This document shows positions 1-35,194 of a DNA stretch of 35,194 bases, piece after piece. The stretch is from a virus (lineage: Duplodnaviria > Caudoviricetes): positions 1 through 35,194 of the IMG/VR virus record IMGVR_UViG_3300042564_001419, one strand, 5' to 3'. The translations under genes were made by a program, and so were the position numbers. Below the pieces are notes generated by a model, which saw only the letters and a program-made list of their open reading frames with translations, was not told the origin of the DNA and did not search any database. Position 1 is the stretch's first letter. Every line of letters begins with the position of its first letter.

Positions 1-3000
1 ATGCCCATCTTGGCGGCCAGCCTGCGTGTGCGCTTGATATCGGCCTCAAGGTTCGCAATCAGCTGGCGGCGCTGGCCGGCATCGATCTGCTCGCTGGAGT
101 CCAGATCGATTGGCCGCACCTTGATGCCGAGCGTCTGCGGGATCGCATGCTTAGGCTGCACGGGCAGGCCGTCCCGACCAAAGCCGGTGTAGTCCTTGCC
201 GATGCCAGGAATCACCTCGCCCGTGGAGTAGGCCAGCATCTGCATGCTGCGGTCCCAGTGGTAGCTGTTCAGCGCAATGGCCGGCGAGAACTGGCGCCAG
301 AGCCACTCGGCCCGCTTCTGTGCGGCCTCGCCCGTCGTGTCGTCCTTGTCGACAACGTCGCGCCCAGTGAACATATCCCTGTTCATGATCATCGCGCCGA
401 ACGAAGTCAGCAGCGGGTTGCTCGGCGTCAGCGGCTGCAGGATGCTCACGCCGCCGGCGTTGTTGTTCGCGTCGAACAGGTCGCCGCCAGGGATGAAGCG
501 GGCGATGTCGAGGAACAGCGGCAGGCCGGTCGCGTCGTCCTGGCCAAGACGGATCGTCTTCTCGGTGAAGAACGCAGACTGGCCGCGCATCCAGATAGGT
601 AGGTTCTCGCGCTCCAGCTTCTCCTGCTCGGCCACCTTGGCACGGTACTCCGGGTCCGTTGCCCAGCGCTTGAGCAGCTCCAGGCTGGTCTCCTCGTCGT
701 CCTCGTCGCCGGCGATGGCATACATCAGGGTGTTCAGCCCCATGATCAGGCCAGCCGGGGCGGCCACGCGCCACGGGGTCTCCAGCGCTGTGCGCACCGC
801 GGCAGGCACGAACTTGTAGGTGTAGCTGAAGAACGGCAGCGCGAAGTCACGCACGATGCGGGCGCCCTTCGGCAGATCGTCGTAGGCGAAGATGTAGGTC
901 ATCGCCCAGTCGACTGCGTCGTCGGGGTCCAGGCCACGCTTGCGCGCGTCACGGTAGAGCAGGTATCGGAAGAACTTGTCCTCGGCCTCGTAGGCCGTGC
1001 CGAGCGGCTTGCGCATCCACCACGCCAGCGCATTCCACGTTGCGTTGATGCCCTTCTCGATCTTGTCCTCGGCCTTGCCGGCCAGCAGGCGCAGCTGCTC
1101 GGGCATGTTCTGCAGCAGCTCTTCATCGTTGAAGGTGCCACCGAACAGGCCTGCGTCTACGCCCTCCTTCACCATCGGATCACGCTTGATCAGATCGCGC
1201 GCGGCGCCGATGTACTTGTGCTGGTCCCAGTAGCTAACGCCGGCGAAGTGCGCCATCGTCAGGTTGGAGACGATGTTGTTCATGTGGCTCACCGGGTTCA
1301 GAACGGTGTTGTGCGTTGGGATCATTGACCGGCCAGCCAAGTAGAGGCGCGACTCGGACGAGACCTGAATGCAGCGCACAGGAACGGAATCAATCATTGT
1401 GATATTCACAACCTGACGAGTCAGCGCCCGCGACTTCCTCTGTGTCAGGGCTGGGCGCTGGCGGGCGGCTTTCCGCGGCAGCAGGAACACGGGGCGCTCT
1501 GATGGCGCATGGAAGCGGATGTTCCAGGCCTTGCAGATCACGCCAGACCCAGGCATCACGACCTCTTTGAGCGTGGCGACAGCCTTGAACCCAAGCGACG
1601 CGACAAGCTCAAGGAAGTTGTCCCTAAGCACTTCGCTTGCGGTGCAGAACGTAACCTTGCCGGCCTCGTCAATGGTGCCGTCCGTATCCATCAGGCCTTG
1701 AAGCAGCAGCATCCGCTGATCTGGCGATGCGCGCAGGTAGGCCTGCGGGATGTGCTTGTTCAGCTTGAGCCCGAGCCGGGACAGAGTTGGGGCCAACAAA
1801 TCTTTGCGCTGGCGATAGCCTGAAAAGCCGACCGTGTATGTGATGGCGAGGCCGCGCGGATCTTTGCGCTGCCCACCAATTCCGAATCCAAACCGGGCGA
1901 GGTTTGCCTGGATCTCTGGCGCGTCCTCCACGCTGGATGTGATTGCGCTACTCCGTGAGCTGCCGTCACCAAGCCACGCGCCGATGAAGTACGGGTGGAC
2001 GGGCAGATCGGCGGCTTCGGTCTGCAGTGCGCCAGCAACCGGGATGGAGTGGACGTTGTTGTTCCTGGCGCCGCCATACTTGAGCGTGGCCAGGATCTGC
2101 TCGGTGGTTCGGACACCGGGCTTGCCCTGCGCGACGGTGAACCACAGGTGCTCCGCATCAGCCGTGATCTTCTCTCCATCAGAGAACTCGACGACGTAGC
2201 ACTTGCGGCCATGCTGGACCGGAGTGGTGAAGACCACATCGCAAACGGCGCCGTTCTCGTCGAAGATCTTGTCGCCCTCCTTGATGTCGCCCATCGTCGT
2301 CCAGCCGGTCGGCGTCGGGATCGGCGTGTCCAGCGCCAGGGCTTTACCCTCTTTCCACAGAGCCAGACCCTTGCGGTACGCCTGGAACACAGCCTCTGCA
2401 GCATCGTCTTGGAACATGCGGCCAGCGGTCAGGTGGGCCAGCACATGCTCAGGGACGTACATACCGGCCAGCTTGCCGTAGACGTTGGCCTTGGTGTCCT
2501 CGACCTTGGTCTTCGGCACCTGCACCCAGACGTCCTTCGTGTCGGTGCGCGGACCCTTCGCTGCCAGCTCGGGGTCGTTGGCCATCGACTCGTACATGCG
2601 GCCCAGGGCGATGTCCTTCTGGCTGTTGTTGTAGCCCATCACGAAGCGGAACATGGCGTCGCGGATCTCGCCCATGTTGTCGCGCTCCTCGCGGGTGAAG
2701 TCGCGGTGCACGTTCAGGTAGACGTCCGTCTCCGGGTCATAGCCCGGCTCCAGCTTCCAGCCCTCTGCTTCCCACTCGGCGAGATCCGCGGCCATGATCG
2801 TCTTGACCATGCCGCGTCGCTTCAGGTTGCCGCCGCTGATGCCCTTCAGCGCGCGCGGCCGGCGAGTCAGTGCAGCGGCTGCAGCCTCCCAGGCGTTGCC
2901 GGTCTTCGTGCGCAGCTTGCTCTCGTAGAAGCGCGGCAGGTAGCGGCCAGACCATGCGTCGACGGCTTCCTGCGACAGCATGCCCAGGCGCACCAGCTCG

Positions 3001-6000
3001 GTCGACTGCGCGGACATGATGGCCGATATCGACTGCGCCATCTTCAGCACCTCGGCCGGCGGCCTAATGCGAGCGTTAAGCTCCTTCTCGACGATGTCGG
3101 AGATCATCATGCGCTCGCCTTCGCTCATCGTCGACATGCCGTCGGCGACGTCCGAGATCAGCTCCTGCGCGGCTGCAATCTCCTGCTTCATCTTGCGCAT
3201 GTAGCGGGACATCTCCTTCGTCATCGGCCGCATGCTGAACTTGGTCAGGATGGTGTTGGCGATGTCGGCGATCGCGCGGTACAACTTGGAGCCGGCGCCC
3301 AGGCGCAGCTGGCCCACCTCGTTGCGGCTGATGCCCCACGAGTCGGTGGACTTGTCGCTGAAGTCGATGCGCGCGTCGGCTGGGTCGAAGGTGCCGCGGT
3401 TGCCGATGGCGGATTTGATCTGCTCGGGGCGGAAGGCGACGAAGTGCCGAGCACCGCTGCGCTGCTCGATCACATAGCCGTCATAGCCCGCGTCCCGTGC
3501 ATCGCGTGGCGAAAGACCCTCGTTGGCAGCCCACTGCCTATCAGTGACTGTGTATGGGTTGCTAATCGTCAGGTAAACAGGCCTGACGTTCGCCCCGCTT
3601 TCGCTGCCGTAGCTGCTCGCCTCGCCGGGGTCGGTAGTGAAAAACGCCCCGACTTCATCGCCCCAGTTACCGTCCACGTTGAACACAGAGAAATCACCTG
3701 CGTTCGTCCCGTGATACACCACCAGCGGCTTGCCATCGGCATCCACCACCTTGGAGTCGCCGAACCACCGCTTGAATGCCTCGGTCTCGGTCTGGTCGCT
3801 GAAGTCGATTCGCCCATCCTCCCAAGTCCAGCTCGGCATCAGGCCCGTCTTCTGATCGGCGAAGACGGTGTCCTCCACCTGGGCCGTGCGGTTGGCCTCA
3901 CCATGCGGGCCGTAGTTCAGCCAGCTGTTCTGGCCGCGGGTCTCGCTTGTGATGGCGCCCAGCGCACTGCCGGTGAACAGGCGAGTGTGCGCCTGCCATG
4001 CATTCTCTTCGCCCTGCGCGCGGAAGCCTGCGCCCTCCAGCCCGTGGCCGAATGCGTCGTGCACGGCGCGGAACAGGTCATTGGCCAGCACACGCTTGCG
4101 CGGGCCGCCGAGATCGCCGACGGGCCAAGTGAATCCGGTGTCGGCCAGGAGTGGATTGCCGGCCGGGTCGAAGTCACCGCTGCCGAAGCCGCCCTCGGTG
4201 GGGAACACGCCCATCGTCTGGTTGGCGCGGATGTCGCGCATCGCATTCCACGGGGTCGATGCGTATTCCTGATTGTCGGCGCGGCCCATGTCCATGAACC
4301 AGAACTTGTAGCCGGCGGCGACCAGGGCCTGATACTGCGCGGTCGTCTGCTTGATCAGGTTCTCGTAGGCCTCGCGCACAGCCGGATCTCGCGGCGCGTG
4401 CGGCATGTCTTCGTAGGCCTGGGCGATGCGAGCGGCGCGCGCCGGGTCTACTTCGGCGTAGCTCGACTGGCGCTCCAGCTTGATGCCGACACTGTCGGCG
4501 TAGCTCTTCGCCACCGCGACAAGGCGCGGATCTGGCCCGGTGAATCCGCGCACACGCGGTGCGCCGGGCAAGGGATCGAACTCGCCTACTTGCGCTTGAC
4601 GCCCGGCGGCAGTTTGGGCTGCGGCTTGCCCTGCGCCAGAAGCTGTTTGTTCTGGTGCTGCATCTTGGCCAGACGGTACGCGCCGTCCGCTTGCTCGTTC
4701 ACCGACTCCGGCGCCCTCTTGGTCGCTGAAGTCGATGGTGCCTGCGTCGCCCCATCCGTAGCGCTCGCTGAAGTCGTCGAAGACGCGCTGGACCCGCGGC
4801 GCGAGAACAGTTCTGGCCCAGTCGAGAACATCGGATCGTCCGGAGGCACTAATCCTTTGTCGGTAAATTTGCCCATTTGGGTACTCCTTCCAGTCGTTGG
4901 TTGGCATGTCGCCATCGCTGGCGAACTGGCGCATCGTGCCGTCGGGTAGCACATCGCCCGCCACCTTGACAATGTCGGCGTGGAGCTGGCGGTTCTCGAT
5001 GATACCGAAGTTCACAAGCCTGATGCCCGTCGGCGCCGAGATGAATGCGAACTTGCTCTGCCAGTCAGCCTTGCCGTTCGCGTCCATCCACTTGCCGACG
5101 GCGCGCTCCAGATCGGCTACCTCGCGCGGGTTCAGCGGGCGGCCGATGTCCAGCTCGACGCCATTGGCCTGGGCCTTCGTGCTGGCGTAGAACGGGCGGT
5201 GCCAGCCCACACCCTCTTGGCGCGCGACCAGACCGAGCACGGACGCGTAGACGTTCAGCGCCTGCGCCTGGGCCGGGTCGACTCGCGTCTTGCCGGCATC
5301 GCCTTTGGCCGGCGCCATTGCCACCATCTTCTGCGAGCTGGGCGACACCTCACCCTGCCATACGCCAGGGGCCAGGATGTCGTTGTCGACCATCAGGCCC
5401 AGATAGTGGGCCAGCAGATCGCGCCCCTGGTCGTCCAGCATGGCAGCCTGCACGGCCTGCTGGAACTCTACCTGCTGCGCATACGGTGCGTCGTGGATGC
5501 CGGGCAGTGAGCCAGACGTCCGCCCTGGGCGAGCTTCGAAGCTGATCTGCCCGATGTGCCGCAGCAGTCCGTCGGCGAAGTCGAACTTCGCCTTGGATGT
5601 GTCGGCCTCGGTCGGCACATGATCGAACGAGTGCTTGAGCCAGTTGTCGCGGTGCCGTTGCGCATCGAGGATCACGCGCACCTTCTTCTGCTTGCCGTCC
5701 TCGTCGCGCTTCTTGTCGAATCGAATCCAGCCCTTCTTCTCGCTGCTCGCCTCGGTGTCCTTCTTGACACCCTCGTTCTCCATGCGGGCCTTCATGGCCA
5801 CCCAAATCGCGGCCTGCACTTGCTGCGGCTCCCAGCCCATCTCGGCGGCGATGCGATTGGTCTCGTTCTCCATGAACGCGTACTGCGTGCTGGTCGGCGC
5901 GTCGTTGTCGTACTGGCCGGCGCGCATCATCCACATATCGATGGTGGCGCCTTGCTTGCCTTCGGTGCTGGGGTCGATCTCACGCAGCAGGTTGTGAAAG

Positions 6001-9000
6001 AAGTTGCCCGTCTTCTCGCCAGACCAGAACGCATCGACGTCATCCAGGGCCGCCTTGGCTTTGGCATCCATCACGCCTGTCTTCACGCTGATCGGCTGGC
6101 CAGCCTTGTACTGCGCCCACGCGCGCAGTGCGAACGTGGTGTTGGCGTCGACCTTAGCTTGCGGGCTGTAGATGGCCAGCAGGGCCACGAACTTGCGCGC
6201 CTCTTGCACGTTGCCGCCGGCCATGCGCAGCACCTCGCGGCTGCTGTTCTCGTACCAGAAGCGGCCGCGCTCACCCTCAAGCGTGAGCTTCATCAGAAGC
6301 TTGCGCAAGTGCGGGATCTTTCCAGGCGTGTCGAACTTTGCAGGTGCGCCGACATACTTGCCGGCTCGCATCGGCAGCTTGTCTAGCACTTCACCTGCAC
6401 GGCTGTACGCGAGGTTGTTACCCTCCAGTGCGCGCCGCACGCGCGGCGCATCGGTTGCCGTGAACACGAGACCCTGCTTGGTGTCGCGCCCGACGACGCC
6501 GTCAGGCAGCTTGGCGCGGATCTCGGCTGCGTCGCCGGTGATGCGGATGCTGCCGTCCTTGAATGCGCGCGCCTCGTAGCCGCCGACGGTCTCGGCCTTG
6601 CCGCGCTCGGCGTCGGCGTAGTCCGTGTCGGCCGCCGCATCGGCGTCGCCCTTCTTTCCATCAAACCCCTTGCGCTTCACCTGCTCGGCGAACACATCCG
6701 ACAGGACGTCATAGACGGCCTGCATGTCGCGCGCGTAGTTGGCCTCATTGGCGCCGCGGAAAGCAGACACCATCTTCTCCAGCGACTTCAGGATGGCGCC
6801 AGCGATCTGGCCGAAGTCGTCGTCGCCGACCTTGTCGCGCAGCTTCTCCCAGAACGACCGCTCCTTGGCGGCCTGCTGGGACATGAAGGCCATCATCTCC
6901 TCGTCGACCTTCTCGTCGGCGTAGCCAGGGTACTTGGACTTGAAGCGCTCGCGCTCCTCCGCAGACACCAGCGGTGCGTCGCCACCGAACACTGCGTCGT
7001 GCGCGCGCTGCTTCAGATCCTTGTCGAGACCGTGATAGCCCTCGTGCACTGCGAGCGCGATAGGCGCGTCGCTGGCGTCGATACGGATGGCTGTGGCCTG
7101 CACCTTCTTGCCGTTGACCGTGATGGTCTGGTTGGCCGCATTCATCGACGTCTTGCCGCTGGTGGCCTTGAAGAACCACACCGGGCGGCCCAGCGTTGCG
7201 GACAGGACCTTCGTCAGCTTGGTGGCGACCGAGTCGTCAGCAGCGACGGGCTCGATCTTGACCGTCTCGCCGCGTGCAATCCGGCGCCCGTCAGCCAGAC
7301 TCTGGGCCAGCCCGGCTTGGGTGTCCATGCCCAGCTCGGGCGTGCCGGTGCCTGCCGTGGTCACGACGGGCTCGGTCGTCTTGACAGTCGTGGCGCCGCC
7401 GGTCGCGCGCTCGATGCCTGCAGCCTGGGCTGCGGCCAGCTTGTCAATGGCGGCCTGGGCTTTTGACACGCCGGGCGATGCGGGCGGCGTGTCGACCGTT
7501 GGTTGCGCGGCCTCGGCCTGTGGCATCTGCGCCTGCAGCGACGCGGGCACGCCGGGTGATGCGGTCGCGGTGTCGATGGTGGTGCCGGCGAAGCTGCGCA
7601 CCTCGGGCAGCAGCGACGCGATCGGGGCGTTCAGCCGGGTGACGCGCACCGGGCCACCATCTGCGGCCGCCCACTGGTGGTGTCCATCCACGACGTAGCC
7701 GTCGGACGACACGAGCACGCGCCGGCCGGTGTCGCCTTGCGCTCGCGCAGCCTCTACCTTGCTTGGCGACACCTCTGCCTGCGTCGCCTTGAGGCTGTCG
7801 GCCTGCACCACCTCTTGCGTGGTGCTGATACCCTTGTCCTCTAGGTGGCTGACCAGGGCCTCGCGCTGCTCCGCGGGAACCTGGGGCATCTCGGCGCGCG
7901 GGATGCCGAGCGACTTGGCTGCAGGCGGGAAGGCCTGCCAGTCGGTCACGGCAGGCTCAGGCGCCTTTGCCTCGGGTGCTCGCGCCTGGGGTGCGCCGAT
8001 TGCCTCGGCGACCATCGGGACGCGCCCGTCGGGGTGGTCCATGAGTGGCGACACGGTGGCGCGAATTGTGTCCACGCCAGCAGCGCGCGCGGCCATGACC
8101 CGCCGATGCCCGTCAACAACGCGCAGCCGTCCATCCTCCATCTCTACGACCGAGATGTTGGGCGGCGTCTCGCCAGCCGCGGCGCGCTGCGTGTATGCGT
8201 CAAGCTGCGCGCGCTTCTCGGGCTGCAGCTGGCCGTCCTCCGTCAGCTCTGGCAGATACAGGGCACCAACGGGCAGCTCGCGGACCTGTGCGACCGGCGT
8301 GCCGCGCGCGTCTGGGTACGGCAGCTTTAGCCATGATCCGACCTTCGCTTCATTCTCAGCCTCAAGCCCTGGCATATCTGCGACGGGATCGGCGTCCTGT
8401 GTCTGCGCCAGCGGCTGCACGGTCGGGGCGCCTGCGTCGTTCTGGCCAGCCTGCGGGGCTGTCGGCACGATCAGGTCAGGCAGGCCGGCCGAGCGGGACT
8501 CGGGGCTGGTGAAAACAACCGGGCGGCTGATGGCGCGCACGGGCTGCTGCGGCATGGCGCTGACGTCGGCGTTGTCGATCTCGCTGGCGATCAGGCTGTC
8601 CGTCAGCGCGCTGGGCGCTGCAGGCTGGCCAGCCGTGTAGTTGATGGCCGCCTCGGCGTCCCGGTAGGTCTGACCGGCACGCTGTGCGGCAGAACGGACG
8701 CCAGCAGGCGCGCCGAACACGAGGCCCTGGCCAACGGTCTGCACCGCTGTGTCGGCGGCTTGCTGCAGGTAGTCAGCGAACGTGGCCTGCGGGTTCATCG
8801 CAGCCGGGCCGTACTTGTCGGCGGCGAACTGGATTGCGGTGGTCAGCTGCTCGCCAGGGATCTCCTTGACCAGCTGTATGCCCAGCATCTTGGGCAGATC
8901 CTTCGTGGCCACTTTGCCCAGGCCTGCGCGGATGACGTTCAGTTGCTCGGTCAGGCCGAAGCGCTCACCCAGCACCTCGGCCGCGGCCATGATGTTGGCG

Positions 9001-9743
9001 CGCGCGAAGGACTCTCCGCCTTCGAAGCCGGCACGCCGGGCCTCGTCGTACTCCTTGCTGGCAGTCATGCCGTACAGGGCGCCGAGCGTTGCGCGGACGC
9101 TGCCAGTGGCCACGCCGATGCCTAGGCTTGGCAGGTTGGCGACAACGCTCTCGCCGACGCCTGCCACCATTTTGTTCACATAGTCGGTCTGGTTGCCGAC
9201 GGTGTTCTCGCCGAACTGGTCAGCCTTACTCGTGGCGCGACGCAGGAAGTCGCTCGCCTCGTCTGCGCCGATCGCGTCGGTGACCATCGAGGCAGCGCCG
9301 GGCAAGACGGTGGAGAGACCGACGGCACCCTTGGCCGCGCCCTTCACGAACGCCTGCGCGCCGGTGCGCTTGCCGAGCACCCCGTCGATCGCCTCGCCGA
9401 CGACCATGCCAACCTCGGCCGATCCGGTCAGCGGCTTGATCTCGGCGCGACTGCGGCGCGGCGCGGCTGCCGCGGCCTCACCGGCGCGGATGGTGCGGGA
9501 GTCTGCAGCGAAGTCGATCTTGTACGCAGGGTCAGGCGTCGACAGCGGGTCTGCCGTGACCTTGGCTCGCTCGCCAGAGAAGTTGCGGTCGGCCCGCTGC
9601 TGCTGCTGCACCCGCTGGCCGAAGAAACTCTTAGCCCGGTCGATGATGCCCGGTGCGGGCGCCTCGCTGGGCAAGTCATCAAACGACAAAGCGCCCGAAG
9701 GCGCGTTGTTCTCATCTGGCAAGTCGTCGAAATTCAGAGACAT
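1..9743 (-). CDS. Giant polyvalent internal virion/ejection protein (>3,240 aa, 3' end beyond window), intein-containing
   Basis: ATG at 9743 overlaps the upstream stop (TGATG) and begins MSLNFDDLPDENN. No minus-strand ORF in the track terminates in this frame below 9743, and hand translation is open. Motifs: ParB-like VVDGHRR (~8100) and VVDGHHQW (~7680), HEGYH..EEMMA zincin (7032-7046), HhH-like domain (~5790-6300), HDAFGH domain (~3810-4600), ART-PolyVal (~3370-3790). Confidence 0.9.
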   Translation of the reverse strand, partial: MSLNFDDLPDENNAPSGALSFDDLPSEAPAPGIIDRAKSFFGQRVQQQQRADRNFSGERAKVTADPLSTPDPAYKIDFAADSRTIRAGEAAAAAPRRSRAEIKPLTGSAEVGMVVGEAIDGVLGKRTGAQAFVKGAAKGAVGLSTVLPGAASMVTDAIGADEASDFLRRATSKADQFGENTVGNQTDYVNKMVAGVGESVVANLPSLGIGVATGSVRATLGALYGMTASKEYDEARRAGFEGGESFARANIMAAAEVLGERFGLTEQLNVIRAGLGKVATKDLPKMLGIQLVKEIPGEQLTTAIQFAADKYGPAAMNPQATFADYLQQAADTAVQTVGQGLVFGAPAGVRSAAQRAGQTYRDAEAAINYTAGQPAAPSALTDSLIASEIDNADVSAMPQQPVRAISRPVVFTSPESRSAGLPDLIVPTAPQAGQNDAGAPTVQPLAQTQDADPVADMPGLEAENEAKVGSWLKLPYPDARGTPVAQVRELPVGALYLPELTEDGQLQPEKRAQLDAYTQRAAAGETPPNISVVEMEDGRLRVVDGHRRVMAARAAGVDTIRATVSPLMDHPDGRVPMVAEAIGAPQARAPEAKAPEPAVTDWQAFPPAAKSLGIPRAEMPQVPAEQREALVSHLEDKGISTTQEVVQADSLKATQAEVSPSKVEAARAQGDTGRRVLVSSDGYVVDGHHQWAAADGGPVRVTRLNAPIASLLPEVRSFAGTTIDTATASPGVPASLQAQMPQAEAAQPTVDTPPASPGVSKAQAAIDKLAAAQAAGIERATGGATTVKTTEPVVTTAGTGTPELGMDTQAGLAQSLADGRRIARGETVKIEPVAADDSVATKLTKVLSATLGRPVWFFKATSGKTSMNAANQTITVNGKKVQATAIRIDASDAPIALAVHEGYHGLDKDLKQRAHDAVFGGDAPLVSAEERERFKSKYPGYADEKVDEEMMAFMSQQAAKERSFWEKLRDKVGDDDFGQIAGAILKSLEKMVSAFRGANEANYARDMQAVYDVLSDVFAEQVKRKGFDGKKGDADAAADTDYADAERGKAETVGGYEARAFKDGSIRITGDAAEIRAKLPDGVVGRDTKQGLVFTATDAPRVRRALEGNNLAYSRAGEVLDKLPMRAGKYVGAPAKFDTPGKIPHLRKLLMKLTLEGERGRFWYENSSREVLRMAGGNVQEARKFVALLAIYSPQAKVDANTTFALRAWAQYKAGQPISVKTGVMDAKAKAALDDVDAFWSGEKTGNFFHNLLREIDPSTEGKQGATIDMWMMRAGQYDNDAPTSTQYAFMENETNRIAAEMGWEPQQVQAAIWVAMKARMENEGVKKDTEASSEKKGWIRFDKKRDEDGKQKKVRVILDAQRHRDNWLKHSFDHVPTEADTSKAKFDFADGLLRHIGQISFEARPGRTSGSLPGIHDAPYAQQVEFQQAVQAAMLDDQGRDLLAHYLGLMVDNDILAPGVWQGEVSPSSQKMVAMAPAKGDAGKTRVDPAQAQALNVYASVLGLVARQEGVGWHRPFYASTKAQANGVELDIGRPLNPREVADLERAVGKWMDANGKADWQSKFAFISAPTGIRLVNFGIIENRQLHADIVKVAGDVLPDGTMRQFASDGDMPTNDWKEYPNGQIYRQRISASGRSDVLDWARTVLAPRVQRVFDDFSERYGWGDAGTIDFSDQEGAGVGERASGRRVPSGQDAAPEQTASGAGQAAAQTAAGRQAQVGEFDPLPGAPRVRGFTGPDPRLVAVAKSYADSVGIKLERQSSYAEVDPARAARIAQAYEDMPHAPRDPAVREAYENLIKQTTAQYQALVAAGYKFWFMDMGRADNQEYASTPWNAMRDIRANQTMGVFPTEGGFGSGDFDPAGNPLLADTGFTWPVGDLGGPRKRVLANDLFRAVHDAFGHGLEGAGFRAQGEENAWQAHTRLFTGSALGAITSETRGQNSWLNYGPHGEANRTAQVEDTVFADQKTGLMPSWTWEDGRIDFSDQTETEAFKRWFGDSKVVDADGKPLVVYHGTNAGDFSVFNVDGNWGDEVGAFFTTDPGEASSYGSESGANVRPVYLTISNPYTVTDRQWAANEGLSPRDARDAGYDGYVIEQRSGARHFVAFRPEQIKSAIGNRGTFDPADARIDFSDKSTDSWGISRNEVGQLRLGAGSKLYRAIADIANTILTKFSMRPMTKEMSRYMRKMKQEIAAAQELISDVADGMSTMSEGERMMISDIVEKELNARIRPPAEVLKMAQSISAIMSAQSTELVRLGMLSQEAVDAWSGRYLPRFYESKLRTKTGNAWEAAAAALTRRPRALKGISGGNLKRRGMVKTIMAADLAEWEAEGWKLEPGYDPETDVYLNVHRDFTREERDNMGEIRDAMFRFVMGYNNSQKDIALGRMYESMANDPELAAKGPRTDTKDVWVQVPKTKVEDTKANVYGKLAGMYVPEHVLAHLTAGRMFQDDAAEAVFQAYRKGLALWKEGKALALDTPIPTPTGWTTMGDIKEGDKIFDENGAVCDVVFTTPVQHGRKCYVVEFSDGEKITADAEHLWFTVAQGKPGVRTTEQILATLKYGGARNNNVHSIPVAGALQTEAADLPVHPYFIGAWLGDGSSRSSAITSSVEDAPEIQANLARFGFGIGGQRKDPRGLAITYTVGFSGYRQRKDLLAPTLSRLGLKLNKHIPQAYLRASPDQRMLLLQGLMDTDGTIDEAGKVTFCTASEVLRDNFLELVASLGFKAVATLKEVVMPGSGVICKAWNIRFHAPSERPVFLLPRKAARQRPALTQRKSRALTRQVVNITMIDSVPVRCIQVSSESRLYLAGRSMIPTHNTVLNPVSHMNNIVSNLTMAHFAGVSYWDQHKYIGAARDLIKRDPMVKEGVDAGLFGGTFNDEELLQNMPEQLRLLAGKAEDKIEKGINATWNALAWWMRKPLGTAYEAEDKFFRYLLYRDARKRGLDPDDAVDWAMTYIFAYDDLPKGARIVRDFALPFFSYTYKFVPAAVRTALETPWRVAAPAGLIMGLNTLMYAIAGDEDDEETSLELLKRWATDPEYRAKVAEQEKLERENLPIWMRGQSAFFTEKTIRLGQDDATGLPLFLDIARFIPGGDLFDANNNAGGVSILQPLTPSNPLLTSFGAMIMNRDMFTGRDVVDKDDTTGEAAQKRAEWLWRQFSPAIALNSYHWDRSMQMLAYSTGEVIPGIGKDYTGFGRDGLPVQPKHAIPQTLGIKVRPIDLDSSEQIDAGQRRQLIANLEADIKRTRRLAAKMG
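1308..2342 (-). mobile_element. Class 3 (Ala1) intein with LAGLIDADG homing endonuclease, 345 aa, in frame in the giant protein
   Basis: N-junction WKEGK|ALALDTPIPTPTGWTTMGDI; block B ADAEHLWFT; endonuclease motifs PYFIGAWLGDG and LLLQGLMDTDG; block F VPVRCIQV; C-junction MIPTHN|TVLNP. The Trp/Cys/Thr (WCT) triplet of class 3 inteins is present. Confidence 0.93.
3369..3794 (-). other. ADP-ribosyltransferase domain (ART-PolyVal-like) within the giant protein
   Basis: FKRWFGDSKVVDADGKPLVVYHGT..GAFFTTDPGEASSYG..VRPVYL..NP..GYDG..FVAFRPEQIKSAIGNRGTFDP, the characteristic motif series of this family. Confidence 0.85.
4586..4876 (-). CDS. Putative nested out-of-frame small protein (96 aa) inside the giant gene
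   Basis: AAGGAG (4884-4889) lies 7 nt upstream of ATG 4876. The product reads MGKFTDKGLVPPDDPMFSTGPELFSR...KLPPGVKRK, with stop TAG at 4586. Confidence 0.5.
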   Translation of the reverse strand: MGKFTDKGLVPPDDPMFSTGPELFSRRGSSASSTTSASATDGATQAPSTSATKRAPESVNEQADGAYRLAKMQHQNKQLLAQGKPQPKLPPGVKRK

Positions 9744-10954
9744 CAGAGACCTTCGGTGCTGTACCCGTTTTCCTTCATCCGCTGAATGACTGCAGCCCGG
9801 TTCTTGCCGGCCGCAATCGCAGCCTTGGCCTGGGCCAGTGCGTCAGCCTGGGATGGTTTTGCGCCATTCTGCGTTGGCCTCGGGGTGGCTGGAGAAGGCG
9901 ACGCCTGATCTGCCGGCCTTGCGTTGCCGCCCTCTTTGGCCGCAAGCCTCTCTTCGAGCCTTGACGAAACGTCCTGCAGGCTCCGCCGCGCGCTGGCCAC
10001 ATCCGCAGCCAGTTGGTCGCGCTGGGCTTTCAGCTTCTCCCTCCCAGGTCGGTCGACGTTGGTGTTGACCTTGTCGAACTCGGTTAGGGCCTTGCGCGCG
10101 TCTTTGAGGGTTTCCTCACCAGACTTGCGCAGCTGCTGGATTGTGTTCAGGCTGTCGTCCTTCGCGCCGGCTGCAGCCCTCCCTGCGTCTGCGGCGTGCT
10201 TGCCCGCGCTCGCACGCTCGTCCGCCGCCTTGGCCTTACCGAGATCGTTCAGCGTCTGCTTGCCGGTGCTCTTGTCAATCGCGCCAGCCTCGCCCATGTT
10301 GTCGTAAAGCCCCTTGCCGCCGGTCGCCAGATAGGCGCGGCTCGCGTCCTCCGGCTTGACGTTGCCGGTCATGATGCCGGTGCGGACGTCCATGTCGCGC
10401 ACAGTCTCGCGCCCATCGGCCACAGCCTTGTAGTCGCCGCGGTGCGTCAGCTCTGCAGCGATCTCGGCCATGACCTTGCGCTTGGCCGCGCGCCAGCCGT
10501 CGAAGCCGTTGGGCAAAACCCGCTGCATGGTCGGCACACCAGGGCCATGACCTTGCGGTCGCTCGCCCTCCACCATCGTGTCGCGCTCGTAGGCCGACCA
10601 GTCGCCGGTCTGCTCTGCCTTGAGGAATGCGTCGAACGCGGGCTCGCTCATGTCCATGCGCGCGGCCGCGCCGAGCTTGACGATGCCACCGGGGACAAGC
10701 TCAAGCGGCGCATTGCCGCCCTTTCCGCCCCCAGATCCGCCAGCCTGCGCGGCGGCCAGTCGAGCCTCGTTCAGTGCGCGCTGGTTCTCCAGGCGCTCAC
10801 GGTTCATCATCTCGTTGGAGCGCATGCGCTCCTCGGCCAGCCGCTCGCGCTCGGCGCCCTGCTGGCTTGCCATCTGCGCGCTGCCGTATGCAGCCGCTGC
10901 TCGCCCGATGCCGTCGAAGATGGCACCGGCCATGATTCCCTTGCCGCCTCGCAT
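9743..10954 (-). CDS. Putative ejection/internal virion protein (403 aa, coiled coil)
   Basis: Start re-assigned to ATG 10954 (TGATG overlap, MRGGKGIMAG). Ala/Gln/Arg-rich helical protein directly upstream of the giant gene. Confidence 0.7.
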   Translation of the reverse strand: MRGGKGIMAGAIFDGIGRAAAAYGSAQMASQQGAERERLAEERMRSNEMMNRERLENQRALNEARLAAAQAGGSGGGKGGNAPLELVPGGIVKLGAAARMDMSEPAFDAFLKAEQTGDWSAYERDTMVEGERPQGHGPGVPTMQRVLPNGFDGWRAAKRKVMAEIAAELTHRGDYKAVADGRETVRDMDVRTGIMTGNVKPEDASRAYLATGGKGLYDNMGEAGAIDKSTGKQTLNDLGKAKAADERASAGKHAADAGRAAAGAKDDSLNTIQQLRKSGEETLKDARKALTEFDKVNTNVDRPGREKLKAQRDQLAADVASARRSLQDVSSRLEERLAAKEGGNARPADQASPSPATPRPTQNGAKPSQADALAQAKAAIAAGKNRAAVIQRMKENGYSTEGL

Positions 10955-11430
10955 CACATCTCCTGTTCGGCTGCCTCGTCGAGCACCGCGCCCGCTTGGC
11001 CGCCCTGATTCATCTGGGCCATTGCTTGCTTGATCTGGGTGGTGTCCATACCCTGCTCGGCCAGGAAGCGCTCCAGCATCGTGCTGAATGCCTCCGACAC
11101 CACGTTGCCGTCGACCTTGACGCCGGCGGCCTCGGCCACCTCGGACACTTCGGTCAGCACCTCGATGGCGAAGTCGACCAGCAGCTCGTCGGGGATCTCG
11201 CCCATCGTCCGCTCGTCGGCGATCTCGACGATCTTGTAGGCCTGCTCGGCGATCGACTGGGCCGGGTTGTCGCCGGAGGCCAGCACCTTGGCGATGTCCT
11301 TCGCGCCGCCCTGCTCGTAGAGTGCCTGACGCACCACCTGCAGGCCCGCGTCGAACGCCTCGTTGCCGCTGCGCTCGTCCGGCTCTTGCTCGGGCGCTGG
11401 TGCTGCACCCTTGTCCATGATGCCCTGCAT
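10954..11430 (-). CDS. Acidic hypothetical protein in ejection cluster (158 aa)
   Basis: Protein-like ORF coupled to both neighbours. Confidence 0.8.
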   Translation of the reverse strand: MQGIMDKGAAPAPEQEPDERSGNEAFDAGLQVVRQALYEQGGAKDIAKVLASGDNPAQSIAEQAYKIVEIADERTMGEIPDELLVDFAIEVLTEVSEVAEAAGVKVDGNVVSEAFSTMLERFLAEQGMDTTQIKQAMAQMNQGGQAGAVLDEAAEQEM

Positions 11431-11432
11431 GA

Positions 11433-12152
11433 TCAGCCCCTCGGTGCCATGATGCCGCCGCCAAACAGTGGCGTGCCGACGTTTCGGTTGTACAGGTTGC
11501 GGTCGTCGACCTTGGCCTGCTCTTGTGCCTGGATCTGCTTCTTGGCCGAGTAGCCCTGGCCCACCGCGGACAGCAGCTGGCCACCGGCTTGCAGGGCCAT
11601 GCCCTGGCCGGCGGTCAGGCCGGCTGATGCCGCCTTCGTGGCGGGCGCCATGATCCCGGCAGAGCCTGCATAGATGTTGCCGCTCGTGGCCAATGCCTGA
11701 TTGGCTGCGGTCTGGAATGCCGCGTCTGCCGCGGCGCCAGTCAGGGGCTGGGCCAGCGTGCCGGTCAGCGTAGGCGCGACCGCAGCGATGGTGCCAGCGC
11801 CTGCGGCATGGGCGCCCATGATCCCCTGGCTGAGTGCCGAGCCAGCGCCTGACAGGCTGCCAGCACCGACCGCGGCTTTGATGCCGCCAAGCGCAGACGA
11901 TAGGCCCGCGCTCGCCCCTGATAGGGCGCCAGACATGGCCCCTGAGATCGTGCCCCAGAACCCTGTGCCTGCTGCCGCTCCAGCCGTCGCGCCGCCAATC
12001 GCACCGAGTGCCGCGCCGCCGGTCAGGTAGATCGCGGCCGCGCCGATGATCAGCTTGCCGATCTTCGACTTGGCCACCTTCTTGACGGCATTGACGGTGC
12101 CCTTGACAACCTTACTCACGGCACGGCCGGCTTGTTTCACTACCTTGCTCAT
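11433..12152 (-). CDS. Gly/Ala-rich ejection (DNA transfer/pilot) protein, 239 aa
   Basis: Start re-assigned to ATG 12152 (ATGA overlap, MSKVVKQAGRAVSKVVK). Basic amphipathic N-terminus followed by a hydrophobic Gly/Ala tract, typical of P22 gp7-like pilot proteins. Confidence 0.7.
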   Translation of the reverse strand: MSKVVKQAGRAVSKVVKGTVNAVKKVAKSKIGKLIIGAAAIYLTGGAALGAIGGATAGAAAGTGFWGTISGAMSGALSGASAGLSSALGGIKAAVGAGSLSGAGSALSQGIMGAHAAGAGTIAAVAPTLTGTLAQPLTGAAADAAFQTAANQALATSGNIYAGSAGIMAPATKAASAGLTAGQGMALQAGGQLLSAVGQGYSAKKQIQAQEQAKVDDRNLYNRNVGTPLFGGGIMAPRG

Positions 12153-12601
12153 TTCTGCCTCACATAAACCAGATTGGTCGATGACCGGGTGAACCCGAGG
12201 CGGCGCAAGAAGCGCAGCGCACGCGGGTCGATGGATGGCTCGCACTCGATCACGGCCAGCTTGATCAGCGGCCGCCCGCGGATCCACTCGGCCAGTTGGC
12301 GCAGCAGCGCAATGCCAGCTCCAGGGACGCGGGACCAGAACAGGATCATGCTGGCCTGCCAGCCGCGGAACCAGAAGCCACGCGCCGCAGTAGCGGCGAC
12401 ACACGCCACCACTTTGCCGTCGACCTCGGCCACCCAGACGAACTGCGTCGCCACGCCGATCATCGACTTGGCCATGTCGCGCATGGCGCCCTGGTCGATG
12501 GTGACGGGCAACGGGTCGACGGTCGTGACCGACTCGACTGCCAGCTCGATGATCGAGTCGATGTCAGATGTGCGCGCCGCGCGGATGCTGAAGCTACTCA
12601 C
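12149..12601 (-). CDS. GNAT-fold acetyltransferase-like protein
   Basis: IRAARTSDIDSIIEL..VWVAEVDGKVVA..GAGIALLRQL..FLRRLGF. Its position beside ejection genes is typical of podoviruses. Confidence 0.8.
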   Translation of the reverse strand: MSSFSIRAARTSDIDSIIELAVESVTTVDPLPVTIDQGAMRDMAKSMIGVATQFVWVAEVDGKVVACVAATAARGFWFRGWQASMILFWSRVPGAGIALLRQLAEWIRGRPLIKLAVIECEPSIDPRALRFLRRLGFTRSSTNLVYVRQK

Positions 12602-13837
12602 TTAGGGTGCGTCTTTCCGCCAGTCGTCGTGGTGCCAGCCACCGCCGCCCCACTGCGCGAGTGGTGGTGTAGCCGACGCGCCAGGGGCCGTTGCGCCAGC
12701 GGCGGCGCCCGGCGCAGGAGTCTGTGCCGGCGGCTGCGCAGGAGTCGACCCAGGCATCTGGAACTTCGGCAGCGTCACGCCATACATCTTCTCGTACATG
12801 GCCGCGGTCGCGTTGGAGTTGTCCACCACGTTCTTGATCGCGCCCTGCTTCGCCTCCGGCGACAGGTTGCCATCGGCCAGGATCTGGTTGATCCGGTCGG
12901 TCGTGATCGTGGCCAGCTCGGCCTGCCGCTGCGACGGGATGTTCTTGTTCGCTAGCTCGTTCTGGTAGCCGAGTTGCTTGAGTGCGTTGTCGTGCGAATC
13001 CTTGGCTCGCTGCTCGGCCGCCTCACGGTCGGCCTTGGCCTGACGCTCCTGCGCGGCGATCTGCTCTGCCTGTCGCTTCTCCATGCCCTGCTCCTGCAGT
13101 TGCTGGATGCGCTCTTGCTGCTCTCGGTTGGCCTTGTTCTCGGCTGCGCTGAATTGCTGCTGCTCCCTGTTGGCCTTCTCTTGCGCGGCGATCTGCTCGG
13201 CCTGCCGCTTGTCCATGCCTTGCTCTTGCAGCATCTGGACGCGCTCTTGATGCTCTCGGCTCGCCCTGTTCTCTGTAGCCGTGAACTGTTGCTGACTGCT
13301 CAGTCGCTTGTCCTCACCCATCTGCTGCACCATGATGCCGCCGAGCTGGTTGTAGTTGTTGGCGTTGGCGATGTTTACAGCGTTCTGCGCATTCTGGTTG
13401 TCGCGCGCCGCACCGTCGTAGATGTTTGCGTCAGAAGTGGCAATCGGGGTGGCTCGGTCGATCAGCGCGCCGTGCGCGTTCCCGACCGCAATTGAGCTGT
13501 TGCCCAGGCCCATGTCGGCTGCTAGCGCCAGTGCGTTGGCGCGGGCTCGCTGCATGTGCACACCGTCGGCGGCCAGGATCGAGTCGAGCTGGCCAGACAC
13601 CGTGCCGGTCTTCTGGTCGACCGTGCGGGTAGCGGCGCTGGCGCTGCTGAACTTGTAGCCATCGGGTCCGAACACCTCGACGCCTATCTTTGGCTGGGCC
13701 ATGATGCCGCCCGACGTCACGGGTGATGGAGTCGTCGCAGGCGCAGGCTGCGCCCCGATGATCCCAGGCGCGGGCGCTGCCGGGGTCTTGACGTCGATGC
13801 CGGCGATGCCGTTGATTGTCGCGCCGCCCGCCATCAC
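12602..13837 (-). CDS. Putative internal virion/ejection protein (411 aa) with Gln/Glu coiled-coil duplication
   Basis: Low-complexity Gln/Ala-rich ORF with a tandem ~44-aa repeat (QQF..ENxAxRExQERxQxLQEQGMxKRQAEQIAAQE). Confidence 0.7.
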   Translation of the reverse strand: MMAGGATINGIAGIDVKTPAAPAPGIIGAQPAPATTPSPVTSGGIMAQPKIGVEVFGPDGYKFSSASAATRTVDQKTGTVSGQLDSILAADGVHMQRARANALALAADMGLGNSSIAVGNAHGALIDRATPIATSDANIYDGAARDNQNAQNAVNIANANNYNQLGGIMVQQMGEDKRLSSQQQFTATENRASREHQERVQMLQEQGMDKRQAEQIAAQEKANREQQQFSAAENKANREQQERIQQLQEQGMEKRQAEQIAAQERQAKADREAAEQRAKDSHDNALKQLGYQNELANKNIPSQRQAELATITTDRINQILADGNLSPEAKQGAIKNVVDNSNATAAMYEKMYGVTLPKFQMPGSTPAQPPAQTPAPGAAAGATAPGASATPPLAQWGGGGWHHDDWRKDAP

Positions 13838-14112
13838 TTGCCACCCTTGGTCTTTTCGCGCAGCTCTGTGCGCAACTCGCGGATCTCCGTCAGGATCTCG
13901 ACCTTGATGTCCTTGGTGTCGCGCTCGATGCGCGCGACGTCGACACGCAGCTGGTCGATCTTCGCGGTGTGCTCGCGGTCATTGGCAACCATCGTTGCAT
14001 AGACGGCACTGACAGCGGCAAGCATGCCGATGGCTTGCAGGATGACCGGGACGGTCATTGCCTGCTTCGAGTTGACATTGACGTCCATGTGCTCTGGCGA
14101 CCGTGCGCTCAT
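13834..14112 (-). CDS. Single-TM plus coiled-coil protein, possible holin-like (92 aa)
   Basis: RBS TAAGGA precedes ATG 14112. TM segment VPVILQAIGMLAAVSAVYATMV is followed by a heptad coiled coil. Confidence 0.55.
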   Translation of the reverse strand: MSARSPEHMDVNVNSKQAMTVPVILQAIGMLAAVSAVYATMVANDREHTAKIDQLRVDVARIERDTKDIKVEILTEIRELRTELREKTKGGK

Positions 14113-14122
14113 TCGCTTTTCC

Positions 14123-14419
14123 TTAATCGCGCGGATTATCTTGGTGGGCTTGGCTGCATTGATTCCCGACGCCTGATGTGCCCACATAGCTGGCAGGCAG
14201 GTGGCGACGACGTTGTTCGGACTCATAGGCTTCCTCGCAGTGGTTTGGCTGCCAGAAAAACAGTGCGTCGATCACGACGCGGGTGCGCGCCCAGGCCTTG
14301 CTCTCGCTCCTGCTGCGCCACGCGTGCGCACTCAGGGTCTCGTCGGCCCAGCCGTCTTTGGTGAAGCAGTTGGCAAACTGGTCGAGTGCGATGACTGCTT
14401 GCCACAGGTTGCGCCTCAT
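14123..14419 (-). CDS. Conserved phage hypothetical protein (98 aa)
   Basis: IALDQFANC..GWADETLSAHAWR..IDALFFWQPNHCEEAYESE, a motif common in small genes next to phage tail modules. Confidence 0.8.
   Translation of the reverse strand: MRRNLWQAVIALDQFANCFTKDGWADETLSAHAWRSRSESKAWARTRVVIDALFFWQPNHCEEAYESEQRRRHLPASYVGTSGVGNQCSQAHQDNPRD
14135..14178 (-). promoter_or_regulatory. Putative late promoter, copy 4
   Basis: CATCAGgcGTCGG, with GATAAT beginning 30 nt after the G of GTCG. Confidence 0.65.
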
Positions 14420-14748
14420 CAGCCCTCGCCGGGTCTCGGGTCGGCCAGCATCTGCTGCACCTTCTCTGCCGTGAACGGCCCGCTGTCGGGTAGCCCAGGC
14501 ACGGGCGCCGGCAGGCTCTGTGCGACCAGCAGGTTCAGCATCACCGGAAGATCGGCCCGGTCAAGGTCCACATAGGCCCGGTTGTTCAGCATCTCGCGCA
14601 GCCCGATGCACAGTGGGTGCGACGAGACGGCGATTGCGGTGACGAGACCCAGGCCGAGCCGGTCCTTCCAGTCGCCTTCGGTGATGCGGCGCTGGGGCGG
14701 CGAGCCACCGCCAGTGGCCTGCGGGAAAATCGTGTCGAAGCCCATCAT
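14419..14748 (-). CDS. Hypothetical protein, possible fibre assembly chaperone (109 aa)
   Basis: ATGA-coupled to the upstream BNR protein; contains RAYVDLDRADL. Confidence 0.65.
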   Translation of the reverse strand: MMGFDTIFPQATGGGSPPQRRITEGDWKDRLGLGLVTAIAVSSHPLCIGLREMLNNRAYVDLDRADLPVMLNLLVAQSLPAPVPGLPDSGPFTAEKVQQMLADPRPGEG

Positions 14749-16004
14749 TTGACCCTAACGTATAAGTTGCGCGGTGTGCCGCTATTTGTCTCAATCGCCT
14801 GACCGAGCGAGACGGCGTTGAAGTCATCCCAGCCGCAGGCGGCGCGACCGAGCACAGCAACCGATGGGTTCGCTGGGAGCTGGGTGGTGGCGCCGCCCTC
14901 GACGACCATCAGGGAATAGGCGTGAGATGGAAAAACAGACGCGCGATTAACTCGGCGCACTGTGTAGTTGCCGCCTGCATCGAATCGCATGGCGTACCCG
15001 CGGAACGACTCGCTCCCTTGCACATACACAAAATCGCGGGCCGTCGTCCGGTAATGGCGGCCTTGGCCGAAATGCTCGCCTCCGCCGGCTAGGCTCACCG
15101 AGCACGGCAGGGGGAGCTGGGTCCAGCTTGCCGGCGCCGCCGGGCTCTCGGTCGTCCAGATTCCCGCCATGTTTCCTGACGTTTCAACCCCGAATGCGTA
15201 GAACCGATTACCGACCGTGAACACGACCGGAGGAATCACCGAACCAAGCAGGAATGGTGGGTTCAGTGGGTTGGACCATGTGACACCGTGATCAGACGAC
15301 ACCCGGTAGCTCGTACCGTCAATCGGAGCGACCACAACGCCGCTACTGAGGGCGGCAGCCAACCGGCCCCGGTTGAGTGCGCCTGCGTTGCGGCTTGTCC
15401 AAGTTGCGCCGGTTGGTGATGTGTGGATGGCGAGAGTCGATGTGTTGGTTTCGACCGACACCACGAAGTTGGTGCCAGTCCATTCCAAGTCTGCCGACGC
15501 TGCAACGAGCGTGGCCGCGCCATTAACTGTCACGGTGCGATTGGTCCAAGTGCCGGCGGCGCCTGTTGTGGACTCAGAGACGGTAATGGCGGTGTCGTTG
15601 TTGTTGATGAGCCAGAACTTGCCGCCGAGGAAATAGACGCGGTGCCAAGTGGCGCCTGTGGGTTCCAGTAGCCCCCAGGTCACGCCATTGTCGGTTGAGC
15701 GGCAGAGGGTTGCGTGTGCGCCGGTGCTTGCGCCAAGAATGATCCCGGCACCGTTGCTTGCGGCGGAAGTGACAGCGCGAGCAAGCCCAAATGCAGCCGC
15801 CGACAGATTGATGGCCCTCAGATGCTCCAGCTTCGCAGCCTGCGGGTATGCGCTCGCCAGCGCGAACGAGCCCTGGCGCAGCCACACGGAGCGGTCGCCC
15901 AGAGTGATAAGCGGCTCACCGTCAGGGCCGACCATCATGGCCCCGATGGGGAGGCCGCTCTGCTGCGCGCCAGAGCCACCCATCCCGAAGATGCCGGGGT
16001 TCAC
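14745..16004 (-). CDS. BNR/Asp-box beta-propeller protein, putative receptor-binding tail protein (419 aa)
   Basis: Asp-box motifs RSTDNGVTW, TSPTGATW and SSDHGVTW. Visibly more AT-rich codons than the core genes. Confidence 0.75.
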   Translation of the reverse strand: MNPGIFGMGGSGAQQSGLPIGAMMVGPDGEPLITLGDRSVWLRQGSFALASAYPQAAKLEHLRAINLSAAAFGLARAVTSAASNGAGIILGASTGAHATLCRSTDNGVTWGLLEPTGATWHRVYFLGGKFWLINNNDTAITVSESTTGAAGTWTNRTVTVNGAATLVAASADLEWTGTNFVVSVETNTSTLAIHTSPTGATWTSRNAGALNRGRLAAALSSGVVVAPIDGTSYRVSSDHGVTWSNPLNPPFLLGSVIPPVVFTVGNRFYAFGVETSGNMAGIWTTESPAAPASWTQLPLPCSVSLAGGGEHFGQGRHYRTTARDFVYVQGSESFRGYAMRFDAGGNYTVRRVNRASVFPSHAYSLMVVEGGATTQLPANPSVAVLGRAACGWDDFNAVSLGQAIETNSGTPRNLYVRVK

Positions 16005-16408
16005 AGGTCAGCCCCTTCGGCGCGCACGCGCAGCCCCGTCTGGTTGACGCTAACGGTGGCACGAATCGACCAGCCCGCGGCGTTTGGCAGGACGATCGGA
16101 AGCAGCTCCGGGTTCGTGACTTCGTTGATCGTCTCTTCGAATGCTGGCGTGGTTGTGTTGGGCGCTACCGCAGACACGGCGCGCTCCGCAATCAGGGTGT
16201 AGTTGGCGCCATCGTGCAGCCACCACCGCACGAGGCCCGCAGTGGTTGCGCCAAGGCCTTTGATGCCGAGCCGACTGACGCGCGTGCCAGTCGCGGCCCC
16301 AGTAAGCACTGTGACCACAGTTGTGGGCGCAGTCATGCTGGCGTCAGCGGTCGTCAGCGTGGCCGCGCCGATCTTTGGCTTGGTTGCGAATTCGGGATCA
16401 AGTGCCAT
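16001..16408 (-). CDS. Tail-module beta-rich hypothetical protein (135 aa)
   Basis: Thr/Ala-rich ORF coupled within the fibre module. Confidence 0.75.
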   Translation of the reverse strand: MALDPEFATKPKIGAATLTTADASMTAPTTVVTVLTGAATGTRVSRLGIKGLGATTAGLVRWWLHDGANYTLIAERAVSAVAPNTTTPAFEETINEVTNPELLPIVLPNAAGWSIRATVSVNQTGLRVRAEGADL

Positions 16409-16409
16409 G

Positions 16410-16814
16410 TCAGATCACTCCATTGGCTGCGAGGGAGATGCCGCGCACGCGACGCGCGCGCTGGATCGGCTCCTCGTTGTTGAGATCGGCCCAGCCTGCG
16501 CTGGCGCCGTTTGATTTGGCAAACATACCGGCCTGCTCAGGCGTGGTCGGGATGGCTGATGTGATGGCCACACCCTGGACGTAGTCCTGCGTGGCGACAG
16601 GCTTGCCATCGAGGGTCACGCTGCCCGTGAATGCAGGGCTGGCGAACCCAGGCTTTGCCGCATCGATGCGCGCCGCCTCGGTAACGATGGCGTCGACCTC
16701 GGTCTGCACCTTGGTGAAGCCCGTATCGACGTCAGCGATGCGGTTGTTGATCGACGATGACCGGGCGCGCGAGAACGGCGCAATAAGGGATGGGAGCGTG
16801 AAGAAGCGACTCAT
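16410..16814 (-). CDS. Short tail-fibre anchor/adaptor protein (134 aa)
   Basis: Follows the nozzle gene; carries the fibre motifs ASPAFTGSVTL and VATQDYV. Confidence 0.65.
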   Translation of the reverse strand: MSRFFTLPSLIAPFSRARSSSINNRIADVDTGFTKVQTEVDAIVTEAARIDAAKPGFASPAFTGSVTLDGKPVATQDYVQGVAITSAIPTTPEQAGMFAKSNGASAGWADLNNEEPIQRARRVRGISLAANGVI

Positions 16815-18856
16815 GCCTGCCTCGTTGTTTTACGTGCGCTGTAGCGCACAGAAACGCCTTGCAGCGTGTGTCCGTAGTCGACCTTGGAGATCGAGTAGAA
16901 GAGCATCGACAGGTTGCGCCCGGCGCCGCCAATGCGGACCTTGGGCGACGAGACGTCGGGCGCGTCGAGGAAGAAGGTGTCGAAGTCGTTGACGTCGTAC
17001 AGCCCGCCGGAGCCGGAGGTGATGAACTCGACCAAGTCGGTGGGCTCGCTTCGTGCCGTGCCGCTGCTCAGTTCGCAAGAGATCGACACGCGCGACGCGC
17101 GCACCGATGCGATCTCGACGAAAGCGTCACGGAACGTCTTGTCGACCAGCGGTGTCTTCATGGTCAGCGCGTTGGTGCGCAAGTAGGCCTCGATCTCCTC
17201 GCCATCAAATGACGGCGATTCGCCCGTGATCTCGTAGACGTAGCCGTTGTCGGCTGCGAAGAACACCCGCTCGACACCGTCCACACTCCCGCTCGTCATG
17301 GCAATTGGCGTGACCGGGTACTTGATCGTCGTCGCGGCCACCACACCACCGCCCTGGATCAGTAGGACCAGCCCAGAGCCATCACTGCCCATATAGCGCA
17401 GCTGGTTCTCGGACTCGCTGATGTCGACGCGGGCCGCGCACGAGAAGACCTTGGCCAGCTTGCGCGCCGCTGCGGCGAAGTCGTCGGACCCGTTGTCGGC
17501 CTCGAAGCTGCCGAACTTGTCGCTTGCGCGCAGGGACACGACGCCGAAGCTGGAGAGTGCGTACATATCGACCGTGGCCAGGACGGCGCCGGGCATGGCT
17601 CCGTACTCTGCCGACACGGTCTGCAGATCCATCGTGCTGCTAGGCGTGCCAATGAGCAGCCTGATCGACTTGTCGGTGGCGATGCCAAGCGACTTGCCGG
17701 GCAGCGTGACGAAGCCGGTGAGCGTCGCGCCCATCGCAAACACCTGGGCACCAAGCACACCATCGAACGACGTCGGCGCGCTGGCCACGCTCCATGTGAT
17801 GGACGCGCCGGACCCAAGGATCAGCCGCTCGGAGTGCTGGCAGACATAGGCAGGCCGGTCGTCGGTTGCGCCGGTGTTGATCGGCACCAGGGTCTCTCCG
17901 TCGAACTCGTGCGCCTTGCCGACTCCGTTGACGAAGTACAGGCACTCGCGGTCAGCGCCACCCTTGAAGTTGTGCACGACGCTGCGATACAGGCCGCCGG
18001 CCGGCAGGGCGATCTGAGTCGACGCACCGCCCAGGGTCAGTGTGCCGCCGCCAGCCACGGTGGCTGCGCCCGCAGACAGTGCGCCACCTGCTCGGCCGCT
18101 GATGATCAGGCGGCCAGTGTTGGTGCCCGACTGCAGCGAGCCAGACTCGATCACCACAGCCTTGATGGTCGCGGTGACGACACCCTTGGTCAGCACCTGC
18201 CCGACCTTCACGTTGGCGTTGGCGGCCGAGAATGCGACCTCCTCACCGAACGTGACGCGCTGCCAGCCGGTGGGTGAACTCGCGTACATGGCGCCGCCAG
18301 CGATGACGTCGTTGCGCCATGCGTAGACCTTGTTCTTGAAGACTGCCACGCCGCGCACGGGCCCGGCGCCTGGGACGGTGCCGATGCTTGCGCGCCGGAC
18401 GTCCTGGCACAAGCTGAGAAGCTCGGCCTCAGTGTCGACGCTCTCGGTCGAGACCTCCTCGTCGCCGGTGATGGAGCCGACGGGCTGCCCGGCCGCCATG
18501 ATCGAGGTGCCGGCCACCAGCGCGCCGCCGACCAGATCGGTCAGCAGGATCACGCTCGGGCTGTAGACGCCGACGAACAGCGCGGTGGCTGCGCCGATAG
18601 TGACTGCGGTACCGGGGGCGACCGTGCTGGTCATCGTGGCCTTGGCCATCGCCAGCTCCGCGCCAGACGGCGCCGGCATGCCCGAGAAGCGCTCGTAGCC
18701 CTTGGTGCGCGTGTAGCCACCGTCCAGCGCTGGCTCGTAGTTCATCACTGCATCCAGCGTGCCGGGCCTGCGGGCCAGGGCCATGCCGGATGTGGACAGG
18801 CCTCCCGCGAACGGGATGAACGGCATCTGCTCCTTGGCGAACTGCTGTTGCATCAT
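16811..18856 (-). CDS. Tail nozzle/packaged DNA stabilisation protein (P22 gp10/T7 gp12-like), ~681 aa
   Basis: PFAGGL..NYEP..GGYTRTKGY N-terminus, beta-propeller-like composition and position after the adaptor. Start placed at the ATGA overlap at 18856. Confidence 0.7.
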   Translation of the reverse strand: MMQQQFAKEQMPFIPFAGGLSTSGMALARRPGTLDAVMNYEPALDGGYTRTKGYERFSGMPAPSGAELAMAKATMTSTVAPGTAVTIGAATALFVGVYSPSVILLTDLVGGALVAGTSIMAAGQPVGSITGDEEVSTESVDTEAELLSLCQDVRRASIGTVPGAGPVRGVAVFKNKVYAWRNDVIAGGAMYASSPTGWQRVTFGEEVAFSAANANVKVGQVLTKGVVTATIKAVVIESGSLQSGTNTGRLIISGRAGGALSAGAATVAGGGTLTLGGASTQIALPAGGLYRSVVHNFKGGADRECLYFVNGVGKAHEFDGETLVPINTGATDDRPAYVCQHSERLILGSGASITWSVASAPTSFDGVLGAQVFAMGATLTGFVTLPGKSLGIATDKSIRLLIGTPSSTMDLQTVSAEYGAMPGAVLATVDMYALSSFGVVSLRASDKFGSFEADNGSDDFAAAARKLAKVFSCAARVDISESENQLRYMGSDGSGLVLLIQGGGVVAATTIKYPVTPIAMTSGSVDGVERVFFAADNGYVYEITGESPSFDGEEIEAYLRTNALTMKTPLVDKTFRDAFVEIASVRASRVSISCELSSGTARSEPTDLVEFITSGSGGLYDVNDFDTFFLDAPDVSSPKVRIGGAGRNLSMLFYSISKVDYGHTLQGVSVRYSARKTTRQA

Positions 18857-19524
18857 GCGAGCGGCCCGCACAGGGTGTACTGGTCGAGCTGCGTGCGACG
18901 CATCGCGCGCATCATCGATCGGTAGGACAGTTGCGCGCTGGTGTAGACCTCGCTCATGTTGTCGCCTGCCGCCAGCTTCATGCAGGCGAGGTGGGCGATC
19001 AGCATGTGGTACTCACTCGGCAGCGGTGGGACGTCGGTGTTTTCCGCCATGCCAGCGGCCGCCCTGGTGAACGTGCCGCGGATGCTGCACGCGCGGTCTG
19101 GCGTGGCGCCAAGCCAGAGCTGGCTGTCGTCGCCGACAGCGATGACCGACGGGATGCCGGCCGGCATGCTGCCGAACACGAACGACAGCTCGTAGTCGCT
19201 GAAGTCCCACACACCGAGCGGCGTGTAGCTCTGCTGCCCAGGCGGGCGCACGCCGACCTCTCGGTCGTTGAATCGGTACTCGCGCACCGGGCGGCCCCCG
19301 GTCACCAGGGTCGCCGGGTAGTTGGCCCGGCCAGCCTCGGTTGTGAACTCAAAGCCGGCGCGCATGAAGCGCCAGCTGTCCGACATCTGCAGGATCTCCA
19401 GCAGCGCCTCGTTGACGGCATCGACCACGCGGGCGAAGTCGCCCGACTGGTTGACGACGCTGGCGATGCGGCCGGTCACGAAGCACCGAGGCGCCACGTT
19501 CTTGCAGATGTCGAGGAAGTTCAT
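18853..19524 (-). CDS. Head-to-tail adaptor protein (223 aa)
   Basis: MNFLDICK..VNEALLEI..WRFMR..DVPPLPSEYHMLI, a typical podoviral adaptor pattern in the expected position. Confidence 0.75.
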   Translation of the reverse strand: MNFLDICKNVAPRCFVTGRIASVVNQSGDFARVVDAVNEALLEILQMSDSWRFMRAGFEFTTEAGRANYPATLVTGGRPVREYRFNDREVGVRPPGQQSYTPLGVWDFSDYELSFVFGSMPAGIPSVIAVGDDSQLWLGATPDRACSIRGTFTRAAAGMAENTDVPPLPSEYHMLIAHLACMKLAAGDNMSEVYTSAQLSYRSMMRAMRRTQLDQYTLCGPLA

Positions 19525-19530
19525 CGTGGC

Positions 19531-20043
19531 TTAGGCGTTGGCGCTGGTGAGCAGCGGGCGCAGCCAGTCGCGCCCCTTCATGCCGGCCGGGTCATGGGCC
19601 ACGCTGAAGGGGTAGGACAGGCGCAGCTTCACCTGCTCACGGAACGACTGGAAGCCCTCGTTGTCGGTGTGCGGCTTCTGGGTCACGATCGCCGTCTTGG
19701 CCTGGGCCAGCAGCGCAACGTGGTAGCGCTTCACGCGCTGCTCCAGTTGGCTGTCGCGCATCAGTAGACGGTAGTCGCCATTCACATTCAGCTCGACGAA
19801 GTTGGGCTCGGACTCGTGCGAGCGGTCGTGCAGCGTGATCAGCAGCTCCTCGGCCATGAAGGCCTCGACGCTCATCTTGCTGGGGTCGATGCGCGCATCG
19901 ACGTCGGTGGCGATTGCGTCCGACGACAGGGCCATGCCAGTCTTGGCTGCCTTGTCGTGGTCGACATCCTCGACGCCGCCGACGATCTTGTCCGAACCGT
20001 CGGCCGTGCTCTGACCCTTGCGCTCGTATCGATTGATGTTCAC
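19531..20043 (-). CDS. Conserved hypothetical head-region protein (170 aa)
   Basis: GTG start with GGAGA RBS; lies between the decoration and adaptor genes. Confidence 0.8.
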   Translation of the reverse strand: MNINRYERKGQSTADGSDKIVGGVEDVDHDKAAKTGMALSSDAIATDVDARIDPSKMSVEAFMAEELLITLHDRSHESEPNFVELNVNGDYRLLMRDSQLEQRVKRYHVALLAQAKTAIVTQKPHTDNEGFQSFREQVKLRLSYPFSVAHDPAGMKGRDWLRPLLTSANA

Positions 20044-20068
20044 TTGCTTGTCTCCGTACTGTTGGGGT

Positions 20069-20115
20069 GGCTGGCGACCGAAGCCGCCAGCCGGTTGTCA
20101 GCGGCCGAAGCCGCT
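20069..20115 (-). other. Tandem cUUCGg hairpins
   Basis: AGCGGC-TTCG-GCCGCT (20100-20115) and GGCTGGCGGC-TTCG-GTCGCCAGCC (20069-20092); no U-tract. Confidence 0.7.
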
Positions 20116-20123
20116 TGTCACGC

Positions 20124-20621
20124 TTAGGCGCGCAGGGGCTCGGCCGGGATGGTCGCGCAGTTCAGGTAGCTGGCAGTCACGCCGGCCGCATTCAGTGCGG
20201 TGGTGCCGGGGACGAACGTCACGCCCGCGTTCACAGCGACGCGCAGGGCGCCGAAGAAGCACAGGTTGCGGCGGCTCGACGGGAACTGCAGCGCCACCTG
20301 ACCAGCGGCCAGATGTGCCGTGTTGACGATCGGGCCGGGCAGCACCGAGACGGCGCCGGCTGCGTTCATGTACAGGCCGTACAGGCGGGTGGAGCCGCCA
20401 GCCTGACCAGTGAACGAGCCATCGGTTGCCACACCATAGGTGGGGGGCAGGGTCAGTGCGATCGAGATGTTGTCGGTGATCGCCTTGGCAGCCGCGAAGA
20501 CGCCGTCGATGACGAAGGCGATGGCTGCAGTGATGCGGATCGTGCCGGCGGTGGTGCCGTTGGCCAGGGCGCCGGAGTTCAGCGTGTAGCTGCCGCCTTG
20601 GGAGAGACCGTTGTTGTCCAT
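20124..20621 (-). CDS. Putative capsid decoration/cement protein (165 aa)
   Basis: Gly/Ala/Thr-rich beta protein directly after the MCP, with AAGGA RBS. Confidence 0.65.
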   Translation of the reverse strand: MDNNGLSQGGSYTLNSGALANGTTAGTIRITAAIAFVIDGVFAAAKAITDNISIALTLPPTYGVATDGSFTGQAGGSTRLYGLYMNAAGAVSVLPGPIVNTAHLAAGQVALQFPSSRRNLCFFGALRVAVNAGVTFVPGTTALNAAGVTASYLNCATIPAEPLRA

Positions 20622-20694
20622 TTGGATTCCTTGTTTCGTTGTGCGTGCAATCGACTAGGTAGCGGCCGGAGCCGCTACTTCATCAATGTGATAC

Positions 20695-21735
20695 TTACAG
20701 GGCGCTGGCGGACGATTCCAGGCGGATCATCCAGTTCTCGTTCAGGCGCACGGCGGTCTTCCAGAAGTTGGCGCCGACGTAGCCGAACTGGCCCATCGGG
20801 TTGGCGTGCGACTTCACCTTCGCCGGCAGGTACGTCGGGTCGATGCTGTCCATGCCCTTCACCGCGACCTGACCCCAGGCATCGCGGCCGATGATCACCC
20901 ACGGGTAGACGTCGGCAGATGCACCGCCGGCGTTAGGTGCGCCGTTCGACAGCATCGTGCCGGCAGCGGCCACTGCACCGCCAGCCGCCAGGAACGGACG
21001 GAAGTACGGGCTGGTGATGAAGCGGAAGTTCTCCACCGCACCGATCTCGCGCTCGTGCACCGGCTTGACGGTGCCGTACTCCACCACCGGCGTGAAGCCG
21101 GGGATGTTGCGGACATCGCTCTCGCAGTCGGTGTGGATGAACACCAGATAGGCGGCGTGGATACCCGAGGTGCCGAAGTTCACGCCGGCCGACAGGCGCT
21201 CAGTCACGCGCTGGCCGTGTGCCGCCTCGATCATGCGGGCCGCCAAACGCAGCTTGGGCAGGCCGCCGGGGGTGTTCACCTGATTGCGGACGGTGCCGTT
21301 GGCGAAGACCACAGAGGTGCCACCGCGGACGACGCCATAGGCGATCAGCTCCTCGATGGTGCCCATGTGCTCGCCCACCTTGGCCATCATGTCCTTGGGG
21401 ATGTCGTCCTCGTAGAGAGACTCCGCTTTGGACGACAGCTTCATCAGCACACCGTACTGCTGCACGGTGCACTGGACGTCGTCGTAGTCCAGCGTGCGGG
21501 CGCCCGGCGTGACGCCTTCGGACAAGAGGTAGTCGCTCACGTTGACGTTAGGCGCACCGTTGGCGCCTGCGTCGATGGGGCGCGGGCGACGGAACACGAT
21601 GGTGTCCGTCTTGTTCTGGCCCAGGGGCTTCTGGTCACCGAAGATGCCAAGCACCTTGATGGGTTCGGCCGCCTTGAGCATGATGCGCTCGGCCAGGATT
21701 TGATTGCGACTCTGTACGGTCGAATACTGCTGCAT
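20695..21735 (-). CDS. Major capsid protein, N4-gp56 family (346 aa)
   Basis: TIVFRR..LSEGVTP..QQYG..EIGAVENFRFI..DVYP..GRDAWG..NPMGQFGYVG..RLNENWMIRLE motifs. Confidence 0.92.
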   Translation of the reverse strand: MQQYSTVQSRNQILAERIMLKAAEPIKVLGIFGDQKPLGQNKTDTIVFRRPRPIDAGANGAPNVNVSDYLLSEGVTPGARTLDYDDVQCTVQQYGVLMKLSSKAESLYEDDIPKDMMAKVGEHMGTIEELIAYGVVRGGTSVVFANGTVRNQVNTPGGLPKLRLAARMIEAAHGQRVTERLSAGVNFGTSGIHAAYLVFIHTDCESDVRNIPGFTPVVEYGTVKPVHEREIGAVENFRFITSPYFRPFLAAGGAVAAAGTMLSNGAPNAGGASADVYPWVIIGRDAWGQVAVKGMDSIDPTYLPAKVKSHANPMGQFGYVGANFWKTAVRLNENWMIRLESSASAL

Positions 21736-21747
21736 GTTTGTGTCCTG

Positions 21748-22650
21748 TTAGGTCTGTTTGTCTTGGGCTTCAAGGTGGGCCCAGTACTCCTCGCGCGACA
21801 TCTGATCGACGCCACGGTTCGTACTGAAGCCGCCCCTGTGGGTGCGGGAGGCTGCGGACATTCCACCGAAAGCACTGAGCCGGTCTTGCGGGTCAGGCTG
21901 CTTTCCGTGTCGTGCCTTGAAGGCGTCAATCAGCTTGACGCCTGCAGCTGGCGAAGGGTCGGCGCCCAATCGCTTCACCTCGTCGGGTTGTCGCTGATAC
22001 CAGCCGACAAACTCGGGTGTCTCGATCAGGTCTTGCCAACCCTCGTGGCTAGCCTCGATGAACGCATCTCGACGCGCGAGTGCGATATCGGCCTCCGTGT
22101 ATCCAGTGCGCGCCTCGACCTGGGCCGCCGGCTTCTGTGTCGCTTCGCGCTGCGACGACATCTGCTCGGACAGCACAGCCTCAAGGTCTGCGCCAAACTC
22201 CGGGTACTTCTCCTTGAGGGCTGCCATCGCCTTCGACCCGCCGGCATGCGCCGCCTGGATCTGAGCTTCTGTCGGGGCTGCGTTGCCAGCATCTGCACTG
22301 GTTTGCGCCGCCTCGCGGGCCGCCTTCAGGGATGACTTGATGCCGCCGATGTGCCCTTCAGCCCCGCGCAGGCGCGTCTGAAGTTGGGCAATGGTCGACT
22401 GCATGCCAGCCATCGTGTCCAGGAATTCCTGGGGGATGCCTGCGAACTGTGGCGTCAGGGCACCGGCATCTGCCTCTTGGCCGGTCTTCTCGACGGGCTC
22501 ATTGGCTGCGGGCTCGCTCTTCAGTCCATCGATCGCGCTCGCGTTGGGCAGCTGCGGTGCGGAATTGTTCAGAGTGCTCTCGTCGCGCTCCGCGTCATCC
22601 CACATACGCTGCCGCTCCGCTGCGGTCATCTTGGTCTCGCTTGTGTTCAT
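21748..22650 (-). CDS. Capsid scaffolding protein (300 aa)
   Basis: Acidic coiled-coil protein immediately upstream of the MCP, with C-terminal MSREEYW helix. Confidence 0.75.
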   Translation of the reverse strand: MNTSETKMTAAERQRMWDDAERDESTLNNSAPQLPNASAIDGLKSEPAANEPVEKTGQEADAGALTPQFAGIPQEFLDTMAGMQSTIAQLQTRLRGAEGHIGGIKSSLKAAREAAQTSADAGNAAPTEAQIQAAHAGGSKAMAALKEKYPEFGADLEAVLSEQMSSQREATQKPAAQVEARTGYTEADIALARRDAFIEASHEGWQDLIETPEFVGWYQRQPDEVKRLGADPSPAAGVKLIDAFKARHGKQPDPQDRLSAFGGMSAASRTHRGGFSTNRGVDQMSREEYWAHLEAQDKQT

Positions 22651-22657
22651 GTCTCGC

Positions 22658-22921
22658 TCAAATGGTCACGCCGATGCGCTCAAGCTCGGCAAGTTGGTGT
22701 GCAGGAACATCCGGCCCACCACTGCGATCTGCGCTGGCTTTTGCCAGGGCAAGCAGCTCTTTGACAGCCTTGATCTGACCTCGGATCTCAGCCGTGCTGA
22801 TCTCATCCTTGCGGACGTCGTTCAGCTCACGAAGGCGCTCAAGCTCTGCGTTCAGCGTCTTCGTGAGCCGCTCCCACACCCCGGTGCGGAAGTCGTCTGG
22901 TCGCAATGCGTGTGTTTTCAT
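22658..22921 (-). CDS. Small head-region hypothetical protein (87 aa)
   Basis: WERL..LRELND..EIRGQIKAVKELL, a small helical protein of the kind usually found between portal and scaffold. Confidence 0.8.
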   Translation of the reverse strand: MKTHALRPDDFRTGVWERLTKTLNAELERLRELNDVRKDEISTAEIRGQIKAVKELLALAKASADRSGGPDVPAHQLAELERIGVTI

Positions 22922-22927
22922 TCGGGC

Positions 22928-22954
22928 AAAAAAGAAGCCACCCGAAGGTGGCTT
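22928..22954 (-). terminator. Intrinsic terminator-like hairpin
   Basis: AAGCCACC-TTCG-GGTGGCTT followed by CTTTTTT. Confidence 0.8.
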
Positions 22955-22983
22955 GAAAGTTGGAACGCATTTTTCCGGGGTCC

Positions 22984-23027
22984 AATGTATCGGCGATCAG
23001 TCGGGCTTGAAAATCCGACGACTGATG
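22984..23027 (-). promoter_or_regulatory. Putative late promoter, copy 3
   Basis: CATCAGtcGTCGG, with TACATT beginning 30 nt after the G of GTCG. Confidence 0.65.
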
Positions 23028-23299
23028 CCGTCCTCGCCGATGACGAACGTGACCATCTCGCCACCTCGCTCCGCCATCAGATTGCGCACCTTGTGAGTCC
23101 GCGCGATGTGCTCGGCAAGAGATCGCCAATCGGCCTGGGTCAGTTGGCCACCAGGGCACAGCGTCGCGTGAACGAACGCAGTGCCTGGGGCCAATAGATC
23201 CAGGGAGCCCACCGCATTGAACGGCCCGCGCTCCTGCGCATCCTTCTCGGATGCGTAGCCACGCAGGATGATCTGGTGCGGTGAGCTGACCCAGAGCAT
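22997..23299 (-). CDS. Hypothetical protein (100 aa)
   Basis: TAATG-coupled to the fibre gene. Confidence 0.65.
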   Translation of the reverse strand: MLWVSSPHQIILRGYASEKDAQERGPFNAVGSLDLLAPGTAFVHATLCPGGQLTQADWRSLAEHIARTHKVRNLMAERGGEMVTFVIGEDGISRRIFKPD

Positions 23300-25443
23300 T
23301 ACGGCTTGCGCCCGATGGCCTGCCAGCTAAATGACATTGTTGAGGCGGCGTCTGTTGCTGTTGCCATCTGGGCTTGAAAACGAGTTGTTGTCTTGCCGCC
23401 AACCGCCCCGACGCGGGGCGGGAAAGACACCGCCCCAGTGTCTCCGTCTGCCGTTATTGTTACTGAGTAACTGGTGTTGGCAAATGCCGCAGGTAGCGCG
23501 ATATTCCGCACCGTCGAGATGGCTTGATTGTCATAACCCCACTGAATGCGGGTGTTGCCAATGTCCAGCACCCCGCTCGCAGACTGATCGTTGACAGGCA
23601 CCCCCGACTGAACAACCGTAGTGGGAACCTGCTGCCAAGCCAACTCGCAGAAGTGGCCGGTGGTGGTAACCACCGTACTCTGCGACGATCCTGCGTTGTG
23701 CCAGAGTCGAATCTCAACGGTGTCCCCGGCCAGCACATCGACGACGGTTTCAACAGAAACGCTCATCGGTGCGCTCGATGCCGCGTTTGCTGGCGCGCTG
23801 CCAGCTTTCACCACCGCCCCGTTTTTATAGATGATGACCTGACGTACCCCAGCGGCAGTGCTTGTGGCCCAACTTCCACGACCCGAGAAAGCGTAGCGCC
23901 CTGGGATTGAGCAAACAAACTGCTGAGTTGCCGCATTCCACTGGGCAGACGGAATGATTGCAGCCATGTTAATGGCCTTCAGCAGGGAGCCTTGATCTGA
24001 CACGACCTGCGTGTTACCGCTTGTCTGCCGGTAGATGCCGTAGTCAAGCGGCGCGCCGGCTCCAGCTGTAGATCCGACTTGCCGCCAAGTAGCACCCGTC
24101 AGGCCCGTTGACCACACCGTATTGGCCGGGATGGCGGCGTTCGCCATGTAGATCGAATTGTCGGTGTACTTGACAAGCGTGTTGGCTGTGTACGCATTGG
24201 CCTGCACCCAATCTAGCGGCGTGACGGAGCCGATCTTTGTATCGAGCGCCGCCTGTGTGGCCGTGCTGATTGGTTTGTTCGCGTCCGACGTGTTGTCCAC
24301 ACTGCCCAGGCCCACATCCGCCTTGGCCAGCACCACGACGCCCGACTTGCCGGCCACGCTCACCACTGAATCGGTGTTGTCGATGTGCTGCCATGCCGTG
24401 CCATTGCTAATCAGCCAATCCCCAATGGTGAAGCCAACGCTTGAGCCGGTGATTGAGCTTGTACCGGCCACGCTCACTTTGTAGAAAAACCCGTTGTTCG
24501 CGGGCGCAGCAGCCGGGATTACTGGTGTATTTGTCGCAGCATTCCAAGTGCCTTGCCACTTCAAACCGGCAAGCAGCGAATCAGGGATTTGAGCGGTCAA
24601 CAGCTTTGAGTCGGCACCGAGCGTAGCCACGCCGCTTGCGGCAGCCAGCAGTGCCGAGTTGACCTTCAGGTCCAAGGCGGTCTGGGTTGCTGTGCTGACG
24701 GGTTTGGACAGGTCGGCCGTGTTGTCGACATTGGGCAGCCCGACCATCGCCTTCGTAACGCCGCTCACCGTACCTGTGAAGGTTGGCGAGGCGATTGGTG
24801 CCTTCAAGTCCAAAGCAGCTTGAGTTGCTGTGCTGATCGGCTTGGAGAGGTCTGCCGTGTTGTTGGCGTTGCCGAGCCCCACGTCAGCGGGGTCGAGGGA
24901 TACTGCGCCGGTCTTGCCGGCCACCGTCACAACCGACGCCGGGAACAAGAGCTTGATCCAGTTACCAGCGGTGGCGGCTGGCAGGGTCGAAAGAATGTAG
25001 CTCTCAGCAGTGTCGGTCTGCACCGCCACGCTACCGATCACCGCACCAGACCACGCAAGTCTCGCAGCTTCATTCGCCACAGTTTGACTCGATGCCGTGT
25101 TGATTGCGCTCAGGAAGGAGCTAGGCACCTTCGAGTCAGCGCCGAGGGGACAGACACCGGAAGCCGCGCCGATCAGCGAGCTATTGACCTTCTGGTTTAG
25201 CGCCACTTCCGTTGCTGTGCCTATCGGCTTATTCGCGTCCGACGTATTGTTGACCTGATCAAGCCCAACGTCAGCTGGTGACAGCGTCACATGGCCGGAT
25301 CGTCCATTGACAGTCGTCCCGCCTCCTCCGCCGCCGCCCATCGATGCAATCTGGTCCGGCGTCACCATTACGGCATATCCATCCTCGACGCCAAGCAGGT
25401 AGTCGACGGATGTCGCCGGGCTCGGGCTGTTGATTCCTCGCAT
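23299..25443 (-). CDS. Multidomain fibre protein (714 aa)
   Basis: Four DVGL..VDNTSDxxKPISTATQxAL fibre repeats, a CBM-like W..AYTAN..VKY..IY segment, a C1q-like segment and a gp53-like C-terminus (IQWG..LPAAF..FSWQAIG). Confidence 0.8.
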   Translation of the reverse strand: MRGINSPSPATSVDYLLGVEDGYAVMVTPDQIASMGGGGGGGTTVNGRSGHVTLSPADVGLDQVNNTSDANKPIGTATEVALNQKVNSSLIGAASGVCPLGADSKVPSSFLSAINTASSQTVANEAARLAWSGAVIGSVAVQTDTAESYILSTLPAATAGNWIKLLFPASVVTVAGKTGAVSLDPADVGLGNANNTADLSKPISTATQAALDLKAPIASPTFTGTVSGVTKAMVGLPNVDNTADLSKPVSTATQTALDLKVNSALLAAASGVATLGADSKLLTAQIPDSLLAGLKWQGTWNAATNTPVIPAAAPANNGFFYKVSVAGTSSITGSSVGFTIGDWLISNGTAWQHIDNTDSVVSVAGKSGVVVLAKADVGLGSVDNTSDANKPISTATQAALDTKIGSVTPLDWVQANAYTANTLVKYTDNSIYMANAAIPANTVWSTGLTGATWRQVGSTAGAGAPLDYGIYRQTSGNTQVVSDQGSLLKAINMAAIIPSAQWNAATQQFVCSIPGRYAFSGRGSWATSTAAGVRQVIIYKNGAVVKAGSAPANAASSAPMSVSVETVVDVLAGDTVEIRLWHNAGSSQSTVVTTTGHFCELAWQQVPTTVVQSGVPVNDQSASGVLDIGNTRIQWGYDNQAISTVRNIALPAAFANTSYSVTITADGDTGAVSFPPRVGAVGGKTTTRFQAQMATATDAASTMSFSWQAIGRKP

Positions 25444-25670
25444 TAGCTTCCCCCTTGTGTGATCTGACTGCGGCGCAGCACCTTGTGCCCGTGCCGATGG
25501 TTGCGTGTGCTGGCGAGGCCTTCAGGCTCTGTGGCCTGGGCCTCCTCCTGTTCGGTCTCCTGCTGCTCGTCCAGCTCCTGCTCGCCTAGAGAGTCGTCCA
25601 CACTCTCCAGGCCAGGGTCGTCGGACTCGCGCTTTGTGAAGGCGTTGGCCAGGGCTGCAATGAGGCTCAT
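25443..25670 (-). CDS. Small acidic hypothetical protein (75 aa)
   Basis: AAGGA RBS; coupled to the fibre gene. Confidence 0.65.
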   Translation of the reverse strand: MSLIAALANAFTKRESDDPGLESVDDSLGEQELDEQQETEQEEAQATEPEGLASTRNHRHGHKVLRRSQITQGGS

Positions 25671-25680
25671 GTTTCTGTCC

Positions 25681-27915
25681 TTAGATGCCGCTGCCCTGCT
25701 GGATCTTCAGCTGCGCCTCGGCGTTGAAAAGTTCGCGGTCGTTGCTCAGGTCAATCGCCTGCATGCGCTCCTTGCTGGCTCGCTCTGCTGCGCTCTCCAT
25801 CGCGTCGCGGTCCATCTTGTTGATCTCGATCTCGCGCGTCAGCTGCAGATCGGCCATCGTCAGGCGCGACTCTTCCTGCTCGCGGGTCTGGTTGTAGGCC
25901 AGGGTCTCGCGCTTCAGTGCGCTCTCCTCAGCCAAGCGTTGCTGGTCTGCCGCGCGCTGCTCCTGGCGATCGGCGATGTCCAGCTTCTTGGCCTCCAGCA
26001 CTGCATTCGCGCGGGCCAGTTGCGGGTCTTCAGGGGCCGGCTGGGCCTGGGCTGCTGCGTCGTTCTCGGCGATCTGCGCGTCGTCAAACATGATGTCCTC
26101 GGGCCGCTGCTTCATCGCCTTCAGCACGATGGTCAGCTCCTTCTTCGGGTCGACGAAGCGCGCATATCGCTCGTTACTCGTGACGGCAACCATGTTCAGG
26201 GCGCCCTGGTTCTGGATGTCTCGCTCCAGTAGTGCGGTCGCACCGATGGCCACTATCTCCATGTCCCCCTTGATCGAGTCGTCGGGGTTGTATTGCATCT
26301 GCCAGTCGAAGTGGCGCGTGATGTGGGGCTTCGTGAGGTTGTCGTCGTACAGCTTGCAGCGCCAGCGCAGCACGGCGGATGCGCTGCTAAAGCGCATGAT
26401 CATTCCGCCCAGCGTCTCGGGTGCGTCGCGGTCCTGCTCGCCGGCGATGAGCTGCGGCATGCTGGTCTCCTGATCGGCCAGCTGCATCGCAGTCGACGCG
26501 ATCTTCAGCAGCTCGTCGATATGCGACGCGAAGTTGAAGACGGCGAATGCCTTGGTGACGTCCTGCACCGAGCTGTCGGCGTGCCACAGCTTGTTCGGCG
26601 TGATCTCGTTGGACCCGTCGGCAGCCTCGATGCCCTCGCCGATGACGATCTGCCCGCCGGCCGTGACCCGCGCGTTGTCCATCACCTGCCGCCATGCCGC
26701 GATCACCGCAGACTGCTGGTGCTCCAGCGAGTTGCACAGCGAGTGGCCATAGGGTGTGGCGTCATCCTTGCGCCAGCACCAGACGTCGACCGGCAGGGTC
26801 TCGTCATCCAGCCAGGACGGCATCGCGCCGATGACCATGTCCTGGCACACAACGACCACACCCCGCTCGACGTCGACCAGCGGGTCGCCATTGCCGCCCA
26901 TCGAGACTAGCATCATCTGCTCGGGCTCGACCTCTCCGTAGTAGGTCCAGATCTCGTAGGTCTCGGATGCCGCGGTGTGCGTGCGCTGCACTCGCCCCTC
27001 GACGACCGAGATCCGGGTCGGCGGTTGCTTCAGGATGTGCGACACCAAGTCCCGGCTGAACCCAGGCGCATCGGCCAGGGCGCGCAGCTCCTTGCGGGTG
27101 GCGCGCTTCAAGATCCAGAAGCCGCGGCCACGCTGGTGATCATTGCCGCACGAAGGGTCAAACCAGATGTCCCACGGGTCCCAGCTCTCACTGCCAGGGA
27201 TGACCTTCGATGTGGTCAGCTTCTTGAAGACGCCAGCCTGCTGTGTCCACTTGCTAGCCACCTGCTTCGCCGGCATCGGGCCGAGCATGATCCCGGAGCC
27301 GAGCTTGACTCCGTTCTCGATGACCTTGCGCGACTCTCCGTTGTAGCGCGTCTCGGTCAGCGCGTCGTCGATGGCGCGCTCCATGCCCTCGTTAGATTCC
27401 TTGACGGCAGCCATGTAGGCCTTGGCCTCCATGTCCGCAGTCAGGCCGGTCTGCGTGTCCGTGCCAGGGATGACGGTCGGCCGCTCGTCGCCGACCATCT
27501 TGCTGATGTGGTCAGGCACGGGGGTTGGCTCGACGCCCCAGTTCTTGCCGTCGGTGGGCAGCAGGATCTCGCACATGCGAGAGATCGCCTGATCCACCTT
27601 GGGCTGCACGATGTTGACCACCAGCTTGGAGCGCTGCGCCTGGGCGGTGCGCTTCATTGGCCCGTTCTTCAGTGCGTCGACAAACGCGCGCTCGGCCTGG
27701 GCTTGGCTGCCGTCGTACAGGATCTTGCTGGTGCGCCAGCGCTCCTCGACGCCGCTAGCGGCGCGGTGACGCACCCATTCGTCGCGCATGCCGGAGATGC
27801 CGGCGTGCACGCGCCGCACCATGTCGATCATCTTCTGCGGGTCTTCGGCCTGCTGGCCGGCGAACATGCCGAGCGGGTCTTCTCGCTCTCCAGTTGGTGT
27901 CTGTTTTGTCAGCAT
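25681..27915 (-). CDS. Portal protein (744 aa)
   Basis: VNIVQPKV..GSGIM.GP..DPWDIWFDP..PYG..WRQVMDN, with a long C-terminal coiled-coil barrel as in P22-like portals. Confidence 0.88.
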   Translation of the reverse strand: MLTKQTPTGEREDPLGMFAGQQAEDPQKMIDMVRRVHAGISGMRDEWVRHRAASGVEERWRTSKILYDGSQAQAERAFVDALKNGPMKRTAQAQRSKLVVNIVQPKVDQAISRMCEILLPTDGKNWGVEPTPVPDHISKMVGDERPTVIPGTDTQTGLTADMEAKAYMAAVKESNEGMERAIDDALTETRYNGESRKVIENGVKLGSGIMLGPMPAKQVASKWTQQAGVFKKLTTSKVIPGSESWDPWDIWFDPSCGNDHQRGRGFWILKRATRKELRALADAPGFSRDLVSHILKQPPTRISVVEGRVQRTHTAASETYEIWTYYGEVEPEQMMLVSMGGNGDPLVDVERGVVVVCQDMVIGAMPSWLDDETLPVDVWCWRKDDATPYGHSLCNSLEHQQSAVIAAWRQVMDNARVTAGGQIVIGEGIEAADGSNEITPNKLWHADSSVQDVTKAFAVFNFASHIDELLKIASTAMQLADQETSMPQLIAGEQDRDAPETLGGMIMRFSSASAVLRWRCKLYDDNLTKPHITRHFDWQMQYNPDDSIKGDMEIVAIGATALLERDIQNQGALNMVAVTSNERYARFVDPKKELTIVLKAMKQRPEDIMFDDAQIAENDAAAQAQPAPEDPQLARANAVLEAKKLDIADRQEQRAADQQRLAEESALKRETLAYNQTREQEESRLTMADLQLTREIEINKMDRDAMESAAERASKERMQAIDLSNDRELFNAEAQLKIQQGSGI

Positions 27916-27963
27916 TGTGATACTCGCGTCATTGCGGCCGCGCAGCTGCGAGGATGGGCAGAC

Positions 27964-28007
27964 ATGCTACGGGGGTCGACTTGGATTGATGATTTCGACA
28001 GCTCATA
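27964..28007 (-). promoter_or_regulatory. Putative late promoter, copy 2
   Basis: TATGAGctGTCGA, with TAGCAT beginning 30 nt after the G of GTCG. Confidence 0.6.
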
Positions 28008-30144
28008 CGAGCCACGGATCTGGGAAGCCGTCGGCGATGCGACGCTTGCGCCTGCGGACCTTGCGGCGCCATGCGCGCGACAGGCTGAAGTCCAGCGTCG
28101 TCTCCGCGCCGGCGGCGAACGTGCCGGTGATTAGCCAGGACGCGGCCGGTGCGTTGCCGGCGACAGGCCCGAAGGCTGGCGACGCAACCAGGGTGACCGT
28201 GGTCAGCAGGCTGGCCGCCGGCGCCGTGCCGGTGAAGCCGCCGATGGCAGGCGACACGGACAGACCTGACGTCACGAGCCAGGACGCGACGGGGGCCACT
28301 GCGCCGGATTGGCCGATCGCAGGGCTGGCCGATAGCGTCGCGCTGGTCAGCCATGACGCCGACGGTGCGATGACAGCGAGCTGGCCGATGGCCGGGCTGG
28401 CCGCCAGCGATGCGGTCGTCAGCCAGGACGCGCTCGGTGCGGTGGCGCCAGACTGGCCGACTGCAGCGCTTGCGGCCAGCGATGCCGTGGTCAGCCAGGA
28501 CGCTGCCGGCGCCAGGGCCGCGATCTGCCCGATACCTGGGCTGGCCGAGATCGACAGCGTCGATCCCCAGGCCGCTGCTGGTGCTGTGGCGCCCGCCTGA
28601 CCGATGGCAGGGGATGCGGCGAACGAGAAGGCGCACGACACAGCGAACGCGGGCGCGAGTCCTTCAACGCCCCCACCCCCACCAGCCCCAAAAGGCACCC
28701 ACTCGCGGCGCTGGAATAGCTGCCAGGGGTTGGCGCTAATACTGGCGATTTCTGCGTCTGAGAGTGCCCGATCCCACATGTAGCACAGATACAGCGCTAC
28801 GTCTGTGTTGTCGCCATTGCTAATGATGGAAATAGTTGGGCGAACTACTGCGGCCCCCGCGTTGCTCGCTGAAGCAAAAAGGCGCCCGTCCCAGAATGCC
28901 CTCTGCGCACCGCTCCTTACCGATACGGCGATTACCGAAGGTCGCAAAAAGGACGCGCCGCTCGGTGGTGGCGCGTCAATCCATCGAGTAGTCCAGAAAG
29001 GGCCAGCCGCCACGTTCCCGTTCCAGGGAAAGTGCTGGACCCCTGAGTCAGTTCCCGTCAGCATCCAATCGTTGTTACTCGTCCCAACAACGCGGTGCTG
29101 AATCGTGACAAACGACGCCTCTCCCGTGCTCGGCCACCCTGCGAAGCTAATGCCCTGTCCGTTGGAATACGGATCTGTGTAGGATCGGTTCCCTATACCA
29201 GCCGCCCCCAGATGCGCGGGGCCAAGTGGGTAGTTCCAGCCGTATGTAAGCGGCGTGTTTTCTACAATCTCACGCGGATACAACTGGTTTAGATTGATAG
29301 CCCGGCGAAGCCCTCGTGCAAGCGGATTCCCCCAATCAATCTCCGCCCACTCCTGCGGCTGCTGATCCCACGGACTGACGATCTCTTGCAGCGCCACGCC
29401 ACCGACCGGTGCGGTGGCCTCTTGGATCTGGATGAACTCGCGGCGCTGGAAGAGTTGCCAGGGGTTGGCGGAGAGCGCCAGTGCGGCAGCGTCTGACAGG
29501 CCCTGGCCGAATGTGGCGTGCCCTAGAACCGTGGCGTCTAAGAAGTTACCAACGTCTGAACGTAGTAGACGCCCCTCTGTCGGTTGACCGGGCGGCAGTG
29601 CGAATGTCAGCGGCGTCGAGAATGCGCGCCGCCCATCCAGATACCCTGAAAACGTGCTGCCATCATAGGAATAGATCAGCGTATGGGTATCTAGGTCATT
29701 GATCGGGATGCCAGAGAATCCGCGTGGTGGGCTGCCAGTTTGGCCGTCTGTGTAGAGTTCAAACGTCCCGGCTGTGTAGCCGTAGATGATGGCCGTCTGC
29801 CCAATGCCCTGGCGCTGGAACAGCGTATAGGCTGCGCCTTGCCACATGCTGTTCAGTCGGAATGTCAGCAGCACGGCGAAGGACGCGGACCCCCCTGCTG
29901 CAATTACGTCCGTATTGGCAGCGCTGAAGCCACCAGCACCCCGAGCGCCTGCACCTATGCCGCTGCTGCTGGCCTCCCCAAAGTAGGTGCCCGATCCAGA
30001 CTCAGTCCAGATTTGATTCGTGCCGATGGGGCCGGTGGCGAAATTCGTGCTGGTGACGATGTTTCCGCCAAGGCCGCCCCAATCAATCTCAGCCGCCTCC
30101 TGCGGCTGCTGATCCCACGGACTGACGATCTCTTGCAGCGCCAC
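28003..30144 (-). CDS. Tandem LamG/ConA-like lectin protein with 24-aa repeat stalk (713 aa)
   Basis: GTG start with GAGGT RBS. Two modules run from ALQEIVSPWDQQPQE to SANPWQLFQRRE, with LamG-like motifs (SYDG..YLDG; WDRALSDAEI), followed by seven 24-aa repeats. Confidence 0.8.
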   Translation of the reverse strand: MALQEIVSPWDQQPQEAAEIDWGGLGGNIVTSTNFATGPIGTNQIWTESGSGTYFGEASSSGIGAGARGAGGFSAANTDVIAAGGSASFAVLLTFRLNSMWQGAAYTLFQRQGIGQTAIIYGYTAGTFELYTDGQTGSPPRGFSGIPINDLDTHTLIYSYDGSTFSGYLDGRRAFSTPLTFALPPGQPTEGRLLRSDVGNFLDATVLGHATFGQGLSDAAALALSANPWQLFQRREFIQIQEATAPVGGVALQEIVSPWDQQPQEWAEIDWGNPLARGLRRAINLNQLYPREIVENTPLTYGWNYPLGPAHLGAAGIGNRSYTDPYSNGQGISFAGWPSTGEASFVTIQHRVVGTSNNDWMLTGTDSGVQHFPWNGNVAAGPFWTTRWIDAPPPSGASFLRPSVIAVSVRSGAQRAFWDGRLFASASNAGAAVVRPTISIISNGDNTDVALYLCYMWDRALSDAEIASISANPWQLFQRREWVPFGAGGGGGVEGLAPAFAVSCAFSFAASPAIGQAGATAPAAAWGSTLSISASPGIGQIAALAPAASWLTTASLAASAAVGQSGATAPSASWLTTASLAASPAIGQLAVIAPSASWLTSATLSASPAIGQSGAVAPVASWLVTSGLSVSPAIGGFTGTAPAASLLTTVTLVASPAFGPVAGNAPAASWLITGTFAAGAETTLDFSLSRAWRRKVRRRKRRIADGFPDPWLV
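28111..28614 (-). repeat. Seven tandem 72-bp (24-aa) coding repeats
   Basis: Consensus SPAIGQxGAxAPAASWLTTASLAA. Confidence 0.9.
28701..29470. repeat. 35-bp direct repeat (28701-28735 and 29436-29470)
   Basis: 33/35 identical; encodes ANPWQLFQRRE. Confidence 0.9.
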
Positions 30145-30146
30145 GC
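29330..30146. repeat. 70-bp direct repeat (29330-29399 and 30077-30146)
   Basis: 67/70 identical by manual alignment, including 50 bp perfect; offset 747 bp, in frame. Confidence 0.92.
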
Positions 30147-30148
30147 GC

Positions 30149-30541
30149 TTACCTCACAACCGGGACGACAGTCTGCGAAGTGCTGGACGCAGCGAACGTG
30201 ATGCCAGCGACGAACCGGCCCAGACCATTGCTCGGCCATGTCGTGCCGCCGTCGGTGCTTGTCTGAAGGAACACTGCAACAGTGCCCGTCGCCGAAGCCC
30301 CAGGCGCAGCAGTGAACGTGACATGCGCGCCGAGGTTCTTTGCGGTGCCGTTGTTGATCGTGCTGCTGCTTGAGTAGGTCAGGGTGCCGACGCTCACAGC
30401 GTTGATCTGCGTTGCCTCAGCGGTGAATGCCAGTGCGCCATCGGTCCCGTACTTGAATGGCTCATCCTTGACCGTGCAGGTAACTGAAACGCCGGTGCCG
30501 TTGTAGACCTGCCAGCGATAGTGTTCGCCCAATGCGCTCAT
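30149..30541 (-). CDS. Beta-rich virion-associated hypothetical protein (130 aa)
   Basis: Thr/Gly-rich with LQTSTDGGTTW motif; ATGA-coupled. Confidence 0.75.
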   Translation of the reverse strand: MSALGEHYRWQVYNGTGVSVTCTVKDEPFKYGTDGALAFTAEATQINAVSVGTLTYSSSSTINNGTAKNLGAHVTFTAAPGASATGTVAVFLQTSTDGGTTWPSNGLGRFVAGITFAASSTSQTVVPVVR

Positions 30542-31017
30542 TGAATGCCTTTCAGTGCAGCAGATACTGCGGTGTGTTCGATGGGGTCTGGGCGCACGGC
30601 CAGGGCCTTGAGCTTGTCGGCCATTGCCTGCGTCATCAGCGTGCCGACCATCGACTGCAGCGAGCTGCGGACGTACTCGTTGCCGACGTCAAAGCCGACC
30701 CGACCCAGGCTGCGCAGTGCCTGCCGCGCATTGGCGACAGCGGTGCGCTGCTCAAGCGGCGACTCAAGCGACACAGGCTGCACCGCGATCAACTCAAGGT
30801 TCAGCATCAGCAGCGGACCATCCGGGCCGCCGAGCGCCGTGCACAGGGCTCCATCACCGATCTCGTGCTTGACGATCTTGGTGCGGCCCTGGCTGATGAT
30901 CCTGGCCACGCCTTCGTGGTCGCCGAGGAATAGGCAGTTGTCGACTGCCGAGGCCTGCTCTGGCGACAGCGGGCTGCCGCGAAGCGCTTCAAGCGCTGCT
31001 TTCTGTGCGGGTGTCAT
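30538..31017 (-). CDS. Hypothetical protein (159 aa)
   Basis: ATGA-coupled on both sides. Confidence 0.78.
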   Translation of the reverse strand: MTPAQKAALEALRGSPLSPEQASAVDNCLFLGDHEGVARIISQGRTKIVKHEIGDGALCTALGGPDGPLLMLNLELIAVQPVSLESPLEQRTAVANARQALRSLGRVGFDVGNEYVRSSLQSMVGTLMTQAMADKLKALAVRPDPIEHTAVSAALKGIQ

Positions 31018-31439
31018 GCGTTTCCGTTCTGCAGGGTGATGACAGATGCCGGCACCGTGAAGCTGGCGCCGGAGGATGAGATGTCGCTGCCGAAGTCGTT
31101 GACTGCGACCAGCTCGTCGGCGGTGGCCGCACCGCCGCGCCGCTTGTAGTAGACGGCCTTGCGTGCGGTGAGCGTGCTGTTGGCCAGGACGAGCTGTCCA
31201 AGCGTTAGCGTCACGCGGTTGTTGGTCAGATCCTTGGCGACCGTCACGGAGACGACTGCGCCGCCAGCGGTGTAGCCGGTGCCGGTGATCTCGTTGGTGA
31301 CGTCGGAGCGCTTGAGCTGCGTGTCGCTGTTCTCCGTGTATGCCGACGTCGTCAGCATGCAGAAGAACGTGTCCGTGTCGCAGTCGATGCTGCCCTGCGC
31401 GACGTCGTGGATGAACGAGTTGAAGAGGATGGTTGCCAT
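31014..31439 (-). CDS. Fibre-module structural protein (141 aa)
   Basis: Start re-assigned to ATG 31439 (MATILFNSF). The motif D.DTDTF..L..NEITGTGYTAGG is common in minor tail/fibre proteins. Confidence 0.75.
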   Translation of the reverse strand: MATILFNSFIHDVAQGSIDCDTDTFFCMLTTSAYTENSDTQLKRSDVTNEITGTGYTAGGAVVSVTVAKDLTNNRVTLTLGQLVLANSTLTARKAVYYKRRGGAATADELVAVNDFGSDISSSGASFTVPASVITLQNGNA

Positions 31440-31441
31440 GA

Positions 31442-31621
31442 TCAGCCCTTCAGCTTTTCGTTGATGAGCGCCTTGATCTCGGCGCGACGCGCGCGGATCT
31501 GGTCGATGGCCACGCCGAGCTGGATCTGCTTGTCGACCAGCTCGTCGATGGTGTGTTCGTTCAGCGGCCGCTCTGCGGGTGCAGTGGTCTTGCGGGACCA
31601 GGGCCAAAAGCGTGATGCCAT
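31442..31621 (-). CDS. Small coiled-coil protein (59 aa), not in ORF track
   Basis: AAGGA RBS, then MASRFWPWSRKTTAPAERPLNEHTIDELVDKQIQLGVAIDQIRARRAEIKALINEKLKG*. It fills the gap after TerL. Confidence 0.7.
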   Translation of the reverse strand: MASRFWPWSRKTTAPAERPLNEHTIDELVDKQIQLGVAIDQIRARRAEIKALINEKLKG

Positions 31622-31641
31622 GTTGGTGTCCTTGTTGGTTG

Positions 31642-33222
31642 TCAGAAGCCGGCCAGCTCGTCCATGACGCCCCAGGCGGCCTGCTTGGCGCGCTTAGGCT
31701 TACGGACCTCGGCCGGGTAGGCGAACGTCAGCGCGAGGCTGTCGGCCATGTCGGGTGATGCGATGCCGCGCTTCTTGGCTTCCTTCTTGCTCTCGATCAG
31801 CAGCTCCTGGCCGCTGAAGCTGTAGCGCAAGCTAGTGAGCTGGCTGCCCAGGCTCGATGCCTTTGGGATGCTCACGCGGGTCTTGAGCCAGTCGCGCATT
31901 GCGCGCCACATGCGGGCACGCAGGTTGTAGTTCTGGCCATCGTCCAGACGCAGGCTTGAGTTGACGTCGACCACCAGATGGCCATAGACCTCGTTGCGGC
32001 GCAGGATGTCGGCCACGCCGGCACCCAGGCCGATCGTGTCCACGGCAATCTGTGCCGGCATCTCGGGCAGCCCCTTGATCCACTCGACCGCGCGGCCAGC
32101 GACGTCGACCACATCGCAGTGGCCGAACTCCTCCTGGCGATAGACCACCCGACCTTGGCGTGCGGTGAAGCAGCACTTGTCGTCGCCGAAGCGCGCGACG
32201 TCGATGCCGACCATGAGCGGGCCGATCGCCTCGATGTCGCCTGGGCCGAGCGCCTGCGCCTGGGTGACGGACTCGCCTGGAATCCAGCTGTCGGTGGTCG
32301 ATGCGTTGTAGTCGCGGTCCACCTCGGCCGCCACGACTACCTTTTCGAACTTGGCTTTCTGGGCCTCGTACCACGCAGCGTCCTTGCGCGGGTCATCGCG
32401 CCAGTCGAAGACGAAGACGCTGACCTTTCCGCTGTGCCGCTTGGTGTGGAAGACGTTGCCGGTGCCGTTCACCGTGCTGGCCCAGATCACGCAGTTGGTG
32501 GTCTGGCTCAGTGCCGCGTCGACGCCCTGCGCCCCGTCAAGGAATGCAGCCTCGTCGACCAGATACATGCCTGTCCGGTTGCCTCGGCCGATGTTGCCGC
32601 CAGCCTCGCCGATGCAGCTCGCCCCGTTCTCGGGGTTGGCTGTCGTCATGCGCGTGTTGTGGACGTTAGGCCTGAAGCCCTTCGGTCGCAGCTCGACAGG
32701 CAGCGTGCTGATAAAGCTGCGCAGCTTCCAGAAGAGGGACTTCGGGTCGGCCTCCCCGTTGTCCACATAGCTTTCTTTGCGTGATCCGATGCCGAACACG
32801 AAGCCGGGCTTGAACAGCCACAGCCACGCGGCCAGCGCCACGAAGACCCAGCTGATGCCCATGTCGCGGGACTTCTCTATCAGCCCGTGCTCACGATTGC
32901 GCCAGCAGCCAAGCGCCCACTCGACGCACTCGGCCTGCCGCTCAAACAGGATGAACGGCACGACTGCGGGCAGGTTGCGCTCGATCAGGCGCGGGTCAAA
33001 GGTGACGCCCCAGTCGCAGATGAAGTCGATCGGGCTGTCGGCGTAGAACTCCTTCAGCGCCTTGCTGTCCACCTCGCCGCTGCGGATGCGCTTGAGGTAG
33101 TCCAGGCGCTGCTGCCAGACCCGGTCGTAGTCGGGCTTCTTGTGGTCGAACCACTGCCACCGCTCCGGGATCAGGCTGCGCTTGGATTGGCCAGCGCGCT
33201 GCTCGAACGGGTTGCCGCTCAT
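31642..33222 (-). CDS. terL: Terminase large subunit (526 aa)
   Basis: Walker A-like KSRDMGISW, Walker B LVDEAAF, motif III ASTVNG, RNase H-like GIDVARFGDD, VDTIGLG and SPDMADSL. Confidence 0.95.
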   Translation of the reverse strand: MSGNPFEQRAGQSKRSLIPERWQWFDHKKPDYDRVWQQRLDYLKRIRSGEVDSKALKEFYADSPIDFICDWGVTFDPRLIERNLPAVVPFILFERQAECVEWALGCWRNREHGLIEKSRDMGISWVFVALAAWLWLFKPGFVFGIGSRKESYVDNGEADPKSLFWKLRSFISTLPVELRPKGFRPNVHNTRMTTANPENGASCIGEAGGNIGRGNRTGMYLVDEAAFLDGAQGVDAALSQTTNCVIWASTVNGTGNVFHTKRHSGKVSVFVFDWRDDPRKDAAWYEAQKAKFEKVVVAAEVDRDYNASTTDSWIPGESVTQAQALGPGDIEAIGPLMVGIDVARFGDDKCCFTARQGRVVYRQEEFGHCDVVDVAGRAVEWIKGLPEMPAQIAVDTIGLGAGVADILRRNEVYGHLVVDVNSSLRLDDGQNYNLRARMWRAMRDWLKTRVSIPKASSLGSQLTSLRYSFSGQELLIESKKEAKKRGIASPDMADSLALTFAYPAEVRKPKRAKQAAWGVMDELAGF

Positions 33223-33857
33223 CCCAGCATCGCCTTCAGGGCCTCTGCAGGCGTCTGCCCAGGCACCGCATGGTCTGTAGAAGGCGTGACCACGCCGTCG
33301 TCAGCGTCGCCACCTCGACCCTTGTCGCCATATTCCTTGGGCGCCAGATGCCCGGCCAGCTTCAGCCGGATCGTGCCCGACCAGCGGTAGTCGCCAACCC
33401 GGCGCGCGCTGTCTGCGTCGGCGATCACCTCGTCCACCATGTGGTGTGCCAGCTGCTCGCGGGCGAGGTTGTAGCGGGCGAGGCGGGTCGGCGTCGACGT
33501 CAGCGCCGCACGCAGGTGCGATGGCGACACGCTCAGGCCGAACAGCTCGGTGATCCACTCGGCGATCTTTGGCAGGGGCTCGCCGGCCATCATGCGGCCC
33601 AGCACCTGATCCAGATTGGTCTGCATGTCGTCGGTCAGCACATCGCGCACCGACCCGGCCGGAGTCAGCTCCAGCCAGAAGTTCAGCTTGCCGCGCGGGA
33701 ACGGCCGATCTGGGTCGTCCTTGCGCCACTCCGACATGCGGTCGACCCACCATGCATCGTCGCGGATCGTGGGCGCGACAGGGCCTGCAGGCTTCTTGAC
33801 CATCTTGGCCTTCACCTGCTCTGCTAGACCTCGTGCCCACGGTGCGCTCTTCGACAT
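33219..33857 (-). CDS. terS: Terminase small subunit (start uncertain)
   Basis: Sf6 gp1-like pattern (GEPLPKIA..YNLARE..DEVIADAD..LAPKEYGDK); ATGA-coupled to TerL. Confidence 0.8.
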   Translation of the reverse strand: MSKSAPWARGLAEQVKAKMVKKPAGPVAPTIRDDAWWVDRMSEWRKDDPDRPFPRGKLNFWLELTPAGSVRDVLTDDMQTNLDQVLGRMMAGEPLPKIAEWITELFGLSVSPSHLRAALTSTPTRLARYNLAREQLAHHMVDEVIADADSARRVGDYRWSGTIRLKLAGHLAPKEYGDKGRGGDADDGVVTPSTDHAVPGQTPAEALKAMLG

Positions 33858-33935
33858 GCCTTCTTGTGCTCGGTGTGAATGCGCCATCCGCCAGCCCTCC
33901 ACGGGAGACAAGCGCTTTGAGCTGGCGGCGGCGCA

Positions 33936-33965
33936 AACGAAAAAGCCACCCGGCTGGGTGGCTTT
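33936..33965 (-). terminator. Intrinsic terminator-like hairpin
   Basis: AAAGCCACCC-AGCC-GGGTGGCTTT followed by TTCGTTT. Confidence 0.78.
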
Positions 33966-33997
33966 GCTTGATTTGTGGGCGGAATGCCCCGAGCCGC

Positions 33998-34041
33998 ACT
34001 CTATAGACGACAGGCCTGGGCTGGTTTTCCGACTGCTGATG
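33998..34041 (-). promoter_or_regulatory. Putative late promoter, copy 1
   Basis: CATCAGcaGTCGG, with TAGAGT beginning 30 nt after the G of GTCG. Confidence 0.65.
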
Positions 34042-34552
34042 CGAGTGCCATGCTGGCTGCCAGGGTGAAGATGCTGCTTGCCGGCGCATGCTCGACCCAG
34101 CTCTTGCCCATGCAGATGTCATAGCACCGGCGCCAGGGCACGCCGGTCTCGATGCCGATCGCCTTATAGGTCAGGCCTTCAGCGCGCAGCGCTCGGATGC
34201 GCCGCGCCATGTCCATCGACCCGACCACAGTCGACAGCTCGCGGTTGCGCCTGGAGCTGGCCAGGGCTGCTGCTGTGCGCCTACCACCACCGGCCACGAT
34301 CCACTCGTTGACCTCGCTGGGCGACATGACCTTGAGGTGCGACAGACAGCGAGGGTTGCGGCAGGTTGGCACCACCTTGTCGCCGGGCCGCAGTCGCTTG
34401 CCTTGCTGCACCAACAGCCAGCGCCTGACGTTCACCAGCTTCAGCTCGATGGTTGCCACAGGCACGCCGCCACTGTTCATGGCTCGCGTCCACAGTAGGC
34501 AGTCGCCGTCTTCCTCGGTGCGCTTGGCGAGCCACTCGCCGAGGATGATCAT
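34001..34552 (-). CDS. Degenerate HNH-like protein with C-terminal HTH (183 aa)
   Basis: CLLWT..TCRNPRCLSHL skeleton lacking the usual His residues; HTH IRALRAEGLTYKAIGIETGV..ICMGKSW. Confidence 0.75.
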   Translation of the reverse strand: MIILGEWLAKRTEEDGDCLLWTRAMNSGGVPVATIELKLVNVRRWLLVQQGKRLRPGDKVVPTCRNPRCLSHLKVMSPSEVNEWIVAGGGRRTAAALASSRRNRELSTVVGSMDMARRIRALRAEGLTYKAIGIETGVPWRRCYDICMGKSWVEHAPASSIFTLAASMALASAVGKPAQACRL

Positions 34553-34767
34553 TGTGATGTCTCCAGCGCCTCGACGATCTCCTCCAGCTCCTCAATGCGA
34601 CTGCTCTGCATGCTGATGATGCTTTCGCTCTTCTTGTCGGCCAAGACATGCACCGCCACCACGCCGACGACGCCGGCAATCATGCCCCAGGATGCTGGCA
34701 CCCCAAGCACCCACAGGTGCGCCATCAGGGCCAGCACCGCAACCGTTACTGCGTAATGAGTTCTCAC
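34549..34767 (-). CDS. Small two-TM membrane protein (72 aa)
   Basis: GTG start with GGAGA RBS; two hydrophobic segments and a charged tail. Confidence 0.7.
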   Translation of the reverse strand: MRTHYAVTVAVLALMAHLWVLGVPASWGMIAGVVGVVAVHVLADKKSESIISMQSSRIEELEEIVEALETSQ

Positions 34768-34779
34768 CTGTGTCTCCAG

Positions 34780-35046
34780 TTAATTCTGACCTGCCTGCGC
34801 AGAGGCGCGGCCAGCCTTGAAGCCGCCATTGAATGCGCCGCCAACATCCGGGACGATGGCGCACTCGTCGCACTCTTTCAGGTAGGCGCGAAACGCCCCG
34901 CGCTCATCCTCGACGGGCTGCTTGTCGGCTTCGTGGGCGGCGAGGGCTTCGTCGCACGCTTCTGTGTCGGCTGATGGGTTTAGCATCAGCAATTGGCCGC
35001 GAATGGACAAGAGTTGCTGCGCCAGCTTCTCGGTGGTTGTGGTCAT
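34780..35046 (-). CDS. Hypothetical phage protein (88 aa)
   Basis: AAGGAG RBS; ATGA overlap with the upstream gene. Confidence 0.78.
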   Translation of the reverse strand: MTTTTEKLAQQLLSIRGQLLMLNPSADTEACDEALAAHEADKQPVEDERGAFRAYLKECDECAIVPDVGGAFNGGFKAGRASAQAGQN

Positions 35047-35194
35047 CGTGCTTGCTCCTTGTCCAGATTCACGCCCCAGGACACGCCCATGAGACGTGCA
35101 GCGGCCACATACCCAGCGCGTGCCGCGTTCTTGGTGTTCGTCGGCCAGTTGTACTCAGCCAGCACGGAATCCATCATTGCGCTGGCCTCGGGTG
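35043..35194 (-). CDS. 3' end of a hypothetical protein (partial)
   Basis: Open frame ..PEASAMMDSVLAEYNWPTNTKNAARAGY..DKEQAR* ends at the ATGA overlap. Confidence 0.6.
   Translation of the reverse strand, partial: PEASAMMDSVLAEYNWPTNTKNAARAGYVAAARLMGVSWGVNLDKEQAR

Follow-up and report, generated by a model that had tools for sequence, protein, structure and literature searches.

The window analysed here is the whole 35,194-nt stretch of the Caudoviricetes record IMGVR_UViG_3300042564_001419, a virus record estimated to be ~60% complete. On its minus strand a giant gene runs off the window edge, and the genes upstream of it on the same strand encode a major head protein, a head-tail adaptor/portal and a terminase (Table 1). 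The giant gene is polyvalent in that several unrelated effector domains share one polypeptide encoded among virion genes. Pfam recognises ART-PolyVal and DUF7178 within it and has no name for either of the two domains that flank the nested reading frame described below, the one PII-like and the other marked by an H-D-x-x-G-H motif; LPD38, zeta toxin and GGDEF domains are present in relatives of the gene. The DUF7178 domain displays a T-I-D-x-W-M motif and a helical pattern, which presumably recall HhH-GPD DNA glycosylases. Further along the protein, an intein-like insertion with a homing-endonuclease-type middle (window ~1296–2354, minus strand; giant-protein residues ~2464–2816) matches intein-bearing terminase PHROGs and terminates in H-N followed by T, which we take to be an intein motif.

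Table 1. Features of the giant gene and its nested reading frame, with a further +1 family (window positions unless a locus is named).
Feature	Position	Strand	Remarks
Giant polyvalent gene	3..9743 (open at window edge)	-	>3247 aa; closes virion operon
DUF7178 domain, main frame	5787..6272	-	Pfam E 5e-15; upstream of PII-like domain
PII/SAM-lyase-like unnamed domain, main frame	4740..5750	-	residues 1332-1668
Shine-Dalgarno (SD) AAGGAG	4884..4889	-	7 nt spacer to nested ATG
Nested +1-frame gene, 96 aa, stop included	4586..4876	-	ATG 4876-4874, TAG 4588-4586
Nested module 1, residues 1-28	4793..4876	-	strand, DDP[MI][FY], G, F/V-S motif
Nested Ser/Thr-rich spacer	4706..4792	-	overlies last helices of main domain
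Nested module 2, residues ~58-80	4637..4705	-	acidic patch, G-A-x-R-L-A-K-M-x-H-Q-N
Unnamed H-D-x-x-G-H motif domain, main frame	3813..4574	-	directly downstream of nested ORF
56-58 aa helical +1 ORF family before ART-like domain	L019:1119, L010:1619, L011:1619, L018:927, L030:1025, L031:1119		

The original prediction of a perfect AAGGAG 7 nt before ATG 4876, opening a 96-codon out-of-frame ORF, proved accurate, on the minus strand and with N- and C-termini that match those it quoted. It had further placed this ORF over the end of a domain and a low-complexity linker in locally AT-richer sequence, and both hold: main-frame codons ~1623–1719 underlie the nested ORF, comprising the final 45 residues of the unnamed PII-like domain followed by a G/R/A/Q-rich linker, and main-frame third-position GC content (GC3) falls to 0.35 at codons 1681–1720, the minimum of 81 blocks of 40 codons each in a gene averaging 0.83. 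GC3 amounts to 0.28–0.36 over module 2 and is back up past the nested stop. In the window alone, the open +1 frame (P = 0.88) and the SD (−8.3 versus a null of −7.8 kcal/mol; p 0.87) both lie within chance under synonymous recoding, so that relatives have to decide the case; the main-frame residues W-K-E largely set the AAGGAG. Two in-frame alternatives exist upstream of 4876, namely ATG 4954 (SD −7.0) and TTG 4972, but the intervening +1 frame is interrupted by stops in relatives. Positions 4518–4946 recur identically in a contig from another run (X7 record 11).

Relatives were gathered by searches with the main domain (5750–4740) in viral, metagenome and genome contigs. Once duplicates and loci with a match ending short of residue 300 had been removed, the set comprised 47 relatives plus the window, spanning 26–84% identity and 34–68% GC. 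The ATG occupies the same column in all 48 distinct loci, heading a +1 ORF of 51–114 aa, and an SD of −4 kcal/mol or stronger precedes it in 48/48, as compared to 21% of 14 other +1 ATGs; several relatives attain this SD with residues other than W-K-E. The main-frame residue at the nested ATG is N in 41 loci, D in 5 and H in 2, encoded invariably by xAT. T-ending codons at this column number 24/24 in clusters at 80% identity (11.5 expected) and 13/13 at 60% (6.3 expected), with nominal P values of 1e-8.6 and 1e-4.7 that overstate the significance because the clusters are still related, and in ten other conserved N/D/H columns upstream the T fraction is 0.22–0.59. Similarly, the +1 frame stays open for 50 codons in 24/24 clusters versus 8.6 expected (13/13 versus 4.4 at 60% identity). 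Depressed synonymous variation, which had been proposed as a check, was likewise found, and the constraint begins at the ATG: synonymous-codon identity is near expectation upstream and 0.60–0.77 versus 0.30–0.40 expected over the first four blocks of 10 columns counted from the ATG. Within the overlap, identity at third codon positions climbs from 0.32 to 0.54, with positions 1 and 2 unchanged.

Conservation extends beyond the start and the open frame to the nested motif residues, which are retained down to 26% main-frame identity. The DDP[MI][FY] peptide is always found at the end of the PII-like domain (48/48 distinct loci), and nested residues 27–50 have an S+T fraction of 0.40 versus 0.25 in the null (24 clusters). 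A search that started from the peptide led to the same place, as 10/10 loci had it in the +1 frame at the end of a PII-like domain with the main frame open; two distant peptide-first loci have DPIYKEG without the usual start context. Ribosome-binding site, ATG, frame and peptide, whose conservation the original prediction had made its first check, are thus kept in 48/48 loci. Judged by these comparisons, the +1 frame 4876–4586 is a selected, conserved nested gene. At least 48 such nested proteins have been picked up by gene callers as hypothetical, and Pfam and PHROG hold no family for either the nested peptide or the main PII-like domain. At locus L094 the ATG is gone and a GTG stands one codon later. 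At L060 (~3170–3570) the main frame is broken near the nested start, with stops 63 codons up and 70 down, and the nested ORF is intact; the break is either an assembly error or decay.

Could the ORF nonetheless be an untranslated shadow, or the constraint stem from RNA structure, a DNA site or a frameshift signal? We consider this very improbable. The chance-level SD and open frame in the window would fit a shadow, and the conserved main-frame motifs N-G and G-R-x-D could be domain requirements. Yet synonymous positions are fixed at otherwise rare codons (xAT in 24/24, GAT in 22/22 and CGA in 19/24), and ATG and SD stay while the main-frame residues change. RNA structure was set aside as the cause, given the lack of a consensus structure over the region (mean folding z +0.35), in a test that is weak at this divergence because control blocks gave no consensus either. 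As to frameshifting, inspection by eye of 24 clusters found no shared slippery run at the start.

The upstream neighbour was modelled with AlphaFold2 from 41 sequences and, with the peptide absent, reached a pLDDT of 91. Its predicted fold appears PII/SAM-lyase-like with an inserted ferredoxin-like subdomain, and the motifs Q-x-S-x-E, G-x-[WF] and Q-[DE]-G-V-G-W-H are invariant. The family numbers 896 clusters at 50% identity (E ≤ 0.001). In the structure comparison the phage SAM lyase Svi3-3 ranks first (6zm9; Z 8.1, rmsd 3.2, 112/129 aligned, model 54–289), with a borderline Z considering that the next unrelated row scores 7.3 and that, by the tool's own note, best Z values of 7–8 are typical in the absence of a clear match. 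Foldseek gave a best E of 7e-3 against the PDB and, against viral models, returned only unnamed polyvalent proteins at E ≤ 0.001. A PDB sequence search yielded no meaningful match to the domain, the ESM Atlas nothing for the inserted subdomain, and GenBank phages no match to the main PII-like domain, hence no cultured carrier was found.

In the accessible text on SAM lyases, the ligand residues are Gly56, Tyr58, Glu69, Gln104 and Glu105, and expression of a SAM lyase is toxic in E. coli (PMC7877911). By motif order, G129 (24/24) and W/F131 are candidates for Gly56-x-Tyr58, and Q178 (24/24) and D/E179 for Gln104-Glu105. The Glu69 slot (136), as placed by motif spacing, holds S in 16, N in 3 and A in 2 of 24, and the domain may therefore not be an active lyase; the invariant E72 of the first strand might stand in for Glu69. 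The domain may resemble Svi3-3/T3 SAMase and the SAM-AMP lyase, as described in the available parts of two reports (PMC7877911, PMC12255297), in the order of G-x-aromatic and Q-[DE] and in having 6zm9 as its closest match, and differs from them in its inserted second ferredoxin-like subdomain, its extra C-terminal helices, its embedding in a polyprotein, the non-acidic residue that motif spacing places in the Glu69 slot and the missing PDB sequence match. Model and motifs together suggest a ligand-binding or enzyme domain of the PII/SAM-lyase type.

DUF7178 lies directly upstream of this domain in 130/131 proteins with enough upstream sequence among the 150 listed. As a possible target of the peptide it was set aside because the peptide is retained in L083 and L032, two cases only, where DUF7178 is absent. 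In L032, a phage of different layout, the PII-like domain forms a stand-alone gene of 309 aa (2456–3385) with the nested ORF at 3144–3299.

A structure prediction for a complex between the adjacent domain and the peptide points to binding. The input was the domain alignment together with nested residues 1–36 in custom paired alignments, to which the score calibration applies only approximately; in that calibration, 116/157 solved complexes and 2/215 mismatched pairs attained the mark. The complex scored an ipSAE of 0.65 (runs 0.65, 0.74 and 0.64) versus 0.00 in the best of three controls, with at least 41% of contacts shared between runs and a partner pLDDT of at least 54. On the nested side, the predicted interface comprises residues 1–10, 12, 14, 16–17 and 19–28, of which 4–10 are predicted to pair as a strand with domain strand 271–276; on the domain side it includes residues 70–72 and 178–192, and with them the invariant S70, E72 and Q[DE]GVGWH. 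Domain residues 292–328, whose codons are shared with the peptide and where artefactual covariation would sit, fall outside the named interface. Overall conservation is not higher in the interface (0.57) than in the remaining domain (0.54), and PDB searches found no similar complex. Module 1 is thus predicted to bind the PII-like domain over an invariant surface.

What might the nested product do? Our favoured reading, to which we give an even chance, is that it binds the PII-like domain and keeps it, and via the second motif the next domain, off in the producing cell. Ribosomes would use the internal SD and ATG on the late mRNA, whereby peptide and giant protein would be made together. Peptide residues up to 28 are predicted to cover the surface formed by S70/E72 and Q178–H184, a putative counterpart, by motif analogy, of the ligand site of SAM lyases. 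The giant protein would be packaged and injected without the peptide, so that its domains would become active only in the next host; polyvalent proteins are encoded among late virion genes and thought to be packaged (main text of PMC5512222).

The original prediction had gone as far as a hidden partner gene, for example an inhibitor or chaperone, that neutralises the adjacent effector domain. Its gene is strongly supported (48/48 loci) and its partnership is backed by co-occurrence and by the complex prediction; that the peptide neutralises a toxic effector domain, we infer. Linked genetically to their putative effector domains are module 1, in 48/48 domain-first and 10/10 peptide-first loci, and module 2, in close relatives. 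Binding as predicted does not separate an inhibitor from an activator or a structural subunit. The main rival, rather unlikely in our estimation, makes the peptide a positive partner of its domain: it would complete a sheet, determine the oligomeric state, or act as a chaperone in folding or packaging, like Cas11d for Cas10d. Conservation and the predicted strand addition fit such a partner just as well, a catalytic glutamate cannot be assigned to the domain with certainty, and complementary intragenic products are known, Cas11d being one (PMC10327210). Arguing the other way, the domain modelled alone reaches a pLDDT of 91, contacts of the peptide with invariant putative ligand-site residues are predicted, and a separately made subunit would presumably also need packaging and ejection.

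Nor do we expect, and here our doubts are considerable, that the gene is real and directed at another target, be it a host or another phage protein, or tunes translation of the giant ORF, lying near the domain only through shared DNA. Shared DNA by itself explains the co-occurrence of module 1, and family members P0174, P0179 and P0190, with tails or upstream sequence, may mark free-standing genes. Set against this are the complex prediction, which passed relative to three controls, the conservation of motif residues described above, and the finding of a free-standing copy in 0/10 peptide-first loci. More widely, P0174, P0179 and P0190–P0196 have K/E/D-rich or longer tails and may be free-standing genes; searches for their genomic surroundings brought up no further locus.

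Returning to the favoured reading, in which the second motif would serve the next domain, nested C-terminal tails vary with the downstream domain. That of the window (4574–3813) has 426 viral relatives; the ESM Atlas returned only hypothetical viral clusters for it, and its model (6 sequences, pLDDT 40) was too poor for structure search. We surveyed the best 80 of the 426 viral loci, of which 79 were usable. Among these best 80, the PII-like domain is found upstream in only 5/79 usable loci, an SD-led +1 ORF spans the linker in 49/68 distinct loci, the +1 frame runs unbroken through the linker in 42/48 clusters (26.9 expected; +2 frame 14), and an ATG lies within 120 codons in 46/48 clusters. 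The 42 open-linker clusters carry ETE-x-D-G..L-R-[RL]-L-K; the other 6, including the window, carry the variant G-A/K-L-R-[LIV]-A-[KR]..Q-N with a stop just before the domain. The match of the window tail to the motif 2 profile is modest, with an E of 9e-6 for one sequence and a profile that included a close relative.

In phages with different neighbours, module 2 is led by an SD and a start codon of its own, and at L208, a distant context, the two motifs are found joined. Among six GenBank records inspected that have the downstream domain, motif 2 is present in one, other SD-led +1 ORFs in two and none in three, and so the partner is not obligatory for this domain. In the cultured Synechococcus phage MinM2, an SD-led +1 ORF precedes this domain. 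One GenBank phage, MW202722.1 (L231:1226–1621), has two consecutive SD-led +1 ORFs inside its annotated giant CDS, one of 68 aa followed by one of 61 aa that shows AGGAGG and motif 2; the annotation omits both. An ART-like domain behaves comparably. At 6 loci where it sits at another place in the polyprotein, a helical +1 ORF of 56–58 aa with its own SD occupies its linker, and where it follows the PII-like domain, the nested ORF extends as a helical tail over the ART-like domain's linker. At the level of sequence, two domain-linked peptides look fused in the nested ORF of the window, which the original prediction had not recognised. When domains are shuffled, the motifs go with them, each being encoded in the end or the linker of its domain; where two modules meet, the peptides fuse, as in the window.

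Several out-of-frame nested genes are familiar: lambda Rz1 lies in Rz, phiX174 E in D and B in A, and Bacillus comS in srfAB. Among them, Rz1 binds its host gene's product, and comS sits in a giant modular gene. A further example is E. coli gndA, nested out of frame in gnd (PMC11230408). All share with the gene described here the same-strand nesting and a start of their own. As far as the available accounts describe them, however, they are single fixed overlaps, whereas here the nested motifs follow the main-frame domains through their shuffling and become fused accordingly.

In its presumed action, the nested gene would work most like the intragenic antitoxin RpnS, yet out of frame and modular. 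RpnS, too, is a small protein from an internal start in a larger gene that binds and blocks that gene's product, RpnL. RpnS is encoded in frame as the C-terminal domain of the toxin itself, and its role lies in bacterial defence (PMC10327210); in contrast, the peptide here is out of frame, unrelated in sequence to its target and embedded in the gene for a phage virion polyprotein, has motifs assigned per domain, and is only a putative inhibitor. The host gene, for its part, shares with phage polyvalent proteins the giant multi-domain build, ART-PolyVal and a place among late virion genes (Iyer et al. 2017, PMC5512222). The word 'overlapping' is absent from the main text of that paper, and literature searches, which did not extend to most subscription journals, turned up no description of genes nested within polyvalent genes. 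This locus contributes a named target, backed by a complex prediction that passed its controls, and the apparent fusion of two domain-linked peptides.

Is this locus an isolated case? Across 31 giant genes, which total 70,465 codons and are not independent of one another, 49 SD-led +1 ORFs were counted versus 23.0 under recoding, and 4 versus 3.75 in the +2 frame. By a hand count from the list, 17/49 of these ORFs are the nested family of the PII-like domain, leaving a modest excess from other families; further protein-like +1 families were found in G/R-rich linkers. We tentatively propose, with somewhat less than even confidence, that polyvalent genes hold a shuffled +1 layer, made up of one short inhibitor per effector domain, which shuffling fuses into multi-motif antidotes. 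If true, the G/R-rich linkers would owe their composition to immunity genes hidden in them, and every peptide would point to the active site of an unnamed injected enzyme. A hidden partner matched to its domain would offer a directly testable explanation of how a producing cell tolerates the synthesis of enzymes destined for the next host. It would also define a class of small phage genes skipped by annotation, as in MW202722.1, yield natural inhibitors with which unnamed domains could be probed, among them the PII/SAM-lyase-like family with its 896 clusters, and provide a case of overlapping genes evolving as shuffled modules.

Several individual ORFs in these giant genes may be recorded alongside. 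In L107:5210, L108:5213, L111:6620 and L123:6722, a Gly/Ala-rich linker contains a conserved +1 ORF of 67–68 aa with an SD of −10.2, whose product starts with MSAQ and has a GA[VI]SLxEAW motif. SD-led +1 ORFs also occur right after a zeta-toxin domain (L103:11801) and a GGDEF domain (L143:8156), and these two are candidate partners of known enzyme domains. In the window itself, ATG 3736 opens another SD-led +1 ORF (3736–3569, minus strand; 55 aa, SD −8.2) at the front of ART-PolyVal, which reads like a shadow.
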